Positions 1 through 32,715 of a stretch of DNA of 32,715 nt are shown one piece after another. Numbering within the stretch: position 1 is the first letter of the stretch; every line of letters starts with the position of its first letter. Source of the DNA: an uncultured Pseudobdellovibrionaceae bacterium. GTDB taxonomy: Bacteria; Pseudomonadota; Alphaproteobacteria; Micavibrionales; Micavibrionaceae. The stretch is taken from positions 1-32,715 of the forward strand of contig CAYSGL010000001.1 of the NCBI GenBank assembly GCA_964430725.1, given 5' to 3'. Under the pieces are notes generated by a model. That model was not told where the DNA came from. It was given only the letters and a program-made list of their open reading frames with translations, and did not search any database. A program made the position numbers and the translations under genes.

Positions 1-8
1 TGTAGCGC

Positions 9-45
9 GACACATGGTTTGAGTACTCACGACAGATGGTTTGAG
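9..45. repeat. Two direct 15-bp repeats next to the terminal TG; candidate transposase end-binding sites (R1/R2-like)
   Basis: GACACATGGTTTGAG at 9-23 and GACAGATGGTTTGAG at 31-45 match at 14/15 positions and start 22 bp apart (two helical turns). They lie immediately inside the 5'-TG terminus. Confidence 0.6.
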
Positions 46-146
46 AATTAGCAAAAGCTAAAAAACCACCCTGTCGGACGCCCTACCTACCCCCTTTCCA
101 AGTCTAAAAGCCCGGTTTTCCAAGGCGTCAGAATATGAAAACGTCC

Positions 147-971
147 TCAAGCCTTGATCCCCTTTAATTTGACGTTGCTAATCAGCACTTCTCCAACCGG
201 CTTGGCATGGCCTCGGCCGGCCAGCGTATACAGTGTTTTCACTTTATATATATTGAAGCCCTTAAACAATTTTCGCACTTCAGGGCGGTCATTTAAGGAC
301 AAAATGAAGGTGCCTTTAATTCCCTTTAAAAGCTCTGCCATGGCGGTGAATTCGTCCCGGTTGAACAGCCCGTGTCCGTAGTCTCCTTCGTTTCCGTAAT
401 ATGGCGGATCAAGATAAAACAGGGTAGTATCCCGATCGTACCGTCTGATAAATTCCTTATAATCCAGACATTCAATGACCACGCCGGCAAGCCGTTCGTG
501 AACGTCCTCCAGCATGGGGATAAGCTTGGTGATGTTGAAACGGCCACCGCCGGTTACGTCAACGCCGAAATTCTTGCCCGATACTTTGCCACCGAAGGCA
601 AGGCGCTGCAGGTATAGGAATCGTGCCGCACGTTGCAAATCTGTCAGGGTGGTGGGATCTGTGATCGCCAGCCGCTCGAACTCAGCGCGGGTGGTCAGTT
701 TCCAGCGGATCAGCTCAATGAAGGGCAAATAATGGTGCTCCAGCACCCGAAAGAGATTGGCGACGTCCTTGCTGTAGTCATTGATTACTTCGGCTTTCGG
801 TCGGTGGTCGCGGCGCAGAAAAACACCGCCCATCCCGACAAAAGCCTCGCAATAAGTGGCGTGAGGAATGGTGTTGATATGCTGGATGATGGTTTTGGCG
901 AGATAGCGCTTGCCGCCGATATAGGGAGCAACAGGTTTGGTCGGGGTAACGGGTTGGAGAGCAGTTTTCAT
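147..971 (-). CDS. DNA adenine methyltransferase, D12/Dam family
   Basis: 274-aa ORF with the AdoMet motif EAFVGMGGVF (FxGxG) and the catalytic DPPY motif (FYLDPPYY). It is the last gene before the prophage end. Target specificity cannot be read from the sequence. Confidence 0.9.
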   Translation of the reverse strand: MKTALQPVTPTKPVAPYIGGKRYLAKTIIQHINTIPHATYCEAFVGMGGVFLRRDHRPKAEVINDYSKDVANLFRVLEHHYLPFIELIRWKLTTRAEFERLAITDPTTLTDLQRAARFLYLQRLAFGGKVSGKNFGVDVTGGGRFNITKLIPMLEDVHERLAGVVIECLDYKEFIRRYDRDTTLFYLDPPYYGNEGDYGHGLFNRDEFTAMAELLKGIKGTFILSLNDRPEVRKLFKGFNIYKVKTLYTLAGRGHAKPVGEVLISNVKLKGIKA

Positions 972-991
972 GGTAGTTCTTTCGTCTTCAT

Positions 992-1012
992 CCGCCTTCG
1001 CTGGAAGGTCGG
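992..1012 (-). other. Hairpin in the 91-nt spacer upstream of the methylase start
   Basis: CCGCCTTC-GCTG-GAAGG(T)CGG forms 8 bp with one bulge. On the mRNA strand it ends about 20 nt before the ATG at 971. Confidence 0.35.
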
Positions 1013-1062
1013 ATGGCCGTAAGGCCGGTTAATATTGATAAGCCCCACGTTTTCAATGCTGG

Positions 1063-1347
1063 TTATGGTGGCATGGATTCGTCCCTTTTAAATGGAGTTA
1101 AAACGTTAGTGAAAAGATCAGGATTTTCAGCTTTATAAACAGCAAAATGTGCATTGCAGTAATGCATATTCTCGGCGATCAAATTAGAATGCTGGTTGCA
1201 AATAGCACGGTCGCAAGTTTTTCCGCCACCGACCGGGTAATCGCAAAGATTGATGCCTACATCTGCGCATTCAGCGCAGTGTGGTCCGAGATTGCCGCGA
1301 ATATGAAACTTATTTCCTTGACTGTCGTATCCGAAATAGCAGGGCAT
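1063..1347 (-). CDS. Cys/His-rich small protein, putative zinc-binding, unknown family
   Basis: 94 aa from the ATG at 1347, with GGGAG 8 nt upstream and a TGATG overlap with the upstream stop. The track ORF begins one codon earlier at TTG 1350. It has 7 Cys plus several His (CAEC, CDRAIC, HYCNAH). The DNA is visibly AT-richer than its neighbours. Confidence 0.7.
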   Translation of the reverse strand: MPCYFGYDSQGNKFHIRGNLGPHCAECADVGINLCDYPVGGGKTCDRAICNQHSNLIAENMHYCNAHFAVYKAENPDLFTNVLTPFKRDESMPP

Positions 1348-2168
1348 CAAGCTATCTCCCGTTCTTGCAGATATTCCGGTAAGGCACGCTTTCCCTGTGG
1401 TCTTTCCTGGTTATACCGTTCAGTGAGGCCTTGTACGGCCGCCGTGATGCGCGGCACGCTGGATTGCTCTTCATCGAAGAAATCTGTGACCATATTTTCA
1501 CCGACCAGCATGATGACCGTGTCCTCATGGATCGGATGATCGGCATGACGGCTATAAAAGCTCGCCAGGACACGGATGTACCCACCGCTGATATATCCTG
1601 CTTCATTGGGATAGGCCGCACGCAATATGCGCAGCGCCCAGATCAGGGCATCATCGCCATGTATCTTCATGGCCGATTTCAGGTTGGCCACAGAGAGCGT
1701 TTCATGCGGCTTCATAATGGTGACCTGCTTGGGATAGCGGGGAATTGAAACACCGGCAATCTCGCAGCATTTATGAAGCCTCACAGCAAGTTCGTCGCCG
1801 GCGGAAACCATAGCGTGATGAATGGCAAGAGCATGCATATTGACGCGCTGGGCATTGATGCCAACGAAAGCACAGGCCTGTGCCCTTGTGCCTTTGATAT
1901 CGAGAACGACGGCCGGAACCTCATCAAGAGGAATCCGGCGCGCGGCCAGGACGCGATGTTGGCCGTCAATCACCCAGTAACCGCCTTCCTCACGGCGCGT
2001 GACGGCGATCGGCAAAAACAAAGCCCAATCGAATTTCTCGGCGATATTTTTAATGACCGCCATGCCGCGCTTTGTGCTGACGGCGCGCTGGTATTTTTCA
2101 TTGATGTGCAGATCGTCGGGCTTGATCCACATCAAAATGGGCTTGGCGCTGGGGGCTTTATTCGTCAT
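1347..2168 (-). CDS. ParB/Srx-fold protein with a DGQHR motif; C-terminal half unassigned
   Basis: 273 aa. The N-terminal segment EKYQR...PIAV...YWVIDGQHRVLAARR matches the ParB/sulfiredoxin-type fold of the DGQHR/DGQQR subgroup. The start overlaps the upstream stop (TAATG). Confidence 0.7.
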   Translation of the reverse strand: MTNKAPSAKPILMWIKPDDLHINEKYQRAVSTKRGMAVIKNIAEKFDWALFLPIAVTRREEGGYWVIDGQHRVLAARRIPLDEVPAVVLDIKGTRAQACAFVGINAQRVNMHALAIHHAMVSAGDELAVRLHKCCEIAGVSIPRYPKQVTIMKPHETLSVANLKSAMKIHGDDALIWALRILRAAYPNEAGYISGGYIRVLASFYSRHADHPIHEDTVIMLVGENMVTDFFDEEQSSVPRITAAVQGLTERYNQERPQGKRALPEYLQEREIA

Positions 2169-2821
2169 TAAAACCCTCCCATAAAGACGGCAATGAACGT
2201 AATTGCCAGAATACCATAACCAAAAAAGCCGGTTAGGAATTCACCGATCGCGGTCGCGTGGTCAAGATAGGGAATGCCACGCCCGCGCTGGTTTGGGTAA
2301 ATTAAATGGCCGATCATATAGGCAGGGGCTTTTGTCAGGCCGGAAAGAGCCAGTACAGCGCCCCAAAGCGGATTGATGAACGACATCATCACGCCGGCGA
2401 TCAATGTGACAGCAAGGCCCGTAATCGCGAGCAACAGCGCATCATACCAATATTGGGGAATCTTGCCGTGTAGCCACAGGATCAAATATTCAAGTTTTTC
2501 CGGTTCGCGGCCGTCATCTGGCTCCTTATTATTTGTCGCCAAATCCATCCCCCCGCCGTGACCGGTGCGCTTGCCGATAAATGCGCCTGCATACGGCAAC
2601 AGAGCAATCGCCCAAACAATCGCCCAAAAGTATTTACGATTTTCTTTTTTCACGCTCAGGACGGTAGCCAGCGTGAGGGCGGCGGGCAGCGAGATCAACA
2701 GGTATGGCAGGGCATAAAGCCACTGGTCCAATCCCCACGGCATCTTTGGCGGCGCTCCGCCGCACATACGCGACAGCCATCCGCCCACAAAAGAAAATGT
2801 AAGGATGATAAGTAATATCAT
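2168..2821 (-). CDS. Polytopic inner-membrane protein, unknown function
   Basis: 217 aa with about six hydrophobic helices and a charged central loop (KEPDDGREPEK). An ATGA overlap couples it to the tail-fibre assembly-like gene. Confidence 0.75.
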   Translation of the reverse strand: MILLIILTFSFVGGWLSRMCGGAPPKMPWGLDQWLYALPYLLISLPAALTLATVLSVKKENRKYFWAIVWAIALLPYAGAFIGKRTGHGGGMDLATNNKEPDDGREPEKLEYLILWLHGKIPQYWYDALLLAITGLAVTLIAGVMMSFINPLWGAVLALSGLTKAPAYMIGHLIYPNQRGRGIPYLDHATAIGEFLTGFFGYGILAITFIAVFMGGF

Positions 2822-3282
2822 GATAAATTCGACAGTTGATTGCGCAATGCAGATATCTGACTTTCCAAGTCATCCAACCAACCGCCATCAATTTCTAGAG
2901 TTGCTTCTCTAATTCGTCGGGCGGTTTGTTGTGACTCCAAATTCTCAATATTCTCAATAATCTCCCGTCGCTGTATCTCTGTTTGTTTCTCTGGTGTAAT
3001 AACCCATGAATTGTTTACCCATTCATGGTCCGTGCTTAAAGGTACAAGATCGGTGTAACCGCTTGGAATGTCTTCATTCTGATGAATTTCTAGTATGCTT
3101 TTATCTTCTTTGCTATATACGGTGCGCATTTCAATGCTCAATATAAAAAGTTTATTTTTCTGTAAGGTCACTTTTTGCCCATTTACGAGTGCTAAAAGGG
3201 CTTCTTTGTATTCTTCATCTGTAATTTCGATAGCACCAGGAAATTCTGTTGTGCTTATTTTGTTGTTTGTTGCAAAGGGCAT
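2818..3282 (-). CDS. Tail fibre assembly/chaperone-like protein
   Basis: 154 aa, directly downstream of the fibre gene in the position of Mu U. It has an acidic, coiled C-terminus and lies in AT-rich DNA. The assignment rests mainly on position. Confidence 0.55.
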   Translation of the reverse strand: MPFATNNKISTTEFPGAIEITDEEYKEALLALVNGQKVTLQKNKLFILSIEMRTVYSKEDKSILEIHQNEDIPSGYTDLVPLSTDHEWVNNSWVITPEKQTEIQRREIIENIENLESQQTARRIREATLEIDGGWLDDLESQISALRNQLSNLS

Positions 3283-3283
3283 T

Positions 3284-4030
3284 TTATACGATCCTCATGT
3301 AAAAAGTTGCTGAAATGTTTTTGCTTCTTGTTTCACCTTCTGTGGTTTCAGAAACGCGCGCGTTCGGTGAGTTTGCTGAATTAAAATCAAGCGCTCTTGT
3401 GCCACCAGTGGATTGCGAGATAGCCCATCCATCAGGAAAAGCTGCTACAACATCCGACAGCGCGCCTGATGCTGAAACGGCACCGCCCGTGCCTACGTTT
3501 GAGCGGAATCTACCTGTTATTCTTTGCATTTGATCAAACTGATGCTCACCACTTGTGCCTCTAGCTCGAAGGAATGCTTCCATCGTATTGAGAAGATATA
3601 TATTTTCTCCGGCCAGCGGACCTATAGAAATTTCTGCGGTGGCAATGATTAAAGGAGAAGCGCCTGTAATGGATTCGTTGATAAGTAATCCTTCATTGTA
3701 CTCACCATCACCTGTCAGACCTGCAGTGAGCTTTATATATTTTTTTGATCCACTATTGCTTGGGGCAACAACGCCATCTAAATGATCCCAAAGGGCGAAC
3801 GGCTCGCCGATTCTCTTATGTCCTGATAGGATTTCTATCGCATCGATAAGTTGCGTAAGATTGTTTTCATCTGGCGATAGCCCTGCAGCAGTGATAGCTG
3901 AAACAATTTCACGCATTGGGTGCTCGATTGCGGCGGCTGGCACTGCCGAGCCTTCTGTGCCAGTACCGGGGTTTCCGTCAACATAAGGGTCGTTAGGATC
4001 GGCCGCGCCGATGGGGGCGATATATTTCAT
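3284..4030 (-). CDS. Tail fibre protein
   Basis: 248 aa. The N-terminus (DPNDPYVDGNPGTGTEGSAVPAAAIEHPMREIV) is typical of fibre baseplate-attachment regions. The C-terminus (GEHQF...ETRSKNISATFYMRIV) resembles a tail-collar-type receptor domain. Confidence 0.75.
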   Translation of the reverse strand: MKYIAPIGAADPNDPYVDGNPGTGTEGSAVPAAAIEHPMREIVSAITAAGLSPDENNLTQLIDAIEILSGHKRIGEPFALWDHLDGVVAPSNSGSKKYIKLTAGLTGDGEYNEGLLINESITGASPLIIATAEISIGPLAGENIYLLNTMEAFLRARGTSGEHQFDQMQRITGRFRSNVGTGGAVSASGALSDVVAAFPDGWAISQSTGGTRALDFNSANSPNARVSETTEGETRSKNISATFYMRIV

Positions 4031-4033
4031 GGT

Positions 4034-4627
4034 TTACACTCCTTCGTAAGCAAAAATAAGATTAGTGTGGGCGGGTTTCAGGCGGTTCAGGATGCATTCA
4101 AGATCTTCGGCGCGGCGGATGCTCATCAGCTTTTCACCGCACCGGCTAAGGCCTGTTCTAAACCACGTCACACGCGGCTCAACAACGCTGACGCGCCAAT
4201 AATACCGAACGTCATGGCCGCCGTTCAAAATATCACCGCATCGGCTGATGCCGCTGATAAACGGTTTGTATTCATCGATCTTTACTTCATAACCAAGGCT
4301 TTGGGCGACAGACATAAAATATGCTCTTGATTGACCGCCGCGTGCCGTAATTTTTTGAACAAGTGACAGATGTCGTTCTTGAAGGGTTTCTGGGATGCCG
4401 GCGCACAAATCAGGCAATCCGGCCACTCTCTCCCAATCTTCCAGCATTTCGAGCGTCGTGCGTGGATCGCTCTCATCGATCAGGTTGTCGGCTCGAAGAT
4501 GGAGGCGCGCTAGTTCCCCTGCGATAATATTGAGAACACGCGTTATAACCGCATGCCTGTTTCGCGTCCAGGCGGGGCCGGGTGGTAAAAGAGATTGCAA
4601 AAATGTAAGGTAGGAATCGCGGTTCAT
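4034..4627 (-). CDS. Mu gp48-like tail/baseplate protein (DUF2313-like)
   Basis: 197 aa with the N-terminal LLPPGPAW motif characteristic of Mu gp48/YmfQ-type proteins. Its position follows the baseplate J-like gene. Confidence 0.85.
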   Translation of the reverse strand: MNRDSYLTFLQSLLPPGPAWTRNRHAVITRVLNIIAGELARLHLRADNLIDESDPRTTLEMLEDWERVAGLPDLCAGIPETLQERHLSLVQKITARGGQSRAYFMSVAQSLGYEVKIDEYKPFISGISRCGDILNGGHDVRYYWRVSVVEPRVTWFRTGLSRCGEKLMSIRRAEDLECILNRLKPAHTNLIFAYEGV

Positions 4628-5700
4628 GGCAGATCATCCCATGTAAAGGCCCCGACGACCGGCATCTCCCCAAAAGGCATTTCAACGTCACCAGCTGGAT
4701 GGGTCAGGTTGTGGTTGAATTCGCCCACGGCCGTGCTGATGGCCTCTTGAATGCGTGACAGATACAATGTGCCGCCCGGCTTTGCTTCGCGGCGGAAAAA
4801 ATCTTCCAGTTCGGCTTTAATGGCATTTTGAACGGCAATTGTATTGGGTCTCAAATGGATTTCAAAATCCACTGGCGTTGGTGTCGGTGCAAACACGGTG
4901 ATGTCGGACGTAATTAATCGCCGATCATTGATATAATTTTGTACGCTGGCCACCTCGCCGGCCGATGGAATGATCGAGCCTGCTTTATTATCCATCACGA
5001 ATGTGAGGCCAACCGTGCCAAGGCCATACTGGAGAGGATAGACCCAGGCGCGGGTAACGCCAGGGACTTCTAATGCCCATGCGATGAAATCATGTGCAGC
5101 GCCTCCATGCGGAGGGTGTTGAATACGATCTAGAATTCGGTCACGATAATTTGTTTCTGGCTCAATGTCGGCTCCTCCGGTCAACCCGTTGCCAGACCCA
5201 TCGTCCGCAACAACCGCTTCCGACTGAACGCCTGCCACCGGGCTGACAAGGCTCATTTTTACACCAATAACCGCATTGCCGGATGCGCCGGGCGTTATTG
5301 CTGTAACGGTAGCTGTGGCGTTGCCGGCATTGATTGTTGTATCCTCATCGAGCACATATTCGACATTGTCTGCGCGGAGAAGGATAGAACCCGCTTGGAT
5401 TGTGCTGCCGTTGGCGCCGTGAAAAGTAACAAAACCAGAGGCAGGCGATGGAGTTTTACGAAGAACTCTCCAAGTTGTACCATGTCGATGGAGAAATTCT
5501 TCTTCCGCAGTGCTAGGTAGAATCTGTTTGGAAATATAATCCAGGTAACCGAACATCTCATGCGATGCCATGGCTATTATGCGTGCAAGAAAAGCTTCAA
5601 CAGATTGAGGAAGGCGCGCGTCTGCACCGGGAAAGGTAGCGTTGATCTCAACCTCTAGCCGGCGCAATATCTCTTTGGGTGTTGGCCGATTAAACGACAT
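4624..5700 (-). CDS. Baseplate J-like protein (Mu gp47-like)
   Basis: 358 aa in the conserved position between the gp46-like and gp48-like genes, with an ATGA-type overlap. Confidence 0.85.
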   Translation of the reverse strand: MSFNRPTPKEILRRLEVEINATFPGADARLPQSVEAFLARIIAMASHEMFGYLDYISKQILPSTAEEEFLHRHGTTWRVLRKTPSPASGFVTFHGANGSTIQAGSILLRADNVEYVLDEDTTINAGNATATVTAITPGASGNAVIGVKMSLVSPVAGVQSEAVVADDGSGNGLTGGADIEPETNYRDRILDRIQHPPHGGAAHDFIAWALEVPGVTRAWVYPLQYGLGTVGLTFVMDNKAGSIIPSAGEVASVQNYINDRRLITSDITVFAPTPTPVDFEIHLRPNTIAVQNAIKAELEDFFRREAKPGGTLYLSRIQEAISTAVGEFNHNLTHPAGDVEMPFGEMPVVGAFTWDDLP

Positions 5701-6175
5701 AGATTTCTCCGGTAATATTGTTCAGATCGAGCGAAAAACGACCGCCGTTGATCAGCTCAATCACGATGGAAGCGTCAAGTCGCCCGATCGCTGACCATTG
5801 TGCCTTAACTTCGATATCGGCCGCATGTCGGTCATCGATTAGCCACTGTAAGCTTTCTTCTATGTAGGCAATGGCACGGCGGCGGGTTTCTTCTGTTTGT
5901 TTTTCCCGGTGTAGCAACCACAGTCTTGACCCGACTCGTGCGCCAGGCGTTTCGGCCAAAGCATCGCCGCACCAGCCACGCCGATCGGGGGGAAGCAGAT
6001 TGCTGGAAAGATTATCTCCCGCATCTTCGGGTAGGCGATCATCCGGCTCTGCGCGGCGATCCGTCATCAAGCTGACGATGATGGCCGTGCGCAATCCTTC
6101 GTCTTTGAGCAATCCGGATAGACCCAGTGCGAGATCGATATCACCATGTTGAAGGACTTCGAATTTCATGGTCAC
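5690..6175 (-). CDS. Mu gp46-like baseplate protein
   Basis: 161 aa. The sequence DIDLALGLSGLLKDEGLRTAIIVSLMTDRRA...RRGWCGD resembles the GP46 family. Confidence 0.85.
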   Translation of the reverse strand: MTMKFEVLQHGDIDLALGLSGLLKDEGLRTAIIVSLMTDRRAEPDDRLPEDAGDNLSSNLLPPDRRGWCGDALAETPGARVGSRLWLLHREKQTEETRRRAIAYIEESLQWLIDDRHAADIEVKAQWSAIGRLDASIVIELINGGRFSLDLNNITGEIYVV

Positions 6176-6735
6176 ACTCCCATCTGCTGGTTGGGAACCG
6201 ATGTAGGCCCGCCGGAGTCGTTTTCCGGGTGGACGTGACCATTATATGTTTCGCGCATGCTTTGCATGGATTGTCCATCGCTATCAACCCGGTCGATGAT
6301 CTCCCCGGTACATTCCATTTGCGGGGTCTCAAAGCGCGCTTTTGTAGAGGCTTTAACAAGCAGTGTTTGTGTCGTTATCTCGATCGTACGGTTGCGTTTA
6401 AGAATGATGGAATCGCCTTCATCTGTATATAAGGCCACTTCACCAAGTTCGAGATTTTTGAGACGATAACGCGGATCATCAACAGATAAGGCAATGGGAT
6501 GATCGCGGTTGCCGCTGATAGATGCAAAAATAACTTGCGCACCTGGCAGTGGAACAGAGGTGAAGCCGTACTGCTGCACGCGCTCAACAGCGTCTTTAAT
6601 CTCACCTTTAAGGGCGGTAAATTGGACGCGCTGACGGCCGCCCTTGTCATTTACCGCCGCCAGCACTGCCCGGCCAATAAGAAGGTAGATGCGGTTTCTT
6701 AAAGATTGTACGGCTTTATCAAAGGACGGCGACAT
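6172..6735 (-). CDS. Mu gp45-like baseplate spike/assembly protein V
   Basis: 187 aa. It resembles the gp45/gpV family (QRVQFTALKGE...VERVQQYGFTS...) and has the conserved position. Confidence 0.85.
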   Translation of the reverse strand: MSPSFDKAVQSLRNRIYLLIGRAVLAAVNDKGGRQRVQFTALKGEIKDAVERVQQYGFTSVPLPGAQVIFASISGNRDHPIALSVDDPRYRLKNLELGEVALYTDEGDSIILKRNRTIEITTQTLLVKASTKARFETPQMECTGEIIDRVDSDGQSMQSMRETYNGHVHPENDSGGPTSVPNQQMGV

Positions 6736-7817
6736 TAACCCTCCCCCAAAATATCATCGCTATCCGGCTCTTTTTCTGCCTGAAGCTCGTATGCTTCAGG
6801 AATCGCCAGATCGAGTGTTGAAATTGTCCCCAAATTATCGCGGGAAAATGATGTGGATACGATCAACATTTCGCGGCTGATCGTGCGCGCGGGATCGATG
6901 ACCTGCACAAGCGTGTTTGGTTTCCACAAAATCTGCGCATCCGGATCGGCGTACCAAGTAACGACATCATAAGAAGCAGTGTTGGCACGGGCGCGCGCCA
7001 CGTTTCTCTGCCAGCGCGCGCGTTCTTGCAGTGTTTGATTAAAGCCTTGGCTTTCAGCGGTAATGACGGTTGGGCGATAGCGCGTCACCAGTTCATCGCG
7101 GGCGCGGCCCTCCCCGCTGCTGACTTCGGAGGCGGTGGTTTCATCATATCCCTCTGCCTGGCCTTTAACGACATAAAGGCTATGGCGTTTAGACCAGTCA
7201 TTCGAAACTTGACCTGATTTTATGTTTTGGCCGTAAATAAGGCGGCCAGGCGATTTGTCAGTGCCTGGCTTAACAAGAACGAGGCCACCTATGCCATTGG
7301 ATATTGGCAGCACAGCACGATAACGACAAATGCGCTCGATAAATTCATAGGCGGTTTCACCGGGCTGGATAGCAATGCGCTTAAATGCTGCACCTGTATC
7401 CGCCTCAACGACTAGATTGATGCCATAAGGCTTGATGATTTTTTCAATGACCTTTTCCAGCTTATGGTTATTGAATTCGAAAGGGCCATCGACACTGGCG
7501 GCGCAGTCAATCAGATCCCCGGTTTTATCACGCCCTGCAATTGCTATTCTGGCGTCGCGTTCATTGTAGCTATGTGATGCATTGTCGATATAACCATCGA
7601 GAACAGTTTCACCGTTAATCTCAACTTGCACAGGCAATCCAGCATGGATGGCGGATGATAAAAACCCTTCCTCTGGCTTTTGGGTAAGGCCAACCTGAAA
7701 TTCGGCACTCATCCGCTCAATCGAGCGTGTCAGGCGGATTTCTTTCCATACCTCCCACTTCTGCCCGTTGATTATCAGGGCATAAGAGACAGATGGTTGA
7801 TTGGCGGCATTAAACAT
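6735..7817 (-). CDS. Mu P (gp44)-like baseplate hub protein, gpD family
   Basis: 360 aa, following the N-like gene with an 8-nt overlap, as in Mu-like tail modules. Confidence 0.85.
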   Translation of the reverse strand: MFNAANQPSVSYALIINGQKWEVWKEIRLTRSIERMSAEFQVGLTQKPEEGFLSSAIHAGLPVQVEINGETVLDGYIDNASHSYNERDARIAIAGRDKTGDLIDCAASVDGPFEFNNHKLEKVIEKIIKPYGINLVVEADTGAAFKRIAIQPGETAYEFIERICRYRAVLPISNGIGGLVLVKPGTDKSPGRLIYGQNIKSGQVSNDWSKRHSLYVVKGQAEGYDETTASEVSSGEGRARDELVTRYRPTVITAESQGFNQTLQERARWQRNVARARANTASYDVVTWYADPDAQILWKPNTLVQVIDPARTISREMLIVSTSFSRDNLGTISTLDLAIPEAYELQAEKEPDSDDILGEG

Positions 7818-9030
7818 CGATTAATACCTCTAAAGGATTAGGGGGTACAAAACCGGGGTGCCGTACGGCATTGCGGCGGGTGATATCGGCAGCGCGGGCA
7901 AAGATCTGATTGGGATTGTCACCATAGAGACGATTTGCTAATGCCAGCGATGATCGAACCGAAGCGGGGCGCACTTGTACGGTTTTGGGGAGGCGGCCTA
8001 TTTTTTCATTGATATCCCGGTTTAAGGCTGCGAGCATTTCTCCTGTAGAGATCCAGCTTTGATCAAGACCGGCCGCGCCGACATCCTGACGTAACGTGGA
8101 TAAACGATCTGACAGACTATCTCTGATAGATAAGGCTTCTTCTCGGCTTTCAAATGTAATAAAGCGCACAGAGCCGACTCCCGCCGCCAGGGAAGATAGA
8201 CGATGAAAAAAGTCGAGGCTCTGTGCATTCGTTTCCCGCGCTAGCTGATTAGCTGTTGTGGCAGGAGCGGAATTTGATAATGAAGGCGCGCTGGTTTGAA
8301 CCATGGTATTAACAATAGACTTGCCGGAAATACCGCTATTCACAGATGGCTTGCCGATAATGGGTTTTCTTGCCGGAGCAGCCAGATTCATTAGATCCGT
8401 ATATAGGCCGATCGCCTCGTCAATAAATGTGCCTGAAAGAACATCGAGCGCAGGAAATTCCTTGACGATGCCTGTTTTGTTTAATACGGCCGAAAGCGTG
8501 CCTAGAAAAGAATTGTTGCGAGAGATGGCATCCTCAAGCACAAAATCGGGAAGACCAGTTGCCTGAAAAAACGTACGAAAATCCGAGGCAGCGGCTGTGA
8601 ATGCATTAAGACTCGATGATAGCAGCCCTGCGGCCGTATTGGATGCGGCGGTCGGGAATAACGGTTTTCCAAATCTCTGCAATGTAATGGTGAAACCAAC
8701 TTCGCCGACTGCATTGGAAGCTTGCCGGCGACGGCCGCCAAGAACGATGACCTGAAGGTTGCCGTAATGCGGGTGAATTAAAGTTGCCGGACCCGGTGTT
8801 TTAATGGCCTTTTCAAGCGTATCGGCGCGGGCGATAAAATCAGGACCACCAACAACAGCTTCGATGGTGAAATTGTCTGGGGCAGCGCCAAAATCCTCGT
8901 GATATGGCTCGTCTCTTCCGGGGAATTCATGGGGGACGATGCGGCGGGTGAACTCTGAATCGTCACTTTCGATATCGAATGAAACGCCGCGAAGGGAGGC
9001 TGGTCGAAGATCGCGAAAATAATCTGCCAT
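7810..9030 (-). CDS. Mu N (gp43)-like DNA circularisation protein
   Basis: 406 aa. The N-terminus (RPASLRGVSFDIESDDSEFTRRIVPHEFPGRDEPYHEDFG) is typical of the DNA-circulation N-terminal domain. Confidence 0.85.
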   Translation of the reverse strand: MADYFRDLRPASLRGVSFDIESDDSEFTRRIVPHEFPGRDEPYHEDFGAAPDNFTIEAVVGGPDFIARADTLEKAIKTPGPATLIHPHYGNLQVIVLGGRRRQASNAVGEVGFTITLQRFGKPLFPTAASNTAAGLLSSSLNAFTAAASDFRTFFQATGLPDFVLEDAISRNNSFLGTLSAVLNKTGIVKEFPALDVLSGTFIDEAIGLYTDLMNLAAPARKPIIGKPSVNSGISGKSIVNTMVQTSAPSLSNSAPATTANQLARETNAQSLDFFHRLSSLAAGVGSVRFITFESREEALSIRDSLSDRLSTLRQDVGAAGLDQSWISTGEMLAALNRDINEKIGRLPKTVQVRPASVRSSLALANRLYGDNPNQIFARAADITRRNAVRHPGFVPPNPLEVLIDV

Positions 9031-10559
9031 TAGTTCGCCCCCATCACCAAGCCTGTATCCAAACGATAATCGAGACGGCGGTCATTCGGCGTGGCCTGCG
9101 CAACGCGAGGCTGGCCTTCAGCATCGATCTTGATATGCAATGTGCCGCCTGCATCAACTTTCTGATTTTGAAAGACCGGGCTTCTAGCGACCGGCACGGC
9201 AGGACCGAGGGGAACCGGCGTTACATCTGCTCGCTCATCACGTTGAAACCTGTCAACGATAACGCTACGGAGCCTGCTGCCAATATTTAATCCTGCGCCG
9301 ATAACGCCGACGGCGTCGATCAAAGGTTTCAGCAAATTCATAATGTATTCTGCTGCGCTGGCAAATGTGGCCTTGATGCCCTGCCATAAATTGGAAAAAA
9401 AGCTTTTCACTTTTGTCCAGTTTTTGATTAAGAGATAAGCGCCGCCGGCAATAGCGGCGATACCCAGTGTGATCCAACCGATCGGCGTAGTCAGTAGGGC
9501 AACACCAAAAGCTTTAATGGCTCCAGCTGCGAGAAGTGCTAAAGGAATGATGGCTTTTATTCCAACGGCAATTACCGTAAACAGCGGAGCAATGGTAGCA
9601 AAACCAAGAACGGTGAAATGGATTGCCATCATAAATTGGCCGAACCCTATAATTAACGGGCCTATCAATGCCATAATTAATGCGCCTTTCACAAGAAATC
9701 CCTGTATTCCAACTGGGAGTTTGGCAAAAGCATCCGCCATTTCGCTGATAGTGGAAGAAAGACCTCTGATAAATTTTCCTATCTCTAAACGTTCAGCGAC
9801 GACGCGGCCAACTTTATCCAACGATGTCGAGACAGAGTCGCCGAAGTTCGAAAAGGCTCCCTCCAAAATTGCCATTTGTTCTTCCATTGCACCGGCAAAT
9901 TGCACATCCCCGATTTGTCGTAGATATTCCTGTATTTCTTCGGCATTTTTCCTGATTACTGTTTTTTTTCCTTGAAATACAAAAGCAACCTTATTTCCTT
10001 GCTGGCTGGCTTTTATGCCAAATTCTTTTAAACGTTCAAATTCGCCTGTACTAGCATCAGCAACGGCTTCGATGAATTGATTCAAATCCTTTCCCATCGC
10101 CGAGGCAGTATTGCCGTATGAGCGTAGAGCTTCCATAGATGGATCGAGTCCTAAAGCCTTCAGTTTAATGACTGCGCTTAAAACTTGTTCTAGTTGAAAT
10201 GGGGTCGTCGAGGCAAAATCAAGAATTTGCTTAAAAATACTATCTGCGGCAGCCTGTGAACCAAAGACTGTTTTCAATGACGCTTTTAATTTTTCGAACT
10301 GAGCCGTTGTTTTAACGGATAAGTAGCCGAAACCAATCAATGGAGCTGTTATTTTTGTCGACCATCCAACACCGAAATCTGTAACCGCCTTACTGGTATT
10401 TTTTAAAGCATCTCTAAGAGCTTTTGTTTTCTCTAACATACCTTGAAGGGCTTGTTTATAGCGCTGTGCCATCGACCGAACCGGTCGTGTCATCCGGTCG
10501 ATAGCCTCAAGTATTAATTTTACGCGCAAGCTGTTCATTGATCTTCCCTGCTTGTTCAC
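9030..10559 (-). CDS. Tail tape measure protein
   Basis: 509 aa with a helical N-terminal half and a long hydrophobic/Gly-Ala-rich segment, located after the tail chaperone. The track start is GTG at 10559. An ATG at 10538 preceded by AGGGAAG is an alternative start. Confidence 0.85.
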   Translation of the reverse strand: MNKQGRSMNSLRVKLILEAIDRMTRPVRSMAQRYKQALQGMLEKTKALRDALKNTSKAVTDFGVGWSTKITAPLIGFGYLSVKTTAQFEKLKASLKTVFGSQAAADSIFKQILDFASTTPFQLEQVLSAVIKLKALGLDPSMEALRSYGNTASAMGKDLNQFIEAVADASTGEFERLKEFGIKASQQGNKVAFVFQGKKTVIRKNAEEIQEYLRQIGDVQFAGAMEEQMAILEGAFSNFGDSVSTSLDKVGRVVAERLEIGKFIRGLSSTISEMADAFAKLPVGIQGFLVKGALIMALIGPLIIGFGQFMMAIHFTVLGFATIAPLFTVIAVGIKAIIPLALLAAGAIKAFGVALLTTPIGWITLGIAAIAGGAYLLIKNWTKVKSFFSNLWQGIKATFASAAEYIMNLLKPLIDAVGVIGAGLNIGSRLRSVIVDRFQRDERADVTPVPLGPAVPVARSPVFQNQKVDAGGTLHIKIDAEGQPRVAQATPNDRRLDYRLDTGLVMGAN

Positions 10560-11015
10560 TCCAGAACATCAACCGATCGATCGGCATGTCCCAATAATCG
10601 CCCTCTCTGAAAGAGAAGACGGTTGCAACGAGCGCTATGTGCTCTTCCCAGTTTTCTGGGCACCCGGCAAAAAATCTTCGATGGCCTCCATAGCCTTTTC
10701 GATGTCTTCACCATCAATTTTATCGAAGATTGGATCTGTGATGCCAGCCAGCCGTTTGAATATAACAACCATCACTTCCATATCATCTTTGATCTTGGTG
10801 ATTTGACGGAGGTCGCCACCATTCACGCGGCGAAAGGTCAATTGACTGAATTCTTGCTCCCTCTCCTGATTCCCATTTCTGAAGACAGCCGTGAAGGGAT
10901 AACGCAATGTATAGGTGAGGGATCCATCTTCATTGTGCTGCACGTTCGGATCAATAGCTTTGTCTTCTTTGCCATTGGTCGTTTGCTCGGTAATATCGAC
11001 GCGACGTGTAATCAT
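10507..11015 (-). CDS. Tail assembly chaperone, -1 frameshift fusion product (E+E'-like)
   Basis: After T-TTT-TTG (10674-10668) the -1 frame stays open for 53 more codons (AGCPENWEEHIALVATVFSFREGDYWDMPIDRLMFWSEQAGKINEQLARKINT) to the TGA at 10509-10507, overlapping the tape measure start. Confidence 0.6.
10635..11015 (-). CDS. Tail assembly chaperone (Mu gp41 / P2 E-like), frame-0 product
   Basis: 126 aa between the tube and tape measure genes. It carries a slippery heptamer near its 3' end. Confidence 0.8.
   Translation of the reverse strand: MITRRVDITEQTTNGKEDKAIDPNVQHNEDGSLTYTLRYPFTAVFRNGNQEREQEFSQLTFRRVNGGDLRQITKIKDDMEVMVVIFKRLAGITDPIFDKIDGEDIEKAMEAIEDFLPGAQKTGKST
10668..10674 (-). promoter_or_regulatory. 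Programmed -1 ribosomal frameshift slippery site TTTTTTG
   Basis: The plus strand reads caaaaaa. On the coding strand the codons GAT TTT TTG give the X-XXY-YYZ heptamer. Confidence 0.65.
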
Positions 11016-11377
11016 GCCACCATCTCCTCTGCCGGTTCGCCGTGGAAGGTCATTTCAACCTTGCCGTTATCGGCGCCGCCTTGAAGCTGAAGTTCGCCCG
11101 TTTGCGCCGCGCTGCGGATGATCCAGGTGCGCCCATTGTCGGACGTAAACGTTACCTCCACATCGGTCATTTCCTGAAACTGCCTTAAGGATACTTCCTT
11201 AGTTACCGGAATCTTGCACACCACCATCGACGGGATTTTCGTCTGGTTATAGAAAAACTTCTCACCGGTCATGCGTTCGTTGTTTTTCAAGCCACCGGGC
11301 TGAAGCGTGGCATCATCATCGGTTTCATAAACCTGCCCGTTGAAGCGAATGGTCGCCCGGCCGTGGATCTTCGACAT
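11012..11377 (-). CDS. Tail tube protein (Mu M-like)
   Basis: 121 aa, directly downstream of the sheath gene; the size and position are typical. Confidence 0.8.
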   Translation of the reverse strand: MSKIHGRATIRFNGQVYETDDDATLQPGGLKNNERMTGEKFFYNQTKIPSMVVCKIPVTKEVSLRQFQEMTDVEVTFTSDNGRTWIIRSAAQTGELQLQGGADNGKVEMTFHGEPAEEMVA

Positions 11378-11414
11378 GATATAATTCTCCTTTTAAAAAC
11401 GGATTGAATGAGGG

Positions 11415-12890
11415 TTAAAGTTTGAACTGCACCAGTCCCGCGAAGACGCGCAGCTGGTTGATGATATCCGGCGGAATCAACGCATTGACCCGGTTCGGAT
11501 CATTTGAATCGCGCTCGACAATCAGATCTTCCTTGAATTGCTCGATATTCTCCACCAGACCGTTTTCTTCCCATTGGCGGAATCGACCGATGAGGCTGGC
11601 CCGGATGACACTGGGCGTGACCACGGCCTGACCGCGTGCAAAATTCGTCCCATCATCCGCCAGTTTATAACGCGGATAGCGCAGAGCGATGAAGGTGCGG
11701 GTGTCGTAGCGCAGATAAGCCAGTGTTTTCATGGTCTCGATGTCGAGATATGAAGGATCGGCTGCGCCAAATGGATTTTCCTTGTATGTCGTAATCACTC
11801 TTTCCAGGCGCACGACATCGCCGGCATCGATCATAAAGGTCGAGATGCCATGGAAGAGCAGAAGGTTTCTTTCTTCCAGCGTATAGCGGTCCTTGATCGC
11901 CGGTGGCAGGATGCCTGGCAAGGGCAACGTTTGCACCGGGCGGGCCGGATCGATCTTTAAGAAGTATGAGCAGACAGCAGCCATGGCAGCGGCCAGTTCG
12001 TAGGGAGGATTGGGGCACTTGGTCAGGCCGCCGATCGTCACATGGGGGCTGTTTCGCGCATCACCGGCCGTGATCAGATTGCCGTGCGTGTCGGACAAAC
12101 CATAGTAAAGATGCCCGTCTTTCATCTTGAGAGGGCCAAAGCGATCGGCCAGCTCTTCTTCCATGGCAACAATGTTGGCGCTGTCAGCATAGGCCATCAC
12201 AAAATCGGTGTACCATTCATCACCGATTGCCGTTAAGACATCTTCAACATCGGGGTTGGCTGTACCGCCGCTCATGGCGGTGAAGGTGACGGTTACGCCG
12301 GCCGGCGTTTTTTCGTCGGCATAATAATTGATGCGCAGATCAATTGAATTGGCGCATTCACCTTTATGCTTCGCCGTCAGATTGACGATTTTGTCGTCAA
12401 CGCCATCAACCGCAGCACTCACCGGCAGATCTGCATCGGCCTGGATTGCAGCGATAATCGTTGCCGCAATATCGCTGGCATCGTCGTCGTTGGCAACTTT
12501 TGCACGAACGCGACGGCCGCCGATATAGATGTTTAATGTGCCAGCGGCAGTCGGCGCACCACCGATCGTAATCTTGCCAGTTGCCGCATTGCCGCCGCCA
12601 TCATCTTCCTGGGCAATGGCGTGCACCTCAATGTAGCTATTGGCCCCCTTGAATTTCTCAAGCATGTGCGCGAGTTGAGAGCCGATCCCGAAAAGTTCCT
12701 TTCCCTGATCGACCGACGTGATCAGATATGGTTCCAGAGCATCGGCGGTGCCGGCAGCGAGCATCTGCCCGATGACCAGGACTTTAGTCGGCATGCCGGA
12801 GAGTCCCCGGAAAGCTTGTGAATTGTCGATTTCGATATATTGACCGGGAACGCGAATATCGATCGGAACCTGATTGAAGCTGATAGACAT
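11415..12890 (-). CDS. Contractile tail sheath protein (Mu L-like)
   Basis: 491 aa with sheath-like sequence throughout and the conserved position. Confidence 0.9.
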   Translation of the reverse strand: MSISFNQVPIDIRVPGQYIEIDNSQAFRGLSGMPTKVLVIGQMLAAGTADALEPYLITSVDQGKELFGIGSQLAHMLEKFKGANSYIEVHAIAQEDDGGGNAATGKITIGGAPTAAGTLNIYIGGRRVRAKVANDDDASDIAATIIAAIQADADLPVSAAVDGVDDKIVNLTAKHKGECANSIDLRINYYADEKTPAGVTVTFTAMSGGTANPDVEDVLTAIGDEWYTDFVMAYADSANIVAMEEELADRFGPLKMKDGHLYYGLSDTHGNLITAGDARNSPHVTIGGLTKCPNPPYELAAAMAAVCSYFLKIDPARPVQTLPLPGILPPAIKDRYTLEERNLLLFHGISTFMIDAGDVVRLERVITTYKENPFGAADPSYLDIETMKTLAYLRYDTRTFIALRYPRYKLADDGTNFARGQAVVTPSVIRASLIGRFRQWEENGLVENIEQFKEDLIVERDSNDPNRVNALIPPDIINQLRVFAGLVQFKL

Positions 12891-12893
12891 GGA

Positions 12894-13133
12894 TTATTTC
12901 TCCTTCTTTTGAGAGTCTTGAGATTTTGTATGGGCGGCGGTGTCGGTTGATGGGGCGACCGGTTTGCTTACGGTTTTTGTCTGGGACGCCTCTACAACAT
13001 CACCAGCCAAAAGCCGGCGGCGGTAATATTTGTTCAACCGCACAAGAGCGCCTTCGGCCGGCAAGGGCTGATTTGTGTCAGGATCGATAACGCGCAGGCC
13101 AGCTGCCGGCTTAATAAAAATTTTCTTGGTCAT
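12894..13133 (-). CDS. Mu gp38-like small protein (DUF2635-like)
   Basis: 79 aa. IKPAAGLRVIDPDTNQPLPAEGALVRLNKYYRRRLLAGDVV resembles the family found just upstream of the sheath in Mu-like phages. Confidence 0.75.
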   Translation of the reverse strand: MTKKIFIKPAAGLRVIDPDTNQPLPAEGALVRLNKYYRRRLLAGDVVEASQTKTVSKPVAPSTDTAAHTKSQDSQKKEK

Positions 13134-13762
13134 TCTTCGCTTTCCTCTTCTTCGGTTTCGAGTGCAACCGTATCGATTGCATCGGCGGTATCGTCTGCCG
13201 GCAGGCCTTGGGATGTGTCGACGTTGCCATGGGGCGGCAAATCCCAGTTCACATGAAAGGTTTCAAAATCGTCGAGATCATCAACAATATCGGATGTTTG
13301 CGTCTCAAATCCGGTTGTCAGTTCGACGCCATAGACGGAAACAAGCTGCTGGCCTGCTTTGTCATTGGTGATCGGCTGCACGCCCTGGGGAATGATGGGA
13401 TCGATATCGAGGCCGAATGTCTGATTGGCCACAAGGCCGATAACATCCTCGATAATCTGATAGCTACCGACTTTATCGCCTGATCCGTGCCGCGCGGCGG
13501 CTTCATTGCGCAGATTATTTGCGCCGCAGAATGCTACCCATCGGGCTGAGAACTTAACACGGCCGTTGGTGTGCGATAGGCGAGTGGCGCCGGCAAAGGC
13601 GACCAGAACGAAAGGAAACTGCCGACCGGAAACAGCTTTTTCCAGCCCGTCAGCAAACTCGCCGCCGTAAGTATCAATCTTTCTGAGCTGATAACCAAGG
13701 ATTTCATTGTCGTGCGCGGCGCGGATGCGATCAAGAAGAGCGTTTTCGATTTCAGGGATCAT
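13130..13762 (-). CDS. Mu gp37-like tail completion protein (DUF1834-like)
   Basis: 210 aa in the conserved position, with an acidic C-terminal tail. Confidence 0.8.
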   Translation of the reverse strand: MIPEIENALLDRIRAAHDNEILGYQLRKIDTYGGEFADGLEKAVSGRQFPFVLVAFAGATRLSHTNGRVKFSARWVAFCGANNLRNEAAARHGSGDKVGSYQIIEDVIGLVANQTFGLDIDPIIPQGVQPITNDKAGQQLVSVYGVELTTGFETQTSDIVDDLDDFETFHVNWDLPPHGNVDTSQGLPADDTADAIDTVALETEEEESEE

Positions 13763-14238
13763 TGCAGCATCCCTTTCATCCAGTCTTGCGCGGTCGCGTT
13801 GATCTCGGCGACATCCTCTGCGTTAATGCCGAGGTAAGGGCGCGCCGGGATGGTGACCTTGTCGGCGAACACCATGCCGTTCACACCTTTAAAGGCCAGT
13901 TTCTTCGCTGTCTTTGGACGGATCGTTCCACCGAGCTGGTGAATGCCGGCATCGATCCTGTTCGATCCCCATTCGACGCTGGAAGGATTGGTATTATGCG
14001 CCAGGGAAGAGAACAGCAGGCCTTTGTCTCGCAGCGTCTGACCGCCGCGTTCTCGGGCGCGCCGGCTTTTCTTCCAGGGCTGGCCATCCGGCCCGCGCTC
14101 ATCCAGGAAGCGCTGCTGCGTGGAAGATACGCCGTACGATCCGACCTGATCGAGCAGATCTCGACGTTCGGACGGATCGACGAATTTTTTGAAGGCTTTC
14201 ACCAGGTATTCATCACCTTTGACTTCAAGCGTGATCAT
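13759..14238 (-). CDS. Virion morphogenesis protein (Mu G / P2 S-like)
   Basis: 159 aa. The segment SSTQQRFLDERGPDGQPWKKS...GGQTLRDKGLL...IHQLGG is typical of the family. Confidence 0.8.
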   Translation of the reverse strand: MITLEVKGDEYLVKAFKKFVDPSERRDLLDQVGSYGVSSTQQRFLDERGPDGQPWKKSRRARERGGQTLRDKGLLFSSLAHNTNPSSVEWGSNRIDAGIHQLGGTIRPKTAKKLAFKGVNGMVFADKVTIPARPYLGINAEDVAEINATAQDWMKGMLQ

Positions 14239-14239
14239 C

Positions 14240-14659
14240 CTAGAACCTTTTCAGCGTATCGCGGTTGAACATGCGGTCGGGTGCATCAACGTGCGCCTCG
14301 GCTGGCGAGGATGTTGGCGCGACGCCAGCAACATCAAGAATGATGTCACCGCGTGAAACCTGTTTGAGAAATGCCATCGCATCATCGTAAGCGGCGCGGA
14401 TTTCATCAGGATAGTGGCCGCGATGCAGATCAAAATAGGCGATAGCCATGGCATGACGGCGAAGAATAAGCGGAGGGTTGGAGACAGGCGTTCTATAGCG
14501 CTTGGCCAGATAGCCATCGCACAGGGCCGACGCCGCTTCGAGCGCGCCGTCTAAAACGGAATCAACGATCTCACCGGTTGCCGGCAGCGCGCGGTCTGTC
14601 AGCTCGATAAGAGCTTCCTCGCCGTACTGATCGATCATGTGTTGTTTGCTTGCGTACAT
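14240..14659 (-). CDS. Mu gp36-like head-tail connector protein (DUF1320-like)
   Basis: 139 aa. The start is preceded by GGGAAG. It is the first gene after a structured 150-nt spacer. Confidence 0.8.
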   Translation of the reverse strand: MYASKQHMIDQYGEEALIELTDRALPATGEIVDSVLDGALEAASALCDGYLAKRYRTPVSNPPLILRRHAMAIAYFDLHRGHYPDEIRAAYDDAMAFLKQVSRGDIILDVAGVAPTSSPAEAHVDAPDRMFNRDTLKRF

Positions 14660-14809
14660 TTCTTCCCTGGTTGGGGAGCCGAAGCTTCCTTGCAGACCCC
14701 GGCTCCCCCTCTGTCTCGTTGGTTGCCGCCTCTGGCGGCCGTCAAGCCTGAAACGCCGGCTTTCACGGAGGGCGGGACCTTCCCCCCGCCCTCGTCACCG
14801 CTTCGGGTA
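14660..14809 (-). other. Highly structured GC-rich intergenic region with several stable hairpins and no U-tracts
   Basis: On the mRNA strand there are three main hairpins. GAGGGCGGG-N8-CCCGCCCTC is a 9-bp stem at 14768-14793. GCCGCC-AGA-GGCGGC is a 6-bp stem. GGGGAGCCG-N18-CGGCTCCCC is a 9-bp stem. Confidence 0.5.
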
Positions 14810-15133
14810 TTACTTACCGGCTCCTTTACCGCCTTTGCCCGCACCGTCACCTTTGCCTGCAGCGTCTCCGGCATTATCAGTATTGGAGTTGCCATCAGCG
14901 CCTGCTGTACCGGCGGCATCATCATCCTTGCCGGCACCGCCGGTCTTTTTGCCGGCAGGCTTTTCTTCCTTCACATCCACCTCGACGACGACCAGCATCG
15001 GTTCGGCTTTGAGCGCTTCGATTTGCTCTTTTTTCAGATCCGCCGGATCAAGAAGGGTCGGGGTTGAGCTGAAGGCGTGCCCGGCCCGGCGAAAGCCGTC
15101 ACGCTTCGAGATGATTTGCAGTTTTTTTGCCAT
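14810..15133 (-). CDS. Mu gp35 / FluMu HI1506-like protein with a low-complexity C-terminal tail
   Basis: 107 aa. The N-terminal 50 aa (LQIISKRDGFRRAGHAF...LKAEPMLVV) resemble the HI1506-type domain. The remainder is rich in G, A, K and D. Confidence 0.7.
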   Translation of the reverse strand: MAKKLQIISKRDGFRRAGHAFSSTPTLLDPADLKKEQIEALKAEPMLVVVEVDVKEEKPAGKKTGGAGKDDDAAGTAGADGNSNTDNAGDAAGKGDGAGKGGKGAGK

Positions 15134-15180
15134 GTTCGTTTTTCCTTTTTTGAACGGTTAAAGAGGGATTGAAGCCGCTA

Positions 15181-16071
15181 TTACAGCCACGGCACGACCA
15201 GAACCTCGGCAGTGCCACGGTGAATGTTGGTCGCTCCATTAGCGGCGCGTTCGGCCACCGTGATTTCTTTGGCAGCGCCTTCATTGGCCGGTCCAACCAC
15301 AAGCAGGTTCGGCGTCACGTTCAGCGGCTTGCCACCATCACCTTTGAAGCCAAGCATCGCGGCGCGAGCGGCTTTGTAGTTGGTGGCATCAAGCGTTTGT
15401 TTCGATCCGTAGATCAGCTGCCATAAGCCGAAGCCGACATTGCAGCGGGCATCTACGCCGTAAACGAACTCCTTGTTCTTGAAGACGTTGTCATCTTCCG
15501 GATTGTCCTTGGCGACAAAGTTGTAGCCTTTACGTTCCTGGAAGATCAGCGGCTTGACGAATTTGGTGGTGTCCAGCAGGAACCAGGCCGAACCAGAACC
15601 GCCACCATCATTTGAAACCGAAGCGACAGATCCATCCGCCTGGATAACGGGGTGGTCCGTATCGACAAAATACTGCCCGTCATAGCACTCCTTGTCGAAA
15701 GCATCAGCCAGCAGGCTAAAGACCAGCTCGTCGGGATGCATGGCCGCGTCCTGACCAAGCTGCTGGATCATCGGTGCATAGACGCCGATATTGTCATCCT
15801 CGATATCGTCACGATCAACGGAGACCGTGTTCTCGAAGCTGATGTTTTTGATCGTGAAGTCATGCGTTTTCAGATTCTGCATGACGCGCGGGCCGACCCA
15901 CTCGCGGAAGCGGGTGTTGGAACCAAGCCAGCCGTAGGTTTCTTTCGAAGCCTTCGATTTGACGTGCATTGCCACTTTGCTCCATTGCGGCTTTGCACCG
16001 GTGAAAGCGCCATTATAAAGAGAGGTGAAACCGGCGCTGAGGTTTCGGAGGTTTTGAGAGTTGATATTCAT
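15181..16071 (-). CDS. Major head subunit (Mu gpT-like)
   Basis: 296 aa. The N-terminus (LSAGFTSLYNGAF...WSKVAMHVKSKASKETYGWLG...REWVGPR) is typical of gpT. Confidence 0.9.
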   Translation of the reverse strand: MNINSQNLRNLSAGFTSLYNGAFTGAKPQWSKVAMHVKSKASKETYGWLGSNTRFREWVGPRVMQNLKTHDFTIKNISFENTVSVDRDDIEDDNIGVYAPMIQQLGQDAAMHPDELVFSLLADAFDKECYDGQYFVDTDHPVIQADGSVASVSNDGGGSGSAWFLLDTTKFVKPLIFQERKGYNFVAKDNPEDDNVFKNKEFVYGVDARCNVGFGLWQLIYGSKQTLDATNYKAARAAMLGFKGDGGKPLNVTPNLLVVGPANEGAAKEITVAERAANGATNIHRGTAEVLVVPWL

Positions 16072-16102
16072 CGGTTGTTACCTTTTCTGGTTGTGAGGAG
16101 GA

Positions 16103-16513
16103 TTAGTCGATTTTGACCCAGACGCCGTTGGCATCGACATCAACGATCTTGCCGGCCGCCGATCGGGTGTTGGTGCCATTGGTTTTGGCAACGGTCTGAT
16201 CGTCGACGATGTAGCAAGTGTCGCCGATTTCGGCGCGGGTGATCTCATCCGTGTCCGCGCTATTGGCGTACTGGAAAACACCCTTGCGGAAGCGCACGGT
16301 TTCATCGCCGGCAGATCCACCGGAATTATCGACCTCATGCTCGGCACGGCCGGCGGCGGTCAGCGTGGTGGCCGTCGCGCCCGGCGTGATGTTGCCGGAT
16401 GCATCAAAGCAGACAAGTGCGCCCTGATAGATGTGCTTGGCAGCCGCAGCAGGGCCGGAGAAGGTATCCCCTTCAATGCGCTTGGTGTCACGGTTTTGAT
16501 TTAATGCAGTCAT
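16103..16513 (-). CDS. Small head-associated protein (DUF2190-like; possible decoration protein)
   Basis: 136 aa between the protease/scaffold and major capsid genes. Its function is inferred from position only. Confidence 0.6.
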   Translation of the reverse strand: MTALNQNRDTKRIEGDTFSGPAAAAKHIYQGALVCFDASGNITPGATATTLTAAGRAEHEVDNSGGSAGDETVRFRKGVFQYANSADTDEITRAEIGDTCYIVDDQTVAKTNGTNTRSAAGKIVDVDANGVWVKID

Positions 16514-16549
16514 AGTGTGTTCCTTCGTTCGATTTGATGGTTAAGGGGA

Positions 16550-17122
16550 TTAGGCAGCCTGTTCTTTCAGCGCTTCCTTCATGTCATCCGGCTTGAGACC
16601 GAGCTGGCTGGCGATCTCCAGCGCATCATCATCCAGTTCGCCCTGATTGGCTGGGCGTTCGCCGGTTTTGCTATTCGTGGCGGCGGCAATCACCGGAGCA
16701 GCTTCGATGAATTTTTTGAAGGCATCGGGATTCGAGCTGGCATAATCGAGCGCCCAGTCTTTTTGTGCGGGCGCGATCTTTCCGGCTTTCATGGCCTCGG
16801 CAACGGCAGTCTCTGCTTTGTCGGATGCCAGTGATTTTTGAACGCTGGCCAATTCAGCAGCGGTTTTGTTGAACATGTCCATCGGGACATATTCTTCGGG
16901 ATTGGGTTTTTTCGCGGTCGCCTGAATATCGGCAGCGGCGGTAGCAATTTCCTCGCCCTTGGCCTTTTCGTCCAGGCCCAGGGCTTTCGCCGCCGAAGCC
17001 AGGCTGGTTTGCGTTTCTTTCAGGGTAGCGGCGACTTCTTTGGCTTTGTCGACCACGGCCTGTTCATTTTCCGGCTTTTCAAGGCCGAGGGCAGATGCGA
17101 TTGCGAGTAGATATTTGTCCAT
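16550..17122 (-). CDS. Nested in-frame scaffold protein (Mu Z-like) from an internal start
   Basis: An in-frame ATG (Met161) at 17122 is preceded by GGAGG with an 8-nt spacer (GGAGGAAAACATCATG). It sits at the boundary between the protease-like and helical domains. Confidence 0.5.
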   Translation of the reverse strand: MDKYLLAIASALGLEKPENEQAVVDKAKEVAATLKETQTSLASAAKALGLDEKAKGEEIATAAADIQATAKKPNPEEYVPMDMFNKTAAELASVQKSLASDKAETAVAEAMKAGKIAPAQKDWALDYASSNPDAFKKFIEAAPVIAAATNSKTGERPANQGELDDDALEIASQLGLKPDDMKEALKEQAA

Positions 17123-17602
17123 GATGTTTTCCTCCATATCGTTGGACTGTTGAGACTGCGCTGAGGCGACAGCCTGCATTTCAAAATTGGGGGTATTGGT
17201 GAGTGAAGCGCGCAGAATGCGTGTTACTTCGCCGGTATCCTTGTCATGCCTGAAAACCGGCGAGATATAGCGATACTCTTTATCAGCCATTTCCTGGCGC
17301 GCCGCTGGCGTCCATTCAACATGCGCAAAAAGAGCGCCATCTTTTTCAACCAGTTTTTTAATCCAGCCTGCTGCTTTGACGCGTGTGCCCTTGGGGGCGA
17401 GATCAGTTTCATGGTCACGGTCGATCACCAGGTCAACCATGGGGCGGAGGCTTGCGGCGATGACGCCGGCAGGATTGGTGAGGTAATAAGGACCTCTCCC
17501 ATCAAAACCTTTCACTTCGCCGGCCGGAAAAATCGGAATAAGCGCGATATCATCTCCATCCGGCAATTTTACAAAGGTGTTTGCTTGCAAAAATTGTTTC
17601 AT
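16550..17602 (-). CDS. Head maturation protease/scaffold (Mu I-like)
   Basis: 350 aa. The N-terminal half (LIPIFPAGEVKGFDGRGPYYL...) resembles Mu I. The C-terminal half is Ala/Lys/Glu-rich and helical. There is no SD; CCTCC precedes the ATG. Confidence 0.85.
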   Translation of the reverse strand: MKQFLQANTFVKLPDGDDIALIPIFPAGEVKGFDGRGPYYLTNPAGVIAASLRPMVDLVIDRDHETDLAPKGTRVKAAGWIKKLVEKDGALFAHVEWTPAARQEMADKEYRYISPVFRHDKDTGEVTRILRASLTNTPNFEMQAVASAQSQQSNDMEENIMDKYLLAIASALGLEKPENEQAVVDKAKEVAATLKETQTSLASAAKALGLDEKAKGEEIATAAADIQATAKKPNPEEYVPMDMFNKTAAELASVQKSLASDKAETAVAEAMKAGKIAPAQKDWALDYASSNPDAFKKFIEAAPVIAAATNSKTGERPANQGELDDDALEIASQLGLKPDDMKEALKEQAA

Positions 17603-17637
17603 GGAGGCATGGTATGAGTATCAGCCCCATCAAATCA

Positions 17638-17655
17638 GTCGGACTATTGGCCTAC
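17638..17655. promoter_or_regulatory. Imperfect dyad GTAGGC-CAATAG-TCCGAC (read on the minus strand); candidate Mor/C-type activator site for the head operon
   Basis: It lies exactly 35 nt upstream of the I ATG (17602), the same spacing as the related perfect dyad upstream of lys. A -10-like TACCAT (17614-17609) would place +1 at the ATG. Confidence 0.45.
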
Positions 17656-17793
17656 CGCCCCCCTTGGAAGGCATGGGCTATACTCGTGTCATTGAAAACG
17701 GAGATATCTCGAAGACCGACCGATGGAGGCCGCCATGAAAAAGTAATCCGACCACATAATTTTCTATAACGTTTGAAAAATACAGATTTGCAT

Positions 17794-17820
17794 GGCCCGG
17801 AAGAAATCCGGGCCTTTTTC
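17794..17820 (+). terminator. Rho-independent terminator on the plus strand, opposite to all genes
   Basis: GGCCCGG-AAGAAAT-CCGGGCC is followed by TTTTT. On the minus strand there is no T-run after the hairpin. Confidence 0.6.
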
Positions 17821-18039
17821 ATGGCCGAACCCCCTTTTAAAAACCCCACAGCGCCTTCAAAAACGCCTCGGATTATTTTTCATGGGGAACGGGGGCGGCC
17901 AAGCCCTCTCAGCGCGCTCCTGAGGGCTTAAAAACAGAAATCAAAGATTGTTAACATAAGATTAAAAACGGGGGCGCTCAGGCTTGCTTTTTTCTGAAAA
18001 ATACAGGACAATGGAATTGTCGTGGTAGGAGCCTTACCT

Positions 18040-18096
18040 CCCTCAAAGCGACAAAACGGGCCGGCCAATCGTAAAGGGATGCCGGCCTATTTTTTT
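18040..18096. terminator. Bidirectional intrinsic terminator at the end of the F-like gene
   Basis: The stem is GGCCGGC (18059-18065) paired with GCCGGCC (18081-18087), with a 15-nt loop. On the minus strand it is followed by CGTTTTGTCGCTTTG, and on the plus strand by TATTTTTTT. Confidence 0.55.
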
Positions 18097-19349
18097 GTTC
18101 GGCGATAGGCAAGCGCTCCGGCGCGCTGGCGCAGCAGATAGCGAACATCGTCGGTCTTGAAGGTCGTCACCCCGTTCCAGCCGGATGGAGACACATCAAA
18201 CATCGTAAAGCCGCCCTCCGTGCCTTCATCACCCTGCCAGCGGGTGAGGTAGACACGGTTCAACGTCATACGGCCTTTGGGGTATTCCTGCCATGTCCAG
18301 AAAATTTCATCGGGATTTTTGATCGCGGCCGCCATAAGCAACAGATGACGATGCCGGCCCCGTTTCGTGGCCTTAAGCTGGCCGCCCGGCAATCTGAACA
18401 AATCATCCGATATAACAAGCTTTTCGCCAAGCGCATCGGTGAAAATGACGGGCTTGCCGATATCGCCGCCGAATTCTTTTAAAAACCGGCGGGCATATTC
18501 CTCTTCACTCAAACCGTCTGGCAACAGTGCATCTTTGGGAATGGGGCGCGGTGGCGGCATTGGCAGGTCAATCGGGTTGCCAGCGAACGGGATGTGCAGC
18601 GGACGGTCAAGATCCGGCCGGGCGAGCGCTTGCATGCGCGCTTTGCCGACATTGTAGGCAAAAGCCGGATCGATGCCTTGCGGCGCAACCATCGGCTGGC
18701 CGGTTTTTTTGTTGATATAGGTTTTGGGTGCATTGATCGGCGCTGCCGGGGCAGGTTTCAGCCCCAGCCTTTTCAGATCCCGATCGCTCAGCTGCTGCAC
18801 GGTGCAGCGGCAGCGCCATCCGTTCGGTGGATAATGATCATTCCAAAAGGGATCGTCGGCCGGCAGGACGGTGTTATGCCACTGACGGTGCTGGTGGCGG
18901 GTGCGTTCGTCAAGGATGGCGATGTAACGCAACCAGGGACGGGTTTTCTTGGTGCGCTGAACCTGTTCCCACCGGCCGGCGGCGTAAGCGGTACGCAAAT
19001 TGGTGTCATAAATAATTTTCAAGCGCCTGGTACTGCCGAGCTGCACGAGACGCTCTTCGCCGGTATTGGGATCAACCATTAGCTTTTTGCCCCACCATCC
19101 CTTGCTTTCAAGGGTGGGTTTAAGCTGTTTTTTAAACTCATTGAAAGTGATACCTTCAGCCACTGCCTGGTCAACGCTCTGGCGGATGTCCTGCAACAGA
19201 TCGATGGAGGTGGCCTTCGCCACGGTGAAATGATAGGCATGCTCTTCGCGCCACATCTCATGCCAGTCAAAGGTAACTTTATACCCTTTCTTGCGGAAAT
19301 AATCGATTGCTTCCTTCGGCGGCTGTGGCTTGAGATCGATTTTGGCCAT
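18087..19349 (-). CDS. Head morphogenesis protein (Mu F / gp30-like, SPP1 gp7 family)
   Basis: 420 aa containing HYPPNGWRCRCTV, typical of the Mu F family. It lies downstream of the portal gene. Confidence 0.9.
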   Translation of the reverse strand: MAKIDLKPQPPKEAIDYFRKKGYKVTFDWHEMWREEHAYHFTVAKATSIDLLQDIRQSVDQAVAEGITFNEFKKQLKPTLESKGWWGKKLMVDPNTGEERLVQLGSTRRLKIIYDTNLRTAYAAGRWEQVQRTKKTRPWLRYIAILDERTRHQHRQWHNTVLPADDPFWNDHYPPNGWRCRCTVQQLSDRDLKRLGLKPAPAAPINAPKTYINKKTGQPMVAPQGIDPAFAYNVGKARMQALARPDLDRPLHIPFAGNPIDLPMPPPRPIPKDALLPDGLSEEEYARRFLKEFGGDIGKPVIFTDALGEKLVISDDLFRLPGGQLKATKRGRHRHLLLMAAAIKNPDEIFWTWQEYPKGRMTLNRVYLTRWQGDEGTEGGFTMFDVSPSGWNGVTTFKTDDVRYLLRQRAGALAYRRTKK

Positions 19350-19355
19350 ATCGGA

Positions 19356-19490
19356 TTATCCTGCAATCGTTAAGGCCAGAGCGACAACGGATACGCAAAT
19401 TAAAATCCCTCCCCATCCTGCCAATAAGTAGCCAAAGGCAGCGGCGGCGACTAAAGAAGAGAAAATTATATTAAACCCGAATTCTCTCAT
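19356..19490 (-). CDS. Possible 44-aa hydrophobic mini-protein
   Basis: Hand translation gives MREFGFNIIFSSLVAAAAFGYLLAGWGGILICVSVVALALTIAG. It fills the otherwise unexplained 144-nt gap between the portal and F genes. The SD is weak and the ORF is below the track's size cut-off. Confidence 0.3.
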   Translation of the reverse strand: MREFGFNIIFSSLVAAAAFGYLLAGWGGILICVSVVALALTIAG

Positions 19491-19493
19491 GCT

Positions 19494-21044
19494 TCATTCA
19501 TCCAGATCGATTTCAAGATTGCCGGCGACCCGTGCTTTGAATCCCATGCGCGCCAGTTGATTGGCCAGATTGTTCATATCGATCTCGCCGGCAAGCGTTA
19601 AAAGCTTTTGACGAAAATCGTCAAAGTCTTCGCTCTGATCGGCGGCTTCTTCGAGCAGGTTTACGATCGGATTCATAATTTCTTCGAAATCGCCCTCGAT
19701 CTCATCGATGGCCTGATCAATCGCATCTTTATCTGTGTTGGGCCGCGCGGAGGCCAGCGATGTATTCTCTGGCGGGTTATTGACAGGAGCGGACGCTGCC
19801 GGTTTTTGCAGGATATCATTATCATCGACCGGCGCGGGAAGTCCTAGCTTTTCACGCAGCTTCGATGAGCTGATTTTAAGGCCGATATTAACGGCACGCT
19901 CGGCTGTCATGGAGAGCTTGTCGCTGTCGATCTGCTCCGATCGGCCGATCCGCAGGCGCGGGTAGCGTTTTTGCTCCCCATAATTTAAATCGATCATCGG
20001 CCGGATGAGTTGTTCATTCAGCGTGGCGGCAAGCTGACGGGCATCGGCGCGCTCAATGTCTTCCCGCACCTCATTGTGTTCTTTCGACACGGCATGGCCG
20101 CCGGAAATCGCATCAACCGTGGTTGTCTGCCCAAGAACGGCTTTGGAGATCTGCTGATCGCAGAATTTACACAGGCGGTCGAAAACATCGGCTGTATTGG
20201 TTTTGCCGGCCGCCTCGATAAATTCGATTTGCATGGACTCTGGAATAATGGCGGCCGCATCCGAGCCGATCTGTGCAACGGCGCGACGGAGAACATCTTT
20301 ATCCGCCTTGCTTGCGCCCGGTCCGTATTTACCCATGCGGATTGGCTGGCCATAGGCTTCGGCAAAGATTACCCAGTCCTTGATGCTGAAATTCTTGAAC
20401 AGCCACATCCACGCGCACGGCCGGATAATGCCTCCACGGACAGTGATACCGGATTTTGCCTTGTGGCGATGTACGATGAATTTATATGGTGCCAGGGGAA
20501 CGGGAATATTATCGTCGCCCTTCATCATCAGTGTTTCCCGATCGGTGCGGTCAAATTCAAACCATCGGGGATCGCGCCATTTCAAATCTTTGGGCAGCCA
20601 GATGCTGTCATTGACATCCCAGAGAATTTCGACGACTGAATAGCCCTTCCCAATTGCATCGAGAATATCAAAAATTTCTGTTTCCAGATGATCGCGGCGC
20701 AACCAATCCTCGATCAACTGGGCGTTGCGCACATCCACATCATTCTCACTCGCGGGTTCGACGGTGATCTCCAACTGCGATACGGCGCGTTTGCGTGTGC
20801 CGATCACTGCAAGGTAGTGCGTGTCTTTCTCCTCGATCTCTTCAGCCATCTCCAGATAGGCTGTCGCATCATTATCCTCCGTTGCGCGCAGGATGCGTGC
20901 CAGGCGACCCGGATTAAGGCCGGTAGTTTGCTCGGCTGTTAAAAAGCTGCGGACACCCGTAATACTGGGCGTGGCCTGTTCTTCCAATAGCTCCGATCGG
21001 CGCAGCGGGTTCCCGTATTGATCGACGAGTTTTGTCATTACCAT
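19494..21044 (-). CDS. Portal protein (Mu gp29-like, DUF935-like)
   Basis: 516 aa with portal-like sequence, positioned after the large terminase and overlapping its stop. Confidence 0.9.
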   Translation of the reverse strand: MVMTKLVDQYGNPLRRSELLEEQATPSITGVRSFLTAEQTTGLNPGRLARILRATEDNDATAYLEMAEEIEEKDTHYLAVIGTRKRAVSQLEITVEPASENDVDVRNAQLIEDWLRRDHLETEIFDILDAIGKGYSVVEILWDVNDSIWLPKDLKWRDPRWFEFDRTDRETLMMKGDDNIPVPLAPYKFIVHRHKAKSGITVRGGIIRPCAWMWLFKNFSIKDWVIFAEAYGQPIRMGKYGPGASKADKDVLRRAVAQIGSDAAAIIPESMQIEFIEAAGKTNTADVFDRLCKFCDQQISKAVLGQTTTVDAISGGHAVSKEHNEVREDIERADARQLAATLNEQLIRPMIDLNYGEQKRYPRLRIGRSEQIDSDKLSMTAERAVNIGLKISSSKLREKLGLPAPVDDNDILQKPAASAPVNNPPENTSLASARPNTDKDAIDQAIDEIEGDFEEIMNPIVNLLEEAADQSEDFDDFRQKLLTLAGEIDMNNLANQLARMGFKARVAGNLEIDLDE

Positions 21045-22582
21045 GCTCCTTCATTGTTGCCGAAAGCGAAAGATCGCTTGGCTTCGTCCTCATCATCATC
21101 GATATCAAGGTTCGTGCCCTTTGATCTTTGTCCGCCGAAAGCCGGCGTGTAATCATATTCTTCAACATCCTGCCTAGAAGACCAGTAGGCCATCACTGCT
21201 GCGATCAAAGAGTCACCGTGGCGTTTGCCGCCATCCTTGCCAGTGGTTCTCTTATCGCGAATCTGCGGGATTCCGCCTTCAACTGTGGCTGCGCGGTGAT
21301 CGTCTTTGATATCGGCATCGCGCGGCAGGATGATGGTTGCATCCTCTAGTGCGCCCTTGTATGGCGGAAAAGCTTCCAGATACCAGGATCGCGACGTCAT
21401 AATTTGCTGAAAACGACCGACCCCATAGCGCTGGGCCGTCTCTTCCGCCATCTGCTGGCCTAGGCCGCGCGCGTCGGCTGCGCCGCTGTAAAAGCGCGGC
21501 AGGCGATCCATGATGTACCAGAGGATTTGTAGCTGCTGGCGGAACGGCATGTTTCTCAGCTCCACCACAAAGGGTGTGTGTCTGACCAGATTGCGCTCGA
21601 TGACGAAAGGCCAGAACACTGTCAGGTCACCGGTGCGTCCTGCGTCACCGCCAATGGTAGAGCGAAGATTCGGATCAAGCGCATCGAGCAAGGGTTTCAG
21701 TTTTTCTTTGCACCAATCCTCTACTTCACGGTTTCGGACCTCTTCTGGCTGCATGGCAAAGGCATCCGGCATTTCCAACCGCAAAATGGGTATGCCCTCT
21801 TGCATACGACTTTCGATCAGCGCCGTCGTCAACCATGTGCCCGATGATAGACGCGGAATACAAAACAATTCTTCGTCAGCGCCATCGCCATAAAATTTAA
21901 TCAGCTCGTCGCGCCATTCCCGCTCTGCCGCAAGGCTATATGTTTTCCCTGTTGTCAGACAGATCCGCTCATACAATCCGTCTTTCAGGGCATCATCGAG
22001 ATCGACACGCAAAATGGCGTAATTGTTTTTCTTGGCGCGAGCATCAAGAATATATTCATTGAACGGGTTGGATGCGCCGTCATGCGTAGAGATAACGAGC
22101 ACTTTACCGCCCCAGATCAGCAAGGCGAGCGCGGCTTTCATAAGCTCTTTTAAATCGTCATGGAAGGCGGCTTCATCAATAATTACATAGCCTTGTCTGC
22201 CGCGTAGGGAGCGCGGCCGGCTGGTCAGGGCGACAATCTCATAACCGGAATCAAACTTGATGCGGAATGCCTGTATTTCTTTATCGTTATCATCCTTGAA
22301 GATAAACTCTTCCACCTCTTGTGCGGCATATTTGAAATTCTTCGCCCACATTGCGCAGACGTCGATAAATTCCCGCGTCATATCGAGATTAAAGCCGATG
22401 TAAAATACTTTCATGCCTCCGGCTTTTCGGCTTGCCGCAGCCGTCAGAACGGCATCGGCGCCAATACCCCATGTCATCCCGATCCGACGGGATTTTTCAC
22501 AAAAAACAACTTTGTGCTTGGCAACCAGCTGGATCAGCTTTGCCTGGTAGCGCAACAGAACGGCGGGCAGCTTGCTGGTCAT
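21038..22582 (-). CDS. Terminase large subunit (Mu gp28-like)
   Basis: 514 aa with an N-terminal ATPase region (CEKSRRIGMTWG) and a C-terminal nuclease-like half, in the conserved position. Confidence 0.9.
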   Translation of the reverse strand: MTSKLPAVLLRYQAKLIQLVAKHKVVFCEKSRRIGMTWGIGADAVLTAAASRKAGGMKVFYIGFNLDMTREFIDVCAMWAKNFKYAAQEVEEFIFKDDNDKEIQAFRIKFDSGYEIVALTSRPRSLRGRQGYVIIDEAAFHDDLKELMKAALALLIWGGKVLVISTHDGASNPFNEYILDARAKKNNYAILRVDLDDALKDGLYERICLTTGKTYSLAAEREWRDELIKFYGDGADEELFCIPRLSSGTWLTTALIESRMQEGIPILRLEMPDAFAMQPEEVRNREVEDWCKEKLKPLLDALDPNLRSTIGGDAGRTGDLTVFWPFVIERNLVRHTPFVVELRNMPFRQQLQILWYIMDRLPRFYSGAADARGLGQQMAEETAQRYGVGRFQQIMTSRSWYLEAFPPYKGALEDATIILPRDADIKDDHRAATVEGGIPQIRDKRTTGKDGGKRHGDSLIAAVMAYWSSRQDVEEYDYTPAFGGQRSKGTNLDIDDDEDEAKRSFAFGNNEGAW

Positions 22583-22800
22583 TCTTGCGGATCTCCGATA
22601 TAGCCGTGATCGACGGTCATAAAAATGCCATCACCATTACAGCGCGGTCCCAGACAAAGCAGAGATGCGATGAATGTGCCTTGTCTGTTTTTCAAGACAA
22701 TCGGGACAAAAGCCGATTGATCTTCGCACCGGGGGCATAAAGCAAAACTTGCCTGCCCCCGTTCTAAGACTTTTTCCGCAAGGTCGACGACATCCGCCAT
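22579..22800 (-). CDS. Small Cys4 zinc-ribbon-like protein inserted in the terminase module
   Basis: 73 aa with CPRC...C-x4-C (C22, C25, C49, C54). It is translationally coupled on both sides: TAATG with the gp27-like stop and ATGA with the terminase start. Confidence 0.65.
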   Translation of the reverse strand: MADVVDLAEKVLERGQASFALCPRCEDQSAFVPIVLKNRQGTFIASLLCLGPRCNGDGIFMTVDHGYIGDPQE

Positions 22801-23351
22801 TATGCCCCGATCCCAAGAATGCTGGATCTGATAGCCTGAACCGTATCCGGCGACAGACCCCGCTCGCGCGCTTCATCGGCCGCATCATCTGCCGCTTTTT
22901 CAAGGGCGGATTGACGGGCTTCCTCGACGGCAGCGGTAATTTGCGTATCGAGATCGAGCTTGCTGGCTTTGGCTAATTTTTCCAGCGTTGTGGCCGCGAA
23001 CATTGCCTCTTTCGGATCAAGCACGACTTCCTCATCGGAATCGTCGGGGCCGATCATTATTTTCATCAGCAGGCTGTGCAGGATTTCGATATTGGTTCTG
23101 GCTACCTTGCTGGTTTCCTTGTCCCCGAATTGCCGGCCGATGGCTTCAGCCAGCGTGCGGGATTTACGCATCTGCGCGGCGACCTGATCCATTTTTTTAA
23201 CATGCCGGCCGAGGGCCGATCGGGAAACGTCGACATTGAGTGTGTCAAGCGCCGCCAAAATTTCATCGATCGTATGATTTTGATCGCGCAGCGCCGTTAT
23301 TTTCTGGCGGATTTTCTCCGGCAAGCGCTCGATGCTGGATCGTCTGCCCAT
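22800..23351 (-). CDS. Mu gp27-like protein (DUF3486-like; presumed small terminase / DNA recognition)
   Basis: 183 aa from the ATG at 23351, with GAGG 6 nt upstream. MGRRSSIERLPEKIRQKI is the typical N-terminus of this family. The track ORF extends to a TTG at 23393. Confidence 0.8.
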   Translation of the reverse strand: MGRRSSIERLPEKIRQKITALRDQNHTIDEILAALDTLNVDVSRSALGRHVKKMDQVAAQMRKSRTLAEAIGRQFGDKETSKVARTNIEILHSLLMKIMIGPDDSDEEVVLDPKEAMFAATTLEKLAKASKLDLDTQITAAVEEARQSALEKAADDAADEARERGLSPDTVQAIRSSILGIGA

Positions 23352-23358
23352 ATCCGCC

Positions 23359-23658
23359 TCACACTCCGATTGAAGGCTTTTTAATACCTTCAACCTGGAT
23401 AATGCCCTCGGCGCACTCTACGCCGCGCCGGGTGATGGTGCAGACCTGCACATCTCCAAACCATTCATCAATGATCAAACCCTGATTGATCAAGAACCGG
23501 ATATCTTCACGAATGGTCGCGCGCGGCAGGCGGCGATGCCCCAGCAGCTCCAACCCGTTTTGCAGCACGCTCTCGTTGGCCGTGCCGCCGCTTTCCTTGA
23601 GCAGCCGGAGCATGCAAAGGCGGCGATCTTGCGCCAGGTGAGACTGGTAGTTGCTCAT
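23359..23658 (-). CDS. Small winged-helix-like protein (in the position of Mu gp26)
   Basis: 99 aa. LCMLRLLKESGGTANESVLQNGLELLG...IREDIRFLINQGLI looks like a wHTH. Confidence 0.7.
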   Translation of the reverse strand: MSNYQSHLAQDRRLCMLRLLKESGGTANESVLQNGLELLGHRRLPRATIREDIRFLINQGLIIDEWFGDVQVCTITRRGVECAEGIIQVEGIKKPSIGV

Positions 23659-24062
23659 TTTCCCCTCTCCCGAAGATACTCATCAATGACATCGACTTGC
23701 TTTTGCAGGCGTTCCGTAATCCCTTTTTGCGATTCAAAACGAACCGCCGCCGCATCAAGGCTGCCCTGTAGTTTCGTTATCTGAATGGACAGATCGTGAA
23801 TGTCCTTGGCGTTGGGCATATCTGCCATGGCATCTTTGAGATATTTCACCTCACGCGCCAGGCTTGCCAGGACGCCTTCCGTTGCCTCTACGCGCTTGGC
23901 AAGGCCGGAGTGATTGCCATCAATACGTTTGACTGTCTCATCGTGATCGGTGCGCAGCACGAATTTGCTGGCGAAAGCCAGAACGAACAGGGCGCATATC
24001 CCTTGCAGAATAAACAGGATGGCACTGGCATAAGGAGATACGGCTTTAAGAAGGTCGATCAT
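23655..24062 (-). CDS. N-terminal TM plus coiled-coil protein (DUF2730-like); i-spanin-like or Mu gp25-like lysis accessory
   Basis: 135 aa with one TM helix (ASAILFILQGICALFVLAFASKFVL) followed by about 100 aa that look coiled. It has an ATGA overlap with the lipoprotein gene. Confidence 0.7.
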   Translation of the reverse strand: MIDLLKAVSPYASAILFILQGICALFVLAFASKFVLRTDHDETVKRIDGNHSGLAKRVEATEGVLASLAREVKYLKDAMADMPNAKDIHDLSIQITKLQGSLDAAAVRFESQKGITERLQKQVDVIDEYLRERGK

Positions 24063-24370
24063 TGGGCGGCCTCAAGTTGAAGTTTCAGTCTAAACAGGCG
24101 TTGATGCCATTCATCGATCGCGGGGCAGCTCGATATTTCAGTCCCATCGGCAGCGATTGTAATGGGGCAAACCTTGTCCAGTTCGTTTGCTACGGCCGCG
24201 CCTGCTTTTGGCCAGGGTGGGATAGCGCAGGATATGGAGGATTCCTGTTTTTCCGATGCATCAAAGCCGGTCGTTGCGCATGCGCTCACGCACAGAAGAA
24301 GGGCGCTCAGGAGAGCCAGCCGAAATATCGAGCTGCTTTGTCTTTGATTTGTTGGCTTTCTCAAGAGCAT
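24059..24370 (-). CDS. Outer-membrane lipoprotein, o-spanin candidate
   Basis: 103 aa with a signal peptide and a lipobox (LLLCVSAC, with Cys following VSA). The mature part contains further Cys residues. Confidence 0.65.
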   Translation of the reverse strand: MLLRKPTNQRQSSSIFRLALLSALLLCVSACATTGFDASEKQESSISCAIPPWPKAGAAVANELDKVCPITIAADGTEISSCPAIDEWHQRLFRLKLQLEAAQ

Positions 24371-24491
24371 TTTTCTCAGTTTCGATACGGGTTGAACGGC
24401 GGATATAAAAGGCGGCTAAAAGATATTTAAATCCATCGATAATCTTGATCAGCAGCCCTTGCAGGTTACTGAGGATCGTTGCGAGGGACAC
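24261..24491 (-). CDS. Doubtful 76-aa ORF overlapping the holin 3' end and the lipoprotein 5' end
   Basis: The overlapped arrangement recalls Rz/Rz1. However, the N-terminus is only weakly hydrophobic and the protein is short for an i-spanin. Confidence 0.3.
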   Translation of the reverse strand: MSLATILSNLQGLLIKIIDGFKYLLAAFYIRRSTRIETEKNALEKANKSKTKQLDISAGSPERPSSVRERMRNDRL

Positions 24492-24954
24492 TGGCGCTCT
24501 CCTCTTTGGGGATCATGCGGGAGACGATCATTTCCGCCAGATCATAGGCGGTGATGCCGAAATGCTCCAGTGCATCGGGAACGCGTTTGATGATGTAATT
24601 CAAGGCAACGGCGATAATCTCGCTTTTCACTTCCGGATTTTTTATATCCTTGGATTTTTCGAGCGCTTTGTTTTCGGCATACTGCAAACCCGCTTTAATC
24701 GCAGTTTCAAGATAGGTGCGAATAGAGTCATCGATCTTGAGTTTATCGAGCGTGTCCTTGTTCTTTGCCCAGAGCGCTGAAATAACGAACGCCACAACCG
24801 CGCCGATCAATGCGAACAGAAAGCTGATGATCGGATCGATCGCCTGTTGAATGTCGATTGAATAAACCGGAATGGTTTCGACCGCAAAAGCTGGCAGCGC
24901 AAAGAAGGTCGCCGCCAGCATGACTGAAATGATAAAAAAGACGCCGTTTTTCAT
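24466..24954 (-). CDS. Holin-like membrane protein
   Basis: 162 aa with two N-terminal hydrophobic helices (the first resembles a signal peptide, ending AFA) and a charged C-terminal domain. It lies immediately downstream of the endolysin. Confidence 0.6.
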   Translation of the reverse strand: MKNGVFFIISVMLAATFFALPAFAVETIPVYSIDIQQAIDPIISFLFALIGAVVAFVISALWAKNKDTLDKLKIDDSIRTYLETAIKAGLQYAENKALEKSKDIKNPEVKSEIIAVALNYIIKRVPDALEHFGITAYDLAEMIVSRMIPKEESASVPRNDPQ

Positions 24955-24966
24955 GGGATTTTCCTT

Positions 24967-25578
24967 TCACGAGTAAGCCCGATTGAGCCAGCCTTTAAGA
25001 TATTTGCGCGAGGCTGGACGACGCGCTGCCAATTGGCGGTAGAATCCGGCCGCTTCCGATCGCAAGGCGGCCAGAAGAGCGGGCGTATAGCTTTTGTTGG
25101 ATAAAGAGATGGTTTGCTGTCCTATAATCCCGTCTTCGGATACCGCTTCCTTGGTGACAGCGCGCAACGCACGCTGAAGAAGAATGTGGGCCTGCTTTGG
25201 CCCCATGTTCACGCCAAAATCGAAAACTTTCATCGCAATGGCAGGTGCCAGAGCCTCATAGGGATAAGGGTCCCAAAAACGCAGGCGGTAGATACGGATG
25301 GCATCCTCGGCCTTAATGCGGCGCATATCGCGCTCGTCAATCAATCCGTCCTTGTTCAGATCGAGGTCAAGTTCCCCGTCACCATCGAGATCACCCAATT
25401 CTTTGGCCAGGCGCAGTGAAATGCCATTTTTTGTAGCGCCTCCGGGATCGTCAGGATCGTTCGACCATAATCCTTCATGTTGCAAGGTGATTTTGATCGC
25501 CTGATCGAAAACAGAGTTTTCGGTCGGCGGCAATGTTTCGAAGCGCTTGGGCTTGCTGTCTTTCCCCCAGTTCGTCAT
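24967..25578 (-). CDS. Endolysin, GH108-type lysozyme domain with a C-terminal peptidoglycan-binding-like region
   Basis: 203 aa. HEGLWSNDPDDPGGATKNGIS matches the GH108 catalytic motif (EGG..DP.D.GG.T..GI), and the C-terminus reads YLKGWLNRAYS. There is no signal or SAR sequence. The ATG has no SD. Confidence 0.85.
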   Translation of the reverse strand: MTNWGKDSKPKRFETLPPTENSVFDQAIKITLQHEGLWSNDPDDPGGATKNGISLRLAKELGDLDGDGELDLDLNKDGLIDERDMRRIKAEDAIRIYRLRFWDPYPYEALAPAIAMKVFDFGVNMGPKQAHILLQRALRAVTKEAVSEDGIIGQQTISLSNKSYTPALLAALRSEAAGFYRQLAARRPASRKYLKGWLNRAYS

Positions 25579-25613
25579 GGGAGAATGATCGGATATATTC
25601 GTGAGGAAAATTA

Positions 25614-25631
25614 GTAGGCCTTCTTGCCTAC
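25614..25631. promoter_or_regulatory. Perfect dyad GTAGGC-N6-GCCTAC; candidate Mor/C-type activator site for the lysis/late operon
   Basis: It overlaps the mor-like stop codon and lies exactly 35 nt upstream of the lys ATG (25578). A -10-like GATCAT (25590-25585) would place +1 at the ATG. Confidence 0.5.
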
Positions 25632-26011
25632 AGGTCGAGATTTAATTGATTGCTGTTTTCTTCTTCATTAACGATCCGCCGTACCTGGCGAATGGAAATG
25701 CGCAAATTCGCTGAAATTCGCACAACCGGCATCCCATCACGGTGCATACGCAATATCCTAGCTTTTCGTCCGGCCTTGACCGGCACCTCAAAATGCATGC
25801 CACCGTAAATCTGACCGATTTTTTTCGCCGCGTCCAGCCCCAGACAAACAGCCAGCGGGGAAGCGGGACCTGGATTAGCCGGAATGTAAAGGCGGCGGCC
25901 GCCCAATTCTTCACTCAGCTGAAGAAATCCATCCTCGCCGATAATTTTCTCTAAACTGGCGATTGTTGGTGTTTCCGACAGGTTATCGAGATCAATCGCA
26001 TCAAAAGTCAT
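25628..26011 (-). CDS. mor: Mor/C-family late transcription activator
   Basis: 127 aa from the ATG at 26011 (the track ORF extends to 26164). GGRRLYIP and the C-terminal HTH (VVRISANLRISIRQVRRIV) parallel Mu Mor. It lies downstream of gemA, as in Mu. Confidence 0.8.
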   Translation of the reverse strand: MTFDAIDLDNLSETPTIASLEKIIGEDGFLQLSEELGGRRLYIPANPGPASPLAVCLGLDAAKKIGQIYGGMHFEVPVKAGRKARILRMHRDGMPVVRISANLRISIRQVRRIVNEEENSNQLNLDL

Positions 26012-26447
26012 TGGGATTTCCCCCCACACGACTGATCCACCCGCGCAAACCTTTAATAACCTTGTTTGCGTCCGCTGGCGTGATCCAATGCAGATCATCG
26101 ATGCCGCACATGCGCTTGACATACGAGGCGAGCGCTTCTTCGCTGGAATCGGATAATTGATCAAGGTTTTTTAGTTGAAGCCACAGCGCCCTGATTTTAC
26201 GCGCCTGCGGTTCATCGGCCATTCTCTTCTTGCCGGAGGCTTTCGGGCGGTGCTTTCCGGAAAAACCGAGCCGGGCAAATTCTCTGACAACGCTTTCAAG
26301 CTGCCGCTCTGACATATCGGCGCTGCTCTCGATCCCCGTAATGCGGCGCAGGACGTCGCGATAATTCTCATCGGTTAAAGCGAGCTGCTTTTTAGCGACG
26401 TGAATTTTCGCGATCAAACCTTTGCGCGTGTTACGGGCTGCCTGCAT
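26001..26447 (-). CDS. gemA: GemA-like protein (Mu gp16, DUF1018-like)
   Basis: 148 aa. KIHVAKKQLALTDENYRDVLRRITGIESSADMSERQLESVVREFARLGF is typical of GemA. Confidence 0.8.
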   Translation of the reverse strand: MQAARNTRKGLIAKIHVAKKQLALTDENYRDVLRRITGIESSADMSERQLESVVREFARLGFSGKHRPKASGKKRMADEPQARKIRALWLQLKNLDQLSDSSEEALASYVKRMCGIDDLHWITPADANKVIKGLRGWISRVGGNPNDF

Positions 26448-26449
26448 AT

Positions 26450-27049
26450 TTAAACCGCCGCCAGATCAAGAGGGACGGCCGTCCAGTTTGCTTCCGGGTT
26501 GGTGCGTTTATAAAACCGCACATACGCCTTGCTGCCGGATACGCGGATGGAATCATTGATCGCTTCCATGGCGCGCAGCCATTCTGCATCGTTAATATTA
26601 TACCGGCGCAGACCGAGAATAGCTTTGGTGTTGATCCGGTTGTTGCGATCCACCCGAAAGGCGTGATCCACCATGATTTTCAGATTGGCATTAGCCCCAT
26701 CCGACCAGGAGGCGATGCATCCATCGATCAGTTCTTTCGCCGTTTTCAGGGACGGCCCGAAATCAATGAATTCTGCAATGGAAACCTGTACGCGGAATAA
26801 GCCATCATAGCTGGTTAGCGTCACGTTTCCTTTTTGGCCGCCTTTTTTTGCCCCGTATTTATCGGCAAGCAGTTCAAGAAAGGCTTCAACATCATCGAAG
26901 GCGCTTTTTTTAAACTTGGCCAGCGTCTCATGGATGCCCTCGGCTTGGCCGAACAGGGAAAGAACCAGATCATTTTCCAGTTTATCTTCGGGCTTTACTT
27001 TATCGGCGGGGACATGGTGACCCTGCGCATTGATCATAAAATCGTCCAT
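26450..27049 (-). CDS. DUF3164-like Mu early-region protein
   Basis: 199 aa from the ATG at 27049, with AGGAAA upstream. The upstream 38 codons of the track ORF are Pro/Arg/Cys-rich and unlikely to be coding. Confidence 0.8.
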   Translation of the reverse strand: MDDFMINAQGHHVPADKVKPEDKLENDLVLSLFGQAEGIHETLAKFKKSAFDDVEAFLELLADKYGAKKGGQKGNVTLTSYDGLFRVQVSIAEFIDFGPSLKTAKELIDGCIASWSDGANANLKIMVDHAFRVDRNNRINTKAILGLRRYNINDAEWLRAMEAINDSIRVSGSKAYVRFYKRTNPEANWTAVPLDLAAV

Positions 27050-27183
27050 GAATATTTCCTTTCTTATTTGTAGGGCCAGGTGCTGCTCTGCTGGACGCCG
27101 AGGACAAGGTTGTGGCGACCGGCAGGTGGCAGGTGATAGGGGCACATAAAACTGAGAAGCCAATTGATGATTTTTTTCATGGC

Positions 27184-27426
27184 CTAGCCTCTTAATGCTT
27201 TGAAATGGTCGATGCGCACGATGTTGCTTGGAACCCGAACAGGTTCAGGCTCCTTGTCCTGATCGGTTGACGCAACGCTGTTTTCCAGCTCGATAATCCG
27301 TTCTTCGAGGGATTTCATGTTTTCAACCAGCATGATGGATTCGCTGGTTGTTAACTCGATGCGGCTGTGGCTGTTCAATTCGTTTTCAAGATAGTGCCGC
27401 AGCATAGAAAAATCGTTACTCAGCAT
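27184..27426 (-). CDS. Small helical protein, unknown function
   Basis: 80 aa with a coiled-coil-like centre (MKSLEERIIELENS). It overlaps the upstream gene by 11 nt. Confidence 0.55.
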   Translation of the reverse strand: MLSNDFSMLRHYLENELNSHSRIELTTSESIMLVENMKSLEERIIELENSVASTDQDKEPEPVRVPSNIVRIDHFKALRG

Positions 27427-27805
27427 GATTGCCTCCTTTTTTGGAGATGTTGTGGGGACATTTACGGCAGGCTACGAATAGCCTGACGGCAAGATGGTTA
27501 GAGGGGTTGTATGGCAACCCTTGTTTTTTCAGGCATTCATCACCGGTGATTTGCCCAAGGATTGGACAATGATGGCAGGCTGGATTGAAGGCGGCCGTAA
27601 CGCGCGCTTCAACGGCTTTTAAATCACCCATATAGCGATTTTTTAAAACCTGATTGATCAAACTGGCACTTCGGCCGACCTTACGGGCGGCAGCGCTTTG
27701 GGAGTCCTGATCGCAAATTTCCGCCAGGCGCAGCACCCATGTCGGCGGTGTGTCGCCCCAGGCACTTTTAACGGTGTCGACCGCTTTTGAAGGAACGGTG
27801 CTCAT
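27416..27805 (-). CDS. HTH DNA-binding protein with a C-terminal Cys cluster
   Basis: 129 aa. SAAARKVGRSASLINQVLKNRYMGD is HTH-like and resembles the MuB N-terminal domain. It is followed by CHHC...C...CRKC. Confidence 0.7.
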   Translation of the reverse strand: MSTVPSKAVDTVKSAWGDTPPTWVLRLAEICDQDSQSAAARKVGRSASLINQVLKNRYMGDLKAVEARVTAAFNPACHHCPILGQITGDECLKKQGLPYNPSNHLAVRLFVACRKCPHNISKKGGNHAE

Positions 27806-28353
27806 TATTTATCTGCCTTTGATGCATATAGCGTTTTTTGGGTGTTAGCGTCGTAAATGCCCCCATCCTTTAAAGGCTGGGGAGCATTCGGTCCGGTATC
27901 CATATTTTTACGGAAGATAAATTGCCCGTCTTTTCTGAAAGGAACATTTTGGCCGGATGTTATGTATCCAGCGTTAAAAAGTAGACGCATGTATCTGTTA
28001 GCGCGGGCAGGAGAAATTTCTGCAATCAGAGCAACGTCCTTAATTGTAAATCTACCGATTGCTTTAATCCCCATCCACATGCGTTGTCGCGGTTCGGGAG
28101 GAGCCACCTGTCCATCATTTTGAATACGGGGAGGATATCGGCCGTTATCCTTGATCAAACGATAAACTTTTTTATTTTTCACCATTTTGCCCGAAAGAAA
28201 TCCACCCTTCTCAAGTCGACGGATATAATTGTAAACAAAGGCGCGACAGCTTTTGTTATCTCCCATGCTAAGCAATGAGCTAAGAGAAAATTCACGTTGG
28301 TTGCGTACCTGCTTCCAGATCCAGTCATAATTTTTTTTATGAGTCATGTTCAT
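27805..28353 (-). CDS. Protein with two tandem winged-helix-like repeats, unknown function
   Basis: 183 aa from the ATG at 28353, directly after the MuB stop (the track ORF extends to 28410). There is an internal duplication around residues 11-70 and 95-160. The DNA is AT-rich. Confidence 0.65.
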   Translation of the reverse strand: MNMTHKKNYDWIWKQVRNQREFSLSSLLSMGDNKSCRAFVYNYIRRLEKGGFLSGKMVKNKKVYRLIKDNGRYPPRIQNDGQVAPPEPRQRMWMGIKAIGRFTIKDVALIAEISPARANRYMRLLFNAGYITSGQNVPFRKDGQFIFRKNMDTGPNAPQPLKDGGIYDANTQKTLYASKADK

Positions 28354-28355
28354 AA

Positions 28356-29111
28356 TTAGAAGCTCCGAGGCGCAGGGGTGTTGGCTGTATGAAGGGGGCG
28401 CGCACCCCATTCTTTAAGACCGATTTCTTCCAACCCCTCCCCACGCGCAAATTTGGCGATGCGATCGAGGTTGGTGACGATCCGACGAATGCTGCCGCGC
28501 GCGGAGTGACAAAGCAGGTCCAGTAAATCATCCTGGACATGGATATCCGCTTCGTAATGTGTGTTGAGTGCCCGCGCATCGGCCATATCAGCACCCTGTG
28601 CCTGCGCCCAATCCATGATCCGGCCATGAAAGCGCTCCCATTTTTGAAGCTTCTGCGGCAATCTTTCTTCACCGATCAGGATCATTGGCGATTTCGATTG
28701 TTCGTAAATATCGCGAACCAGTTCGATTAGCCCCTCGCGGATCACGGCATTATCGAATTCATCAAGAATGATCGGACGTTGCGAGCAGGCCAATTCCTCG
28801 GAAACCTGATCGGCCATTTCTGCAATGGTACGACCTGATGCGATGCCCATTTGTTTTAAAAGAGCGTCAAGGAATGCTTTTTTTGTCCAGATCGAACGAA
28901 TCTCGACGTAATAGGCTTGGTATTTGGCGGCGATGTAACCGGCCGCAGTAGATTTACCAAAACCAGACGGCCCGGAAAAAGTGACAATTCCCGGAAGGTG
29001 CTCCGCGCGGTCTTGCACTTTAAGCAGCTGGTTTTCCAGCAGACTCAAATTACGAAGCGGGGCGGCCCCTTGATATTTTTCTTCCTTGACATTCATCGTA
29101 ACTACATTCAT
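28356..29111 (-). CDS. MuB-like AAA+ transposition ATPase
   Basis: 251 aa with Walker A GPSGFGKST and Walker B IILDEFD, directly downstream of the transposase. AGGAG lies 8 nt upstream of the ATG. Confidence 0.9.
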   Translation of the reverse strand: MNVVTMNVKEEKYQGAAPLRNLSLLENQLLKVQDRAEHLPGIVTFSGPSGFGKSTAAGYIAAKYQAYYVEIRSIWTKKAFLDALLKQMGIASGRTIAEMADQVSEELACSQRPIILDEFDNAVIREGLIELVRDIYEQSKSPMILIGEERLPQKLQKWERFHGRIMDWAQAQGADMADARALNTHYEADIHVQDDLLDLLCHSARGSIRRIVTNLDRIAKFARGEGLEEIGLKEWGARPLHTANTPAPRSF

Positions 29112-29136
29112 TTTTATGGCTCCTATATTTTGCCTT

Positions 29137-29159
29137 GCCCGCCTTGCGCGGGCTTTTTT
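29137..29159 (+). terminator. Rho-independent terminator on the plus strand, between the transposase and B genes
   Basis: GCCCGC-CTTGC-GCGGGC is followed by TTTTTT. On the coding (minus) strand the hairpin is preceded by A6 and is not followed by a U-tract. Confidence 0.55.
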
Positions 29160-29160
29160 C

Positions 29161-31350
29161 TTAGGTGGGAAGTGGTACGCCGTTTACGTCGTCATGGTTT
29201 TTACGCATTTGCTCGAATTCGCGCCGTGCGTGGTACCAGGATTGCTGCTCTACCCATCCGAACCATTTGGCATCGGCTGAATTAAGCGTCTCTCCGGCAG
29301 CGCGGCGCGTTTCGATATCCTGGGCACGCGCCCACCAGCGTTCTTCATCGCTGAGTTCTTTGGGTGCGTTTTTCTGCTCCAGAAATTCTTTACGGAATTT
29401 GTCCAGATCGAGATCGTAGACGCTCGATGTGGAATCCACGGCTTTGGCGGCTTCGCTCAAGCCTTCATTTTGATAGCTTTCCGATTGTTTGGGAAAGGCG
29501 GTCAGCGTTCCCTTGTCTTTCGCTGCAATGCCCAGGTAATCGTCGGCCATCTTCGCCGGTGTCAGCTTTCTCATTTCACGGCGCAACGGCTCGATCCGCT
29601 CTTTTTCAAAGTCTTTTTGAGCTTTTTTCGCTTGGGCGGCGGCGGCCACAGGATCAACGCCGGCGCGATCGAAGCAACGCGCCTCGCTGATAAATTTGCC
29701 GTCTTCATCGAAGCAGTAAATAACACCCATATCTTCGGGATTGCAGCGCACCAGCACGCGCTTGCCAACATAGGGGATCAGGCCGCCATCGAAGAAACTG
29801 CCACCATCGAGACGGATACCTTTCTTGCCGATCGTACGGAAACCGCCGTTGCCGGCAACCGGTGCCAGCAAGAGATCGAGCGCGCGCGGGTTTTCAATTT
29901 TCTTAATCGGCGCTGTCCAGCTCATGGCTTTGAGCCATGGTGTCTGTCCGCCAAGTCCGCCATGTTGCTTGTGCAGATATTTATTTTCGACCCACTGGTC
30001 GATCTTGCCTTGCAGATCCGTGTGCGAGAGTTCAACGGCAAAGGATTTTTCAGCATTTTCGCCAAGTCGTGCGGCAAAAGCGCGACGGCTTTCGATTTCC
30101 TTGCGATCCTTGACAGAGTGGCCGATATAACCCGGTAAAAGAGGCATTAAATCATGCTGTAATGTATGGAATGAACGCTCGATAAAGGGTTTTTTCTCCC
30201 CGCTGAATGGCGGGCAGACATCCTGATAGATACCAAGCGCCAGCAATGCGCCCATGAAGCGCTGCGAGGTGAAGTCTGAACCGTTATCGGTGCGGATGGA
30301 TTCCGGCACACCCCATTCGAGGATCGCTTTACGGATCAGGACCAGCGCGGCTTCAGTACGCGGCGTTTTCGTGACCATATACATGGCGCGGCGCGACCAG
30401 ACATCGATAATGCCGTAAAGTGAATAGCGTCCATCCTGGCAGAGAACGTCTGCCGGCGATGCGTCGATCTCCCAAAGCTGGTTCAGGCGCTCAATGCCGG
30501 CATCGGCTTTGCCGAGTCCGAGCTGGAATTTGTTCTTGTGACCGTCGGGATTGGTCAGGCGCTCGTGCATTTCGCCGTTTTCAGCGCGCCATTCGCACAT
30601 GAAACGCTCGAAGGTGCGCACATGCGGCAGGTCTTTTTCTTCGCGCCGGCCGCGCGCATCTTTTACCATGACGGTTTCGCCAAATTTGGCACGGCACAAA
30701 TCGCGCATGTGACCGCCGTTCAAGTGCGGTTGTTTGAGCATAAGGGCAATGATGTATTGTCTCAGCTCCCCGTCTTCGGCGCGCTCGATCACGCCGCTGC
30801 CTTTACGGTTGCCATAGCGACCGCCAAGGGCTTTAAAAGCGTCCTCTTCGCGGCGGATGCGACGCCACCGGCGCAGGGATTGAATGCTGAATTCAGGATA
30901 GATATCGAATACCCATGCCGGCACCATCGAGCTGTGACCGCAGGCCCGTTCCTTTGCATAGAATTTCAGAAATGGCCGTTCGGCCTTTTGAATGGTCAGG
31001 CAGGTTGTCTCGCGGAACTGATCGAATAGCTGGACAATGATCAGTTTGGCATTGCGGCGCTCGGCGGCGTTGTAGGTGGGTGTGCCGGGCTTTTCCAGCT
31101 CCATATAACGCGCAGGGTTGGATGCCAGTGCATCGAGGGCAGCCGGGCCGACCTGTTTTTCGATCAGCTCCATCTGCGCCGCCTCCGGCAGTGCGCTGAC
31201 ATGATATTCCAGTCCGCCGCCGACACCGTAACGCGGCCGGCATTTCCAATTTTCCTTTTTGGCTTTCTCGTTGATGCGAAAGCGAGACGAGGGCAAGCTG
31301 GATAGCTGAAGGTCGGCCAAATTTTGCGGGGTAAACCACTCGGAAATCAT
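29161..31350 (-). CDS. MuA-like DDE transposase
   Basis: 729 aa. It has an N-terminal Mu-type HTH (WFTPQNLADL...KENWKCRPRYGVGGGLEYHVSALP) and an rve-type core (WEIDASPADV, IRTDNGSDFTS). Confidence 0.95.
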   Translation of the reverse strand: MISEWFTPQNLADLQLSSLPSSRFRINEKAKKENWKCRPRYGVGGGLEYHVSALPEAAQMELIEKQVGPAALDALASNPARYMELEKPGTPTYNAAERRNAKLIIVQLFDQFRETTCLTIQKAERPFLKFYAKERACGHSSMVPAWVFDIYPEFSIQSLRRWRRIRREEDAFKALGGRYGNRKGSGVIERAEDGELRQYIIALMLKQPHLNGGHMRDLCRAKFGETVMVKDARGRREEKDLPHVRTFERFMCEWRAENGEMHERLTNPDGHKNKFQLGLGKADAGIERLNQLWEIDASPADVLCQDGRYSLYGIIDVWSRRAMYMVTKTPRTEAALVLIRKAILEWGVPESIRTDNGSDFTSQRFMGALLALGIYQDVCPPFSGEKKPFIERSFHTLQHDLMPLLPGYIGHSVKDRKEIESRRAFAARLGENAEKSFAVELSHTDLQGKIDQWVENKYLHKQHGGLGGQTPWLKAMSWTAPIKKIENPRALDLLLAPVAGNGGFRTIGKKGIRLDGGSFFDGGLIPYVGKRVLVRCNPEDMGVIYCFDEDGKFISEARCFDRAGVDPVAAAAQAKKAQKDFEKERIEPLRREMRKLTPAKMADDYLGIAAKDKGTLTAFPKQSESYQNEGLSEAAKAVDSTSSVYDLDLDKFRKEFLEQKNAPKELSDEERWWARAQDIETRRAAGETLNSADAKWFGWVEQQSWYHARREFEQMRKNHDDVNGVPLPT

Positions 31351-31952
31351 GCCGCCTCCGTGAATTTATCGATCTGGTTGCCATAGGCATCCCAACCGGG
31401 ACGGCGGGTGCGTGCAAAAAGTTCGAGATACGGGCCTTCGAACAGATCCTCGATCATCGGGATCATTTCATCGGGCTTGCGGCTGTGTTCGCGCAGGCCG
31501 CCAAAGACGGAAATACCAAGATCGCGCAGATCGTCGGGAATGCTGCCGGTAAATAGGGCGTTGCGTACGGATTTGCTTTTGATGCGCGGATTGCCCACGG
31601 TACCGAGCAGGAAAAATTCAGCCGCTGATCGATAAATATAACCGGTGCCGAAGGCTTGCTTGCCATGCTTGGTAATTTTTTCCCACGGCCCGATGGCTTT
31701 GTACTGGAATCCCCAGTGCGCCATCAACTCAAGCGCCTGCGGCAAGATCGGCGAAGTCGCCCACATGATGCAAACCGCATCGGGGCCAGTGGCGAACAGA
31801 ACATCGTCCCGCATGGCCTTTAGTTCGGCCAGCGACATGCACGGATAATGCTGGTTCGGGTTTTTTTTCTCGCCCTTGGTCGAGAAATTATCGAACTTCC
31901 ATGGGGGATCGGCGTAAATCACCGAATATTGCATGGGCAGGATCTGGTTCAT
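31347..31952 (-). CDS. MT-A70-family N6-adenine DNA methyltransferase
   Basis: 201 aa. YADPPWKF carries the DPPW catalytic motif near the N-terminus. A 4-nt overlap links it to the transposase start. Confidence 0.9.
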   Translation of the reverse strand: MNQILPMQYSVIYADPPWKFDNFSTKGEKKNPNQHYPCMSLAELKAMRDDVLFATGPDAVCIMWATSPILPQALELMAHWGFQYKAIGPWEKITKHGKQAFGTGYIYRSAAEFFLLGTVGNPRIKSKSVRNALFTGSIPDDLRDLGISVFGGLREHSRKPDEMIPMIEDLFEGPYLELFARTRRPGWDAYGNQIDKFTEAA

Positions 31953-32482
31953 TGTCCCCCTCCCATGCGCTGGATCATAATTTGCCGCAGGGCATGCTCA
32001 TCCATGCCGTTCAGCGTTTCCTTGATGTCGCTGTCGATCAGGCGCTTGAGCATCATTTGCGCCCCATATTCTGCGCAGGTCGCTTCATGCGGGGTGAGAA
32101 CACGGAAGCCGCAGGACTCGCCGAAGAATTTCAGCGTGCGCCAGTCGCCAGTGACCTCGCAGAACGCTTTCAGTGCATCAACCTGCATACGCTTTTGAAT
32201 GGCGCTCATGGCTGTCCACTGGTCGATCTGATTTTTGGTGATCTCGCGGCCGAGCAACCGGCTCATGCGCGCCGCAACTTCGATGCGGTCAAGCTTGTCT
32301 TGCGGCCGTTTGGCGACATCATCTAAAACCGTTTTTAAAAGCTGTCTAAAGCGGAATTCAAAATCGCTTAAAGAAGTCTGGCTCCCGCCTTGCAGGGATA
32401 GATGATCGCCGATGAATTCCTCGAACAGATCGAGGATCATCTGCCGCTGGTCAACCTGCTTTTTTGTTCCCCGCTTGGCCAT
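31949..32482 (-). CDS. Early-operon protein with a possible HTH, unknown function
   Basis: 177 aa. IEVAARMSRLLGREITKNQIDQWTA looks like a CII/Ner-type HTH. It overlaps its neighbours at both ends. Confidence 0.65.
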   Translation of the reverse strand: MAKRGTKKQVDQRQMILDLFEEFIGDHLSLQGGSQTSLSDFEFRFRQLLKTVLDDVAKRPQDKLDRIEVAARMSRLLGREITKNQIDQWTAMSAIQKRMQVDALKAFCEVTGDWRTLKFFGESCGFRVLTPHEATCAEYGAQMMLKRLIDSDIKETLNGMDEHALRQIMIQRMGGGQ

Positions 32483-32706
32483 TATCGCGCGTTCCTCCAG
32501 GCGATGGTTTCCTGGTTGTCGATCGCACAGACGGCCGCGCGCTGGATCTGCGCGTCATACATGGCGAGGAAGCCGAAAGAGACGACGAAGATCAGGATAC
32601 ACAGCAGGAAAGTATTGCAGGTAGCGCTCGCCCTGGCTTTGGGTCGAGGGGATGGGGGCGGTGGCGCTACCTGTCCGGCCATGGCCGCAAGGCCATATTC
32701 CTTCAT
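32482..32706 (-). CDS. Small membrane protein, unknown function
   Basis: 74 aa with a Pro-rich N-terminus and one TM helix (FLLCILIFVVSFGFLAM). Its stop overlaps the next start. It is close to the window edge, so the upstream context is not visible. Confidence 0.45.
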   Translation of the reverse strand: MKEYGLAAMAGQVAPPPPSPRPKARASATCNTFLLCILIFVVSFGFLAMYDAQIQRAAVCAIDNQETIAWRNAR

Positions 32707-32715
32707 ACCCGAAGG

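Follow-up and report, generated by a model that had tools for sequence, protein, structure and literature searches.

A Mu-like transposable phage carries four accessory genes, probably functionally independent, at its right end

The analyzed stretch of DNA, 32,715 nucleotides in length and hereafter called the window, begins at position 1 precisely where a Mu-like transposable phage has its right end. The conserved terminus ...GCGCTACA (minus strand) was located at the window start and aligned with two related loci, L008 and L010; directly beyond it, both loci depart into flanking sequence that is unrelated. The first-pass annotation had placed the genes at the mom-equivalent end of the element, and the position of the terminus confirms this. 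By analogy with Mu biology, the direct repeats and the terminal sequence at this end are presumed to be transposase-binding sites.

All four minus-strand open reading frames listed in that annotation were found (Table 1), together with the start/stop overlaps ATGA (2821–2818), TAATG (2170–2166), and TGATG (1349–1345). The first overlap joins the stop codon of the tail-fibre assembly gene to the start codon of the membrane-protein gene; the reported translational coupling of the first three genes to the late operon was reproduced. No sigma-70-like promoter was found on the minus strand within positions 1–3400. Given their coupling to the late structural operon and the lack of such a promoter, expression of these three genes from the prophage is unlikely.

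Table 1. [quoted passage not shown]
Feature	Position	Strand	Remarks
Phage right end	1..50	-	Two direct repeats CTCAAACCAT(C/G)TGTCG at 45-30 and 23-8; terminal sequence CGCGCTACA
Terminator-like hairpin with T-run, after the methylase gene	67..80	-	From a consensus scan only
D12-class (Dam-family) N6-adenine DNA methyltransferase, 274 aa	147..971	-	Last gene before the right end, mom position
Spacer, 91 nt	972..1062	-	3' part (1030-984) with hairpin 1 (GGCC/GGCC) and bulged hairpin 2
Cys/His-rich protein, 94 aa	1063..1347	-	Start overlaps the ParB-like stop (TGATG); length from ATG
Orphan ParB-CTPase-fold protein, DUF6551 type, 273 aa	1347..2168	-	YQR...DGQHR P-motif, INAQR box-III-like motif, then helical ParB-like domain
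Integral membrane protein, 217 aa, six transmembrane helices	2168..2821	-	Start overlaps the tail-fibre-assembly stop (ATGA)
Tail-fibre assembly protein	2818..3282	-	phrog_3916, 3.8e-18; last structural gene; membrane gene coupled to it

The methylase gene ends 146 nt from the terminus. Its product covered the full Pfam model PF02086 (D12) with E = 1.1e-27 (97.8 bits, cut-off 22) and matched phrog_56 at 7e-85. The motifs FVGMG (FxGxG) and DPPY noticed at first reading were present in the expected order, motif I being N-terminal to motif IV. The best PDB sequence matches were DpnM and EcoDam; the score against the NCBIfam model TIGR00571 (‘dam’, GATC-specific) was under the cut-off (90.2 vs. 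114.85 bits). The enzyme had 82–84% identity in L008 and L010, and the membrane and ParB genes had 58–62%. Thirty-three other viral contigs, mostly ~36–42 kb long and all without the other three genes, encoded a methylase of 53–69% identity at or close to a contig end. By methylase, the closest cultured relatives among the matches listed were RR1-B, Aussie, and StopSmel, Mu-like phages of alphaproteobacteria, whose enzymes had 55–61% identity and were encoded at or next to the right end (the last gene in RR1-B, the penultimate one in Aussie). Neither Haemophilus nor Neisseria was named among the organisms listed for methylase matches at E ≤ 1e-20. The terminal gene conserved in this phage lineage is the methylase, in the position that mom takes in Mu.

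A Dam-family methylase as the last gene, plausibly doing the job of mom, had been proposed for this locus, and both its position and its enzyme family were confirmed. As to its role and target sequence, we infer that the enzyme most likely methylates adenines of the replicating phage DNA late in infection; packaged genomes methylated in this way would resist restriction in the next host. Methylases in the mom position of Mu-like prophages are already known: Hia5, Hin1523, and Nma1821 are non-specific m6A methyltransferases, and enzymes of the Hia5 type give broad protection against restriction enzymes (PMC3299994). The methylase of the window is likened to them by position, size, and motifs: they are Dam-related, of ~280 aa, contain FxGxG and DPPY, and are mom-syntenic in Mu-like elements. 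In Mu, the modification gene follows that of Com, a small protein with four cysteines, and a Com homologue is encoded upstream of hia5 (PMC3299994), whereas the methylase of the lineage studied here is preceded by an RNA leader. The locus shares with com-mom of Mu a terminal right-end gene with late function after the tail-fibre genes, RNA hairpins in the expression region shortly before the start codon, and a DNA-adenine-modifying enzyme, predicted here to shield phage DNA from restriction. It differs by the presence of a D12 methyltransferase instead of Mom, which makes acetamidoadenine, and by the absence of a Com homologue, the relatives having a cloverleaf-like RNA leader and the window only the 3' remnant of it. 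Neither the gin invertase of Mu nor an invertible tail-fibre segment is present in the window phage.

The spacer upstream of the methylase had been described as 91 nt long with one hairpin; the length was correct, but two hairpins were found. Hairpin 1 is GGCC-TTAC-GGCC (1026–1015), and hairpin 2, which is bulged and ends 17 nt before the methylase ATG, is CATCCG-A-CCTTC-CAGC-GAAGG-CGGATG (1015–989). Their minimum free energy was −20.6 kcal/mol (z = −4.2 vs. shuffles), and the region contained columns conserved among the relatives. In the relatives, a conserved structured leader of ~105 nt with a cloverleaf-like shape is located upstream of the methylase. The full leader of eight relatives had 29 pairs, 97% paired, 14 of which showed compensatory changes; the covariation score was 0.409 vs. 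0.161 for shuffles, none of the 500 shuffles reaching the observed score, and was at most 0.092 when the partners were slid. A model of the full leader (R2) detected it in 20 of 39 related loci (E < 1e-4), and in each of them it ended right at the methylase match or no more than ~200 nt before it. Model R2 had no match in the window, and a model of the hairpins (R1) matched positions 984–1018 on the minus strand (E 0.014). The spacer is the 3' remnant of the cloverleaf-like leader, the 5' half being missing in the window; the AT-rich Cys/His gene ends 32 nt upstream of hairpin 1, where this half is absent. No Rfam family matched positions 1–3300 of the window (E ≤ 1) or the leader of six relatives (E ≤ 0.1), and ARAGORN detected no tRNA or tmRNA, either in the window or among 12 related loci. 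The 3' strand of the leader, CCCGCC, can pair with either an upstream or a downstream GGCGGG. We infer that the leader is a cis-acting switch, which would limit the expression of a potentially harmful methylase and so do the same job as Com does for mom.

The membrane protein is a member of a large unannotated phage family, comprising 162 clusters at 90% identity and at least 604 clusters at 50%. The AlphaFold2 model (pLDDT 92.8, pTM 0.89) predicted six transmembrane helices, in agreement with the earlier estimate of about six. The fold had no match in the PDB (best E 0.12, TM ≤ 0.32), and the matches in BFVD were uncharacterised viral proteins only. The protein was not assigned to any Pfam, PHROG, PADLOC, or NCBIfam family, holin families of Pfam and PHROGs included. 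In 87 diverse members of the family, G21, G171, and E194 were invariant, and R18, H88, E108, K164, Y168, and T190 were conserved in at least 90%; all the conserved polar residues were on one membrane face. In non-Mu loci, the gene was usually located between tail-fibre (upstream) and endolysin genes, with an endolysin 0–3 genes downstream in 10 of ~17 loci; five endolysin families were represented. For phages with lysis genes placed after tail fibres, ‘near endolysin’ and ‘after tail fibres’ are indistinguishable. The endolysin of the window phage is encoded at 24967–25578, 22 kb from the membrane gene, within what is plausibly a lysis cassette, where a 2-TM protein, a lipoprotein, and a TM/coiled-coil protein accompany it.

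The motifs YQR and VIDGQHRV were present in the 273-aa protein. Its AlphaFold2 model (pLDDT 91.2) contained a predicted ParB/Srx-fold NTP-binding domain with the DGQHR-type motif, as first suggested, with a Foldseek probability of 1.0 to ParB, Noc, KorB, and sulfiredoxin. The statement that its C-terminal ~150 aa match nothing recognisable did not hold, since the model aligned with ParB, Noc, and KorB over 220–250 columns, including their helical DNA-binding domain. The profile of the protein matched Noc and ParB in the PDB (E 5e-5) and phrog_1033 (5e-23). Its scores were just below the Pfam cut-offs for ParB_N (23.8 vs. 26.3 bits) and DUF6551 (PF20188, 20.2 vs. 26.8 bits); homologues with 46–60% identity carry PF20188 in precomputed annotation. 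Residues Y26, Q27, R28, D68, G69, Q70, H71, R72, and N105 were invariant in the homologues, R72 being the P-motif arginine. The homologues were found in ICE-like contexts, in early phage regions, and at a prophage end, without methylases; they lie mostly in early or replication regions, and the location of the window gene at the end of the late operon is unusual. Among the orphan phage ParB-CTPase/DUF6551 proteins, tested members bind CTP or ATP in vitro (bioRxiv 10.1101/2025.10.10.680097). The window protein resembles this group in its N-terminal NTP-binding ParB fold, whose P-motif arginine is intact, in the DUF6551-type continuation, in the phage- or ICE-borne location, and in the absence of a ParA partner; it differs in falling just under both Pfam cut-offs. 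By analogy, it is probably an NTP-gated DNA-binding switch.

The start of the Cys/His gene was set by the ORF lister at TTG, one codon before ATG; the ATG at 1347 is supported because the homologues all begin with MPCY. The residues H23, C24, C27, C35, C45, C50, H53, H62, C64, and H67 were invariant in the homologues, and the product is probably a zinc-binding protein. The gene was AT-richer than its surroundings, as had been observed before, with a GC content of 0.43 at 1051–1350 vs. ~0.54 in the neighbours. The protein matched phrog_13747 (unknown function), no Pfam family at E ≤ 0.1, and no PDB entry. Its homologues were encoded in 37 viral contigs, next to differing genes, and also in Pseudomonas phage PARCL1pr and Burkholderia phage Bcep22, where they belong to the early regions. 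The protein was also considered as Com of Mu and rejected: it has no Pfam family, a D12 methylase was near only one of the 37 homologous loci, and relatives with the same methylase lack it.

The gene neighbourhoods did not reveal a common module. Among 80 viral loci with the ParB-like gene, a related D12 methylase was found within 6 kb in one, and the membrane and Cys proteins in none; these counts come from tblastn with the window's own proteins, a search that would overlook methylases beside ParB homologues if they were strongly divergent or not of the D12 class. An SNF2-N6_N4 methylase fusion was near 8 of 62 ParB loci. The 37 loci with the Cys protein contained the methylase within 6 kb once and neither the membrane nor the ParB-like gene. 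The commonest neighbour family occurred in at most 8 of 62 ParB loci and 5 of 24 Cys loci, and members of the membrane family (>600 clusters) were almost always without ParB. Absence of co-occurrence, named beforehand as the observation that would speak against a single four-gene cassette, is what the ParB-like and Cys-protein loci display, and such a cassette is not supported.

In seven loci with the membrane gene, it was followed by unrelated cargo, the small cargo proteins having no mutual similarity. The cargo was represented by the ParB-like and Cys proteins in the window, a ParB-like and a weakly ASCH-like 93-aa protein in L008, a 68-aa protein in L010, a 71-aa protein in L318, proteins of 71, 108, and 71 aa in L317, a 535-aa lipase-like protein and a 798-aa protein in L043, and a 747-aa SASA-esterase protein and a 330-aa protein in L011. 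This slot ended at the methylase in all six loci reaching that far; the L011 contig ends first. The ParB-like and Cys/His-rich proteins are sporadic cargo of a variable slot, neither of them tied to the methylase. The four genes are genuine and accessory, each inherited independently. We regard it as probable that positions 1–2821 make up an accessory region at the right end of this Mu-like transposable phage, its four genes being functionally independent and not one system.

Both multi-gene systems proposed by the first-pass annotation, a mom-like modification module and a defence module, lacked co-occurrence of their genes and PADLOC matches to the three unassigned proteins, and neither is supported. 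In the former, the ParB-like protein would load on phage DNA and direct or regulate the methylase, and the Cys/His protein would be a Com-like zinc-finger translation activator binding the spacer hairpins. The Cys-rich gene does lie immediately upstream of the hairpins and methylase, as the small Com gene does before the modification gene in Mu and hia5 (PMC3299994). Moreover, ParB-CTPase domains in phages are often fused to DNA methylases and PUA-like/ASCH domains (bioRxiv 10.1101/2025.10.10.680097), and ParB-like, ASCH-like, and methylase genes stand in a row in L008; because of these fusions and this row, ParB-like proteins may have a loose functional link with DNA modification. However, the leader hairpins and methylase are kept in ~20 relatives without the ParB-like and Cys proteins, the homologues of both proteins occur in the methylase-poor contexts described above, and the Cys gene is compositionally foreign and ends where the 5' half of the leader is missing, so that a joint module is improbable.

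The other proposal, prophage defence or superinfection exclusion with the ParB-like NTP switch sensing invading DNA, the membrane protein as effector, and the methylase protecting self DNA, is highly improbable. The DGQHR-type ParB fold is known in DndB and DpdB and, as DGQQR, in the DUF262 defence proteins GmrSD/BrxU, and the slot that separates the membrane gene from the methylase varies in content, as do the defence hotspots of other temperate phages. However, the ParB-like protein scored far under the cut-offs of the DGQHR families (TIGR03187, 19.8 vs. 58.85 bits; NF041060, 14.2 vs. 300 bits), and its PADLOC matches, weak DpdB similarity included, were at noise level (E 0.017 for DpdB, 11.9 bits, and E 0.041). 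Its second domain is ParB-like helical rather than DndB-like, and dnd and dpd genes are absent, the surrounding genes being those for phage tail proteins, the membrane protein, and the methylase. Neither a nuclease nor any other effector domain was present, in accordance with the earlier remark that no nuclease module is visible. PADLOC-DB v2 gave zero matches for the membrane and Cys proteins and for the other cargo of the slot. The coupling to the late structural operon, with expression from the prophage unlikely, and the rarity of ParB beside the membrane family also argue against defence.

The membrane protein would be made together with the late tail-fibre genes and may take part in lysis by acting on the cell envelope, either as a lysis accessory protein or as a non-canonical holin. 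Like holins, it is a late membrane protein, and in relatives its gene lies directly upstream of endolysins of several families; such mosaic pairing is characteristic of holin genes. What sets it apart from holins is its length of 217 aa, its six helices, a structured loop of 35 residues, and the conservation of charged and aromatic residues. For the window phage, the lysis role is weakly supported because the endolysin is 22 kb off in a plausible lysis cassette of its own, and because six helices with conserved R/H/E/K/Y are atypical of holins. A different role, that of an envelope-modifying enzyme or a receptor-masking protein of the tail-fibre module, acting for example with SGNH/GDSL esterase-type tail proteins on surface polysaccharide, is less likely than lysis, and we consider it rather unlikely overall. 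Such a role would agree with the location directly after tail-fibre/assembly genes, the sole association common to the Mu-like and most other contexts, with the conservation of R18, H88, E108, K164, Y168, and E194 over 87 diverse clusters, and with the holin candidate already present beside the endolysin. The predicted compact six-helix fold also appears more enzyme- or transporter-like than holin-like, and large SGNH, SASA, or lipase-like proteins adjoin the membrane gene in L011, L043, and L040. However, these esterase neighbours were found in just 3 of ~25 loci, no likeness to known membrane enzymes was detected in Pfam, PDB sequence, and PDB fold searches, the coupling to the late operon speaks against lysogenic conversion, and the adjacency to endolysin holds over five endolysin families.

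Tentatively, the locus may hold two new phage functions, although we hold this doubtful: a new class of late membrane protein, with the 217-aa protein either as a holin-like lysis factor having an enzyme-like conserved site or as an envelope enzyme, and a tRNA-shaped cis-regulatory RNA switch that replaces Com of Mu in the control of the methylase. If so, the window would be a natural truncation mutant of the leader switch, in which the downstream hairpin alone can form.

We analyzed the surroundings of loci homologous to the four minus-strand genes at the start of the window by tblastn with the window's own proteins. The ORFs, their lengths and their overlaps (ATGA, TAATG, TGATG) were as reported in the first-pass annotation, which regarded them as one four-gene cassette and proposed a mom-like modification module or a defense/superinfection-exclusion system, with co-occurrence elsewhere as the test. 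A related D12 methylase was found at one of the 80 loci of the ParB-like gene (1/80), while the membrane and Cys/His-rich genes were found at none (0/80 each). The 37 loci of the Cys/His-rich gene likewise included a single related D12 methylase (1/37) and neither the membrane nor the ParB-like gene (0/37 each). Among 35 membrane-gene loci, a D12 methylase was present at four, all Mu-like, the ParB-like gene at two belonging to one phage (related loci L008/L009), and the Cys/His-rich gene at none. The most widely shared neighbor family reached at most 8/62 ParB loci and at most 5/24 Cys loci. Because the four genes did not co-occur at these loci, the single-cassette view and both system-level hypotheses were not supported, and the four adjacent genes should not be recorded as a new defense or modification system.

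The slot—the stretch from the membrane gene to the methylase—carried different cargo in each of the seven genomes listed, the window included. It held the ParB-like and Cys/His-rich proteins in the window; the other genomes, designated by the handles of their loci, carried a ParB-like and a weakly ASCH-like protein (L008), a 68-aa protein (L010), a 71-aa protein (L318), three small proteins (L317), a lipase-like and a 798-aa protein (L043), or a SASA-esterase and a 330-aa protein (L011). The slot ended at the methylase in all of them except L011, whose contig ends first. No PADLOC model matched the slot cargo. Judging by this gene content, the region is a cargo hotspot between conserved genes, not a conserved cassette, and the slot is a site at which accessory genes, those for orphan ParB-CTPase proteins among them, are exchanged.

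Coordinates of the features in the window and in related loci (L numbers)
Feature	Position	Strand	Remarks
Phage right terminus	window 1–50	−	ends ...CGCGCTACA
Two 16-nt direct repeats	window 1–50	−	CTCAAACCAT(C/G)TGTCG; 5′ of terminal sequence
Methylase gene	window 147–971	−	Pfam D12, 1.1e-27
Spacer	window 972–1062	−
Leader remnant	window 984–1030	−	3′ part only
Cys/His-rich gene	window 1063–1347	−	start at ATG of TGATG (1347); 94 aa
ParB-like gene	window 1347–2168	−	start at TAATG
Membrane gene	window 2168–2821	−	ATGA start overlaps stop of tail-fiber-assembly gene
Tail-fiber-assembly gene	window 2818–3282	−	phrog_3916 match
Lysis cassette	window 23655–25578		endolysin and three membrane/lipoprotein-like genes
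135-aa protein	window 23655–24062		N-terminal TM and coiled coil
103-aa lipoprotein-like protein	window 24059–24370		LLLCVSAC motif
162-aa protein	window 24466–24954		two hydrophobic segments (2-TM)
Endolysin	window 24967–25578		phrog_315; without signal sequence
Single-TM protein gene	L013:6607–6990; L014:6615–6977; L016:6427–6801; L012:546–863		non-Mu phages
Leader	L008:6633–6759		Mu-like relative
Leader	L010:6839–6964		Mu-like relative
Leader	L043:9698–9824		Mu-like relative
Leader	L318:5882–6008		Mu-like relative
Leader	L294:6876–7003		Mu-like relative
Leader	L298:6869–6997		Mu-like relative
Leader	L310:6866–6994		Mu-like relative
Leader	L282:3898–4024		Mu-like relative

Comparison of the termini showed that position 1 of the window is the actual right terminus of a transposable phage of the Mu type. 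The minus strand terminus reads ...CTCAAACCATCTGTCG-TGAGTA-CTCAAACCATGTGTCG-CGCTACA; it is also present in L008 and L010, where divergence begins directly past GCGCTACA. The two direct repeats are presumably transposase-binding sites. Mu-type baseplate genes (gp45, gp46, gp47/J, and gp48, in relatives) and tail-fiber genes were found upstream of the four genes, and a late activator (phrog_836), the endolysin, and a small terminase farther along the window. Pseudomonas phage B3 was dropped as a right-end comparator, since its right end carries no methylase. The tail-fiber-assembly gene and C-terminal part of the tail fiber (2851–3450) had a G+C content of 0.36–0.40 vs. ~0.52 elsewhere, and conservation of the tail fiber in relatives was limited to its first ~68 residues, which points to recent exchange of a host-range module.

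With the right end of the phage at position 1, the methylase is the terminal gene and occupies the same place as mom, the anti-restriction gene of Mu, in agreement with the first-pass annotation. Its assignment to the D12 family was confirmed, with the FxGxG motif present as FVGMG together with DPPY; its score was under the NCBIfam dam cut-off. The methylase shared 82–84% identity with those of L008 and L010, compared with 58–62% for the membrane and ParB genes. Thirty-three IMG/VR contigs, mostly 36–42 kb long, carried homologs with 53–69% identity at or close to an end, and the membrane, ParB-like, and Cys/His-rich genes were absent from all 33. Among cultured phages, homologs (55–61% identity) were encoded by Rhizobium phage RR1-B and Sinorhizobium phages Aussie and StopSmel, at or adjoining the right end in all three and as the last gene in RR1-B. 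Mu-like prophages with an adenine methylase in place of mom have been published; the enzymes concerned, Hin1523, Nma1821, and Hia5, methylate adenine with almost no preference for sequence, and many restriction enzymes are blocked as a result (PMC3299994). The methylase of the window is likened to them by its mom position. This placement and its proposed role in DNA modification are supported, both with published precedent, and it is predicted to be an anti-restriction enzyme, potentially toxic. The phage fits this known pattern of mom replacement in Mu-like phages and extends it to uncultured members, the nearest cultured relatives of which have alphaproteobacterial hosts.

The spacer preceding the methylase was 91 nt long, as described previously; however, it contained two hairpins instead of one. 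In relatives, the aligned region upstream of the methylase contained a conserved element much larger than this spacer. This leader starts 5′ with GGCGGGGG, followed by a 7-bp hairpin (loop similar to CGCTAA), AACC, a 5-bp hairpin (loop of 7 nt), and a 12-nt linker; its 3′ part consists of a GGCC/GGCC hairpin, ATCCCGCC-A-CC, a short hairpin, and GGCGGG, stopping ~20–30 nt upstream of the methylase ATG. When hairpin 2 was taken alone in a MAFFT (not structural) alignment, RNAalifold recovered hairpin 1 only; the structure was obtained with a covariance model followed by full-length leader alignment. With eight sequences aligned by MAFFT without guidance, RNAalifold predicted a four-way junction with the closing stem GGCGGG/CCCGCC, in which 97% of the cells were paired and 14 of the 29 pairs had compensatory changes. 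The covariation score was 0.409, compared with 0.161 in shuffles (0/500 as high) and at most 0.092 with the partners slid. The covariance model matched 20 of the 39 related loci with E < 1e-4, and all 20 matches ended at the methylase match or at most ~200 nt upstream of it. Mu-like phages carry this conserved cloverleaf-like RNA, ~105 nt plus linker, immediately before the methylase in mom position.

No match for the leader was found in Rfam, and tRNA or tmRNA identity was ruled out by the lack of an ARAGORN match. A binding site of the late activator was also dropped, because the window has a single copy of the motif and the stems covary. The 14-base pattern GGCCN{3,6}ACGGCCATCC gave 120 chance matches in viral contigs, and in no case did a methylase follow. 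Hairpin 2 can be lengthened by pairing of the CCCGCC strand with the GGCGGG downstream of it, so the two folds are mutually exclusive; from this alternative pairing we infer that the leader might act as a cis-regulatory switch. The full covariance model did not match the window, where the 5′ half is gone and only 32 nt separate the end of the AT-rich small gene from the kept part, suggesting that acquisition of this gene cut off the leader. A conserved covarying RNA leader before a potentially toxic anti-restriction enzyme is a testable lead, with the window providing a natural 5′-truncated version for comparison.

This covarying leader and an unannotated membrane-protein family without a solved relative are what is new here, both peripheral to the original claim. 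The membrane family is large (162 clusters at 90% identity, at least 604 at 50%). A scan of genome contigs gave only two loci. Searched alone and as 30 family members, the protein had no family in Pfam, PHROG, NCBIfam, or PADLOC; tblastn with three members against 50,697 deposited phage genomes returned no homologs, and matches in BFVD were limited to uncharacterized proteins. The AlphaFold2 model was confident (pLDDT 92.8, pTM 0.89); it has six transmembrane helices, and residues 88–122 form a structured loop. A PDB fold search revealed no relative, only GPCR-like noise (best E 0.12, TM at most 0.32), and a PDB sequence-profile search of the family gave no match. In 87 diverse members, G21, G171, and E194 were invariant and R18, H88, E108, K164, Y168, and T190 at least 90% conserved; in the model, the conserved residues all lie on one membrane face. 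This face would be cytoplasmic by the family-wide K+R count, but the loop charges of the window protein point the opposite way.

The membrane gene directly followed a tail-fiber or assembly gene in seven Mu-like genomes, and tail-fiber or virion proteins also preceded it in unrelated viral contigs. An endolysin of one of five families (phrog_315, 90, 17001, 465, 1259/9589) was encoded 0–3 genes downstream in 10 of ~17 unrelated (non-Mu) loci. Such placement between tail fiber and endolysin is the classic holin position; a lysis factor is possible, if short of an even chance. However, the phage already has its own lysis cassette beside the endolysin, in which the 103-aa and 135-aa proteins look like spanins, though in the reverse of the usual order, and the conserved polar residues of the membrane protein look enzyme-like. 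An envelope- or receptor-modifying enzyme is considered rather unlikely. For these reasons, only a candidate late envelope or lysis function was assigned to this large phage family at the tail-fiber/lysis junction, which is likewise a testable lead.

Large esterase-like (SGNH, SASA, GDSL) or lipase-like proteins flanked the membrane gene at L011:6809–9052, L043:5636–7243, and L040:1–1233, possibly a sign of some connection to (de)acylation of surface polysaccharides. The gene immediately upstream in several non-Mu phages encoded a small protein with a single TM segment (phrog_19911 in two); it could be a partner of the membrane protein, e.g., a holin/antiholin or a spanin.

The Cys/His-rich gene was AT-richer than its neighbors, as noted earlier (G+C 0.43 vs. 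~0.54). All homologs of its product share the MPCY start, and six Cys and four His residues are invariant, a set compatible with two predicted zinc sites. The protein matched phrog_13747, whose function is unannotated, and no relative was found in Pfam or in PDB, including by sequence-profile search. PARCL1pr, Bcep22, and many viral contigs encode homologs in their early regions, and no neighbor recurred throughout.

The ParB-like protein was modeled with a pLDDT of 91.2 and matched ParB, Noc, and KorB with probability 1.0 over 220–250 columns. The match spans the helical DNA-binding region as well as the NTP-binding domain; the C-terminal half, previously described as matching nothing recognizable, is thus ParB-like according to the model. 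YQR, DGQHR (R72), and N105 do not vary within the family, and the reported DGQHR ParB fold held; the scores with DGQHR/DndB/DpdB models were far under the cut-offs. The protein matched phrog_1033, and its homologs carry DUF6551; phage ParB-CTPase/DUF6551 proteins bind CTP or ATP (bioRxiv 10.1101/2025.10.10.680097). Homologs were found at a prophage end adjoining flagellar genes and in ICE-like regions that also encode a T4SS coupling protein; those of Paracoccus phage Shpa and of Microcystis phages lay in early regions.

An SNF2-helicase/N6_N4-methylase fusion (~870 aa) lay near 8/62 ParB loci (L063 and seven others), and ParB-methylase and ParB-PUA fusions occur in phages (bioRxiv 10.1101/2025.10.10.680097); a residual link of ParB-like proteins to DNA modification may therefore exist. 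Near distant homologs, a second ParB-like protein of 595 aa was encoded just upstream in 8/62 loci (L056 and seven others). In L008, the closest relative with the gene order of the window, the place of the Cys/His-rich protein was occupied by an unrelated 93-aa protein (L008:6349–6630) with a weak ASCH (PUA-like) match under the cut-off (E 0.006); the row of ParB-like, ASCH-like, and methylase genes in L008 echoes the reported fusions.

What the first reader, a model, noticed from the sequence alone, without database searches (positions are those of the whole stretch)
17603..17655. Second copy of the dyad at the identical 35-nt spacing upstream of the SD-less head-operon gene I
The minus strand reads GTAGGC-CAATAG-TCCGAC (17655-17638), then 35 nt, then the I ATG (17602). 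This matches 10 of the 12 half-site positions of the lys dyad, with the same N6 spacer and exactly the same distance to the start codon. At the position equivalent to the lys -10-like GATCAT there is TACCAT (17614-17609). The last 15 nt before both ATGs agree at 10 of 15 positions and end in C-rich CTCCC or CCTCC rather than an SD. Mu has a C-dependent promoter (PI) in front of gene I. Two operon-initial genes sharing dyad, spacing, -10-like element and lack of an SD is hard to explain by chance. The half-sites here pair poorly as RNA, which favours a protein-binding site over a hairpin.
Basis: partly seen in the sequence, partly recalled or inferred. Interest (0 to 1): 0.65.

Follow-up and report, generated by a model that had tools for sequence, protein, structure and literature searches.

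The report
Leaderless late promoter before head gene I
The repeated dyad in front of head gene I is most likely the binding site of the phage's own Mor/C-type late activator, in a promoter placed so that transcription should begin at the ATG itself, a layout shared by many Mu-like phages.

Summary
On the minus strand, GTAGGC-CAATAG-TCCGAC (17655-17638) lies 35 nt before the gene I ATG (17602). It matches the lys dyad (25631-25614) at 10 of 12 half-site positions with identical spacing. Both genes lack a Shine-Dalgarno sequence.

Relatives decide the interpretation. Three phages with about 50% identical I proteins carry seven promoters with the same layout. Each has T(A/C)GG-N8-C(C/T)(G/T)A-CT, exactly 34 nt, then ATG, with a -10-like hexamer at -12..-7 counted from the A. 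More distant phages use other palindromes. Each has its own palindrome both just after its Mor/C gene and before I, and the palindrome class follows the activator's recognition helix.

Of 208 non-redundant I upstream regions, 53 have a strong palindrome centred 43-48 nt before the first ATG. Control genes have 0-3.

The site is therefore the PI-type late promoter of a Mu-like transposable phage. It has a 16-bp dyad centred near -44.5, a -10 hexamer TACCAT and no -35. Its geometry predicts leaderless lys and I mRNAs, whereas Mu has annotated ribosome-binding sites before both genes. Activator binding and the start site are inferred; no RNA data exist.

The parts
17639..17654 (-). 16-bp imperfect dyad TAGG-CCAATAGT-CCGA, the proposed activator site of the I promoter. 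Its centre is 44.5 nt upstream of the A of the I ATG.
   Evidence: The same T(A/C)GG-N8-CC(G/T)A core occurs in L088, L089 and L090 at identical spacing.
17633..17638 (-). CTGATT directly downstream of the dyad, at -36..-31. C, T and A are conserved in all seven class A sites. It is a poor -35 (3 of 6 matches to TTGACA with an 18-bp spacer).
   Evidence: In Mu the bases just downstream of the dyad are needed for activation (PMC2582627).
17609..17614 (-). -10-like hexamer TACCAT, at -12..-7 from the A of the ATG and 32.5 nt from the dyad centre.
   Evidence: 32-32.5 nt is the modal distance from dyad centre to -10-like hexamer in 53 palindrome-bearing I promoters.
17603..17608 (-). 6-nt C-rich stretch GCCTCC between the -10 hexamer and the ATG (discriminator position). 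It is not an SD.
   Evidence: L088 and L089 have the identical GCCTCC; L090 has GCCCCT.
17600..17602 (-). ATG of gene I and predicted transcription start (A at 17602).
   Evidence: It is the first start codon after an in-frame stop 18 nt upstream. The ATG sits exactly 34 nt after the CT of the dyad in seven promoters.
16550..17602 (-). Gene I, the Mu-like head protease/scaffold. It is the first gene of the head-tail operon.
   Evidence: Pfam Mu-like_Pro, E = 1e-75.
25615..25630 (-). lys-promoter copy of the dyad, TAGG-CAAGAAGG-CCTA. It overlaps the stop codon of the activator gene and may also act as a weak terminator hairpin.
25585..25590 (-). -10-like hexamer GATCAT of the lys promoter, at -12..-7 from the lys ATG at 25578.
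24967..25578 (-). lys, an endolysin (GH108 plus a peptidoglycan-binding domain). It has no SD and is the first gene of the lysis/terminase/portal/F operon.
25628..26011 (-). Gene for the Mor/C-family activator (127 aa). It has a C-terminal HTH (LRISIRQVRR) and ends in QLNLDL, which resembles a clamp-binding motif.
   Evidence: Pfam Mor 24.4 bits against a cut-off of 24.9; 68 of 80 homologues match Mor. hhalign against Mu C gives 95% probability, E = 3.6e-8. The family profile hits PDB 'Late transcription activator C', E = 8e-5.
18060..18086 (-). Stem-loop starting at the F stop codon, followed by CCGUUUUGUCGCUUUG. It is a candidate weak terminator of the lys operon.
   Evidence: -18.3 kcal/mol, but z = -0.5.
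74..89 (-). Third copy of the dyad core, TAGG-TAGGGCGT-CCGA. It has no gene downstream, and whether it belongs to the system is uncertain.

Best explanation
The dyad at 17654-17639 is the binding site of the phage's single Mor/C-family activator, encoded at 25628-26011 as the last gene of the early operon. Together with the -10 hexamer TACCAT (17614-17609) it forms the PI-type late promoter of a Mu-like transposable phage. There is no usable -35, so host sigma-70 RNA polymerase should need the activator, bound about 44.5 bp upstream and overlapping the -35 region as in Mu.

The -10 hexamer lies exactly at -12..-7 from the A of the I start codon. Transcription is therefore predicted to start at that A, or within 1-2 nt of it, giving a leaderless mRNA for I and the head-tail genes behind it. 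That would explain the missing SD. The lys promoter (dyad 25630-25615, -10 at 25590-25585, ATG at 25578) is built the same way.

Shown here: the sequence anatomy, its conservation, and its co-variation with the activator. Inferred: activator binding, activator dependence and the start site.
For: 1. Anatomy and statistics in the window.
- The anatomy is as described in the observation check.

2. Seven promoters in three phages share the layout.
- They are window lys and I, L088 lys and I, L089 I, and L090 first late gene and I.
- All have T(A/C)GG-N8-C(C/T)(G/T)A-CT, then exactly 34 nt, then ATG.
- The hexamers TACCAT, GATCAT, AATACT, CATTAT, TATACT and TAACAT all sit at -12..-7.
- The downstream genes are not homologous to one another: GH108 lysin, PF00959 lysozyme and a 37-aa ORF.

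3. Phages with other palindromes repeat them at both places.
- L092, L183 and L185 have TGTAAC-N4-GTTACAATGCC before both lys and I.
- L103, L051, L078, L048, L201 and others repeat their own palindrome 7-9.5 kb upstream of I.

4. Co-variation with the activator.
- The ORF ending 0-26 nt before the lys-side copy is a Mor/C-like protein.
- Its recognition helix differs by dyad class: LRISIRxVR, VGVSRSxxYR or LGxTETGxDKxF.

5. Survey of 208 non-redundant I upstream regions.
- 62% lack an SD at the first ATG, against 9-26% for the T, portal, F and sheath genes.
- 47 have a -10-like hexamer correctly placed, against 1-2 in the controls.
- 53 of 82 strong palindromes are centred 43-48 nt before the ATG, against 0-3 in the controls.
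- The -10-like hexamers peak 32-32.5 nt from the palindrome centre, on the gene strand only.

6. The activator belongs to the Mor/C family.

7. Agreement with published Mu biology.
- Mu C binds a 16-bp imperfect dyad centred at -43.5, and its late promoters have a -10 but no -35 (PMC2582627).
- Mu has annotated late promoters directly before lys and I.
Against: - No transcript data exist for this phage. The only runs holding it are DNA from a sludge metagenome. The attempt on a Micavibrio relative gave only contigs.
- The -10 hexamers are weak: 4 of 6 matches to TATAAT.
- The I dyad is imperfect. Its left half is TAGG, but its right half is the complement of TCGG.
- The dyad centre lies at -44.5 if transcription starts at the A. 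Mu's lies at -43.5, so the true start could be 1 nt upstream.
- The host is uncultured, so its ability to translate leaderless mRNA is unknown.
- In many distant relatives the lys-side copy lies about 87-94 nt from the next ORF. Leaderless lys is therefore not general.
- The consensus promoter scan found no sigma-70 promoter here. That is expected for a promoter without a -35, but it is not positive evidence.
Confidence: 0.7

Rival explanations
1. It is an activator-dependent late promoter, but transcription starts elsewhere. The I and lys mRNAs would then carry a short SD-less leader translated by an SD-independent route, rather than being leaderless.
For: The start site is not mapped. The -10 hexamers match TATAAT at only 4 of 6 positions. 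Mu's own late transcripts have ribosome-binding sites annotated between the promoter and the start codon. In 53 surveyed relatives the distance from dyad centre to ATG varies from 43 to 48 nt.
Against: The spacing from dyad to ATG is identical to the nucleotide in seven promoters that precede non-homologous genes. The -10-like hexamers sit at a fixed 32-32.5 nt from the dyad centre and 6-8 nt before the ATG. That leaves room for a leader of at most about 2 nt.
Confidence: 0.17
2. The dyads act as RNA hairpins (terminator, attenuator or processing site) on transcripts reading through from upstream, and are not DNA sites for a protein.
For: The lys copy folds to -9.5 kcal/mol and is followed by UAAUUUU. 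In L103, L150 and L120 the palindrome is followed by a T-run. Mu has predicted terminators next to both late promoters.
Against: The I copy does not fold (z = +0.75). Many relatives have perfect 18-bp palindromes with spacers of 0-2 nt, which suits a symmetric protein better than a hairpin loop. The position is fixed relative to the -10 hexamer and the ATG. The sequence co-varies with the activator helix.
Confidence: 0.05
3. The dyad is an operator for a repressor or another DNA-binding protein, such as the immunity repressor, the transposase, or a nucleoid or gyrase-related factor. It would not be an activator site.
For: Sequence alone cannot tell activation from repression. A third copy lies next to the transposase-binding end repeats.
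Against: There is no -35, so a repressor would have nothing to repress. The site sits where Mu C binds. It always follows the Mor/C gene and co-varies with that protein's helix.
Confidence: 0.04
4. The resemblance is chance, or is imposed by the plus-strand ORF 17614-17769. That ORF has a GGAGG 6 nt before its ATG, and the dyad encodes its residues VGLLAY.
For: Matches with 2 or fewer mismatches are not rare in the window as a whole. The plus-strand ORF has a canonical SD and is followed by a strong terminator.
Against: The expected number of matches at that offset is about 0.002. The motif is conserved in relatives. The ORF has no homologue in 247 related loci.
Confidence: 0.03

Closest known systems
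Phage Mu late promoters PI and Plys, activated by the C protein
   Same: Both sit directly before the lys and I operons. Both have a -10 but no -35. Both have a 16-bp imperfect dyad overlapping the -35 region, centred at -43.5 in Mu and about -44.5 here. In both, the bases just downstream of the dyad are conserved or important. Both activators belong to the Mor/C family and have a clamp-binding-like C-terminus.
   Different: The half-sites are T(A/C)GG-N8-CC(G/T)A here, not TTAT-N5-6-ATAA. Mu has ribosome-binding sites annotated between the promoters and the lys and I start codons, whereas here the ATG sits at the predicted +1. Only one Mor/C gene was found here, where Mu has two (Mor and C). 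No P-type or mom-type promoter was found here.
Mu middle promoter Pm, activated by Mor
   Same: A dyad site overlaps the -35 region and is bound by a Mor/C-family protein that recruits sigma-70 RNA polymerase. By synteny the window's activator sits at the Mor position, directly after gemA.
   Different: Pm drives the middle operon that encodes C. Here the activator gene is followed at once by lys, so the cascade seems to have two tiers rather than three.
Leaderless phage mRNAs such as lambda cI from PRM (from general knowledge, not tested here)
   Same: The start codon is at the 5' end of the transcript, there is no SD, and the start codon is AUG.
   Different: The lambda example is a lysogeny repressor gene expressed at a low level. 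Here the leaderless genes would open the large, highly expressed lysis and head-tail operons, under an activator-dependent promoter.

Membership tests
Mor/C-dependent late promoter (Mu Plys/PI type) | Imperfect dyad of about 16 bp overlapping the -35 region, centred near -43.5 | tested here: inconclusive
   The 16-bp dyad is present. Its centre is at -44.5 if +1 is the A of the ATG. The start site is not mapped, so the coordinate is a prediction.
Mor/C-dependent late promoter (Mu Plys/PI type) | Recognisable -10 hexamer but no recognisable -35 hexamer | tested here: met
   TACCAT and GATCAT have A2 and T6. The -35 region is TGATTT or CTGATT, at most 3 of 6 matches. The consensus scan finds no complete sigma-70 promoter.
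Mor/C-dependent late promoter (Mu Plys/PI type) | Located directly before the lys operon and before gene I | tested here: met
   (Mu annotation for comparison).
Mor/C-dependent late promoter (Mu Plys/PI type) | The phage encodes a Mor/C-family activator | tested here: met
   The window protein scores 24.4 bits against a Pfam Mor cut-off of 24.9. However, 68 of 80 of its homologues match Mor (best E = 2.4e-15). hhalign against Mu C gives 95% probability, E = 3.6e-8. The family profile hits PDB chains of Mu C (E = 8e-5) and Mor (E = 0.06).
Mor/C-dependent late promoter (Mu Plys/PI type) | Mu C recognition sequence TTAT-N5-6-ATAA | tested here: not met
   The half-sites are TAGG and CCGA or CCTA with an 8-bp spacer (consensus from PMC12867686). 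The specificity differs, as expected for a distant family member.
Mor/C-dependent late promoter (Mu Plys/PI type) | Activator binds the dyad, and transcription depends on it | not testable with these tools
   Only indirect evidence: the dyad class co-varies with the recognition helix across phages.
Leaderless mRNA | Transcript 5' end coincides with the A of the start codon | not testable with these tools
   No RNA runs hold this phage. Runs for a relative gave only contigs.
Leaderless mRNA | AUG start codon, with no SD and no room for a leader after the -10 hexamer | tested here: met
   The start is ATG. Anti-SD energies are +0.6 and +0.3 kcal/mol. The -10 hexamer ends 6 nt before the A in all seven class A promoters.

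The most novel reading that the evidence does not exclude
The activator site, the -10 hexamer and the ATG form one fused promoter/start-codon module, so the whole head-tail operon mRNA, and here also the lysis operon mRNA, is leaderless. This module would be widespread: about a quarter of 208 surveyed I genes have it. It also appears before I in cultured phages such as Alteromonadaceae B23, Ralstonia RS138 and Pseudomonas JBD26. In this phage the same near-palindromic site may also fire a divergent, terminator-bounded RNA of about 130 nt.
Probability: 0.5. Interest if true: 0.6.

Novelty: new variant of a known kind. Interest (0 to 1): 0.5.

Why it matters
A late promoter before gene I in a Mu-like phage is expected, so the bare finding is ordinary. 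Three things are new.

1. A different recognition sequence for a Mor/C-family activator. There is also a table of dyad classes that follow recognition-helix classes across phages. This is a starting point for a binding code and for orthogonal activator-promoter pairs.

2. A promoter geometry that places the start codon at +1. It is kept to the nucleotide in front of unrelated genes and recurs in about a quarter of surveyed Mu-like phages. If confirmed, major late operons of a large phage group would be translated without an SD. I found no report of this in the held literature.

3. A practical annotation rule. Gene callers that expect an SD can misplace the I start. In L092 the I start was called 27 nt too far downstream.

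Tried and rejected
- DNA similarity to known phages: no match.
- First genome scan, with the single I protein: nothing. Alignment-based scans then worked.
- Rfam and tRNA scans: nothing at gathering score. Only sub-threshold hits, driven by the plus-strand terminator hairpin.
- Population variation: six other contigs from the same study are 100% identical, so they are uninformative.
- RNA evidence: the phage occurs only in DNA runs from a sludge metagenome. Runs found with a Micavibrio relative (L182) gave only contigs about 91% identical, with no start-site information.
- A P-type or mom-type late promoter of the same class: none found in the window, L088 or L090. The region before the methyltransferase gene holds only a half-site.
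- Divergent promoters as a general feature of these palindromes: rejected. There is no enrichment of -10-like hexamers on the opposite strand in 53 promoters.
- The plus-strand ORF 17614-17769 as a conserved gene: rejected. It has no homologue in 247 loci.
- A word-indexed protein search with the activator found only one relative. The full HMMER search found 1143.
- I could not rebuild the exact Mu dyad coordinates from the Mu sequence, so the published values are cited instead.

Full report
**What the window is**

All long genes lie on the minus strand and give a Mu-like order:
- transposase A, 29161-31350
- an AAA+ B-like protein
- DUF3164
- GemA, 26001-26447
- a small HTH protein
- lys, 24967-25578 (GH108)
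- gp27
- large terminase
- portal
- F, 18087-19349
- a 484-nt gap
- I, 16550-17602
- major head protein T
- sheath, tube and baseplate genes
- a D12-class adenine methyltransferase, 147-971

Window position 1 is the phage's right end (...CGCGCTACA). Other assemblies from the same sludge-metagenome study continue from that base into three unrelated flanks. This is therefore an actively transposing phage. The closest I proteins are only about 53% identical. The nearest named relatives are in Micavibrio and other Alphaproteobacteria.

**The observation**

One count is off: the last 15 nt before the two ATGs agree at 9 positions, not 10.

Of 41 genes, lys and I are the clearest SD-less ones. Their anti-SD duplex energies are +0.3 and +0.6 kcal/mol; most others lie between -4 and -12. 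The I ATG is the first possible start after an in-frame stop 18 nt upstream.

The dyad match by itself could be chance. Three sites in the window match the lys dyad with 2 or fewer mismatches. At the fixed offset from a gene start, however, I scores 10 of 12 and no other gene exceeds 6. About 0.002 such matches are expected.

**Close relatives**

Contigs that encode I proteins about 50% identical to the window's keep the same gene order. They also keep a non-coding F-I gap of 345-400 nt.

In L088, L089 and L090 the regions before I, and before the first gene after the Mor-like gene, read T(A/C)GG-N8-C(C/T)(G/T)A-CT. Exactly 34 nt follow, then ATG. The two window promoters read the same way.

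At -12..-7 from the A of the ATG all seven promoters have a hexamer with A at position 2 and T at position 6. The hexamers are TACCAT, GATCAT, AATACT, CATTAT, TATACT and TAACAT.

The genes behind these promoters are not homologous to one another. They are a GH108 lysin, a PF00959 lysozyme, a 37-aa ORF and I. Inheritance of a leader sequence therefore cannot explain the fixed distance from promoter to ATG.

Its flanks are asymmetric: a C after the left half, and CT-A after the right half.

**Other palindromes, same places**

L092, L183 and L185 have TGTAAC-N4-GTTACAATGCC before both lys and I. It lies 37 nt before the ATG. For L092 I, that ATG is an in-frame one 27 nt upstream of the called start.

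Many more distant phages repeat the palindrome found before I at a point 7-9.5 kb upstream, just after a small ORF. That ORF is a Mor/C-like protein each time. It has a C-terminal HTH and a tail such as QLCLF, QLDLF, QLSLF or QPDLF. These tails fit the clamp-binding motif reported for the Mor/C family (PMC12867686). The window's protein ends in QLNLDL.

The recognition helix follows the dyad class:

| Dyad class | Recognition helix |
|---|---|
| T(A/C)GG-N8-CC(G/T)A | L(R/H)(I/L)SIRxVR |
| TGTAAC-N4-GTTACA | (V/I)G(V/T)(S/D)RSxxYR |
| GCCCGCC-N2-GGCGGGC | LGxTETGxDKxF |

This co-variation is the strongest indirect evidence that the dyad is this protein's binding site.

**The activator**

The window's activator is a 127-aa protein encoded at 25631-26011.
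- It scores just under the Pfam Mor cut-off: 24.4 against 24.9 bits.
- A full HMMER search found 1143 relatives.
- 68 of 80 of those relatives match Mor.
- The family profile aligns with Mu C at 95% probability, E = 3.6e-8.
- The profile finds the solved Mu C and Mor chains.

No second Mor-like gene turned up among the ORFs scanned. The gene sits at the Mor position, after gemA, and is followed directly by lys. This suggests a two-step early-to-late cascade (inference).

**Survey**

I collected 247 related loci and dereplicated the upstream regions.

| Gene | n | First ATG without SD | -10-like hexamer correctly placed | Strong palindromes | Of those, centred 43-48 nt before the ATG |
|---|---|---|---|---|---|
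| I | 208 | 62% | 47 | 82 | 53 |
| T | 173 | 13% | 1 | 31 | 3 |
| portal | 122 | 10% | 1 | 26 | 3 |
| F | 84 | 26% | 2 | 11 | 2 |
| sheath | 45 | 9% | 1 | 11 | 0 |

For I the palindrome centres peak at -45.5 and -46.5. In those 53 promoters the -10-like hexamers cluster 32-32.5 nt from the palindrome centre, on the gene strand only. Both window promoters have the hexamer at exactly 32.5 nt.

Cultured phages show the same SD-less I start with a hexamer 6-7 nt upstream:
- Alteromonadaceae B23: TAGTCT-GGCGGC-ATG, with the dyad centre at -44.5
- Ralstonia RS138
- Pseudomonas JBD26

**Mechanism**

Published work on Mu shows the following.
- C binds a 16-bp imperfect dyad centred at -43.5 that overlaps the -35 region.
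- The late promoters have a -10 but no -35.
- The bases just downstream of the dyad matter for activation (PMC2582627).
- C and Mor contact RNA polymerase (bioRxiv 10.1101/2025.05.02.651988).
- C needs the sliding clamp (PMC12867686).

The window's I and lys promoters fit this pattern, with one difference. In Mu, ribosome-binding sites are annotated between the late promoters and the lys and I start codons. Here the -10 hexamer ends 6 nt before the A of the ATG, so +1 should be that A.

I rate the site as a Mor/C-type late promoter at about 0.85-0.9. I rate the transcript as leaderless, meaning a leader of 0-2 nt, at about 0.65. Nothing here shows binding or the start site directly.

**Read-through**

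F is followed by a stem-loop with a U-rich tail (18086-18060). It is thermodynamically unremarkable. Read-through from the lys operon into I cannot be excluded. It would add to PI rather than replace it.

**Novelty**

The site is a new member of the known class of Mu late promoters. It has a new recognition sequence and a variant, leaderless geometry. I found no description of that geometry in the held literature.

Noticed in passing
window 74-89 (minus strand), context 30-100: A third copy of the dyad core (GGTAGG-TAGGGCGT-CCGACA) lies 57 nt after the methyltransferase stop codon. A -10-like TAATTC/AATTCT sits at the usual distance. The predicted start would fall at about position 39, inside the first of two end repeats, with no phage gene downstream. 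It could be an outward-reading late promoter, an activator site with another role near the phage end, or chance (about 0.1 expected).
   Followed up: partly
window 1-45 (minus strand); L175, L179, L181: Position 1 is the phage right end (...GTGTCGCGCTACA). Two direct repeats, CTCAAACCAT(C/G)TGTCG at 45-30 and 23-8, look like transposase-binding sites. Contigs from the same study continue into three unrelated flanks, so the phage is transposing. The other window end (32715) is not the left end.
   Followed up: yes
window 17679-17684 and 17691-17820 (plus strand): On the opposite strand a 5-of-6 -10 hexamer, TATACT, lies at the mirror-image 32.5 nt from the I dyad centre. This predicts a plus-strand start at 17691. 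A strong plus-strand terminator (17794-17814, -18.4 kcal/mol, z = -3.8, then TTTTT) follows about 105 nt later. Together they would give a divergent RNA of about 130 nt containing a GGAGG-ATG-AAA-AAG-TAA mini-ORF. This is not a general feature of related promoters.
   Followed up: partly
window 17794-17824; L088 9596-9635, and the same place in L089 and L090: The hairpin AAAAAGGCCCG...CGGGCC-ATG is conserved. In L088, L089 and L090 it follows the F stop codon directly. In the window it lies about 270 nt further on, so 17815-18086 looks like an insertion. That stretch contains another stem-loop at 17929-17901. On the gene strand the hairpin has an A-run before it and no U-run after it, so it reads as a terminator only for the opposite strand.
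   Followed up: partly
window 17603-18086: Gene G is missing from the F-I interval. Its homologue (PF05069) lies at 13759-14238, between the gp36 and gp37 homologues. In Mu the G-I gap holds the strong gyrase site and a terminator. Whether this conserved non-coding gap of 345-484 nt plays a similar role is unknown.
   Followed up: no
window 19362-19496 (minus strand): A 44-codon ORF fills the portal-F gap. It encodes a very hydrophobic peptide, MREFGFNIIFSSLVAAAAFGYLLAGWGGILICVSVVALALTIAG. In L088 and L092 portal and F abut, and the ORF is absent. It looks like a small membrane-protein moron.
   Followed up: no
window 147-971 (minus strand): The last gene before the right end is a D12-class N6-adenine DNA methyltransferase. 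Mu carries mom at this position. It has a weak SD (-1.0 kcal/mol) and no class A promoter upstream, only a CCGAC half-site.
   Followed up: partly
L088 9890-9910: About 50 nt upstream of its functional-looking I dyad, L088 has a degenerate copy, TCTCGCCAATATCCCGCC. Its CAATA spacer matches the window and L090 I sites. This suggests a local duplication, and that the I promoters share common descent.
   Followed up: no
L092 9974 versus 10001: The I start of L092 was called 27 nt downstream of the in-frame ATG that fits the promoter geometry. That ATG lies 37 nt after the dyad, the same distance as at that phage's lys gene. Gene callers probably misplace SD-less I starts.
   Followed up: partly
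L090 10059-10078: A perfect class A palindrome, AATCGG-ATTTAATC-CCGATT, lies inside the I coding region, 58 nt after the ATG. It encodes the conserved SDLIPIFPAG motif. It is probably a by-product of coding and was not examined further.
   Followed up: no

What the first reader, a model, noticed from the sequence alone, without database searches (positions are those of the whole stretch)
25579..25631. Perfect dyad GTAGGC-N6-GCCTAC overlapping the mor stop codon, exactly 35 nt from an SD-less lys start
Read on the minus strand, the Mor-like gene ends ...CTG TAG inside GTAGGCAAGAAGGCCTAC (25631-25614). Thirty-five nt later is the lys ATG (25578), preceded by TCTCCC rather than a purine-rich SD. 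A -10-like GATCAT (25590-25585) occupies -12 to -7 if +1 is the A of the ATG. That geometry puts the dyad centre at -44.5. This is close to the -43.5 dyad position established for Mu Mor at Pm and for Mu C at its late promoters, which also lack good -35 elements. It suggests that this dyad is the operator of the single Mor/C-family activator encoded just upstream, and that the lysis/late transcript is leaderless or nearly so. An alternative reading is a weak intrinsic terminator (6-bp stem followed by TAATTTT) ending the early operon. Both functions could coexist.
Basis: partly seen in the sequence, partly recalled or inferred. Interest (0 to 1): 0.65.

Follow-up and report, generated by a model that had tools for sequence, protein, structure and literature searches.

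The report
Activator-dependent leaderless phage late promoter
The small palindrome at the end of this Mu-like phage's regulator gene is most likely where that regulator binds to switch on the lysis gene; the promoter is so compact that the message probably starts at the gene's ATG, making it a variant of the classic phage Mu late promoter.

Summary
A 6-bp perfect dyad is not rare on its own: the window holds 124. The recurrence is what exceeds chance. The only two other >=10/12 matches on the coding strand also lie exactly 35 nt before an ATG. One of them precedes the gpI protease/scaffold gene, the position of Mu's PI promoter.

Nine related Mu-like phages or prophages were recovered. In four of them the box at the mor stop codon recurs exactly once more, just upstream of gpI. 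The box sequence differs between phages. In 7 of 10 genomes its dyad centre lies at -44.5 or -44 from the ATG, against 3 of 108 control genes.

Ten of 15 lys/gpI starts carry TAnnnT at exactly -12..-7 and none has a Shine-Dalgarno. Among controls, 0 of 108 have the hexamer and 91 of 108 have an SD. All 15 starts are ATG.

Best reading: a Mor/C-type late promoter with operator at -53..-36 and a weak -35, producing a leaderless lys mRNA and driven by the single Mor-like protein. No RNA or binding data exist. A weak terminator role cannot be excluded but is not conserved. This is a new variant of a known kind.

The parts
25628..26011 (-). mor-like gene: 127-aa Mor/C-family activator and the only one in the window. 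It overlaps the gemA end by 11 nt.
   Evidence: Pfam Mor 24.4 bits against a cut-off of 24.9, plus an HTH_23 hit; 29 of 30 family members hit PF08765; hhalign to Mu Mor E 3e-5 and to Mu C E 2.9e-7; single hit in the six-frame search; family alignment fixes the start and length.
25614..25631 (-). Perfect dyad GTAGGC-AAGAAG-GCCTAC, the predicted operator of the Mor-like dimer. It spans -53..-36 (centre -44.5) relative to the A of the lys ATG. The left arm contains the mor TAG stop (25630-25628).
25609..25614 (-). The -36..-31 region (CTAATT), a poor -35. Relatives carry nTGAnn here, 18 bp from the -10. It also begins the TAATTTT run that gives the dyad a terminator-like look.
   Evidence: sequence comparison.
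25585..25590 (-). -10-like hexamer GATCAT at -12..-7.
   Evidence: The same position carries TAnnnT in 10 of 15 related lys/gpI promoters and in 0 of 108 control genes.
25576..25578 (-). lys ATG, the predicted transcription start (+1 = A, or -1). It is preceded by TCTCCC with no Shine-Dalgarno.
24967..25578 (-). lys: 203-aa endolysin (GH108 plus PG_binding_3), the first gene of the lysis cassette.
17638..17655 (-). Second copy of the operator, GTAGGC-CAATAG-TCCGAC (10 of 12), at -53..-36 relative to the gpI ATG. PI-equivalent late promoter.
   Evidence: best local match to the lys promoter falls at the identical register, -53 in both.
17609..17614 (-). -10 hexamer TACCAT at -12..-7 of the gpI start.
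   Evidence: TAnnAT-N6-ATGAA is invariant in the alignment of six gpI upstream regions.
16550..17602 (-). gpI-like protease/scaffold gene (350 aa). ATG 17602 is preceded by GCCTCC with no SD.
   Evidence: Homologues in L020-L022 carry PF10123 Mu-like_Pro_N.
21790..21807 (-). Third copy, GTATGC-AAGAGG-GCATAC, inside the TerL ORF. It lies 35 nt before the in-frame ATG 21754-21752 (Met277). Function is unresolved and the -10 position reads GATGCC.

Best explanation
The dyad is the binding site for a dimer of the phage's single Mor/C-family activator, within an activator-dependent sigma-70-type late promoter equivalent to Mu Plys. The layout is an operator at -53..-36, a poor -35, a -10 (GATCAT) at -12..-7, and transcription starting at or within 1 nt of the A of the lys ATG. 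The lysis mRNA is therefore leaderless. A sister promoter with the same layout drives gpI and the head genes.

Mor is made from the early operon (gemA-mor). It then binds both operators, recruits RNA polymerase and turns on lysis and morphogenesis directly, without the separate Mor-to-C step of Mu.

Shown from sequence: the dyad, its recurrence in register, the conserved geometry, the -10 position and the lack of an SD. Inferred: that Mor is the binding protein, the exact start site, and the timing.

A likely corollary (inference) is that lys and gpI, having no SD, are poorly translated from early read-through RNA. They would be expressed only when the RNA begins at the AUG.
For: In-window regulon: the three >=10/12 dyad matches on the coding strand all lie 35 nt before an ATG (p about 4.6e-4). 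One precedes lys and one precedes gpI, matching Mu's Plys and PI (PMC2582627).

Relatives: the box at the mor stop recurs exactly once more, just before gpI, in four loci.
- L009: GGGTGACCTAGCGTC[A/C]CTCTGAT.
- L010: CTG[T/C]AACCATGCAGCATGA.
- L008: CCCCCTCTATTC[T/A]CGCAGC[G/A]TGA.
- L022: CTGACATATGTCAGTCTAAAC[G/A]G.

Dyad position: the best perfect dyad upstream of the first gene after mor is centred at exactly -44.5 in the window, L011, L012, L019 (24-bp perfect palindrome), L020 and L022. L009 has an equal-length 5-bp perfect dyad (GTGAC-N5-GTCAC) centred at -44.0. Only 3 of 108 controls fall at -45..-44.

-10 and SD: TAnnnT sits at -12..-7 in 10 of 15 lys/gpI starts, with one more at -13..-8. 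The SD count is 0 of 15 and all starts are ATG. Controls give 0 of 108 and 91 of 108. TAnnAT-N6-ATGAA is invariant across six gpI upstream regions while the -44 box varies. Most other window genes have clear SDs.

Activator: one Mor/C-family ORF only, with family evidence.

Mu precedent: Pm overlaps the mor stop codon and Plys follows the C stop codon. The C site is centred at -43.5 (PMC2582627) and the Mor dyad spans -51..-36 (PMC4287176).

The two Mor pairs with the most similar HTH regions share half-sites: L008/L010 share GCAGCRTGA and L009/L019 share GGGTGA.
Against: No transcript 5' end and no binding assay is available. No RNA run holds the window and the one soil metatranscriptome with L009-like words was uninformative.

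The window's own -10 (GATCAT) lacks the first T, and its -35 region is poorer than in relatives.

The Mor-like protein scores 0.5 bit under Pfam's Mor cut-off. Foldseek with a high-confidence model (pLDDT 91.7) returned only generic HTH hits, not Mor or C.

Overall correlation between Mor HTH similarity and box similarity is not significant (Spearman 0.24, p 0.23).

L008 and L010 boxes have their short palindrome at about -40, and L021 shows no clear shared box.

The gpI site has two mismatches in one half-site. The third site lies inside a coding region with a poor -10.
Confidence: 0.75

Rival explanations
1. The dyad is only an intrinsic terminator that ends the early (gemA-mor) operon. The hairpin GUAGGC-AAGAAG-GCCUAC plus UAAUUUU stops RNA polymerase, and the -44.5 geometry is coincidental.
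For: The consensus scan lists it as terminator-like, with 6 pairs, 4 of them G-C, and tail TAATTTTCCT. The RNA hairpin folds at -9.5 kcal/mol with z = -2.2. In Mu, TransTermHP-predicted terminators sit at the equivalent places, inside Pm just after mor and at the C stop before Plys. An early/late boundary is a logical place for a terminator.
Against: The scan found no more terminator-like sites than in shuffles (4 against 2.7 +/- 1.5). The U-tract is short and interrupted. The gpI copy cannot form the hairpin (z = +1.6) yet keeps the register to the ATG. The dyads in L009, L012, L019, L020 and L022 have no T-run after them. Termination does not explain why the box recurs before gpI, downstream of a strong gpF terminator, or why its distance to the ATG is fixed.
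Confidence: 0.07
2. A real late promoter abuts the ATG, but the -44 box is not bound by the Mor-like protein. It could be the site of another phage or host factor, or an UP-like element. Alternatively, transcription starts a few nt upstream, giving a very short leader and not a strictly leaderless mRNA.
For: The link between Mor and the box is by analogy with Mu only. Co-variation between Mor HTH and box is not statistically significant. Foldseek did not recover Mor or C. The spacing varies by +/- 1 nt among relatives.
Against: Box sequences differ between phages that share conserved -10 elements. This argues for a phage-specific factor and against a host factor. Mor is the only HTH activator family member adjacent to the site, and the geometry matches Mor/C sites within 1 bp (PMC2582627, PMC4287176). 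The two closest HTH pairs share half-sites.
Confidence: 0.12
3. It is a chance palindrome with no function. The lys gene is simply translated from the read-through early transcript using a non-SD mechanism.
For: Perfect 6-bp dyads are frequent, with 124 in the window. GTAGGC is not enriched.
Against: Recurrence in register within the window. Conservation of dyad position across 7 of 10 genomes against 3 of 108 controls. The -10 and SD contrast with controls.
Confidence: 0.04

Closest known systems
Phage Mu late promoters Plys and PI (activated by C)
   Same: Activator-dependent sigma-70 promoters with a recognisable -10 and no good -35. An imperfect dyad for a Mor/C-family dimer is centred near -43.5 (PMC2582627). 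One promoter lies in front of the lysis gene directly after the activator gene's stop codon, and one lies in front of gene I. A terminator-like dyad is present at the activator gene's end.
   Different: Here one activator is encoded in the early operon, with no separate C and no middle operon. The operator itself overlaps the activator's stop codon. The half-site sequence (GTAGGC) is unrelated. The start codon sits at the predicted +1 with no SD, whereas Mu lys has an annotated RBS and a leader of about 18 nt. No PP or Pmom-type copies were found in the window.
Phage Mu middle promoter Pm (activated by Mor)
   Same: The promoter activated by the protein encoded immediately upstream overlaps that gene's stop codon. 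Pm is annotated at 9163-9233 and the mor stop is at 9170. A dyad that also scores as a terminator (9179-9200) lies inside it. The Mor dyad spans -51..-36 (PMC4287176), against -53..-36 here.
   Different: Pm drives a middle operon ending in C, not lysis or head genes. It has a leader and an RBS.
Leaderless mRNAs, for example the intragenic leaderless mRNA for Shigella VirF21 (PMC5101355)
   Same: The -10 hexamer ends 6-7 nt before an ATG that has no SD. Translation is expected from a 5'-terminal AUG. The VirF21 case is a precedent for an intragenic promoter giving a leaderless mRNA for a shorter protein, which bears on the TerL-internal copy.
   Different: Leaderless status here is inferred from sequence geometry only. 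I found no report of leaderless late operons in Mu-like phages in the searchable library.

Membership tests
Mor/C-dependent promoter (Mu Pm, Plys, PI, PP, Pmom type) | Dyad-symmetry element of about 16 bp centred about 34 bp upstream of the centre of the -10 hexamer (-43.5 from +1), overlapping the -35 region | tested here: met
   The dyad is at -53..-36, centre -44.5, relative to the ATG and to the -10 at -12..-7. This is within 1 bp of Mu (PMC2582627, PMC4287176). The +1 is inferred from the -10, not mapped.
Mor/C-dependent promoter (Mu Pm, Plys, PI, PP, Pmom type) | Recognisable -10 hexamer but no canonical -35 | tested here: met
   GATCAT matches TATAAT at 4 of 6, including A-11 and T-7. 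The -36..-31 region reads CTAATT. The sigma-70 consensus scan found no full promoter on this strand.
Mor/C-dependent promoter (Mu Pm, Plys, PI, PP, Pmom type) | Several promoters of the same phage share the element (a regulon including the lysis and gene-I promoters) | tested here: met
   A second copy lies before gpI at the same register in the window. Paired copies are found in L008, L009, L010 and L022.
Mor/C-dependent promoter (Mu Pm, Plys, PI, PP, Pmom type) | Transcription depends on, and the element is bound by, the phage Mor/C protein | not testable with these tools
   Needs EMSA or footprinting and reporter assays. Only weak co-variation evidence is available.
Mor/C transcription activator family (PF08765) - the 127-aa protein | Sequence match to the family model above its curated threshold | tested here: inconclusive
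   The score is 24.4 bits against a gathering score of 24.9, E 3e-5. Of 30 close family members, 29 hit PF08765 at E <= 0.01, best 2e-8. Profile against Mu C gives prob 93% and E 2.9e-7. Against Mu Mor it gives prob 73.5% and E 3e-5, covering the C-terminal half only.
Mor/C transcription activator family (PF08765) - the 127-aa protein | Fold: N-terminal dimerisation helices, beta-strand linker, C-terminal HTH, similar to solved Mor or C structures | tested here: inconclusive
   The AF2 model (pLDDT 91.7) has helices, two short strands and a C-terminal three-helix HTH. Foldseek against PDB gave no hit at E <= 0.001 and only HTH-domain matches. The profile against PDB sequences hits 'Late transcription activator C' only at E 0.036.
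Mor/C transcription activator family (PF08765) - the 127-aa protein | Genomic position in a transposable phage: after gemA, before the lysis/late genes | tested here: met
   The order GemA (PF06252) - Mor-like - Lys holds in the window and in L019-L023. Mu has the same order.
Intrinsic (Rho-independent) terminator | Stable G+C-rich hairpin directly followed by a U-tract | tested here: inconclusive
   The stem is 6 bp with 4 G-C pairs, -9.5 kcal/mol, and the tail is UAAUUUUCC. It passes a lenient scan that finds as many sites in shuffled sequence.
Intrinsic (Rho-independent) terminator | Hairpin plus U-tract conserved at the same place in relatives | tested here: not met
   Dyads are present in relatives, but no T-run follows them in L009, L012, L019, L020 or L022. 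The gpI copy does not fold.
Leaderless mRNA gene | -10 hexamer ending 6-7 nt upstream of the start codon, no SD, AUG start | tested here: met
   TAnnnT at -12..-7 in 10 of 15 starts, plus one at -13..-8. None of 15 has an SD and all 15 are ATG. Controls give 0 of 108 and 91 of 108. The window's lys site has GATCAT.
Leaderless mRNA gene | Mapped transcript 5' end coincides with the A of the AUG | not testable with these tools
   No RNA run holds the sequence. The L009-related metatranscriptome was uninformative.

The most novel reading that the evidence does not exclude
In this clade of Mu-like phages, apparently of alphaproteobacteria, late expression may be gated twice by a single Mor-like activator. 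Because lys and gpI have no SD, they would be translationally silent on early read-through RNA. They would be expressed only from Mor-dependent transcripts that begin at their AUG, so leaderless translation would act as the insulator in place of a terminator or a second activator. In the window phage, a third intragenic copy of the module would additionally produce a leaderless mRNA for an N-terminally truncated TerL (nuclease domain only).
Probability: 0.2. Interest if true: 0.75.

Novelty: new variant of a known kind. Interest (0 to 1): 0.55.

Why it matters
It gives a concrete, testable regulatory map for an uncultured Mu-like phage: one activator, two or three operators, and leaderless late mRNAs. 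It also shows that the Mu Mor/C promoter geometry, with a dyad about 34-35 bp upstream of the -10, is conserved across very divergent transposable phages while operator sequences diverge.

The conserved fusion of promoter and start codon explains why gene callers mis-place gpI starts in relatives. It offers a rule (dyad centre -44.5 from the ATG, TAnnnT at -12..-7) for annotating late promoters and true starts in this clade.

If leaderless translation proves to be the device separating early from late expression, that would be a new solution to a classic phage timing problem. The Micavibrio aeruginosavorus HCB189 prophage (L009) may offer an isolate-based system in which to test it.

Tried and rejected
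- BLAST of the region against 50,697 phage records found no match.
- Single-protein scans for Mor relatives in viral, genome and metagenome contigs found nothing. An alignment of 30 sequences was too diverse for pattern scans. A 6-sequence alignment worked.
- The word-indexed homologue search gave only one Mor relative, and its contig ends 18 nt past the stop.
- Six Logan contigs are identical to the window and carry no information.
- Two wastewater runs sharing words do not cover the region.
- No RNA run holds the window. A soil metatranscriptome related to L009 gave two irrelevant fragments.
- Rfam found nothing relevant.
- PDB sequence search with the single protein found nothing. Foldseek returned only generic HTH hits.
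- Co-variation between Mor HTH identity and box identity over 28 pairs was not significant.
- A search for further late promoters in the window (PP or Pmom equivalents) used the dyad at >=9/12 and the TAnnnT-N6-ATG rule. It gave no convincing extra site.
- I considered that the dyad acts as an RNA hairpin 35 nt upstream of start codons, as a translational element. I rejected this because the gpI copy does not fold and the relatives' boxes are not all hairpins.

Full report
**What is there.** The window is a Mu-like transposable phage from a sludge metagenome, with all genes on the minus strand. The order is MuA-like transposase, MuB-like ATPase, DUF3164, GemA (26447-26001), a 127-aa Mor-like protein (26011-25628), a GH108/PG_binding_3 endolysin (25578-24967), lysis-cassette genes, DUF2730, gp27, TerL, portal, gpF, gpI and so on. 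Every coordinate in the finding is correct. GTAGGC-AAGAAG-GCCTAC occupies 25631-25614. The mor TAG (25630-25628) lies in its left arm. Thirty-five nt separate it from the lys ATG (25578). GATCAT is at -12..-7 and TCTCCC, not an SD, precedes the ATG.

**Is it more than chance?** The dyad alone is not. The window has 124 perfect 6-bp dyads with spacers 0-10, and GTAGGC is not enriched. With up to 2 mismatches the pattern occurs three times against 0.62 expected. Read on the coding strand, all three are followed after exactly 35 nt by an ATG, which has a chance of about 4.6e-4 for the two extra sites.
- Site 2 (17655-17638, GTAGGC-caatag-TCCGAC) precedes the gpI protease/scaffold gene. It has TACCAT at -12..-7 and GCCTCC before the ATG, again without an SD. 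This is the position of Mu's PI promoter.
- Site 3 (21807-21790, GTATGC-aagagg-GCATAC) is inside TerL. It is discussed under "The third copy" further on.

**Relatives.** The Mor-like protein is rare in the word-indexed database, but it has 1,143 relatives in the exhaustive search. Using a small alignment and Lys homologues I recovered nine informative loci:
- a Rickettsiales MAG (L008);
- a Micavibrio aeruginosavorus prophage (L009);
- three IMG/VR contigs (L010-L012);
- four metagenomic contigs (L019-L022).

Lys homologues are named from Alphaproteobacteria, so the host is probably an alphaproteobacterium.

In L008, L009, L010 and L022 the 20-25-nt box lying at or just after the mor stop recurs exactly once more in the 20-kb locus, immediately upstream of gpI. 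The box sequence is different in each phage, for example GGGTGACCTAGCGTC in L009 and CTGACATATGTCAGTCTAAAC in L022. L019, which has no gpI, carries a 24-bp perfect palindrome at the mor stop.

The position, however, is fixed. The best perfect dyad upstream of the first gene after mor is centred at exactly -44.5 from the A of the ATG in six of ten genomes, and L009 has an equal-length 5-bp perfect dyad at -44.0. Only 3 of 108 control genes fall at -45..-44. In L012 the downstream gene is a DUF2730 protein and not lys, yet the geometry is the same.

**Leaderless start.**
- Hexamer: across 15 lys/gpI starts, 10 have TAnnnT at exactly -12..-7 and one more has it at -13..-8.
- SD and start codon: none of the 15 has an SD-like tetramer and all 15 use ATG.
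- Controls: among 108 other genes of the same genomes, none has TAnnnT at either position and 91 have an SD.
- gpI alignment: in six gpI upstream regions the columns TAnnAT-N6-ATGAA are invariant while the -44 box varies.
- Weak -35: nTGAnn sits at -36..-31 in most relatives, 18 bp from the -10.
- Gene calls: gene callers mis-set the gpI start in L021 and L022 to downstream ATGs, as expected if there is no SD.

Together these features define a sigma-70-type promoter in register with the start codon. The late lys and gpI mRNAs most likely begin at, or 1 nt before, the AUG.

**Who binds?** Only one Mor/C-family ORF exists in the window. Its family assignment rests on several lines:
- a Pfam Mor hit 0.5 bit under threshold;
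- 29 of 30 close relatives hitting PF08765;
- profile matches to Mu C (E 2.9e-7) and Mu Mor (E 3e-5);
- synteny after gemA.

A confident AF2 model did not retrieve Mor or C by Foldseek, so the fold test is inconclusive. The two Mor pairs with the most similar HTH regions share half-sites (L008/L010 and L009/L019). The overall correlation is not significant. That Mor binds the box is therefore inference by analogy.

**Comparison with Mu.**
- The literature states that C binds a 16-bp imperfect dyad centred at -43.5 in promoters with a -10 but no -35 (Plys, PI, PP, Pmom; PMC2582627). The Mor dyad in Pm spans -51..-36 (PMC4287176).
- In the Mu record, Pm (9163-9233) overlaps the mor stop codon (9170) and contains a predicted terminator (9179-9200). 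Plys follows the C stop, where another predicted terminator sits. Mu lys has an RBS and a leader.
- The window shows the same design compressed: one activator, an operator on its own stop codon, direct control of the lysis and head promoters, and no leader.

**Terminator alternative.** The hairpin is modest (-9.5 kcal/mol, z -2.2) with a short U-tract. It passes a lenient scan that is no richer than shuffles. Relatives keep the dyad but not a T-run, and the gpI copy does not fold. A weak, lineage-specific terminator role can coexist with the operator role, as the Mu annotation suggests. It does not explain the conserved register or the recurrence.

**The third copy.** The TerL-internal module keeps a perfect palindrome through a symmetric change. 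It shares 41 of 76 nt with the lys promoter, the best non-self match in the window. It sits 35 nt before an in-frame ATG (Met277, at the domain boundary) that is absent from relatives' TerL. Its -10 position reads GATGCC. It may be an extra Mor site, an intragenic leaderless promoter (precedent: VirF21, PMC5101355), or chance. This is unresolved.

**Verdict.** No transcript mapping or binding data exist. I rate it a new variant of a known kind, a Mor/C-type late promoter that is leaderless and driven by a single activator. I found no report of leaderless late operons in Mu-like phages in the searchable library.

Noticed in passing
window 21752-21807 (minus strand), inside TerL ORF 21038-22582: Third copy of the dyad module, GTATGC-aagagg-GCATAC, lies 35 nt before an in-frame ATG (Met277 of TerL, at the ATPase/nuclease boundary). 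It shares 41 of 76 nt with the lys promoter region. The Met and the dyad are absent from the TerL of relatives, and the -10 position is poor (GATGCC).
   Followed up: partly
window 16882 (minus strand), inside gpI ORF 16550-17602: An in-frame internal ATG is preceded by GAATAT plus 6 nt and has no SD. It would give a 110-aa C-terminal product, which is reminiscent of Mu's scaffold gpZ made from within gene I.
   Followed up: no
window 17603-18086; L009 18137-18583; L020 17193-17641; L021 9533-9965: A non-coding gap of about 450 nt between gpF and gpI is present in all relatives. It has a strong terminator after gpF and several conserved blocks (for example TTTAAGCCCnTACAGCCC, GTCTGCGGCAAC, TTAAATGGGGTCTGG) of unknown function. 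No Rfam family matches.
   Followed up: partly
window 25330-25400 (Lys residues ~61-84): The GH108 endolysin carries an acidic DxDxDG-type insert (LGDLDGDGELDLDLNKDGLIDERD) that looks like EF-hand or dockerin calcium-binding loops.
   Followed up: no
L008 10460-10510; L010 7440-7490; L011 ~3700-3730: In three relatives the 5' part of the lys ORF, which encodes the N-terminal extension, contains a strong hairpin followed by a T-run about 30-90 nt after the ATG. This is terminator-like within coding sequence and could be an attenuator.
   Followed up: no
L021 ~9966 versus called 10032; L022 ~18196 versus called 18268: Automatic gene calls place the gpI start at downstream ATGs. The invariant TAnnAT-N6-ATGAA and, in most relatives, an MK..LQA-like N-terminus argue for the upstream SD-less ATG.
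   Followed up: yes
window 73-90 (minus strand), near the contig end: A 9/12 match to the dyad (GTAGGTAGGGCGTCCGAC) is followed by a T-run. There is no ATG at the +36 register, and matches at this level are common by chance.
   Followed up: no
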